Source: Methanolobus sp. WCC4
Lineage (GTDB): Archaea > Halobacteriota > Methanosarcinia > Methanosarcinales > Methanosarcinaceae
Direction of reading: 5' to 3'
Assembly (NCBI RefSeq): GCF_038022665.1
Contig: NZ_CP150629.1
Coordinates: forward strand, 826,480-850,479
DNA: 24,000 bases
Shown here piece by piece: positions 1-24,000 of this stretch. The position numbers and the translations under genes were made by a program. Within the stretch, counting starts at the first letter, position 1, and each line of letters starts with the position of its first letter. The notes under the pieces were generated by a model that was not told the DNA's origin, did not search any database, and saw only the letters and a program-made list of their open reading frames with translations.

Positions 1-1210
<1,210 letters not shown>

Positions 1211-1315
1211 TGTCCGTCTTGCTTTGTCCAGGCGAAATCTGATATGTGCATGTTAATATACACGTTATCTAAGGTAATGTATAAATAGTATGAATCCGTT
1301 CATCAATCGCTCATT

Positions 1316-1387
1316 GCCAAGATGGCGGAGCGGCTACGCAATCGCCTGCAGAGCGATTCCATTCCGGTTCGAATCCGGATCTTGGCT
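1316..1387 (+). tRNA. tRNA-Cys (anticodon GCA), no encoded CCA
   Basis: Hand-folded cloverleaf. Acceptor GCCAAGA/TCTTGGC. Anticodon stem ATCGC/GCGAT with loop CTGCAGA (GCA). T-arm TCCGG-TTCGAAT-CCGGA. Discriminator U73 is the Cys identity base. Confidence 0.9.
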
Positions 1388-1411
1388 TTACGTTTACCTT
1401 CATCATGAGAG

Positions 1412-1536
1412 AGTTTGGCGGCCATAGCGGCGGGGCAATTCCTGTACCCATCCCGAACACAGAAGATAAGTCCGCCTGCGTCCTATACTGTACTTAAGTA
1501 CGAGAGTCTTTGGGAACTATAGAACGCTGCCAACTC
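1412..1536 (+). rRNA. rrf: 5S rRNA
   Basis: Terminal helix 'agtttggcggc' pairs with 'gctgccaact'. Conserved core 'cccatcccgaacacagaagataag' is present. Length is ~125 nt and it lies directly downstream of 23S/tRNA. Ends are +/-3 nt. Confidence 0.88.
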
Positions 1537-1550
1537 ACTCATACAACTTA

Positions 1551-1610
1551 TCTCTTTTTACTGGCTTTTTATCACTTCAGAGCAACTGCTCTGTAGTTCT
1601 GGTTTTTTTA
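1551..1610 (+). terminator. rRNA operon terminator region (oligo-T runs plus hairpin)
   Basis: T5 at 1555-1559 and 1566-1570. Hairpin CAGAGC-aact-GCTCTG at 1578-1593. T7 at 1603-1609. Archaeal RNA polymerase terminates at oligo-T tracts. Confidence 0.5.
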
Positions 1611-1688
1611 TTCTTTCTCGGAGACTATGCTTTTTGTAACCATAATCAGGCGAATGGTTAGTTAATCCTGTGCTTGTGTTTAAATCTC

Positions 1689-1720
1689 AAAAAGTGAATA
1701 TGGTACCGCGCAAAGCGCGG
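1689..1720 (-). terminator. putative terminator downstream of trkA
   Basis: GC hairpin CCGCGC-aaa-GCGCGG (1706-1720) followed on the minus strand by TTTTT (complement of 1689-1693), ~50 nt after the trkA stop. Confidence 0.35.
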
Positions 1721-1768
1721 CACATATGCAGAACAAATATGAACTGACTTAATGTTGCCTTATTTCCC

Positions 1769-2428
1769 CTACTCCTCTATCTTCCGTCCCATAGCTTCAT
1801 TCACATCCTTGATGAAATCTGCTTTTGTAACAATGAGGATCTCATCTTTTTCACGTATCTTTGGGTCTTTCTCTGCAAGGATAAACTCACTCTTGCGGTA
1901 AAGTCCGATGAAAGCACTTTCTTCAGGTAATGAAATTTCCGACAATTTTTTGTTGATGACATCTTCCGTAGCCATAATTCCCATAAAACGAACATTTGAA
2001 CGCACCAGATTACTCAGTTCAATTGTATTTATTCCCCTGAGAACATCTGATATATAACTGGAAGATATGCTTGAGGGATTGATCATATAAGAGAAGCCAA
2101 GTTTGTTGGCAACATCCATGAACTGCCTATCATCGATCTTCAGGACTATCTTTTCTACCTTTGCATCCCTGGCGATCAGACCGATCAGGATATTGTTCTG
2201 ATCATTGGTTGTGCAGGCAACAACAGCATTTGCATTGGCAAGATCGGCTTTCTCAAGTATGTCAGGTCTTGTACCCTCTGCATTGATCACGGTGCAATCC
2301 AGGGTCTCTGCAAGCTCTTTGGCAATTGCCTCATCCTTCTCTATCAGTATGACCTCTCTTCCCTGGGCTATCATATTCTTCGTAAGCTGGATACCCAGTG
2401 AACCTGCACCCACAACTATCACTCTCAT
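1769..2428 (-). CDS. trkA: Trk-type K+ transport system NAD-binding (RCK) subunit TrkA
   Basis: 219 aa. N-terminal Rossmann motif 'RVIVVGAGSLG' plus 'EVILIEKD' (TrkA_N), followed by an RCK_C-like half. The start overlaps the trkH stop (ATGA at 2425-2428). Confidence 0.88.
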   Translation of the reverse strand: MRVIVVGAGSLGIQLTKNMIAQGREVILIEKDEAIAKELAETLDCTVINAEGTRPDILEKADLANANAVVACTTNDQNNILIGLIARDAKVEKIVLKIDDRQFMDVANKLGFSYMINPSSISSSYISDVLRGINTIELSNLVRSNVRFMGIMATEDVINKKLSEISLPEESAFIGLYRKSEFILAEKDPKIREKDEILIVTKADFIKDVNEAMGRKIEE

Positions 2429-3882
2429 ACTTTCACCATCCTCCTATTGTTCCTCTTTCTTTTTATCCATGTTCCCGGCATAAGCAGCAGTATCAATGGA
2501 ATTATCTCTATTCTGCCAAACAGCATATCTATTATCAATACCGCTTTCAGTAGAATGGGCATGGAAGCACCGGTCACTCCCGAGGAAAGTCCCACAGTGC
2601 TCAGGGCGCTCGATGATTCGAAGACTGCATTGCTTGTATCAACCCCATAAAGCATGAAAATGAATGATGAGATGACCAGTATCAGAGTATAGAGCAGCAT
2701 GAATGTCACAAGATTGTATATCTCATCACTCTCTATGACATGGTCCTCTATCTTCATGGGGGTTATTGTTTCTCTGGGAAGGAACAATCTCAGCAGTACG
2801 TTATGTACCACTTTAAAAAGCAAAAGAACTCTGAACACTTTGATACCACCGGCAGTGGATCCCATACTTCCTCCTATCCACATCATGAATATCAAGACAG
2901 CTTTTGAAGCCTCGGACAGGATAGAAAGGTCGAATGTAGAATAGCCTGCTGTGGTGGATGCAGATATTATCTGGAAAAGGTTGTCCTTGATACTATTATA
3001 TTCAAATTCCTCTCTTGATAATGTGAATGCGAATATGATCGCTCCCAATAACAGCATCCCCAGGAAATATCTCAGTTCCCTGTTAACAAAGAACTTCTCC
3101 GGTTTCTTCAAAAGATACGGATAGAGCACAAAGCTCACCGCACCAAGGAGGCATGATATACTGATAGCAGCAGGTATGAGATTGCCCTGATATGCTCCTA
3201 TGCTATCACCCTGTGTTGAGAATCCCCCTGTTGATACACAACAGAATGCATGGCATATGGAATCAAAGAGTGACATCCCACTTATTAATAACAGTACTAT
3301 AGATACCAGAGTTATGATAATGTACACCTTGCCGAGTGTACGTGTTGTCGATATCACAGTTGGTTTGATCTTCATGTCGCCGTAGTTGGCTTTGTATATC
3401 CTGAAAGCTGTAGTTCCCGGCCTTATCAGAACAGAAAGCACAACAAGGATTATCCCAATTCCTCCCACCCACTGCCCCCATGAACGGGCAAACAGGAAAA
3501 CTGGTCCTGCGTCAGGAGGTGCAACGCTGAGTCCGGTAGTGGTCACAGCAGAAACACTTTCAAAATAAGCATCAAAGAATGGCATACCTGTTGACAGGGA
3601 CATGGGTATAGCGCTGAGAAAAGCGGAAAGCGGGAAAACCAGTGCCACTATAATGAGTGCTTCCTTTGTCTCAAGCTCGTACTCCGGTAAGGCTCTGTAG
3701 ATAATGGACCCAACAATGAAAACTGAAACAGCAGTACCTCCGTAATACATGGCTGCCTCAGTGTTAGAAAGCAAAAGTGCTGCCATCATCGGCACGATAA
3801 GTACGAACGCAAATGCTATCAGGTAATATCCCATGTACCTGGAAACCGCCTTTATGTCAACAGGGGTATGCAGTTCGTACAT
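2425..3882 (-). CDS. trkH: Trk-type K+ transporter membrane subunit TrkH
   Basis: Polytopic membrane protein with repeated selectivity-filter-like 'TTTG/STGGFS/TTAGYS/STVGLS' segments, 'GGSMGSTAGGIKVFR' and C-terminal 'FGRIEI'. The longest ORF starts at 3921. I prefer ATG 3882 (MYELHTPV...) because a TATA-like 'atatattttataaag' (3905-3919) sits ~28 nt upstream, which fits a leaderless mRNA. The shorter N-terminus also matches E. coli TrkH better. Confidence 0.88.
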   Translation of the reverse strand: MYELHTPVDIKAVSRYMGYYLIAFAFVLIVPMMAALLLSNTEAAMYYGGTAVSVFIVGSIIYRALPEYELETKEALIIVALVFPLSAFLSAIPMSLSTGMPFFDAYFESVSAVTTTGLSVAPPDAGPVFLFARSWGQWVGGIGIILVVLSVLIRPGTTAFRIYKANYGDMKIKPTVISTTRTLGKVYIIITLVSIVLLLISGMSLFDSICHAFCCVSTGGFSTQGDSIGAYQGNLIPAAISISCLLGAVSFVLYPYLLKKPEKFFVNRELRYFLGMLLLGAIIFAFTLSREEFEYNSIKDNLFQIISASTTAGYSTFDLSILSEASKAVLIFMMWIGGSMGSTAGGIKVFRVLLLFKVVHNVLLRLFLPRETITPMKIEDHVIESDEIYNLVTFMLLYTLILVISSFIFMLYGVDTSNAVFESSSALSTVGLSSGVTGASMPILLKAVLIIDMLFGRIEIIPLILLLMPGTWIKRKRNNRRMVKV

Positions 3883-3904
3883 AGGTAATAATGCTCCCTG
3901 AAAC

Positions 3905-3984
3905 TTTATAAAATATATCATGTATGGGCTGTCTTCATCCTGCCTTTTAGTATCCAGTCTCCCTGAGAGGAAGCTTAAATATAT
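3905..3984. promoter_or_regulatory. divergent promoter region (TATA-like boxes for trkH and tgtA)
   Basis: 'tttataaaatatat' (3905-3919) lies ~28 nt from trkH ATG 3882. 'ttaaatatat' (3975-3984) lies ~26 nt from tgtA ATG 4006. Neither gene has an SD, which suggests leaderless transcripts. Confidence 0.35.
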
Positions 3985-4005
3985 CTTGACCTCATCTACA
4001 GGATC

Positions 4006-5472
4006 ATGTCACAATTCGATATAATCCATAAGGATGCAGCAGGGCGCATCGGTAAACTGACAACTCCTCACGGGGTTGTGGAAACCCCTACTGTGATGCC
4101 TGTCATCAATCCTAACATTCAGACCATAAAACCTTCAGAGATGAGGGATTTCGGTGCTGAGATACTTATCACCAATTCATATATCATCTACCGCAAGGAT
4201 GAGTTAAGGGAAAAGGCACTCAAGGACGGTCTGCATGCATTGCTTGATTTTGACGGTCCTCTTATGACCGATTCTGGTTCCTTCCAGCTTTCCGTCTACG
4301 GTGAAGTAGAGGTCACAAATGAACAGATCATCGATTTCCAGCAGAAGATCGGTACGGATATCGGTGTCCCTCTTGATATCCCCACACATCCTGATGTCTC
4401 CTATGAGAAAGCGAAGGAAGATATGGATATCACTATAGAGCGTCTCAAGGAAGCAAGAGGGCTTGTGAAGGATGGTATGCTCCTTGCAGGTCCTGTACAG
4501 GGTGCCACTTACAAAGACCTCCGTGAAGAGTGTGCCCGTGAGCTTTCAGACGTTGGCTTTGATGTCTATCCTTTCGGGGCTGTTGTGCCACTCATGGAAT
4601 CATACCGCTATGCGGACCTTGTGGATGTTATTGCTTCAGCTAAAAAGGGTCTTGACCCTACAGCACCTGTGCACCTGTTCGGAGCCGGTCATCCAATGAT
4701 GTTCGCTCTTGCCGTTGCGCTGGGTTGCGACCTGTTTGACTCAGCAGCCTATGCACTCTATGCAAAGGACAGACGCTACATAACCTCAAGGGGTACATAT
4801 CATGTGGACCAGCTCAAATACCTGCCATGTTCCTGTCCTGTATGTATGGCACATACTGCAGAGGAGTTGAAAAAGGCACACAACTGTACCGAACTTCTTG
4901 CAAGACACAACCTCTATGTCACATTTGAAGAGGTGCGTGAGGTCAAACAGGCCATATGGGAAGGCAATCTTCTGGAGCTTGTAGAACAGCGCTGCCGTTC
5001 ACACCCAAGGATGCTGGAAGCATTGAAGCAGATGTACACTTATTCCCCATGGCTGGAAGAGTGCGACCCTTCATCCAAGTCCACATTCTTCTACTGCGGA
5101 CCGGAATCCGCAAAGAGGCCAGAGGTCCTGCGTTTTAACAAACAACTGGAAAGGCTTAGCATCGAAGGGTCTGTGCTTATCAGGGCATATCCAACGAAAA
5201 TAGACAAAGAGTATGATAATGTCATGATGTTCAAGCCCCCATTCGGTTCTTATCCACAGGAACTTGCAGAGGTCTATCCTTTCAATGCAGAGGTTGTAAG
5301 GACACCTGACCACGAGTCACTTGAAACTGCATATCAGAACACCATCAAGCTTGTGGAATTGAACCCTGATGCAACCTATACTTTCCTGATGAATGACAGG
5401 TTCGAACACCCTCTTGTGGAAAAACTTGCAGAAATGGACAACTTCACAGTCGTTCCTCCAAAGAATGACTGA
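4006..5472 (+). CDS. tgtA: archaeosine tRNA-guanine(15) transglycosylase (ArcTGT), short form without an obvious PUA domain
   Basis: 488 aa. TGT-family N-terminus 'GRIGKLTTPHGVVETPTVMPV', 'ILITNSY', 'LMTDSGSFQ', and Zn site 'CSCPVC...H'. The C-terminal ~120 aa shows no PUA-like pattern. Confidence 0.88.
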   Translation: MSQFDIIHKDAAGRIGKLTTPHGVVETPTVMPVINPNIQTIKPSEMRDFGAEILITNSYIIYRKDELREKALKDGLHALLDFDGPLMTDSGSFQLSVYGEVEVTNEQIIDFQQKIGTDIGVPLDIPTHPDVSYEKAKEDMDITIERLKEARGLVKDGMLLAGPVQGATYKDLREECARELSDVGFDVYPFGAVVPLMESYRYADLVDVIASAKKGLDPTAPVHLFGAGHPMMFALAVALGCDLFDSAAYALYAKDRRYITSRGTYHVDQLKYLPCSCPVCMAHTAEELKKAHNCTELLARHNLYVTFEEVREVKQAIWEGNLLELVEQRCRSHPRMLEALKQMYTYSPWLEECDPSSKSTFFYCGPESAKRPEVLRFNKQLERLSIEGSVLIRAYPTKIDKEYDNVMMFKPPFGSYPQELAEVYPFNAEVVRTPDHESLETAYQNTIKLVELNPDATYTFLMNDRFEHPLVEKLAEMDNFTVVPPKND

Positions 5473-5473
5473 T

Positions 5474-5492
5474 CATTTTCTTTCTTTTTTAA
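5474..5492 (+). terminator. oligo-T tract after tgtA
   Basis: 'tcattttctttctttttt' immediately follows the stop codon. Confidence 0.35.
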
Positions 5493-5512
5493 ACCTTCAT
5501 TTTCCCAATACT

Positions 5513-5526
5513 AAATTACATATAAG
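5513..5526 (+). promoter_or_regulatory. TATA-like box for the eanB-eanA-sufS-sufE operon
   Basis: 'aaattacatataag' is centred ~26 nt upstream of ATG 5547. No SD is present, which implies a leaderless first gene. Confidence 0.3.
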
Positions 5527-5546
5527 AGTCTAACAAATGTAACTTC

Positions 5547-6806
5547 ATGGGAGTTATTTTAACTGACGATCTATTGGACAATATAGATGGATATAAGCTG
5601 GTCGATATAAGGTCGGTTGATGCTTATAATGGCTGGAAGGAGAACGGGGAGGCAAAAGGCGGTCACATCAAAGGTGCAAAGTCTCTGCCATACAAATGGT
5701 TACATTATATAGACTGGATAGAGATCGTCAGGAACAAAGGTATAGTGCCTGATGATTCCCTGGTCATCTATGGTTATGATCAGGAAAGGGCAGAAGAGGT
5801 TGCAAGGCAGTTTGAAAGGGCCGGTTATCCAGATGTTGCCGTTCTTGACTCATTTTCCGAATGGGTTGAAAAGGACCTGCCAATGGAACATCTTGAAAGA
5901 TACAGGCAGCTTGTTTCGGCAGACTGGCTTAACCAGTTGATCAGCACAGGGAATGCTCCTGAATACGACAATGACAGGTTCGTGGTGTGCCATGGTCACT
6001 ACAGGAATCCTTCTGATTATGAAGAGGGACATATCCCCGGGGCGATATCAATTGATACGAATTCTCTTGAATCCACTGAGACGTGGAATCGTCGCTCGCC
6101 TGAAGAGATAAAAGAGACTCTGGAAAATGCAGGTATAAGTTCTGATACCACAGTGGTCCTTTATGGAAGATTCTCATTCCCTAACAATGATGACCCCTTC
6201 CCCGGGAGCAGCGCAGGTCATCTTGGATCTATAAGGGCTGCATTCATAATGCTCTATGCCGGGGTAAAGGATGTTCGCATACTTAACGGCGGACTTCAGT
6301 CATGGCTTGACTCCGGATATGCTATAACAAAAGAACCGGTCAGCAAGGACAGAGTATCTTTCGGAGTTGATATCCCTCAGAAACCTGAGATAGCTGTTGA
6401 TCTGGAGGAGGCAAAGGATATCCTTGCATCGCCTGACAAGAACCTGGTATGTGTCAGAAGCTGGAGAGAATACATAGGGGAAGTTAGTGGTTACAACTAC
6501 ATTGAGAAGAAGGGTAGGATCCCTGGTGCAGTGTTCGATGATTGTGGTTCGGATGCCTACCACATGGAGAACTACAGGAACCTTGACCATACCATGCGTG
6601 AATATCACGAGGTTGCAGAAAGCTGGGAAAAGATAGGTATAACCTCTGATAAGCGCAATGCTTTCTACTGTGGGACCGGCTGGAGGGGCAGCGAGGCTTT
6701 CTTCAATGCGTGGCTCATGGGTTGGGATAAGGCAGCCGTCTATGATGGTGGATGGTTCGAATGGAGCAACAATGACCTTCCATTTGAGACCGGGGTGCCT
6801 GAGTAA
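5547..6806 (+). CDS. eanB: EanB-type rhodanese-domain sulfurtransferase (hercynine C2 sulfurtransferase / anaerobic ergothioneine synthase)
   Basis: 419 aa with tandem rhodanese-like domains ('GGHIKGA', 'EGHIPGA', 'KGRIPGA'). Active-site loop is 'FYCGTGWRGSE' (Cys375; TGT at 6669-6671). Counting back from that Cys gives Tyr at -1, -37 and -59 and Cys at -42 and -73. As I recall them, this is the same spacing as Chlorobium limicola EanB Tyr411/375/353 and Cys370/339 relative to Cys412. The stop overlaps the start of an EgtD-like gene (TAATG). Confidence 0.8.
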   Translation: MGVILTDDLLDNIDGYKLVDIRSVDAYNGWKENGEAKGGHIKGAKSLPYKWLHYIDWIEIVRNKGIVPDDSLVIYGYDQERAEEVARQFERAGYPDVAVLDSFSEWVEKDLPMEHLERYRQLVSADWLNQLISTGNAPEYDNDRFVVCHGHYRNPSDYEEGHIPGAISIDTNSLESTETWNRRSPEEIKETLENAGISSDTTVVLYGRFSFPNNDDPFPGSSAGHLGSIRAAFIMLYAGVKDVRILNGGLQSWLDSGYAITKEPVSKDRVSFGVDIPQKPEIAVDLEEAKDILASPDKNLVCVRSWREYIGEVSGYNYIEKKGRIPGAVFDDCGSDAYHMENYRNLDHTMREYHEVAESWEKIGITSDKRNAFYCGTGWRGSEAFFNAWLMGWDKAAVYDGGWFEWSNNDLPFETGVPE

Positions 6807-7768
6807 TGATAATTGAGGATTTCATGCCCCCGACAGGGGAAAGTTCAGTAAGGGACAGACTCCTGGCCGGTCTGAGGTCATACCCCAAAATGATCCCATC
6901 AATGTTCTTCTATGATCACAGGGGTTCGGAACTGTTCGAGCATATCACGGGACTGGAGGAATACTATCCTCCTAAGATCGAGATACCACTTCTTGCTTCA
7001 ACTGCCAGAAAGTTGAGACATGAATTAAAGGACTGCGATATTGTAGAGCTTGGAAGTGGTGACTGCTCGAAGATATCCGTTTTCCTTGATGAAGTGCCGG
7101 AAGATATCCGTGCTACCATGGCCTACTATCCGGTTGACGTCTGTAAGGAGGCAATTGAGAAATCGGCGTGTAATCTCCATGTAAAGTACCCTGAGATGGA
7201 GATACATGGCATAACTGCTGATTTCCTGGAACATATGGAGAAGATCCCGGGTGACCGAAAAAGGTTCTTCTGTTTCTTCGGGAGTACAATAGGGAATCTC
7301 AGTGAGGCAAAGGCGATGGAGTTCATGGGCAATCTGGGTGAGGTCATGAACGACGAAGACAGGCTCATACTTGGCATGGATATGGTGAAGGACATCGATG
7401 TCATCGAAAGGGCCTATAACGACAGTCAGGGTGTGACCGCTGAATTCAACAAGAACATACTGAACGTCACAAACGATAACCTTGGAACCAACTTCGACCC
7501 GGACGATTTTGAGCATGTGGCCTTTTTCAACAGGGAATATTCAAGGATCGAGATGCACCTGAGGGCAAAGAGGGATATGGAAATAACGGTTCCGGGGCTG
7601 AATGAAAAGATGATCATTGTGAAAGATGAGATGATACATACAGAGAACTCACACAAATATACTGCCAAAGATATCGAAAAACTGGCAGACGCAGCGGGAC
7701 TTGATGTGGAGGAGGTCTTTACCGATGACAGGAAATGGTTCTCTCTTGTTGAGATGGTGAAAAGATGA
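6806..7768 (+). CDS. eanA: EgtD/EanA-type SAM-dependent L-histidine N-alpha-methyltransferase (hercynine synthase)
   Basis: 320 aa. Collinear with mycobacterial EgtD as remembered: 'FFYDHRGSELFEHITGLEEYYPPK', 'IVELGSGDCSK', 'FFGSTIGNL', 'LGMDMVKD', 'ERAYNDSQGVTAEFNKNIL', 'FEHVAFFN...RIEMHLRA', 'IHTENSHKY'. Confidence 0.88.
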   Translation: MIIEDFMPPTGESSVRDRLLAGLRSYPKMIPSMFFYDHRGSELFEHITGLEEYYPPKIEIPLLASTARKLRHELKDCDIVELGSGDCSKISVFLDEVPEDIRATMAYYPVDVCKEAIEKSACNLHVKYPEMEIHGITADFLEHMEKIPGDRKRFFCFFGSTIGNLSEAKAMEFMGNLGEVMNDEDRLILGMDMVKDIDVIERAYNDSQGVTAEFNKNILNVTNDNLGTNFDPDDFEHVAFFNREYSRIEMHLRAKRDMEITVPGLNEKMIIVKDEMIHTENSHKYTAKDIEKLADAAGLDVEEVFTDDRKWFSLVEMVKR

Positions 7769-8946
7769 TAGATGCTGCAAAGGATTTCCCCATACTTGAA
7801 AAAGAGGTCTATGGCAGAAGACTTGTCTATCTCGATAGTGCAGCAACGACCCAGAAACCGGAATGTGTGATCGATACGATTGCCGGGTTCTACAGGTCGG
7901 ATTACAGTAATATCCATCGTGGCGTTCACTACCTGAGCGAGGTCTCAAGTGAGAGATATGAGAAGGCAAGGGAGAAGGTCAGTGAGTTCATAGGTGCCGG
8001 AAACCCTGCTGAAGTGACGTTCACTGCCGGTACGACAGATTCCATCAACCAGGTTGCACGCTCACTGGAACCATCTTTGAGAGGAAACGAGGTCATCGTG
8101 ACAGGTGTGGAACACCATTCCAATATCGTATCCTGGCAGATGGCAGGAGCTATTTTGAAGGCAATTCCGATAGATGATGATTGTAATCTGCTGGCGGATT
8201 CTCTGGAGATAACTGACAGAACGAAATTGATAGCTATCAGCCATGCTTCCAATGTCCTTGGCTCTGTCAATGATATCAAAGATATCGTCAGTATTGCAAG
8301 GGACCATGATATTCCGGTTTTAGTGGATGCTGCCCAGTCGATACAGCATATGTCTCTTGATGTGAAGGACATTGGCTGTGATTTTCTTGCATTCTCCGGT
8401 CACAAGATGTATGCATCCACCGGTGTGGGTGTTCTTTATACAAGTGAACGTTTCAGTGACATGATGCCGGCAAGGGGAGGAGGCGGTATGGTGGATAAGG
8501 TGACCCTTGAGAAAACCACCTATCTGGACCCTCCCCTGAGATATGAGGCGGGGACGCCGGATATTGCAGGAGCGATAAGCATCGGTGCAGCGATTGATTA
8601 TATGCAGAAGATAGGCATGGATAAGATAAAAGAGCATGAGCATGAGGTCTATTCCTATGCAAGGGACAGGCTGCTTGAAATGGATGATGTGACAGTCTAT
8701 GGTAACACTGATGAGATGTGCGGTGCCATCTCTTTCAACCTGAAAGGTGTCCATCACTATGATGCAGGTCTGATCATGGATAAGATGGGAATAGCCGTCA
8801 GGACCGGACACCACTGCGCTCAGCCATTGATGAGAACACTTGGAGTTGAAGGTACGGTAAGGGCAAGCTTTGCACTATATAATACTAAGGAAGATGTCGA
8901 CATGCTGGTCGAAGGCATAGAGAAGGTAAGGATGCTGCACTCATGA
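7765..8946 (+). CDS. sufS: group-II (SufS/CsdA-type) PLP-dependent cysteine desulfurase
   Basis: 393 aa. Motifs 'YLDSAATTQKP', 'NIHRGVH', PLP-lysine 'FSGHKMY', and the group-II signature with catalytic Cys 'RTGHHCAQPL'. ATGA overlaps at both ends (7765-7768 and 8943-8946). Confidence 0.9.
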   Translation: MIDAAKDFPILEKEVYGRRLVYLDSAATTQKPECVIDTIAGFYRSDYSNIHRGVHYLSEVSSERYEKAREKVSEFIGAGNPAEVTFTAGTTDSINQVARSLEPSLRGNEVIVTGVEHHSNIVSWQMAGAILKAIPIDDDCNLLADSLEITDRTKLIAISHASNVLGSVNDIKDIVSIARDHDIPVLVDAAQSIQHMSLDVKDIGCDFLAFSGHKMYASTGVGVLYTSERFSDMMPARGGGGMVDKVTLEKTTYLDPPLRYEAGTPDIAGAISIGAAIDYMQKIGMDKIKEHEHEVYSYARDRLLEMDDVTVYGNTDEMCGAISFNLKGVHHYDAGLIMDKMGIAVRTGHHCAQPLMRTLGVEGTVRASFALYNTKEDVDMLVEGIEKVRMLHS

Positions 8947-9350
8947 GCGATGCCATTCAGGATGAGATTATAAAGGAGTTCGAAGGACTGGAGTGGTTCG
9001 ACAAGTACGAACTGCTGATATCCTCGGCCAGGGAGGTCGAGACCATGGCTGAAGAGTTCAGGACAGAGGAGAATACGATAAGCGGATGCCAGTCAAAGGT
9101 CTGGATAAGGAGTTATATCAATGGTAAGAGATTGCATTTCGAGTATGACAGTGATGCCATGATAACCAAAGGTATCGTTGCCTTAGTACTCAGGGTGCTG
9201 AACAACCGTTACCCTCAGGATATCCTTGATACGGACCTGTATTTCATTGATGAGATAGGTTTGAAGTCTAATCTTTCTCCAGCGAGGGCTGATGGTCTGA
9301 TGTCGATCATCAGGAGGATTCGGGAGATCGCTGAGGAAGGAGTTAGTTAG
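8943..9350 (+). CDS. sufE: SufE-type sulfur acceptor protein
   Basis: 135 aa. Persulfide-acceptor loop 'ISGCQSKVWI' (compare E. coli SufE 'GCQSQVW'), 'DSDA.ITKG', 'LSP.R..GL..' at the C-terminus. Translationally coupled to sufS. Confidence 0.85.
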   Translation: MSDAIQDEIIKEFEGLEWFDKYELLISSAREVETMAEEFRTEENTISGCQSKVWIRSYINGKRLHFEYDSDAMITKGIVALVLRVLNNRYPQDILDTDLYFIDEIGLKSNLSPARADGLMSIIRRIREIAEEGVS

Positions 9351-9574
9351 GATTTTTTGGATTTTTACTGTGTGTAGGATCTAGTAATATTGACTATTGT
9401 CTATACATTGAGATGTTTGGACAATATACATTTATCTATGTGTGATCATCAAGTTTCAAACGATTTCTGTGTAGTTGTTCTTTTTAGATTCATAGTAATA
9501 AATGATTAGGTTATTTACAATACCTGCAAAAGTTAATATTTAATAGAGGTGTTAAATCTGTCAGGAGATGCCTT

Positions 9575-10426
9575 ATGTTTGAAGTAAAAATACAACACAT
9601 TGATGCTGAAAAGCGTGCAATTCCTGTTCTCAAAATACAGTTACACCTTAAAAATCCTGAGCTATACCCCATCGAGTTACTAGGCTATAAAATAAACCTA
9701 CGTTTTGCAGGAGTTGTTGTAGGAAGTACTTCTAGTTATAGCTCTATAAGAATTGATAATCATGGCTCTCATTACTTCAATGAGGATATTCAAATAACTC
9801 CTTATATTTTTGAAATCATAGATCAATCTAGAAAAAATGGTGATGTCCACATAAGTGGTTCTCTTAACTGCCTTTATTTAAATTTATCAATAGATAAAGC
9901 CAATCAGACTCCGCAGGTATTTGATAGGCAATTTGATTCTTATAAATTATCCCAACTTGATTGGATTAATTTAGCAACGAAAATGGGGTATACTCGATAC
10001 AAGATTTTTGAAATGATCTGGCCAGATATTCCTCAACTAGATGAGTTGAATAATATAATTAGAGGCCTAGATGAAGCTCAAACTCTGTTCTATGAAGGTA
10101 AAAATAATGAAGTGGTATCAAAGTGTAGATTAGTCTTGGAAGAGCTTATGCCAATTGTTACAGGAAAAAATTCCAGCAACAAGATTGAAATGAAAAAAGA
10201 AATGGCTGATATTGTTGACTATGGTTCATTCCATAAAGATGGTGAAAGTAGTAAAAGTGAAAAGATAGAAGATTTGAGACAAAAGATTTGGCGTTATCAT
10301 CATATTGGTCCACACTGCGGATACCCTGTTACAAGAGCAGATGCAGAACTTTCAATCATGCTATGTCTTTCTATGGTCAGGTATTATTCTGTTCAGATAA
10401 ACAAACTAAATGAAAGTACAGTGTAA
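9575..10426 (+). CDS. orphan hypothetical protein in a low-GC islet; possible N-terminal beta-sandwich plus C-terminal HEPN-like helical domain
   Basis: 283-aa ORF with SD 'aggag' at 9563-9567. Sampled 60-nt lines have ~25-37% GC, against ~45-57% in flanking genes (hand counts). The C-terminus 'LRQKIWRYHHIGPH...VTRADAELSIMLCLSMVRYY' fits an R-x6-H plus [DE]A-helix pattern seen in DUF4145/HEPN domains. This is a weak, pattern-level call only. Confidence 0.6.
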   Translation: MFEVKIQHIDAEKRAIPVLKIQLHLKNPELYPIELLGYKINLRFAGVVVGSTSSYSSIRIDNHGSHYFNEDIQITPYIFEIIDQSRKNGDVHISGSLNCLYLNLSIDKANQTPQVFDRQFDSYKLSQLDWINLATKMGYTRYKIFEMIWPDIPQLDELNNIIRGLDEAQTLFYEGKNNEVVSKCRLVLEELMPIVTGKNSSNKIEMKKEMADIVDYGSFHKDGESSKSEKIEDLRQKIWRYHHIGPHCGYPVTRADAELSIMLCLSMVRYYSVQINKLNESTV

Positions 10427-10599
10427 TCATATATATTTCGAGCCTATATGGTACTATAATAGTGAGGTTTAAGGACTTGTTTAAGCATTCAGACATTCCT
10501 TTTATTTCACTTTTCAAAATCAATTCGGTTTTTTCCGCTTTACCCTAATACTAATATACGATACTGGTGATTAGAACCTATAATCTACAGGTGATATAC

Positions 10600-11565
10600 T
10601 TGGTTTCCACTTCAGGCTCTAAAACACGAAATCCCTATCTGGAAATGTTAAGGCCGGAGATAGCGGATATGGACTTTGCCCTTCCTGCAGCGAGTGCTTT
10701 GCTGGCAGCCTATCTTGCTACAGGCTCTTTCCCTATGCTTATTCCTTTCATAATTGCAGTGATCGGCGGTTATGCGGCTATCACAAGTTCCTATGTGTAT
10801 AATGACTACTGTGATGTCGATATCGATGAGATAAATCTTCCCAACCGTCCACTGGTATCAAACAGACTCAAACGTTCTCAGGCTCTAAAGTATGCTCTTC
10901 TCCTTTTCATCATCGCCAGTGTGGCGGCATTGGTCCTGAATGTCGAGTCCTTTGTGGTGCTTCTCATAGCTGTGGGAACCATAAGTGTCTACTCAGCAGT
11001 GGCTAAAAGGGCCACGTTCCTGAGCTTTGTTCCGGTAGGTATCGCTTACGGTCTTGTTCCAATAGGCATCTGGCTTGCATTCGACTCAGCCGGGATCATA
11101 GGATATCCGGGGCTTTTCGGAACTGTCCCTTCCTATGGTGACATACTTCCTGTTCCTGCGATCTTCCTTGGCCTGATGATGTGTTTCACCGACTGGGGCT
11201 TTACACTCTCAGGTGTGGCAAGGGATGTTGAAGGTGACAGGGCAAGGGGTGCACCCACATTCCCTGTGACATTCGGTATTCCCGCAACAGCAAAGTTTGT
11301 GACCTTCATGTGGGTAGTAGGTGTTATCGCCTCTATTGCCATAGGTCTGACAGCGAAGATCGGTCCTGTCTATTTTGCAGGCGCATTGCTCGCAGGTGGC
11401 TGGATGCTCACACAATCATTTGATTTCATAAAGAACCCGACAGAGGGGCGCGGTGGAAGACTGTTCCTGCAGGGCTCCAGATACAGGGGCATAATGTTCG
11501 GTTCTCTCATACTTGACGTAATACTTTGCATACTCGTACCGGCATATTCCGGTATCCTGTGGTAA
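10600..11565 (+). CDS. UbiA-superfamily membrane prenyltransferase
   Basis: First Asp-rich motif 'YNDYCDVDIDEINLPNRPL' and second motif 'DVEGDRARGAPTFPVTFG'. About 8 hydrophobic segments. The ORF opens at GTG 10567. I prefer TTG 10600 because a strong SD 'aggtgat' (10589-10595) sits 4 nt upstream. ATG 10645 would remove the conserved 'YLEMLRP' N-terminal helix. Confidence 0.85.
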   Translation: MVSTSGSKTRNPYLEMLRPEIADMDFALPAASALLAAYLATGSFPMLIPFIIAVIGGYAAITSSYVYNDYCDVDIDEINLPNRPLVSNRLKRSQALKYALLLFIIASVAALVLNVESFVVLLIAVGTISVYSAVAKRATFLSFVPVGIAYGLVPIGIWLAFDSAGIIGYPGLFGTVPSYGDILPVPAIFLGLMMCFTDWGFTLSGVARDVEGDRARGAPTFPVTFGIPATAKFVTFMWVVGVIASIAIGLTAKIGPVYFAGALLAGGWMLTQSFDFIKNPTEGRGGRLFLQGSRYRGIMFGSLILDVILCILVPAYSGILW

Positions 11566-11579
11566 CTTTGAGGTTCAAC

Positions 11580-12737
11580 ATGGACGCAGATATCATTGTA
11601 ATAGGTGCTTCACCTGCAGGGGTGATGGCAGCAAGGAACGCATCAAGAAAAGGATGCAAGGTAATACTCCTCGATAAAAAGGAAGCTGCAGGTGTGCCAA
11701 CCCACCCTGCCAACACATTCTTCAAAGGTATGTTCGACCGTACAGGTGAGGAAGTGGACCAGAGCTATGTCATCAAGAATCTCAAGGGTGCCTACATCAT
11801 AGCACCGTCCGGCAAGAACGTCATCTTCGAGGGAGATGCCTACTTCCTTGACCGCAAGAAGTTCGACGAGTTCTACATCGAACAGGCAAAGGATGCCGGC
11901 GTGGATGTTCGCTTTGGTGTGGATGTTCTCAATGTTCTCAGGAAGGATTCCGGATTCATAGTGAGCACTTCAAAAGGCAAGGCAAAGTGTAAACTTGTCA
12001 TAGTCTCCGACGGTATCAATTCAAAGATAAGTGCACTTCTGGGCATGAAACCAATAAAGTATCCACAGGATATTGCCTGGTCACTGGAAGCTGAGATAGA
12101 AGCAGAGGGTATCGGTGAACCTGACCTGTTTGAGTACTATGTAGGTAATCATGCACCCGGCTGGAAATCCACATATTCACCATGCGGTGGTAACAGGGCA
12201 ACCCTTGGTATGTATGTCCGCAGACATGGCACGGATGTGTCCGACTTCTTCGATGCATGGCTTGAGAGGTTCAAGTCATTGAAAGGACTGGATGAGGTTA
12301 AGATCATCAGCAAGTCCGTTGGTGGCGACCCTATAGTTGCCATTCCCGGTGATATCGTGGCCGATGGTGTCATGATAGTGGGAGGTTCTGCAGCACAATC
12401 CGGTATAGGCTATGGTATGCATGCAGGACAGATGTGCGGTGACGTTGCAGCCGACGCGATAAAGAAAGGCGATACATCAAAGAGGTCCCTGTCAGAGTAC
12501 AGGAGACTCTGGAACGATGCCTACAGGACAGAGTACTACCTTGGAAGGTTCGCCATGGAGACCATGAGGAAGATGACCGATAAGGAGATCGACGGTCTGA
12601 TGGAGGTCTTCGAGGGTGAGGACCTTAAGGTACTTAGCGGAACTCCTTTCAATCAGGCATTGCAGGTATCGAAGATGATATTGAAGAACAATCCTTCTTC
12701 TATCCTCTCATATAGAGCTGTATTCAGATCAAAGTGA
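11580..12737 (+). CDS. geranylgeranyl-reductase-family FAD-dependent oxidoreductase
   Basis: FAD dinucleotide fold 'DIIVIGASPAGVMAARNASRKGCKVILLDKKE'. 'VIVSDGINSK' and 'MIVGGSAAQ' are typical of GGR/ChlP homologues. Start ATG 11580 has SD 'gaggt' (11570-11574). The upstream extension to 11526 would overlap the UbiA gene. Confidence 0.85.
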   Translation: MDADIIVIGASPAGVMAARNASRKGCKVILLDKKEAAGVPTHPANTFFKGMFDRTGEEVDQSYVIKNLKGAYIIAPSGKNVIFEGDAYFLDRKKFDEFYIEQAKDAGVDVRFGVDVLNVLRKDSGFIVSTSKGKAKCKLVIVSDGINSKISALLGMKPIKYPQDIAWSLEAEIEAEGIGEPDLFEYYVGNHAPGWKSTYSPCGGNRATLGMYVRRHGTDVSDFFDAWLERFKSLKGLDEVKIISKSVGGDPIVAIPGDIVADGVMIVGGSAAQSGIGYGMHAGQMCGDVAADAIKKGDTSKRSLSEYRRLWNDAYRTEYYLGRFAMETMRKMTDKEIDGLMEVFEGEDLKVLSGTPFNQALQVSKMILKNNPSSILSYRAVFRSK

Positions 12738-12740
12738 GCC

Positions 12741-13886
12741 ATGAATAAGAAATATTATTTTTATAAGAACCCCTTTTTCAAAGTATATGCCCAGATCGAG
12801 AATGACAGGGTGAAGATGAAGACCTCGGGTATAGCATCTTCGGTCATGGGTTCTTTAGTCTCGGATATGATGGAGATATTCGAGGATACAAAACCATCAA
12901 AGGTGGAAAATGATAAACTGATCTATTCCACATGGATGCCCCCGATCCCAAGCAAGGCCTTCGACCGTCTTGTGTCAAGCCAGATGCGTGCCATGAGGGG
13001 TAAGTTCGTTCCAGAACAGATCACCATCTCCATTACAGAGGAATGTCCCAACAGGTGTCTTCACTGTGCACTGCCGGACACGAAGAATAAGGCAAAACTG
13101 GACCCTGATGCCGTGAAAAGTGTCATCGACCAGACACAGGACATGGGGACCACGCTCATCATCTTCGATGGAGGTGAGCCTCTTCTCTACGATGGTCTTG
13201 AGGACCTGATATCCTATGTAGACCAGTCAAAGGCGATACCGGGTCTTTTCACATCCGGTGTGGGTATGACCCCTGAGCGTGCTCAAAGCCTTAAACGGGC
13301 AGGCCTTTCAATGCTCAGCATAAGTCTTGACAGTGCAAATGCAGAAGGTCACGACTATATGCGTGGTCGTCCCGGGGTTTTCAAAGAGGCTACCAACGCT
13401 ATAAAATACGGTATTGATGCAGGCCTCCTGGTTGGTATCTATGTTGTCCTTTCACCACGGAATGTCGATGAACTGGATGAGTTCTACGAGCTTGCAAAGG
13501 AGCTGGGTGTCCATGAGCTGTCTTTCTATGAGATCGTCCCTACAGGAAGATGGGAGGGTCATGAGAAAGAGGTCGTCTCACCTGAAGGTCTGAAGAAGTT
13601 CGATGATTTCGTGGAACGTACTTCCCATGCAGAAGGACCCAGGGTTTTCCCGATACCTCAGATAATCAGGAAGATGGGATGTTTTGCAGGGCGCAAATGG
13701 CTACATGTGACTCCTGAAGGTAATGTCCTCCCATGTGCGTGCATGCCGAAGCCATATGGCAACATCCATGATGAGAGACTGGCTGACATCTGGAAGAAGA
13801 TATACAAAGACCCTGTTTTCAACTCAGGTCCGTGTCTTATGAGGGATGCTGAGTTCAGAAAGGTCCACCTTGGACTTGAAAAGTAA
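12741..13886 (+). CDS. radical-SAM enzyme with C-terminal twitch/partial-SPASM auxiliary-cluster domain; substrate unknown
   Basis: Radical-SAM triad 'CPNRCLHC', 'IIFDGGEPLL', and C-terminal 'GCFAGRKWLHVTPEGNVLPCAC' (C-x12-G-x4-C-x-C) plus a later 'GPC'. The ~95-aa N-terminal extension has no motif I recognise. It starts 3 nt after the GGR stop. Confidence 0.85.
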   Translation: MNKKYYFYKNPFFKVYAQIENDRVKMKTSGIASSVMGSLVSDMMEIFEDTKPSKVENDKLIYSTWMPPIPSKAFDRLVSSQMRAMRGKFVPEQITISITEECPNRCLHCALPDTKNKAKLDPDAVKSVIDQTQDMGTTLIIFDGGEPLLYDGLEDLISYVDQSKAIPGLFTSGVGMTPERAQSLKRAGLSMLSISLDSANAEGHDYMRGRPGVFKEATNAIKYGIDAGLLVGIYVVLSPRNVDELDEFYELAKELGVHELSFYEIVPTGRWEGHEKEVVSPEGLKKFDDFVERTSHAEGPRVFPIPQIIRKMGCFAGRKWLHVTPEGNVLPCACMPKPYGNIHDERLADIWKKIYKDPVFNSGPCLMRDAEFRKVHLGLEK

Positions 13887-13909
13887 ATCTACTCTTTAAT
13901 GAGTTAGAA

Positions 13910-13960
13910 TTAATAAAAAAACAGTTGAATGAGGGTGAGAACACCCTCGGAATTTTGATT
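13910..13960. terminator. bidirectional terminator between convergent genes
   Basis: Hairpin GAGGGTG-agaa-CACCCTC (13931-13948). It is flanked by A7 on the left (T7 on the minus strand) and 'aattttgattattt' on the right. Confidence 0.5.
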
Positions 13961-14867
13961 ATTTCAGGACGCCTGATCTCTGGATAGCCATCAGGTTCTC
14001 CATCGTCAGCTTTTCTCCGGACTTGAACTTGTCCATGATGTCTTCCGCATCCTTGCGGGCATCTGCCTTTGCAGCTTCCTTCTTTCCATCGACATCTCCC
14101 TTCTTCATCTTGCGGAGTTCCTTGTCGATATCACGGATCTCTTTCTGTGCTGCAATGAAAAGCTTGTGCTGTTCATCAGCTTTTTCCTGGAATTGAACGA
14201 ATTCTTTATGAGCAGCATCTGATTCTGCACGTACCTTGTCAGCCTCTTTGAAGGTGGTGATCATCTTGTCATGATATTCCTGTGCCTTCTGTGCGTACTC
14301 TGAAAGTGTAGTGTGGAACTGTGAAGCTTCGTCCCTGATCTCCTGTGCTTCTGCCATCAGGTTCTTGAGCTCTTCATTGCCCTCGAGCTGCTGCTTCTTG
14401 ACAACATACTGCTTCTGGAGTTCAGTGATCTTGTTGACCAGCTCTCTTTCCTTGTTGGTTGTAAGGACTTCGGTCTGCTGTGAGAATTCCAACCTGTCGA
14501 TCTCTTTGCGTATATCCTTGATCGATGGACCACTAAGGTTGTTATCGTTGCGGATCTGGTCTATCTTGGCAAATACATCGTTCGCCTTGTTGTTGACCTC
14601 ATCACGGAGTGCCTTGTTCTCCTTAACCTTCTCGTTGTTCTCGTCACGGAGCACCTTGTATTCCTGTGCCTCGTTGATAAGGTCCTTGGTCTTCTTGTTC
14701 AGCTCATTGCGCTTTGATGCAAGTGTGCTTGCCTCTGCATTGAGTTCGTTACGTTTGGTCTTGTACTCTTCTGACTGTGTCTTGAGCTCAGTCTTCTTGT
14801 CGTTAAGTTCTTTGATCATTGCCTTTTTGTCCTCCCGGTCCAGCAAAAAAGCTGGCATTTCATGCAT
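13959..14867 (-). CDS. archaeal K/E-rich coiled-coil protein (COG1340-like), function unknown
   Basis: 302 aa of near-continuous heptad-like K/E/Q/L sequence, co-oriented 22 nt downstream of serB. An alternative start is ATG 14819 (MIKELNDKK...), preceded by SD 'gggagga'. Confidence 0.75.
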   Translation of the reverse strand: MHEMPAFLLDREDKKAMIKELNDKKTELKTQSEEYKTKRNELNAEASTLASKRNELNKKTKDLINEAQEYKVLRDENNEKVKENKALRDEVNNKANDVFAKIDQIRNDNNLSGPSIKDIRKEIDRLEFSQQTEVLTTNKERELVNKITELQKQYVVKKQQLEGNEELKNLMAEAQEIRDEASQFHTTLSEYAQKAQEYHDKMITTFKEADKVRAESDAAHKEFVQFQEKADEQHKLFIAAQKEIRDIDKELRKMKKGDVDGKKEAAKADARKDAEDIMDKFKSGEKLTMENLMAIQRSGVLK

Positions 14868-14889
14868 TTCTAATGCACGATACCTGGCA

Positions 14890-15558
14890 TTACTCCGATT
14901 CCAGTGACTGGATTACCGGAATAACTGCTTCAAGGTTCTTCTCTGTAATGACAATATTCGCAAATTCACGCAGGATCGGTTTGGAATTGAAGGCTATTGC
15001 GTACCTTGCCATCTTGAATATACATATGTCATTGGCACCATCGCCAACCACTATGCATTCATCAGGCTTTATCCCATACCTTTCAGCGATCCTTTCAAGA
15101 ACATGTTCCTTGGAACCCTGTTCTGTAAGAGGACCTTTGACCTCTCCTGTGAGATGTCCATTGTCTATGAGAAGTTCATTAGCGACTACATGATCCATTC
15201 CAAGGTTCTTACCAACGCGCTCTGCAGCTATGGTAAATCCTCCGGAGATCATTGCAGTCTTATAACCCCGGGATCTCAGGTGATCAACAAGCTCTTTCGC
15301 ACCGGGCATAAGTGGCATCTTGTCGAGGGCAACGTGCGCATCATCCAGTGAAAGTCCTTTAAGCAGCCTCACTCTTTCCACAAGTGCTTCGGAAAAATCA
15401 AGTTCCCCGTGCATTGCTCTTTCGGTGATAGCGGCAACTTCGTCTCCCACTCCTGCGGCGTGTGCCAGTTCGTCAATGGTCTCAGCATCAATAAGAGTGC
15501 TGTCCATATCAAAAACTATTAACTTGACCCTGTTAGGCTTATTGCTGGTGCGATTCAC
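14890..15558 (-). CDS. serB: phosphoserine phosphatase (HAD superfamily, SerB)
   Basis: HAD motif I 'LIVFDMDSTLI', 'ISGGF', 'GDGANDI'. GTG start. 222 aa. Confidence 0.88.
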   Translation of the reverse strand: MNRTSNKPNRVKLIVFDMDSTLIDAETIDELAHAAGVGDEVAAITERAMHGELDFSEALVERVRLLKGLSLDDAHVALDKMPLMPGAKELVDHLRSRGYKTAMISGGFTIAAERVGKNLGMDHVVANELLIDNGHLTGEVKGPLTEQGSKEHVLERIAERYGIKPDECIVVGDGANDICIFKMARYAIAFNSKPILREFANIVITEKNLEAVIPVIQSLESE

Positions 15559-15783
15559 TTCATCAAACCTGAAATTTGAATCCCGTATTGAAACAGTATT
15601 TAAGTGCCGAGATTGATGTGAAATACGTTACATTGCTTTTAAGGTTTTCGATAGAGGCAGATCAACAGAAAATCTATTTTCCGGATATCTTCAAAAGAAG
15701 GCAAAGAGTGTACTCATTTTATATATAATTACTATAATATAATACTCCCGATATATCCGTGTAATCAATAATGGGTGACAATT

Positions 15784-16584
15784 ATGGAAACCACCGAAAC
15801 ACAATCATGCAGCACCGGAGACTTTGATATTACGAAAGATGTACTTGATCAGCTACCATGCATGGTCATGGCGATAGACCGGGATTATAACGTATTGAAC
15901 CTCAATGCAGTAGGATGCAACTGGCTTGAAGAGGACCTTGAACACGTTAAAGGTAGAAAATGCTATGACCTTGTACAATCCCCTCACTGCAGAACCGATA
16001 ATTGTCGTGTGAAACAGGCAATGGAAAATGACCGTGTATTTGTCTGGAGGAATGAGATGACAGCGGCAGGACGTACGTTCCCTGTAGAATATACTGCATC
16101 TCCTTTGAAGGACAAGGCCGGTAACATTGTAGGCGGACTCGAATATGTCATCGATATAACAGAGAGAGTGAAGATCGAGGCAGAGGTCAGGGCACACAGC
16201 CGAACCATAATGGAACTCTCAACACCTGTCATCAAACTGTGGGATGGAATAGTGATCCTTCCGCTCGTTGGTGTAATTGACACCATGCGCGCCCAGCAGA
16301 TAATAGAGAACCTGTTATCTTCCATAGTCGAGAATGAGGCAGCTGTGGCAATACTCGATGTGACCGGTGTCCCTATGATAGATACCAGTGTTGCGCAGCA
16401 CATACTCAAGACCGTGAGCGCAGGGAAAATGCTAGGTGCAGAGGTTATCATCACCGGATTCAGTCCTAATGTCGCACAGACCCTTGTGACACTTGGTGTC
16501 AATCTGGGTGACATAAAGACCAGTGGTTCACTACGTGATGGTGTCTCAAAGGCATTTGACATTCTGGGCAAGAAACTTGTTTGA
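15784..16584 (+). CDS. rsbR: RsbR-like stressosome scaffold/sensor: N-terminal Cys-rich PAS domain plus C-terminal STAS domain
   Basis: PAS-like N-terminus ending 'GGLEYVIDITER'. The C-terminus 'STPVIKLWDGIVILPLVGVIDTMRAQQI...AILDVTGVPMIDTSVAQHILK...MLGAEVIITGFSPNVAQTLVTLG' is the RsbR-type STAS. The ORF opens at GTG 15775. ATG 15784 is preceded by 'gggtga'. Confidence 0.85.
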   Translation: METTETQSCSTGDFDITKDVLDQLPCMVMAIDRDYNVLNLNAVGCNWLEEDLEHVKGRKCYDLVQSPHCRTDNCRVKQAMENDRVFVWRNEMTAAGRTFPVEYTASPLKDKAGNIVGGLEYVIDITERVKIEAEVRAHSRTIMELSTPVIKLWDGIVILPLVGVIDTMRAQQIIENLLSSIVENEAAVAILDVTGVPMIDTSVAQHILKTVSAGKMLGAEVIITGFSPNVAQTLVTLGVNLGDIKTSGSLRDGVSKAFDILGKKLV

Positions 16585-16599
16585 TTCACAGGTGGTTCC

Positions 16600-16974
16600 A
16601 TGCAGATACCAATACTTAAACTGAAGAACATCCTCCTCACATCGATTCAAAGCGATATGACCGATGATGATGCCCTGAGGTATCAGTCGGATGTTGTTTC
16701 CTTTCTGGAAAAGAGCGATGCAAAAGGCCTGATAATAGATATCACTGCAATGGATATCGTTGATTCCTTCATGGCCCGTGTGATCAACGAGACCGCGAGA
16801 ATGGCACGCCTTATGGGTGCAAAGGTCGTTCTCTGTGGTATGCAGCCAATGGTTGCACTGACACTGGTGGAAATGGGACGTGAGCTTATAGGGGTAGAGA
16901 CTGCCCTGAATCTTGACAAGGGATTTGATAAGCTTCTGGAAATGATCGCTGAAGGAGTTGATGATCATAAGTGA
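16600..16974 (+). CDS. rsbS: RsbS-like single-STAS stressosome protein
   Basis: 124 aa. Collinear with B. subtilis RsbS as remembered: 'IPILKLKNILLTSIQ', the phospho-acceptor context 'DIVDSFMARV', and 'LMGAKVVLCGMQPMVALTLVEMG'. SD 'aggtgg' lies upstream. Confidence 0.88.
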   Translation: MQIPILKLKNILLTSIQSDMTDDDALRYQSDVVSFLEKSDAKGLIIDITAMDIVDSFMARVINETARMARLMGAKVVLCGMQPMVALTLVEMGRELIGVETALNLDKGFDKLLEMIAEGVDDHK

Positions 16975-17368
16975 GAAAAGTATAGAGCTTAAGATAGAGG
17001 ATGATATTCTCATAGCCAGGCAGGTTGCAAGGCAGGAGATGGCTGATATCGGCTTTGGTTCCGCAGATCAGACCCGTATGGCTACAGCTATCTCTGAACT
17101 GGCAAGGAATGTGATCAAATACGCAGGACATGGCGTATGTCATCTAACCACCGAGTCTACACCTTCTGAGATAGTGATCAAAGTGCAAATAGAGGATTAT
17201 GGTCCCGGTATAGAGGATATCGATAAGGCCATGGAAGATGGCTATACCACCGGTGGTGGCCTTGGTGCAGGTCTTCCCGGTGCAAAGCGGCTGGTCAATG
17301 ATTTCTCCATTGAATCAAGTCCCGGATTAACAAAAATAAACCTGGAAATGAGTCGTCCTAATGTCTGA
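16961..17368 (+). CDS. rsbT: RsbT-like serine/threonine kinase (HATPase_c_2, anti-sigma-regulatory-factor family)
   Basis: About 135 aa. 'ELARNVIKYA' (N-box), 'DYGPGI' (G1), 'TTGGGLGAGLPGAKRL' (G2). It overlaps the rsbS 3' end, with SD 'gaaggag' at 16951-16957. Confidence 0.82.
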   Translation: MIISEKSIELKIEDDILIARQVARQEMADIGFGSADQTRMATAISELARNVIKYAGHGVCHLTTESTPSEIVIKVQIEDYGPGIEDIDKAMEDGYTTGGGLGAGLPGAKRLVNDFSIESSPGLTKINLEMSRPNV

Positions 17369-17373
17369 TAAGA

Positions 17374-17817
17374 ATGTCTGATAACTGTGATAACACGTTC
17401 CCCGGAGATGATCAGGAGGTAACGATAGAGGTAAAGGACCGTCCTCATGTTGCAAACGTCCAGACGAGTGCAAGATGGGTGGCAAAGAAGCTTGGTTTCT
17501 CTCATATCGATGTATGCAGAGCAGCTTCATCGGCATCAGAACTTGCTTCGAACCTGATATTTCATGCCAGCTACGGGGGTTCCATAACCATCAGGGCTGT
17601 TATGAAAGATGGAGTTGTGGGTATAGAGATCGTTTCCTGCGATGAAGGCCCCGGTATAAAGGACGTGGAACTTGCCCTGCAGGATGGTTATTCCACCGGT
17701 CCGGGTCTCGGTTCAGGACTTCCCGCAGTTAATAGGGCTATGGACGAACTCGAAATCACAGTAACAGACGATTCACATACACTAATAATAACAAGGTTGT
17801 GGCATTCATGCGAGTAG
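17374..17817 (+). CDS. second RsbT/RsbW-like HATPase_c_2 kinase paralogue
   Basis: 147 aa with 'ELASNLIFHA', 'DEGPGI', 'STGPGLGSGLPAVNRA'. It follows the same motif order as the preceding gene. Confidence 0.78.
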   Translation: MSDNCDNTFPGDDQEVTIEVKDRPHVANVQTSARWVAKKLGFSHIDVCRAASSASELASNLIFHASYGGSITIRAVMKDGVVGIEIVSCDEGPGIKDVELALQDGYSTGPGLGSGLPAVNRAMDELEITVTDDSHTLIITRLWHSCE

Positions 17818-18380
17818 CAACGGAATCCCGTTCATTCAATAATGACGTACATTGCGGTGACCAGTGTGACTGGTGGATAGAGGATGATATAGTGACCCTG
17901 TGCATGATCGATGGTCTGGGGCATGGGGAACGTGCTGAAGAGGCAGCAAAAGAAGCTCTGGATTACGTATCCTGTCACCTGGACGATTCCCTCGATAGAT
18001 TGTTCTCAGGTTGCAATAAGGCTATCAGGCATACAAGAGGTGCAGCAATGAGCATTGCACGTATCGATCAGAACGATTCCAGCCTTGAATATGCTGGTAT
18101 CGGGAATACCCGTACAATGATGTATGGTGAGAAGTCATCTCATCTCCCTTCAAGCTGGGGTATAGTGGGTGGAGGATATAGGCATCTGCATGTGGAGAGG
18201 AGTGACCTCTCTCCCTATGACCTTGTGATCATGTGGACTGATGGCATCCCCGAGAGTATCAAGCTATCATCGTATGACAGATACCTGCTGCAGGATGAAC
18301 AACAACTGGCAAAGAGGATACTTGAGGACTACGGACGCATGACGGACGACGCGACCATACTTGTGTATGCAAAGGGGTGA
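17808..18380 (+). CDS. rsbX: RsbX-type PP2C/SpoIIE-family phosphatase
   Basis: 'HCGDQCDWW', 'MIDGLGHGERA', 'TRGAAMSIARI', 'AGIGNT', 'MWTDGI' match the short RsbX-like PP2C layout. The ORF opens at GTG 17799. ATG 17808 overlaps the preceding stop region. Confidence 0.82.
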   Translation: MRVATESRSFNNDVHCGDQCDWWIEDDIVTLCMIDGLGHGERAEEAAKEALDYVSCHLDDSLDRLFSGCNKAIRHTRGAAMSIARIDQNDSSLEYAGIGNTRTMMYGEKSSHLPSSWGIVGGGYRHLHVERSDLSPYDLVIMWTDGIPESIKLSSYDRYLLQDEQQLAKRILEDYGRMTDDATILVYAKG

Positions 18381-18464
18381 TCCACTATTAACAAAGCTGA
18401 TTTCAATGAGCGGTATTATGATATCCTGAAGGGCTATGTATCAACCCGTGAAGAGAAATATCTG

Positions 18465-19403
18465 ATGAGGTCAGATGACCTTGGGTACGAACTTGTAAGG
18501 TTCAATGTTCCTCCTGAAGATATCATCGAAATGCACGAAATGGCTGTAAAGAAGCTGGCAACAGATCTTCCTGCAAAGAGCATGATGGAATGTGTGGGTT
18601 TCCTTTCAACTCCTCTTGTAGAGGTCATGATGGCATACGGTCTTGCATTCAGGCAATGGATAGAGGACCTTGAAAAGAGCAAGAGGGAAGTGGAGGAATA
18701 TGCCCGGGAATTGCAGCATTCCAATGACCTCAAAGAGCTCTTTGCAGATATAATGCGTCACGATCTTTTGAATCCTGCTTCCCTTGTCAATGGTTTTGTC
18801 TCGATCCTGCTTGAATGGGAAGATGATGAAAAGAAAAGGTCATTGCTTTCAAATATCAATAAGAGCAACAAGAATCTTATCGATATCATAGAGAAGGCAG
18901 CGGAATTTGCCAAACTGGATTCAGTTGAAGGAATTGAGTTCTCTTCAATGGATATTGGTTCCATTCTCGGGGAAATAGTCGACAGCTTCATGCCAAGATT
19001 CGAGGAAAGCGAGATGACCGTTGCTCTTGATACTGAGGGTTCTTATCTCACAATGGCCAATTCTGTTATCGAGCAGGTCTTCATGAATCTTATTTCCAAT
19101 GCCATCAAGTACAGTCCCCGTGGCAGTCACGTCCATATCACTATACTGGATGAAGGGGATCAATGGAATGTCAATGTGAAGGACCAGGGAAGTGGCATCC
19201 CTGAGAGTGACAGGGAATTTATCTTCACCCGTTTCTCAAGACTTGATAAGGTCAAGAAAGGAAGTATCAAGGGAACAGGTCTCGGACTTGCGATCGTGCA
19301 CAAGGTAGTTACCCTCCACAATGGCAGTGTAGGTGTGGATAGCAATTCTCCCGAAGCTGGCAGTACTTTCTGGGTGAGGCTCAACAAGGTACGTACAACT
19401 TAA
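18465..19403 (+). CDS. histidine kinase with RsbU-N-like (RsbT-docking) N-terminal domain, HisKA and HATPase_c; the true start is probably upstream (about 18387)
   Basis: N-terminus 'VPPEDIIEMHEMAVKKL...LVEVMMAYGLAFRQW' parallels B. subtilis RsbU 'IPPEEIISIHRKVLKEL...LIEVMIGYGMAYQEH' as remembered. H-box 'MRHDLLNPA', N-box 'NLISNAIKYS', G1 'DQGSGI', G2 'GTGLGLAIV'. Coordinates are given from the first ATG. The frame is open back to 18381 (see findings). Confidence 0.85.
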   Translation: MRSDDLGYELVRFNVPPEDIIEMHEMAVKKLATDLPAKSMMECVGFLSTPLVEVMMAYGLAFRQWIEDLEKSKREVEEYARELQHSNDLKELFADIMRHDLLNPASLVNGFVSILLEWEDDEKKRSLLSNINKSNKNLIDIIEKAAEFAKLDSVEGIEFSSMDIGSILGEIVDSFMPRFEESEMTVALDTEGSYLTMANSVIEQVFMNLISNAIKYSPRGSHVHITILDEGDQWNVNVKDQGSGIPESDREFIFTRFSRLDKVKKGSIKGTGLGLAIVHKVVTLHNGSVGVDSNSPEAGSTFWVRLNKVRTT

Positions 19404-19409
19404 TCCACA

Positions 19410-19441
19410 TTTTCATATTTTCTCCTTTTTATTTTATTTTT
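19410..19441 (+). terminator. oligo-T terminator after the histidine kinase gene
   Basis: 'ttttcatattttctcctttttattttattttt' begins 7 nt after the stop. Confidence 0.45.
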
Positions 19442-19482
19442 GGTGTATTCTCTCATTTTTGACAGTTAGCGAATCATTCCAA

Positions 19483-19494
19483 AAGTAATATATG
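19483..19494 (+). promoter_or_regulatory. TATA-like box upstream of mtd
   Basis: 'aagtaatatatg' lies ~38 nt upstream of ATG 19527, which predicts a short 5' UTR. Confidence 0.3.
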
Positions 19495-19526
19495 CTACAC
19501 TGCACATTGCACTACTGTGATTTTAC

Positions 19527-20348
19527 ATGGCAAAGATTGGATTCATAAAGCTAGGTAACTTAGGCATGAGCCAGGTGGTCGACCTCGTACAGGACGAGAT
19601 CGCAGCAAGAGAAGGAATTACCATCCGTTCATTCGGTACAGGTCCTAAAATGGGCAAAGATGAAGCAGCAGCAACAGAAGAACTCAAGAAATTCGATGCT
19701 GACTTCTATGTAATGATCAGCCCAAACTCCAGCGCACCAGGCCCAACCGCAGCTCGTGAGATATACAAGGACGTTCCATGTATCGTTATCTCAGACGGTC
19801 CAACAAAGAAGGAAGACCGTGCAGCACTCGAGGAAGCAGGATTCGGTTACATCATTATGACCGTTGACCCACTCATCGGCGCAAAGACAGAGTTCCTCGA
19901 CCCTGTAGAGATGGCATCATTCAACTCAGACGCAATGAAGGTCCTTTCAACCTGTGGTGTTGTAAGACTTATCCAGGAAGAGCTTGACAAGGTTGCTGCA
20001 ATGGCAGACGAAGGTAAGGAACTTGAGCTTCCACACATCCTCGCAAAGCCAGAGAAGTGCATCGAGAGAGCAGGCTTCAACAACCCATACGCAAAGGCAA
20101 AGGCTCTTGCATCCCTCCACATGGCTGACATGGTCGCAAAGATCAACTTCCCAGCATGTTTCATGATGAAGGACCTCGAGCAGGTAGCACTCACAACAGC
20201 AGCTGGCCACGAAATGATGCGCGCAGCAGCACAGCTCGCAATTGACGCAAGAGAGATCGAGAAAGCAAACGACAGTGTCTTCAGGCAGCCACACTCAAAG
20301 AAGGGCAACCTGATGACCAAGACAGCTCTCTACGACAAGCCACAGTAA
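19527..20348 (+). CDS. mtd: F420-dependent methylenetetrahydromethanopterin dehydrogenase
   Basis: 273 aa. N-terminus 'KIGFIKLGNLG.S' and overall length and composition are characteristic of Mtd. Codon usage looks highly expressed (strong C/G third-position bias, few rare codons). Confidence 0.88.
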   Translation: MAKIGFIKLGNLGMSQVVDLVQDEIAAREGITIRSFGTGPKMGKDEAAATEELKKFDADFYVMISPNSSAPGPTAAREIYKDVPCIVISDGPTKKEDRAALEEAGFGYIIMTVDPLIGAKTEFLDPVEMASFNSDAMKVLSTCGVVRLIQEELDKVAAMADEGKELELPHILAKPEKCIERAGFNNPYAKAKALASLHMADMVAKINFPACFMMKDLEQVALTTAAGHEMMRAAAQLAIDAREIEKANDSVFRQPHSKKGNLMTKTALYDKPQ

Positions 20349-20385
20349 GTACCTCTAAGGTACTTCCTTTTTTCTTTTTCTTCTT
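20347..20385 (+). terminator. mtd terminator (perfect 8-bp hairpin plus T-tract)
   Basis: AAGTACCT-cta-AGGTACTT (20347-20365), followed by 'ccttttttctttttcttctt'. Confidence 0.6.
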
Positions 20386-20565
20386 ATGGATACCCTTTCT
20401 GTATTTCTGATCGCTATCGGTCTCTTTGTACTATTCGTTCTCTTCACTGCTTATTTCCTCAAGAGTTACATCGTTATGAATTCCGCAGACAGTGAGGACA
20501 GGGAAGAAACATCCTCGGAAGATGTGGATCCTTCTGAGTATTCCGAAATGGAAGAAAAGAAGTAA
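20386..20565 (+). CDS. possible small (59 aa) single-pass membrane protein with acidic tail
   Basis: ATG 20386 to TAA 20563-20565 is below the ORF-track cutoff. It encodes 'MDTLSVFLIAIGLFVLFVLFTAYFLKSY' (one clean TM helix) and then 'SEDREETSSEDVDPSEYSEMEEKK'. There is no SD or TATA, and it sits directly after a terminator. Confidence 0.35.
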   Translation: MDTLSVFLIAIGLFVLFVLFTAYFLKSYIVMNSADSEDREETSSEDVDPSEYSEMEEKK

Positions 20566-20577
20566 GATATAAACAAA

Positions 20578-20602
20578 TTAAAAAAGAACCGGGAATCCCG
20601 GT
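20578..20602 (-). terminator. terminator for the PK_C-like gene (also usable from the + strand)
   Basis: Hairpin ACCGGG-aat-CCCGGT (20588-20602), followed on the minus strand by T6 (complement of 20580-20585). Confidence 0.45.
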
Positions 20603-20624
20603 CATGTAATTATGGTATTCTGTT

Positions 20625-21218
20625 TTATTTTGGCTCTTCCTTAGCCCTTGGCATTGCTATGATCTCTCTGACCTGCTGGCTGAAGAAATCAAAGGAATGT
20701 GCAGGTCTGAGGACAACTGACACATCAGCTCCCTGACGGGTTCCACCGATCGCTATGATCTCTGTTTCCGGGGAAACTGGTATGTGACCTGAGTCTGCTG
20801 CCATCATTGCGCACTCGATCGCTACCTTGAATCCCTTGCCGAACACCGCACGCAGTGTGTCAGATATCACATCTGCCCTGCTGGCACCACCAATGCGCTT
20901 CTGGATGGCACGCTCGACACCAGAGAACATGTGGGACTGGGTTGTCATTACAACTCCAAGCTCGTTGAGCTTCTCAAGCTTGTCCTCGTCAACTTCCCAC
21001 TCTCCAGGTTCCTTGAGTCCGTACTGGTGGGTTATTGCAATGATCTTCACGTCCTGACCCTTGAAAGCCTCTGCAGCTATGAGTGCGGTCTCACCGCTTG
21101 TGCTTGCCAGCACCACGTGTTTTATCCCAAGTTCTGCAGCCCTCTTTGCAGATAATTTCATTACTTCTTCTGTGTTTGCCTTTCCGACATCGTCAAAGTA
21201 TGTGATCGTCTTTTCCAT
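20625..21218 (-). CDS. pyruvate-kinase C-terminal (alpha/beta) domain-like protein, function unknown
   Basis: 197 aa. 'HVVLASTSGETA', 'IIAITH', 'IIAIGGT..GADV' resemble stand-alone PK_C-domain proteins common in archaea. This is a family-level call from memory. Confidence 0.6.
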   Translation of the reverse strand: MEKTITYFDDVGKANTEEVMKLSAKRAAELGIKHVVLASTSGETALIAAEAFKGQDVKIIAITHQYGLKEPGEWEVDEDKLEKLNELGVVMTTQSHMFSGVERAIQKRIGGASRADVISDTLRAVFGKGFKVAIECAMMAADSGHIPVSPETEIIAIGGTRQGADVSVVLRPAHSFDFFSQQVREIIAMPRAKEEPK

Positions 21219-21474
21219 GTTATCGCCTGTAGTTCTATGATGAAATATGATTGCTCCATTATGGCATGTGGGTGATGGTATTTTTGTATTGTGGCTTGGG
21301 GTGTTTACAGTTTGAATTATGGCACCTGCACATTAAGTATGGGGATATAGATAACCGTAAATTTTTGTATGTTAGTCTCTTTTGACTTTTATGAAATATC
21401 GGCTCTGTAGAATTCCTCGTTTGAGTGCATAAGTAAAGTGTAGGCAACATGTCTTTTCATTAATTTTTCGGATT

Positions 21475-21627
21475 GTGCCGGCTTCGCCGGAAGCCTCCGG
21501 GATGGTTTTAGTTGTTTATGCTCTTCAATTGGTCAATCTTATCTTTCTTCTGCAACCTTGTGTTTCTTATTCTGCAAATGATTATTTGGAATCAAAGAAC
21601 AGTGCAACCATCCGCCGCAGGCGGCAC
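21475..21627. repeat. imperfect inverted repeat pair (about 22-33 nt arms, ~98-nt spacer) inside a 700-bp non-coding gap
   Basis: Arm A is 21475-21507, 'gtgccggcttcgccgg aagcctccg ggatggtt'. The reverse complement of arm B (21606-21627) is 'gtgccgcctgcggcgg atggtt'. Each arm holds its own 5-bp hairpin (CCGGC-ttc-GCCGG versus CCGCC-gca-GGCGG). Confidence 0.5.
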
Positions 21628-21930
21628 GTTCCTTCGCTGCCATTCTGAAGACAATTGAAATACTGCAGTAATTGAAAATTGCTAAGTTCAAAGCTGGAAT
21701 TAACAGTCTCAACAGAGCGCAGATATTTGTTTTCAGCAGTCTTCTCCCATCTCCAAACTTTCTCTATGTAAACGATCAAAATAACCGGTTTTGCACTATC
21801 AGTATTCTCCTCCACGCACCCCAAAGCACCCTATTCCCAACCGTAAACGATGCTCTTATCAATAAGACGGCAGTTATATTAATATAAGGGAGTTTGGCAA
21901 GTCATAATTCATATTTACTGAGGTGATCGT

Positions 21931-22677
21931 TTGGCTGAAACAGATTATGAAGATAACAATGTAAAGATCATAACTACAGAGATACAATCCGAGAATCCTG
22001 TGTTGATCGAGGGTTTTCCGGGAATCGGTCTGGTGGGTAACATTGCCAGTCAGCAGATAATCGATGAATTGAAGATGGAATATCTCGGTTCCATTGACTC
22101 GAGACACTTTCCTCCAATTGCGGTTCTCTATGAAGGGCTCATAAATATGCCAGTACGCATCTACGAAAGTGTTGAGCATGGAATGGTGATGATCGTATCG
22201 GACATCCCTATCAATCCGGTGGTGGCATACGATATAAGCAAGGCTCTTCTCACATGGGCGAAATCCATCAATGCAAAGGAGGTAGTCTCACTTGCCGGTA
22301 TCGCCACAATGAGCGAGGAGAACAAGGTCTTCGGTGCAGCTACGAATATGGATATGCTGGAAAAGATAAAAGATAAGGTGGAGCTTTTCCAGATGGGAAC
22401 CATCTCCGGTATATCCGGCAGCATAATGGGTGAATGTCTCGTACGCGACATGCCTGCAATAAGTCTTCTCGGTTCCACCATGAGCCAGAACCCTGACCCA
22501 AGGGCGGCGGCAGTTGTGATCGATGTGCTGAACCTTCTCTACGGTTATGGTATCAATACCGAAGGTCTCATTGAGCAGGCTGAGAAGATCGAGGTGGAGA
22601 TGCAGAGGCTCGCCGAGGATGTCAGGACCACTGAACAGCCACAGGGCACAAGGAAAGAGTTCCCGATGTACGGGTGA
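21931..22677 (+). CDS. PAC2-family proteasome assembly chaperone-like protein
   Basis: 248 aa. 'PVLIEGFPGIGLVGNIA' N-terminal motif of archaeal PAC2/COG1938 proteins. TTG start with near-perfect SD 'gaggtgatc' (21920-21928). Confidence 0.8.
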   Translation: MAETDYEDNNVKIITTEIQSENPVLIEGFPGIGLVGNIASQQIIDELKMEYLGSIDSRHFPPIAVLYEGLINMPVRIYESVEHGMVMIVSDIPINPVVAYDISKALLTWAKSINAKEVVSLAGIATMSEENKVFGAATNMDMLEKIKDKVELFQMGTISGISGSIMGECLVRDMPAISLLGSTMSQNPDPRAAAVVIDVLNLLYGYGINTEGLIEQAEKIEVEMQRLAEDVRTTEQPQGTRKEFPMYG

Positions 22678-22681
22678 TAAC

Positions 22682-23071
22682 ATGGAATATGCTGCTTTGA
22701 CAGGAATATCCGAGCGTGTTATCTCAGACCTAAGGCAGAACCGTCTTCTGACAATTGAAATAAGAAGTCCTCATAATTTCCTTGCAGCCCTGCGTTTGAA
22801 TGTGGGTGACATGTTGTTCCTTACCCATACGAGTCCTGAGGATCTTACAGGCGGCAGCATGGGTATCATTGTGAAACTACTCAGGCATCAGGTATCAACC
22901 CATCGTATGATGCAGAGCACCGAGGCATACTATGAAGAACGTGAGACAACAACTCTCAGGTTACAACTTGATCCGAAATGTATTGCAAGGGTGCGTAAAG
23001 TACTGAACAATACAATAGGTGAGGTCACAACGGTGGATGCTGAAGAGATCCCTCTCTACAACGCAAGATAA
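22682..23071 (+). CDS. conserved-looking hypothetical protein (129 aa), probably co-transcribed with the PAC2 gene
   Basis: ATG 22682 lies 4 nt after the PAC2 stop. The longer ORF from 22547 would overlap PAC2 by 131 nt, and its extension is Arg/Ser-rich and of low complexity. No motif recognised. Confidence 0.6.
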   Translation: MEYAALTGISERVISDLRQNRLLTIEIRSPHNFLAALRLNVGDMLFLTHTSPEDLTGGSMGIIVKLLRHQVSTHRMMQSTEAYYEERETTTLRLQLDPKCIARVRKVLNNTIGEVTTVDAEEIPLYNAR

Positions 23072-23079
23072 CCATATTC

Positions 23080-23706
23080 TCAATCGAACGTTCCGGGGAT
23101 GGTATCCAGTCCCCTTTCTATTTTCTCAAGTAGTTCATAGCTGATACCTATGGGTACCTCTTCATTGGCATATCCGCTATGTTTTCTTGACCCCTTGCAT
23201 CCGTAGGATATCCCGATGCCCTCAAGAAGCGGTCTTGCAGTACAATCGCCGCATATGGATGCTGCGCCGATCGACCTTGATGTGATACCCTCTCCGTGGT
23301 GGAATGCATATGCCTGTATTATCTTCATGGCACTTTCAGGTTTGAGATAGAGCAGAAGTACATCGAACTCGCCGCTATTCTTCCCCAGAGGCCCGATTCT
23401 TATGGACCTGTAGTTCTTCTCGATCCTTGGAAGTGAGTTCACAGCCCTTTCTGCAGTTTCCATATCCATGTACCTGTTGGACTTCAGGTAATAGTCTGCA
23501 GGTCCGTTCTCACTGATGCCGAGAATATACTTTCCAGGTCTGCATCTCTGGTCCTCTATCAGGAACTCCTCGCCATGTCTTGCTCTGTGCACAAGTTCGC
23601 AGTACAGCATTTCCGATGTCTCGCCTTCCTCGTCGCAAAGTGTTATGCATACGGGCTCGCCTTCATTCATGAGTGCTTCAATATTGGGGTATCCTGAACT
23701 CATCAT
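23080..23706 (-). CDS. DUF169-family protein
   Basis: 208 aa. Cys-containing pattern 'SICGDCTARPL...GISYGCKGSR' and overall layout are typical of DUF169 (COG2043). The start overlaps the nfi stop (ATGA). Confidence 0.65.
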   Translation of the reverse strand: MMSSGYPNIEALMNEGEPVCITLCDEEGETSEMLYCELVHRARHGEEFLIEDQRCRPGKYILGISENGPADYYLKSNRYMDMETAERAVNSLPRIEKNYRSIRIGPLGKNSGEFDVLLLYLKPESAMKIIQAYAFHHGEGITSRSIGAASICGDCTARPLLEGIGISYGCKGSRKHSGYANEEVPIGISYELLEKIERGLDTIPGTFD

Positions 23707-24000
23707 CTATTCTCCTGATGTTCTATTGTATATTTCTTTGCCTCGGCAGCGTACATGTGTGCAAGTCTTGTAGGTTCCGGAAGTTTCCATCCTTTAAGGC
23801 AGTGCTTCGCAATTTCCAGGCAACTGTCAAGGGACACTTTATGTCCGGGCGCTACAATGATCGGATTGCTGCGTTTGTTGCTTTTCACAAGCCAGCCCAC
23901 CTGTTCTCCTTCATACACGAGCTTTTGGGCATCTCCGACCTCTGCAGGGGTTTCAGAGCTTCCGCAGAGTATCTTCTTCGATACTCCTATTGTGGGTATA
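23703..24000 (-). CDS. nfi: endonuclease V (3' portion; the 5' end lies beyond the window edge)
   Basis: The frame is open to the window edge: 'IPTIGVSKKILCG...GEQVGWLVKSNKRSNPIIVAPGHKVSLDS...KLPEPTRLAH' matches EndoV 'PTIGVAK..L.G', 'P.fVSpGH' and 'PEP.R.AH'. The GTG at 23918 in the ORF track is internal. Confidence 0.85.
   Translation of the reverse strand, partial: IPTIGVSKKILCGSSETPAEVGDAQKLVYEGEQVGWLVKSNKRSNPIIVAPGHKVSLDSCLEIAKHCLKGWKLPEPTRLAHMYAAEAKKYTIEHQENR

Follow-up and report, generated by a model that had tools for sequence, protein, structure and literature searches.

Anaerobic biosynthesis of the antioxidant ergothioneine in Chlorobium limicola reportedly proceeds through two enzymes, EanA and EanB (Burn et al. 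2017; Leisinger et al. 2019). To our knowledge, the only EanB studied comes from a polysulfide-rich sulfur-oxidising bacterium. Catalytic roles have been assigned to its Cys412, Tyr353, Thr414, and Arg417 (PMC10903977, PMC9103826). Only Cys412 is needed for catalysis, the other cysteines being dispensable. Two sulfur donors have been argued for. In the original work, EanB reportedly turned over with Escherichia coli IscS and cysteine. On the other hand, it has been argued that polysulfide is the direct substrate, and that a tunnel of 13 Å leads down to a buried Cys412, out of reach for the loop of a desulfurase.

MES, an ergothioneine synthase that depends on a metallopterin, also works anaerobically, with a dedicated IscS/NifS-type cysteine desulfurase fused to a molybdopterin enzyme. 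E. coli combines a type II desulfurase with a SufE/CsdE acceptor in SufS–SufE and CsdA–CsdE, and SufE boosts SufS activity approximately 30–45 fold (PMC8931425). Relays in which a PLP desulfurase hands its persulfide to the cysteine of a rhodanese domain are established as well (IscS to YnjE or ThiI, ABA3 to STR18; NFS1 to TUM1 and CD-Rhd fusions are further cases), and those named in the same source work without a SufE-type intermediary, SufE between desulfurase and rhodanese not being among them (PMC8931425). In the mycobacterial EgtABCDE cluster, an EgtD-family methyltransferase is accompanied by a class V PLP enzyme, EgtE, a C–S lyase acting on the sulfoxide from the O2-dependent EgtB.

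The locus described here belongs to a methanogen, Methanolobus sp. WCC4. It lies in a window of 24,000 nucleotides (the whole stretch of DNA that was analyzed) and reads eanB, eanA, sufS, sufE from 5' to 3' at positions 5547–9350. It shares both core enzymes with the C. limicola pathway, and in both eanB adjoins eanA. Units of the C. limicola type consist of two genes (in a Chlorobiota relative the order is pgi-eanB-eanA, with no sufS or sufE within ~3.5 kb), whereas in Methanolobus translational coupling ties sufS and sufE to eanBA. Its EanA is only ~30% identical to the C. limicola EanA class. Like MES, the locus has a dedicated cysteine desulfurase hard-wired to the enzyme that forms the C–S bond, and we propose that cysteine sulfur likewise travels through a protein persulfide relay; it differs in having a separate SufS, a SufE carrier, and a rhodanese catalyst, and Pfam found no molybdopterin domain in the operon, which places it outside MES. 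The desulfurase and acceptor are of the E. coli SufS–SufE/CsdA–CsdE kind, but SufBCD are not adjacent, and the proposed acceptor is a rhodanese of secondary metabolism, whereas that of E. coli SUF is an Fe–S scaffold. The locus also has an EgtD-family methyltransferase and a class V PLP enzyme in common with the mycobacterial cluster, but here the latter is SufS, and EgtB is absent. The anaerobic EanA/EanB pathway itself is already known, and the locus carries a sufSE-linked variant of it.

Structure of the Operon

Four open reading frames on the forward strand make up the locus (table 1). The sequence-only reading had described them as joined by start/stop overlaps, and both the ORF calls and the junction sequences agree. 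Start/stop overlaps are frequent among operons and are weak proof taken alone. These are kept across four methanogen genera, with 4-nt overlaps at all three junctions in the operons of Methanohalophilus mahii, Methanosalsum zhilinae, and Methanococcoides vulcani, and the eanB-eanA-sufS-sufE order recurs over many phyla, far beyond chance.

Table 1. Features of the Methanolobus sp. WCC4 locus (positions in the window)
Feature	Position	Strand	Length	Basis
Putative archaeal TATA box, TACATATAAG	5517..5526	+		A-rich BRE-like stretch immediately 5'
ATATA core of the putative TATA box	5520..5524	+		Invariant in Methanosarcinales eanB loci
eanB, rhodanese-like ergothioneine synthase (hercynine C2 sulfurtransferase)	5547..6806	+	419 aa	Similarity to C. 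limicola EanB, catalytic residues
eanB/eanA junction, TAATG	6804..6808	+		Junction sequence
eanA, SAM-dependent L-histidine N-alpha-trimethyltransferase, EgtD family; makes hercynine	6806..7768	+	320 aa	TIGR03438, Pfam
eanA/sufS junction, ATGA	7765..7768	+	4 nt	Junction sequence
sufS, type II PLP-dependent cysteine desulfurase	7765..8946	+	393 aa	TIGR01979, motifs
sufS/sufE junction, ATGA	8943..8946	+	4 nt	Junction sequence
sufE, persulfide acceptor and SufS activator	8943..9350	+	135 aa	Pfam SufE; overlaps sufS stop codon
Two oligo-T tracts, likely terminator (T6 9353–9358, T5 9362–9366)	9353..9366	+		Directly 3' of sufE stop

The putative TATA box is centered ~25 nt upstream of the eanB ATG, which would imply a leaderless transcript or one with a very short leader. 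All nine Methanosarcinales eanB loci (9/9) have its core with identical spacing to the ATG, although the flanking genes differ; the conserved box moves together with the eanB cassette. Its assignment as a promoter element is suggested by position and conservation. Downstream of sufE, the oligo-T tracts are likely to act as an archaeal transcription termination signal, and an AT-rich gap of 225 nt separates them from the next ORF.

A scan of ORFs of 110 aa or longer over the 24-kb window revealed no sufB, sufC, or sufD. With these scaffold genes missing from the cluster, it does not belong to the SUF Fe–S assembly operons (sufABCDSE). SufBCD-type families do not recur among the sufE-linked EanB loci either, and no further gene is universally conserved in them.

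EanB and EanA

The first gene product matched C. limicola EanB (PDB 6KTV/6H98) over its full length (598 bits, E = 6e-179; 62% identity over 414 aa). The nearest non-EanB relative, YnjE, scored 269 bits and ordinary rhodaneses at most 83; the NCBIfam model for 3-mercaptopyruvate sulfurtransferase gave 62 bits (cut-off 250). The protein is confirmed as EanB by gene identity, as opposed to a generic sulfurtransferase, and is predicted from its sequence to convert hercynine to ergothioneine. It had been called a tandem-rhodanese protein; Pfam shows three rhodanese-like stretches, not two. The pairing with a histidine N-alpha-methyltransferase that characterizes EanB is also present, eanA starting at the eanB stop codon.

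The catalytic Cys375 lies in an FYCGTGWR loop, identical in C. limicola EanB and found in 79 of 80 related EanB loci. Around it are Tyr374, Tyr338, and Tyr316 (positions -1, -37, and -59) and Cys333 and Cys302 (-42 and -73). This was recognized from the sequence as the C. limicola spacing, and rightly so: the alignment has no gaps over query positions 306–407, so that these residues map to Tyr411, Tyr375, Tyr353, Cys370, and Cys339 around Cys412. The literature-named residues Cys412, Tyr353, Thr414, and Arg417 correspond to Cys375, Tyr316, Thr377, and Arg380. The mechanistic weight given to the whole set holds for Cys412 but was overstated for Cys370 and Cys339, since only Cys412 is required and the Cys339 position is a Cys in only 21% of the sufSE-linked EanB clade.

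The second product is an EgtD/EanA histidine trimethylase, as proposed: it passes the egtD equivalog model TIGR03438 (345.6 bits, cut-off 290.9), stays below that of EasF (185.5 bits, cut-off 205.55), and matches Pfam Methyltransf_33 with 348.7 bits. Mycobacterium smegmatis EgtD structures gave 197 bits, with the GSTIGN, YYP, RAY, and TE-S motifs aligned. Relative to 4UY6, YYP, GSTIGN, RAY, Met250, Glu280, and Ser282 are identical at the aligned histidine-binding positions, which we take to be Tyr56, Asn166, Tyr206, Met252, Glu282, and Ser284 in M. smegmatis EgtD.

SufS and SufE

The SufS/SufE pair is likewise upheld. The third product passes TIGR01979 (SufS; 508.6 bits, cut-off 475.1) and matches the SufS structures of Bacillus subtilis (415 bits) and E. 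coli (366 bits). Lys214 (SGHKM) is the lysine for PLP, and Cys351 (RTGHHCAQP), which corresponds to Cys364 in E. coli, is the persulfide cysteine. Assignment to EgtE, the ergothioneine C–S lyase, was rejected (TIGR04343, 85.9 bits, cut-off 400).

The fourth product contains an essentially complete Pfam SufE domain (PF02657, 134.8 bits, positions 2–120 of 121), and its sole cysteine, Cys49 in a GCQSKVW motif, aligns with Cys51 of E. coli SufE. It is 36% identical to the latter and falls below the equivalog cut-offs for both SufE (NF006792, 88.8 bits against 160) and CsdE (TIGR03391, 82.5 against 136.4), so that it belongs to the SufE family but is no equivalog of the E. coli type. Some of its nearest relatives are fused or adjacent to the Fe–S assembly domains FeS_assembly_P and NifU_N and others stand alone, indicating that it does not come from a family restricted to EanB loci. 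Every EanB-linked copy of SufS and SufE retains the Lys and Cys residues.

Distribution of the eanB-sufE Linkage

To survey EanB loci for neighboring sufSE genes, as the sequence-only reading had suggested, we used 80 of at least 594 loci, those with the greatest similarity to the query; this choice biases the frequency of sufE linkage upwards. sufE lies just downstream of eanB in 30 of the 80 (27/62 among those whose downstream DNA extends far enough). The genes that follow eanB on its strand are eanA-sufS-sufE in 17 loci, a lone sufE in 12, and sufS-sufE in 1; more than half of the sample has neither sufS nor sufE nearby.

Linked loci occur in more than ten phyla and in varied genomic contexts: Methanosarcinales, Thermoplasmatota, Spirochaetota, Aminicenantes, Phycisphaerae, Elusimicrobia, one deltaproteobacterium, Eubacteriales, Krumholzibacteria, Bacteroidota, Ignavibacteria, Gemmatimonadota, and Acidobacteriota. 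The four-gene operon is also present in Methanohalophilus, Methanococcoides, Methanosalsum, Thermoplasmatota, and at least eight bacterial groups, and the shorter eanB-sufE pair in Gemmatimonadota, Bacteroidota, and others. One split of the EanB tree sets the 34 EanBs with sufS/sufE linkage or of Methanosarcinales origin apart from the unlinked ones, C. limicola EanB included (exact in 111 of 200 bootstrap replicates, within two taxa in 170 of 200). The studied EanB falls in the clade without sufSE neighbors. Alignment revealed no convincing EanB surface signature specific to the linked clade.

We found no description of the sufSE-eanB linkage in the searchable literature, a coverage that leaves out the primary EanB papers, and to this extent the four-gene version does appear undescribed; it is widespread, and so not special to this methanogen. 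The claim of novelty in a methanogen also stands in part: the host is one, and up to a 2020 review ergothioneine had been detected in no archaeon, but eanA/eanB synteny in methanogens had already been noted in reviews.

Possible Route of Sulfur to EanB

The four genes probably form one transcription unit encoding a self-contained, O2-independent ergothioneine pathway in which SufS and SufE supply sulfur to EanB. EanA would trimethylate histidine with SAM to hercynine. SufS would strip sulfur from L-cysteine, leaving a persulfide on Cys351; SufE Cys49 would accept it and thereby activate SufS. The sulfane sulfur would then reach Cys375 of EanB, whose persulfide would sulfurize C2 of hercynine to give ergothioneine. 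Starting from the established gene identities, residues, operon structure, and linkage, we infer expression, the product made in Methanolobus and, with most reserve, the final hand-over between SufE and EanB.

The genetic argument for this supply, first made from the gene order, is strengthened by the 30 linked loci, which include eanB-sufE pairs without sufS. The conserved linkage supports the feeding of cysteine sulfur to EanB by SufS–SufE, and is compatible both with a direct hand-over and with one through small polysulfides. We slightly favor direct transpersulfidation from SufE to EanB, as it is the carrier gene, sufE, that shows the tightest linkage to eanB. An archaeal host with no other SufE plausibly depends on the cassette for a sulfur mobilizer. 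In this large multi-phylum clade SufE might be the physiological persulfide donor, with sulfur protein-bound all the way from cysteine through SufS, SufE, and EanB to hercynine, a proposal that we advance tentatively. Direct transfer has to be squared with published work arguing for a buried Cys412.

It is rather unlikely, in our opinion, that SufS–SufE are dedicated to the pathway but only raise a local pool of low-molecular-weight persulfide or polysulfide (e.g., released from SufE-SSH), with a small molecule loading Cys375. In vitro, polysulfide can serve as a direct donor, the active-site Cys lies buried behind its tunnel, and the best 150 SufE representatives include no EanB–SufE fusion, just as no convincing docking-surface signature was seen in the linked EanBs. 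Yet supply of bulk sulfane sulfur alone would predict that SufS stays linked, whereas 12 loci have eanB-sufE without sufS, and free polysulfide would presumably be short-lived in the strongly reduced, sulfide- and thiol-rich cytoplasm of a methanogen.

A coincidental or hitch-hiking linkage, in which SufS–SufE serve general sulfur trafficking (Fe–S clusters, thio-cofactors, tRNA thiolation) and the sulfur of EanB comes from elsewhere in the cell, seems distinctly improbable. Both proteins are canonical by sequence, close SufE relatives do occur in Fe–S contexts or alone, and many EanB loci have neither gene; but the linkage repeats across phyla and contexts, follows one EanB clade, and comes without adjacent sufBCD, and methanogens otherwise almost lack SufE and run SufBC without it. 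That the linked clade makes a product other than ergothioneine, for example another 2-thioimidazole or a selenium analog through the selenocysteine-lyase activity of SufS-type enzymes, is hardly credible: the clade stands apart from the sole characterized EanB and some PDB depositors label E. coli SufS/CsdB as selenocysteine lyase, but the catalytic and substrate-orienting residues given in the literature are all retained, the partner methyltransferase clears the histidine-specific EgtD threshold, and a published attempt to make selenoneine with EanB was unsuccessful.

Implications for EanB and for SufE in Methanogens

The conserved linkage points to how EanB obtains its sulfur in living cells, suggests that the answer may differ by EanB clade, and offers a natural matched protein set for testing persulfide delivery from protein to protein. 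If the SufS–SufE–EanB route is correct, the question of whether a desulfurase or polysulfide is the donor would be settled in a clade-dependent manner, and natural-product biosynthesis would have its first rhodanese supplied by a SufE carrier. Sulfur supply is limiting in industrial EanB routes, where SufSE could be co-expressed as a dedicated module.

If the route is correct, halophilic methylotrophic methanogens and Thermoplasmatota would also be the first archaea shown to produce ergothioneine, and the locus gives a concrete reason to seek this betaine thione in strictly anaerobic, salt-adapted methanogens. SufE was found in 11 of 326 methanogen genomes, 10 of the 11 being Methanosarcinales. 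These rare and puzzling Methanosarcinales genes, earlier counted as Fe–S factors, are likely explained by the linkage to eanB. The SufE gene ID adjoins that of SufS in two of the SufE-bearing genomes.

Organization of the eanB Operon

Four ORFs on the same strand (see table) are joined by overlaps, TAATG at 6804-6808 and ATGA at 7765-7768 and 8943-8946, exactly as the sequence-only reading had described. The product of ORF1 matched the structures of Chlorobium limicola EanB (6KTV and 6H98) over its whole length (598 bits, E = 6e-179), compared with 269 bits for its next relative, the three-domain rhodanese YnjE, and no more than 83 bits for ordinary thiosulfate/mercaptopyruvate sulfurtransferases. 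Thus, ORF1 groups with EanB, as had been proposed, rather than with generic sulfurtransferases. It shares 62% identity with the C. limicola enzyme across 414 residues, and a protein of Methanolobus sp. WCC4 matches it with 100% identity. Because the catalytic domains align without gaps, Cys375, Tyr374, Tyr338, Tyr316, Cys333, and Cys302 correspond to Cys412, Tyr411, Tyr375, Tyr353, Cys370, and Cys339, respectively, and the spacing recognized earlier, with three Tyr and two Cys residues preceding Cys375, was confirmed. Thr377 and Arg380 align with Thr414 and Arg417, which, together with Tyr353 and Cys412, form the catalytic set of EanB according to reviews (PMC10903977, PMC9103826). The mechanistic importance once ascribed to Cys370 and Cys339 was not upheld, in that Cys412 alone is needed (Cheng et al., as cited in reviews).

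The other three assignments also stood. ORF2 exceeds the EgtD equivalog cut-off (345.6 vs. 290.9 bits) and keeps the motifs of M. smegmatis EgtD in the alignment, which identifies it as an EgtD/EanA histidine trimethylase. ORF3 scores above the SufS family cut-off (508.6 vs. 475.1 bits), with Lys214 as the PLP lysine and Cys351 as the persulfide cysteine; an assignment to EgtE was rejected by score (85.9 bits against a cut-off of 400). ORF4 consists of a SufE domain over its full length, and its sole cysteine, Cys49, aligns to Cys51 of E. coli SufE; it scores below both E. coli-type equivalog cut-offs (SufE and CsdE).

Coordinates of features in the window
Feature	Position	Strand
23S rRNA, 3' part	1-1219	
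tRNA-Cys(GCA)	1316-1387	
5S rRNA	1414-1535	
ATATA core	5520-5524	
ORF1, eanB	5547-6806	same as ORF2-ORF4
ORF2, eanA	6806-7768	same as the other three ORFs
ORF3, sufS	7765-8946	same as the other three ORFs
ORF4, sufE	8943-9350	same as the other three ORFs
ORF of 283 aa	9575-10426	+
UbiA-family prenyltransferase, geranylgeranyl-reductase-family flavoprotein, radical SAM/SPASM enzyme	10567-13886	+
PAS-STAS, two RsbW-like HATPase_c_2 kinases, SpoIIE/PP2C phosphatase, RsbU_N-HisKA-HATPase kinase	15775-19403	+

An ATATA core lies 22-23 nt 5' of the eanB ATG. Since this core is invariant across nine Methanosarcinales loci in spite of differing flanking genes, it points to a promoter carried along with the four-gene cassette and an mRNA that is leaderless or has a short leader. 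Two oligo-T tracts (within 9353-9366) can be read 3' of the sufE stop codon. No Rfam family that might represent an upstream regulatory RNA was found inside or near the operon, and none of the ORFs scanned across the 24 kb (110 aa or longer) was sufB, sufC, or sufD. The operon shows no compositional anomaly of the kind expected for a recent foreign island, its GC content (47%) being close to that of the window (45.7%).

Distribution of the sufSE Linkage

EanB relatives were detected in at least 594 genomes (one genome per species), and the 80 most similar loci were annotated by BLAST with the window proteins. This survey for adjoining sufSE, which had been suggested from the sequence alone, revealed sufE at 30 of the best 80 loci of at least 594. 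The genes 3' of eanB in the same 80 loci were eanA-sufS-sufE on the same strand (17 loci), sufE alone, mostly within 45 nt (12), sufS-sufE (1), eanA alone (30), or none of the three (18). When only those of the best 80 whose downstream DNA extends for at least 3.2 kb were counted, sufE was present at 27 of 62 (44%), an upper estimate for the EanB family given that the sample is skewed to query-like sequences. Genomes have one or two sufE genes, and a chance adjacency of eanB and sufE is therefore negligible.

Linked loci occur in archaea (Methanolobus, Methanococcoides, and Thermoplasmatota) and in Spirochaetota, Aminicenantes, Phycisphaerae, Elusimicrobia, one deltaproteobacterium, Eubacteriales, Krumholzibacteria, Bacteroidota, Ignavibacteria, Gemmatimonadota, and Acidobacteriota, so that the arrangement is not peculiar to the methanogen of the window. 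Methanohalophilus mahii, Methanosalsum zhilinae, and Methanococcoides vulcani, all represented by complete genomes, have the same four genes with 4-nt overlaps, each time in a different neighborhood. The operon adjoins transposase, HTH, or phage-integrase remnants in M. zhilinae (locus L089, 1-588 and 4425-4778) and M. vulcani (locus L090, 2495-4576), and its flanks differ from genus to genus, which hints that the cassette has been mobile. Outside Methanosarcinales, pairwise identities of the four proteins are positively and moderately correlated in a mirror-tree comparison (r = 0.33-0.64), a pattern compatible with inheritance as a cassette. No fifth gene universally conserved in the linked loci was found; a pyridine-nucleotide disulfide oxidoreductase (see below) is shared by some of them.

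In a neighbor-joining tree of 82 EanBs (200 bootstraps), one split sets 34 proteins that are sufS/sufE-linked or from Methanosarcinales apart from the other 48, among which are C. limicola EanB and the majority of the Bacteroidota and Chlorobiota sequences. This split was recovered exactly in 111 of 200 replicates and within two taxa in 170 of 200. One Chlorobiota locus has the order pgi-eanB-eanA without sufS or sufE. Because C. limicola EanB falls among the unlinked 48, the only biochemically studied EanB appears, judging from this tree, to represent a clade without SufSE partners. Clade-specific residues that might mark SufE docking were unconvincing, comprising one discriminating column (Ala137 vs. 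Pro) and shifts in how often non-catalytic Cys residues occur. Two classes of EanA were also observed in the 80 loci (L001-L080): one, sharing about 45-52% identity with the window protein, is found at every sufSE-linked locus, and the other, about 30% identical, is carried by the unlinked EanB clade and typical of Chlorobiota/Bacteroidota loci without sufSE.

The catalytic residues of SufS and SufE are kept in every linked copy. Among the closest SufE relatives, one (P0122) sits in an eanA-sufS-sufE cluster, and others, P0121, P0123, P0133, and P0144 among them, are in unrelated or Fe-S contexts, adjoining nrdD, adjoining or fused to FeS_assembly_P, or solitary. These mixed contexts rule out a dedicated family of EanB-linked SufEs, so that the operon protein is a recruit from a general SufE subfamily. 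An exhaustive SufE search gave 3766 matches, the best 150 of which were inspected for Rosetta-stone fusions. None of these 150 was fused to EanB or another rhodanese; the only long match, the 560-aa P0226, joins SufS to SufE, and the partner in the other fusions is FeS_assembly_P or NifU_N.

Single-ORF EanB-EanA fusions are present in two Bacteroidales MAGs (L041, 6964-9168; L046, 8001-10202), and a Spirochaetota EanB of 711 aa (L006/P0055) has an NmrA-like NAD(P)-binding domain at its N terminus. A class I pyridine-nucleotide disulfide oxidoreductase (approximately 460 aa, GGTCLNVGC-type redox motif) is encoded near ean clusters of several phyla, as in L008, L009, L017, L021, L043, and L056; in L076 (5923-7302), it lies directly 3' of eanB. 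Missing from the window, this enzyme is a candidate for the reduction of ergothioneine disulfide or of persulfides.

Proposed Sulfur Supply to EanB

According to reviews, Burn et al. reported eanA-eanB in anaerobic bacteria and archaea, more than 20 in all, and supplied EanB with sulfur via E. coli IscS and cysteine. Cheng et al., again as reviewed, reinterpreted this result and proposed polysulfide as the direct donor, with Cys412 at the end of a 13 Å tunnel beyond the reach of IscS. Beliaeva and Seebeck likewise describe EanB as polysulfide-dependent, in contrast to MES, the metallopterin-dependent ergothioneine synthase, whose fused desulfurase takes cysteine; their account makes no mention of desulfurases encoded alongside EanB. 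Relays from a cysteine desulfurase to a rhodanese are established for IscS to YnjE or ThiI and for ABA3 to STR18, and SufE activates SufS 30-45 fold (PMC8931425).

In our view, the operon rather probably encodes a self-sufficient pathway to ergothioneine under anaerobic conditions, in which SufS and SufE load EanB. EanA would produce hercynine, SufS would convert cysteine into a persulfide, and SufE would accept this persulfide while activating SufS. The sulfane sulfur would then be passed to Cys375 of EanB, which would sulfurize hercynine. Alternatively, sulfur might reach EanB by an indirect route, as its active site is buried and polysulfide is competent in vitro. However, the 12 loci with SufE but no SufS beside eanB speak against this route, and we regard it as unlikely. 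Because the carrier stays by eanB in these loci when the generator does not, a direct SufE-EanB relationship is favored, with a putative hand-over. That SufS and SufE are housekeeping hitch-hikers of eanBA is less likely than the self-sufficient pathway, indeed improbable, and that EanB makes a product other than ergothioneine is less likely still and hardly credible. The SufS-SufE supply to EanB first read from the window is thus supported, and the linkage across phyla extends it, with the hand-over step predicted.

The operon is a variant of the already known anaerobic ergothioneine pathway. Nor are eanAB new in methanogens, as had been supposed: their synteny had been noted in M. vulcani and M. 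mahii, together with the comment that archaea had so far yielded no ergothioneine. A methanogen census found SufE in 11 of 326 genomes, 10 of the 11 being Methanosarcinales, and classed it as an Fe-S factor; in its supplement, SufE and SufS gene IDs adjoin in Methanohalophilus euhalobius and Methanolobus profundi, which fits the window operon. M. burtonii is entered without SufE, and none of the EanB matches listed was named as an M. burtonii protein. In the open-access reviews and papers that we checked, no description of the eanB-sufSE linkage was found, and its conservation is, to that extent, undescribed. This linkage makes a live question of EanB mechanism open to direct testing.

Other Features of the Window

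The window starts with part of an rRNA operon (see table). Just 3' of sufE, a 283-aa ORF without Pfam or NCBIfam match lies in a low-GC stretch (33-38% vs. 45.7% for the window); no homolog was found beside the operon at any related locus, and it is possibly a strain-specific insertion. Genes for archaeal TgtA and for Mtd, an enzyme of methanogenesis, are present in the window as well. Further downstream of the 283-aa ORF, the back-to-back prenyltransferase, flavoprotein, and radical SAM genes could form a cluster for lipid or methanophenazine-type isoprenoid modification. The five consecutive genes from PAS-STAS to the RsbU_N kinase are a bacterial-style partner-switching set in an archaeal host; to our knowledge, archaea lack sigma factors.

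What the first reader, a model, noticed from the sequence alone, without database searches (positions are those of the whole stretch)
15775..19403. Complete stressosome-type partner-switching module in an archaeon, wired to a histidine kinase instead of a sigma factor
Six consecutive co-oriented genes, closely spaced or overlapping, encode the following. First, a PAS-STAS RsbR-like protein. Second, an RsbS-like STAS protein whose similarity to Bacillus RsbS is visible by eye, including the 'DSF' phospho-serine context. Third, an RsbT-like kinase. Fourth, a second RsbT/RsbW-like ATPase. Fifth, an RsbX-type PP2C phosphatase. Sixth, a histidine kinase whose N-terminus resembles the RsbU N-terminal domain, which is the surface RsbT binds in Bacillus. 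Archaea have no sigma factors, so the canonical sigma-B output cannot apply. The architecture predicts that released RsbT activates a HisKA/HATPase kinase. No receiver-domain gene follows: a T-rich terminator and then mtd come next, so the phospho-acceptor is unknown. RsbRST modules with alternative outputs are known in bacteria. I know of no experimental characterisation of an archaeal one.
Basis: partly seen in the sequence, partly recalled or inferred. Interest (0 to 1): 0.7.

Follow-up and report, generated by a model that had tools for sequence, protein, structure and literature searches.

The report
Archaeal stressosome operon feeding a histidine kinase
A methanogen (Methanolobus) carries an intact six-gene bacterial-type "stressosome" stress-sensing operon whose output is a histidine kinase; this is a borrowed, locally rewired copy of a system already known in bacteria, not a new kind of system.

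Summary
Window 15784-19403 (Methanolobus sp. WCC4) holds six tightly packed + strand genes:
- RsbR-like (PAS-STAS)
- RsbS-like
- RsbT-like
- a second RsbT paralogue, "T2"
- an RsbX-type PP2C phosphatase
- a kinase with RsbU_N-HisKA-HATPase domains

All domains pass Pfam cut-offs. The phospho-acceptor Ser/Thr, the kinase boxes and the catalytic His are all present.

One correction: the kinase starts at ATT 18387, not ATG 18465. Only then is the RsbU_N domain complete (48.4 bits instead of 27.9).

The same six-gene order, including T2, occurs in 13 bacterial genomes among the fetched loci (Desulfobacterota-type lineages, Geobacteraceae, Magnetovibrio, Chloroflexota, Planctomycetota and others). 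Stressosome operons with RsbU_N histidine kinases are already published for Proteobacteria, and reviews already note stressosome genes in archaea. So this is a horizontally acquired member of a known kind.

Archaeal peculiarities:
- No receiver (REC) gene follows; bacterial relatives have one adjacent or fused.
- The kinase core was swapped for a native Methanosarcinaceae core.
- T2 evolves fast here and is lost in Methanosarcina.
- One Methanolobus strain lacks the five upstream genes but keeps the kinase.

The function is inferred from homology only. T2, which is fused to RsbX in some bacteria, is the least understood part.

The parts
15716..15744 (+). A/T-rich TATA-like run (ATTTTATATATAATTACTATAATATAATA), 40-68 nt upstream of the first ATG; putative archaeal promoter of the operon
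   Evidence: Read directly from the sequence. The upstream intergenic sequence is conserved in Methanolobus sp. ZRKC1 (93% over window 15497-15655). Promoter function was not tested.
15784..16584 (+). RsbR-like co-antagonist (266 aa; alternative GTG start at 15775). It has an N-terminal PAS domain with three invariant cysteines (C60, C69, C74) and a C-terminal STAS domain with T201 and T233, the equivalents of RsbRA T171 and T205
   Evidence: Pfam PAS_4 59.2 and STAS 53.8 bits. PDB RsbR 7o0i_B E=2.9e-34, with alignment to RsbRA chains. Invariant columns in alignment A2. Codons verified.
16600..16974 (+). RsbS-like antagonist (124 aa), a single STAS domain; S56 (16765-16767) is the equivalent of B. 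subtilis Ser59 and Listeria Ser56
   Evidence: Pfam STAS 41.5 bits. PDB 6jhk RsbS E=1.4e-30 and 6qcm E=1.6e-30; the serine column is the one changed to Ala in entry 9o4r.
16961..17368 (+). RsbT-like switch kinase (135 aa; alternative TTG start at 16958). N box ELARN (46), G1 DYGPGI (79), G2 GLGAGL (100)
   Evidence: Pfam HATPase_c 41.8 and HATPase_c_2 36.5 bits. 4327 homologues, several named RsbT by JGI; 66% identical to the Methanosarcina protein and about 60% to bacterial ones. Motifs checked.
17374..17817 (+). T2, a second RsbT paralogue (147 aa, 37% identical to T) with intact N, G1 and G2 boxes; role unknown
   Evidence: Pfam HATPase_c_2 33.0 bits. T versus T2 compared by BLASTP. Invariant ATP-binding residues in A1. 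Forms a clade separate from T in an NJ tree. Present in 13 bacterial loci at the same position. Fused to PP2C, to T, or to PP2C plus a histidine kinase in other organisms.
17808..18380 (+). RsbX-type single-domain PP2C phosphatase (190 aa; alternative GTG start at 17799). Motifs CGD (16), DGLGHG (35), TDG (144), TDD (179)
   Evidence: Pfam SpoIIE 33.8 and PP2C_2 25.4 bits. PDB MtX 3zt9 E=1e-20 and RsbX 3w40 E=9e-11. Motifs checked.
18387..19403 (+). Cytoplasmic histidine kinase (338 aa, ATT start). RsbU_N spans residues ~1-90. One continuous helix 75-144 runs into the DHp domain, which carries H125 (18759-18761). The CA domain has its N, G1, F and G2 boxes.
   Evidence: Pfam on the 18381-19403 translation: RsbU_N 48.4 bits over profile 1-75, HisKA 33.7, HATPase_c 95.0. 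NCBI protein P0001 is 100% identical. N-RsbU 2j6z E=1.3e-8. AlphaFold2 model with mean pLDDT 80.7 and helix 75-144. Foldseek to HK853/ZraS E~1e-13. Motifs checked.
19404..19445 (+). T-rich tract (…CATTTTCATATTTTCTCCTTTTTATTTTATTTTTGG) after the kinase stop codon; likely an archaeal oligo-T terminator
   Evidence: Read directly from the sequence. The next gene is mtd at 19527-20348. Termination was not tested.

Best explanation
This is a horizontally acquired, still functional stressosome-type partner-switching operon of a bacterial subtype (R-S-T-T2-X followed by an RsbU_N output protein).

Proposed mechanism, inferred by homology:
1. RsbR (a PAS sensor, possibly sensing metal or redox through three invariant cysteines) and RsbS assemble through their STAS domains and sequester the RsbT kinase.
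2. On a signal, RsbT phosphorylates S56 of RsbS and T201/T233 of RsbR, and is released.
3. Released RsbT binds the dimeric RsbU_N domain and helical linker of the cytoplasmic histidine kinase. This changes autophosphorylation at H125.
4. The RsbX-type PP2C resets the STAS proteins.
5. The phosphoryl group goes to a receiver encoded elsewhere, most likely one of the REC-only proteins typical of Methanosarcinales.

T2 is an RsbT paralogue that works together with RsbX and the output kinase. Its exact role is unknown.
For: Shown by computation:
- All domains are above Pfam cut-offs.
- There are specific sequence matches to solved RsbS, RsbR, RsbX/MtX and N-RsbU structures, with the phospho-acceptor residues aligned.
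- The ATP-binding boxes of T and T2, the PP2C metal motifs, and the H/N/G1/F/G2 boxes of the kinase are intact.
- The AlphaFold2 model has one uninterrupted helix from RsbU_N alpha-4 into DHp alpha-1 (residues 75-144). This is the geometry proposed for RsbT-controlled effectors.
- The operon is under purifying selection across Methanolobus. pN is far below pS, and dN/dS is 0.01-0.10 for R, S, T, X and the kinase and 0.08-0.24 for T2.
- The operon sits at the same syntenic site in four Methanolobus species (window).
- The same six-gene order occurs in 13 bacterial loci, and 16 of 17 T+T2 loci carry an RsbU_N output.

From the literature:
- RsbT activates RsbU by binding the N-terminal domain and rigidifying a coiled-coil linker. 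RsbU_N histidine kinases occur in stressosome operons of Proteobacteria (PMC12143880; PMC9237108).
- In M. acetivorans most histidine kinases are orphans, and REC-only proteins act as hubs (PMC11784639).
Against: - No biochemical step was tested here, and none has been tested in any archaeon.
- In V. vulnificus no RsbT-kinase interaction could be shown, although that kinase lacks RsbU_N (PMC9237108).
- No receiver gene lies within 24 kb, so the output is unknown.
- The kinase has a non-canonical ATT start in this strain.
- The kinase core is a replacement from another kinase family, so the original linker-to-core coupling may have changed.
- The role of T2 is unexplained; it evolves fast here and is absent in Methanosarcina.
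- One Methanolobus strain has lost R-S-T-T2-X but keeps the kinase, so the module is dispensable.
- dS is near saturation, so the dN/dS values are rough.
Confidence: 0.65

Rival explanations
1. T2, not T, is the protein that talks to the kinase, or T2 acts together with RsbX as a separate branch. In this view R-S-T only sets the phosphorylation state. T2 is released or recruited to dock RsbX on the STAS core, or to control the RsbU_N kinase.
For: - T2 has intact ATP-binding boxes.
- T2 is present at the same position in 13 bacterial loci, and 16 of 17 T+T2 loci carry RsbU_N outputs.
- T2-clade ATPases are fused to the PP2C in six genome loci.
- T2-like ATPases occur in single polypeptides with PP2C (P0303, P0313, P0328, P0341), with T (P0287, P0288), and with PP2C plus HisKA-HATPase (P0380).
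Against: - Bacillus and Moorella systems work with one RsbT (literature).
- Methanosarcina sp. KYL-1 keeps R, S, T, X and the RsbU_N kinase without T2.
- T2 is the least constrained gene in Methanolobus.
- Fusions show association, not mechanism.
- The T versus T2 identity of the library fusion proteins was not established by phylogeny.
Confidence: 0.2
2. The operon is a decaying relic of horizontal transfer with no signalling role in the archaeon; the kinase, if active at all, works independently of it.
For: - R-S-T-T2-X is precisely absent in Methanolobus sp. ZRKC1, with the kinase retained.
- T2 is lost in Methanosarcina.
- The ATG start of the kinase is lost in WCC4 and M. vulcani.
- There is no cognate receiver.
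Against: - All six ORFs are intact in at least four Methanolobus species.
- pN is far below pS for every gene.
- Catalytic and phospho-acceptor residues are conserved.
- The 26 codons upstream of Met27 differ between WCC4 and M. vulcani by 8 synonymous and 4 non-synonymous changes, with no stop codon.
Confidence: 0.08
3. R, S and T form only a small partner-switching complex, not a ~1.5-1.8 MDa icosahedral stressosome, and the kinase is regulated by simple stoichiometric sequestration.
For: Assembly cannot be read from sequence. The N-terminal sensor is a PAS domain rather than the non-haem globin of RsbRA. There is a single RsbR gene.
Against: The STAS domains of R and S are very close to those of proteins solved in stressosome particles (109-122 bits). 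PAS/LOV-STAS proteins such as YtvA do join Bacillus stressosomes (from my own knowledge).
Confidence: 0.15

Closest known systems
Bacterial rsbRSTX stressosome modules with RsbU_N-histidine kinase outputs (Proteobacteria; Heinz et al. 2022, PMC9237108; Baral et al. 2025, PMC12143880)
   Same: R (sensor-STAS), S, T and an RsbX-type PP2C are followed directly by a signalling protein with an RsbU_N domain. The minimal RsbU_N-HisKA-HATPase output also occurs in Azospirillaceae, Magnetovibrio, Ca. Contendobacter and Geobacteraceae loci. There is no sigma factor, RsbV or RsbW.
   Different: - The host is an archaeon.
- An extra RsbT paralogue (T2) lies between T and X. It is shared with 13 bacterial loci found here, but I did not find it described in the papers I could search.
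- No receiver domain is adjacent or fused, whereas L019, L048 and L052 have a REC gene next door and L001, L010 and L011 are hybrid kinases.
- The kinase core is of Methanosarcinaceae type (54% identical to a non-module kinase, 29% to the Methanosarcina module kinase).
Bacillus subtilis / Listeria stressosome (RsbRA-RsbS-RsbT with RsbU, RsbV, RsbW, SigB, RsbX)
   Same: RsbS is about 109 bits (E~1e-30) from the Bacillus and Listeria proteins, with the phospho-serine conserved. The RsbR STAS domain has both phospho-threonines. RsbT, RsbX and an RsbU_N domain are present as the presumed RsbT docking site.
   Different: The output is a histidine kinase instead of the RsbU PP2C. There is no RsbV, RsbW or sigma-B. 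X follows directly after the kinases. The sensor is a PAS domain, not a non-haem globin. There is a second RsbT paralogue.
Moorella thermoacetica MtR-MtS-MtT-MtX-MtG stressosome (Quin et al. 2012, as cited in PMC12143880)
   Same: It is an RSTX order with a non-sigma output carrying RsbU_N. The window phosphatase is closest to MtX among solved structures (3zt9, E=1e-20), and S matches MtS 2vy9 (E=8e-26).
   Different: The output there is a GGDEF diguanylate cyclase, here a histidine kinase. No T2 is reported there.
Vibrio vulnificus O2-sensing stressosome (VvRsbR-S-T-X plus D1/D2 two-component proteins)
   Same: It is a stressosome linked to two-component proteins instead of a sigma factor. 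VvRsbR is the best solved match for the STAS part of R (7o0i_B).
   Different: The Vibrio sensor is a haem globin, and its downstream kinase lacks RsbU_N (PMC9237108). Here the sensor is a Cys-rich PAS domain and the kinase has a full RsbU_N.

Membership tests
Stressosome (RsbR/RsbS/RsbT/RsbX module) | RsbS: a single STAS domain with the conserved phospho-acceptor serine (B. subtilis Ser59) | tested here: met
   STAS 41.5 bits. 6jhk E=1.4e-30, with S56 in 'DSF' aligned to the Bacillus and Listeria serine.
Stressosome (RsbR/RsbS/RsbT/RsbX module) | RsbR: a variable N-terminal sensor plus a C-terminal STAS domain with two conserved threonines (RsbRA T171 and T205) | tested here: met
   PAS_4 plus STAS. 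Aligns to RsbR chains at E~1e-29 to 1e-34. T201 and T233 are invariant in A2.
Stressosome (RsbR/RsbS/RsbT/RsbX module) | RsbT: a GHKL serine kinase with N, G1 and G2 boxes, encoded directly after rsbS | tested here: met
   HATPase_c and HATPase_c_2 above cut-off. About 60% identical to proteins named RsbT. Motifs found. Kinase activity itself was not tested.
Stressosome (RsbR/RsbS/RsbT/RsbX module) | RsbX: a single-domain PP2C feedback phosphatase | tested here: met
   SpoIIE 33.8 bits. MtX 3zt9 E=1e-20 and RsbX 3w40 E=9e-11. Metal-binding motifs present.
Stressosome (RsbR/RsbS/RsbT/RsbX module) | Assembly of R and S into a ~1.5-1.8 MDa pseudo-icosahedral particle that sequesters T | not testable with these tools
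   Needs co-expression followed by SEC or EM. Only sequence closeness to particle-forming STAS domains is available.
RsbT-controlled effectors with an RsbU N-terminal domain | A complete RsbU_N four-helix dimerisation domain joined by a helical linker to the effector domain | tested here: met
   RsbU_N 48.4 bits over profile 1-75 once the start is corrected. N-RsbU 2j6z E=1.3e-8. AlphaFold2 gives helices 3-20, 24-38, 43-60 and a continuous helix 75-144.
RsbT-controlled effectors with an RsbU N-terminal domain | Physical binding of RsbT to RsbU_N, with a change in effector activity | not testable with these tools
   No complex prediction or assay is available here.
Class I (HisKA) two-component histidine kinase | DHp domain with a phospho-accepting His, and a CA domain with N, G1, F and G2 boxes | tested here: met
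   HisKA 33.7-33.9 and HATPase_c 95 bits. H125 is invariant in A3. Boxes found. Foldseek to HK853/ZraS E~1e-13.
Class I (HisKA) two-component histidine kinase | A cognate receiver (REC) partner, usually adjacent or fused | tested here: not met
   No Response_reg domain in any ORF of 100 aa or more in the 24-kb window. Bacterial counterparts have an adjacent or fused REC. A distal partner cannot be excluded; orphan kinases are the rule in Methanosarcina (PMC11784639).
SigB-type partner-switching cascade (RsbU-RsbV-RsbW-sigma B) | RsbV anti-anti-sigma, RsbW anti-sigma kinase and a sigma factor gene | tested here: not met
   Only two STAS proteins (R and S) and no sigma domain are in the window. 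T2 is RsbT-like: RsbT of Bacillales loci scores about 90 bits against T2, whereas the RsbW genes expected in those loci gave no hit at E<=1e-3.
YtvA / LOV-STAS blue-light photoreceptors | A LOV domain with the flavin-binding NCRFLQ motif; NCBIfam YtvA_fam at or above the 250-bit cut-off | tested here: not met
   YtvA_fam scores 90.1 bits against a cut-off of 250. LOV structures match only at E>=0.02. C60 aligns with the LOV cysteine, but the sequence reads KCYDLVQ.

The most novel reading that the evidence does not exclude
T2 defines an unrecognised core component of a widespread stressosome subtype (R-S-T-T2-X followed by an RsbU_N output) that spans many bacterial phyla and Methanosarcinaceae. 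In this reading T2 is an RsbT paralogue that physically couples the feedback phosphatase RsbX, and in some lineages the output kinase, to the STAS core. The Methanolobus copy would then be a working archaeal stressosome that senses redox or metal state through a Cys3 PAS domain and feeds a REC-only phosphorelay through a kinase core borrowed from a native archaeal kinase.
Probability: 0.3. Interest if true: 0.6.

Novelty: new member of a known kind. Interest (0 to 1): 0.4.

Why it matters
- It gives a concrete, well-delimited archaeal stressosome operon with corrected gene starts. Archaeal stressosomes are mentioned in reviews, but I found none characterised in the papers I could search.
- It shows how a bacterial signalling module was domesticated after transfer. 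The RsbU_N docking domain and linker were kept, the kinase core was replaced by a native one, and the cognate receiver was dropped. This matches the orphan-kinase, REC-only-hub wiring of Methanosarcinales.
- It highlights a conserved second RsbT paralogue, fused to RsbX in some bacteria, that current stressosome models do not account for.
- It is not a new kind of system, and nothing here challenges established mechanisms.

Tried and rejected
1. **Read-through of the PP2C stop codon to give an X-kinase fusion.** TGA 18378-18380 is in frame with the kinase. I rejected this because M. vulcani has two stops in a row (TGA TGA). M. halotolerans uses an ATG overlapping the stop in another frame, and M. 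sediminis has its own ATG.

2. **ATG 18465 as the kinase start.** Rejected for three reasons. It cuts off profile positions 1-23 of RsbU_N. Orthologues conserve the upstream 26 residues. The WCC4 and M. vulcani differences in that stretch are mostly synonymous.

3. **The 96-aa ORF between T and X in Methanosarcina sp. KYL-1 as a T2 remnant.** It shows no similarity to T2 by BLASTP and has no Pfam hit.

4. **R as a LOV/YtvA photoreceptor.** It scores below the NCBIfam cut-off and lacks the flavin-binding motif.

5. **A receiver gene in the window, or next to the closest paralogous kinase (P0012).** None was found.

6. **Compositional signs of recent transfer.** GC content of the operon (0.45-0.48) is like that of its surroundings, so this is uninformative.

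7. **Literature.** Pané-Farré et al. 2005 is not held, so I could not check which archaea it lists. Searches for a second RsbT or an RsbT paralogue found nothing relevant. P0021 is not on record for a context look-up.

8. **The sigma-70 promoter and terminator scanner was not used**, because it does not apply to archaea.

Full report
**What is there**

The window is from Methanolobus sp. WCC4. Three of the encoded proteins are 100% identical to NCBI proteins of that strain. Between a divergently oriented HAD/SerB-like gene (14890-15558, minus strand) and mtd (19527-20348, plus strand) lie six tightly packed + strand genes.

- R: PAS_4 and STAS.
- S: STAS.
- T: HATPase_c and HATPase_c_2.
- T2: HATPase_c_2.
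- X: SpoIIE and PP2C_2.
- Kinase: RsbU_N, HisKA and HATPase_c.

Matches to solved structures make the names specific.
- S matches B. subtilis and Listeria RsbS at E~1e-30. Its Ser56 sits in the column of the known phospho-serine, which is the column mutated to Ala in entry 9o4r.
- The STAS half of R matches V. vulnificus RsbR and other solved RsbR chains (E 1e-29 to 1e-34). Both phospho-threonine positions are kept: T201 and T233, invariant in nine archaeal and bacterial sequences.
- X is closest to Moorella MtX and B. subtilis RsbX.
- The kinase N-terminus matches the N-RsbU crystal structures.
- The ATP-binding boxes of T and T2, the PP2C metal motifs, and the H, N, G1, F and G2 boxes of the kinase are all present.

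**A correction to the coordinates**

The reading frame is open back to the PP2C stop codon. Translating from 18381 raises the RsbU_N score from 27.9 to 48.4 bits and extends the match from profile positions 24-75 to 1-75.

Orthologues conserve this N-terminal stretch. M. sediminis and M. halotolerans start it with ATG. In WCC4 and M. vulcani the only candidate in-frame start is ATT at 18387, which is what NCBI annotates. The WCC4 and M. vulcani differences in these 26 codons are 8 synonymous to 4 non-synonymous, so the stretch is translated.

The PP2C stop is in frame with the kinase. Read-through is nevertheless unlikely, because M. vulcani has two consecutive stops there.

**Where it comes from**

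I scanned one genome per species with an alignment of T2 relatives and retrieved 80 loci. I classified these, together with loci fetched by other look-ups, using phmmer and the six window proteins as queries.
- Seventeen loci have T plus a separate T2. Four are Methanolobus and 13 are bacteria: a SEEP-SRB2 deltaproteobacterium, Syntrophobacteraceae, Geobacteraceae, Magnetovibrio, Azospirillaceae, Ca. Contendobacter, Ardenticatenales, Anaerolineae, Planctomycetaceae, Gemmatimonadetes and others.
- Sixteen of these 17 are followed by an RsbU_N protein.
- Six further loci have T2 fused to the PP2C.
- Forty-one loci have a single ATPase, including the classical Bacillales operons.

In a neighbour-joining tree (no support values), the T2 sequences, including the fused ones, form one group. 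The T proteins of Methanolobus and Methanosarcina are sisters, nested among the T proteins of bacterial two-ATPase modules. The PAS-STAS form of R, with the same cysteine motif, is shared with the deltaproteobacterial and Pseudomonadota loci.

The simplest reading is a single transfer of a complete bacterial module into Methanosarcinaceae. GC content gives no signal of recent transfer.

**What the archaeal copy changed**

1. *Receiver.* Bacterial outputs with RsbU_N are of three kinds. Some are minimal RsbU_N-HisKA-HATPase kinases followed by a single-domain REC gene (L019, L048, L052). Others are hybrid kinases with a fused REC (L001, L010, L011). Others are PP2C-type outputs. The Methanolobus and Methanosarcina kinases have no REC, and no REC domain occurs anywhere in the 24-kb window.

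2. *Kinase core.* The Methanolobus kinase is a mosaic.
   - Residues 6-126 (RsbU_N plus linker) are 46% identical to the Methanosarcina module kinase.
   - Residues 102-334 (DHp and CA) are 54% identical to a non-module PAS-GAF kinase of Methanococcoides.
   - The same residues are only 29% identical to the Methanosarcina module kinase.
   
   The core was therefore replaced by a native Methanosarcinaceae kinase core, with the junction in the helical linker.

3. *T2.* T2 is the least constrained gene. It is 59-63% identical between species, against 73-98% for the other five genes, with dN/dS of 0.08-0.24 against 0.01-0.10. In Methanosarcina sp. KYL-1 it is replaced by an unrelated 96-aa ORF.

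4. *Loss in one strain.* In Methanolobus sp. ZRKC1 the same syntenic site lacks window 15682-18370 (R, S, T, T2 and X). It keeps the upstream intergenic region, the last bases of X, and the kinase.

**How it most likely works**

The best-supported model is the standard stressosome logic carried over to a kinase output. R and S sequester T. A signal perceived by the PAS domain of R lets T phosphorylate S56 and T201/T233 and leave. T then binds the RsbU_N dimer and linker of the kinase. X resets the system.

The AlphaFold2 model of the kinase (mean pLDDT 80.7) shows a four-helix N-domain whose last helix runs without a break, over residues 75-144, into the DHp helix that carries H125. The rest of the model superposes on HK853 and ZraS. 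This is the architecture for which Baral et al. proposed that RsbT rigidifies a coiled-coil linker. They explicitly mention RsbU_N histidine kinases in proteobacterial stressosome operons (PMC12143880; PMC9237108).

All functional steps are inferred; none is shown. The phospho-acceptor is unknown. In M. acetivorans kinases outnumber receivers about 3:1, most are orphans, and REC-only proteins act as hubs (PMC11784639). A distal REC-only protein is therefore the most likely target.

**The open component, T2**

T2 is RsbT-like. It is 37% identical to T. The RsbW genes expected in the Bacillales loci gave no hit to T2 at E<=1e-3, whereas RsbT scored about 90 bits. T2 keeps its ATP-binding residues.

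A search of 1.84 billion representative proteins found 1333 relatives at E<=1e-10. Among the ten I scanned with Pfam were three kinds of single polypeptide:
- two tandem ATPase domains (P0287 and P0288, which are also the two best hits);
- ATPase plus PP2C (P0303, P0313, P0328, P0341);
- ATPase, PP2C, HisKA and HATPase together (P0380).

These fusions argue that T2 acts in one complex with T, X and the output kinase. One possibility is that it docks or gates the feedback phosphatase. They do not give a mechanism. I found no description of a second RsbT in the searchable literature, but that library is incomplete.

**Comparison with what is known, and novelty**

Reviews and primary papers already state that stressosome genes occur in "bacteria and archaea" (PMC8942246) and that rsbRSTX is conserved in "even some archaeal species" (PMC9237108). 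They also state that RsbU_N-bearing kinases follow rsbX in some Proteobacteria. I found no experimental or detailed genomic treatment of a Methanolobus or Methanosarcina stressosome.

The finding is therefore a new, well-supported member of a known kind. Its lineage-specific twists are the lack of a receiver, the swapped kinase core, and the presence of T2. A specialist would find it interesting but not surprising, because Methanosarcinales are known to hold many bacterial-type signalling genes.

**Limits**

- The tree has no support values.
- dS is near saturation.
- The locus sample was biased by the T2-based search patterns.
- Only one genome per species was scanned.
- The structure model is a monomer.
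- No assay of any kind was possible.

Noticed in passing
window 15961-16005 (R residues C60, H68, C69, C74): The PAS domain of R carries a C-x8-C-x4-C motif. All three cysteines are invariant in nine PAS-STAS RsbR proteins from Methanolobus, Methanosarcina and bacteria; His68 is conserved in all but the Methanosarcina sequence. C60 aligns with the flavin-adduct cysteine of LOV domains, but the LOV motif is absent. This suggests a metal, Fe-S or thiol-redox sensing site.
   Followed up: partly
window 18378-18467; L006 7005-7090; L086 5993-6003; L087 5999-6003: The kinase has no ATG, GTG or TTG start upstream of Met27 in WCC4 and M. vulcani. The only in-frame candidate is ATT, 6 nt after the PP2C stop codon and in the same frame as the PP2C. 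M. sediminis and M. halotolerans use ATG. Several gene callers therefore predict a 312-aa protein with a truncated RsbU_N domain. Termination-reinitiation coupling is a possible explanation.
   Followed up: partly
L088 5571-6001 (Methanolobus sp. ZRKC1) versus window 15682-18370: At the same syntenic site, ZRKC1 lacks the R, S, T, T2 and X genes. About 200 nt sit in their place. The upstream intergenic region, the last bases of X and the RsbU_N kinase are retained, and the kinase is again annotated with a non-canonical start.
   Followed up: yes
L034, L042, L045, L046, L055, L083; proteins P0287, P0288, P0303, P0313, P0328, P0341, P0380: In other organisms, T2-like ATPases are fused in one polypeptide to the RsbX-type PP2C, to a second ATPase domain, or to PP2C plus a HisKA-HATPase kinase.
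   Followed up: partly
L005 6411-6701 (Methanosarcina sp. KYL-1): In the Methanosarcina version of the operon, the T2 position is occupied by a 96-aa ORF with no Pfam hit and no similarity to T2. The kinase there is 480 aa, with about 150 extra residues between RsbU_N and HisKA.
   Followed up: partly
window 5547-9350 (+): A four-gene run: a triple-rhodanese protein, an EgtD-like histidine methyltransferase (Methyltransf_33, 348.7 bits), a class-V aminotransferase/cysteine desulfurase, and SufE. From memory, this resembles the anaerobic ergothioneine pathway (EanB/EanA) with sulfur-donor genes, here in a methanogen.
   Followed up: no
window 13959-14867 (-): A DUF7121 protein (302 aa), very rich in Lys, Glu and Asn and apparently coiled-coil. 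It causes a strong AT skew (-0.36) in the 14001-15000 bin. It is conserved at this position in other Methanolobus genomes.
   Followed up: no
L003 6001-12153 (Chloroflexia MAG): A T2/RsbT-like ATPase stands next to two very large multi-GAF proteins (829 and 667 aa) whose C-termini match the RsbR STAS domain, plus a further 313-aa STAS protein. There is no RsbS-type protein or PP2C nearby, so this is a differently built STAS-kinase system.
   Followed up: no
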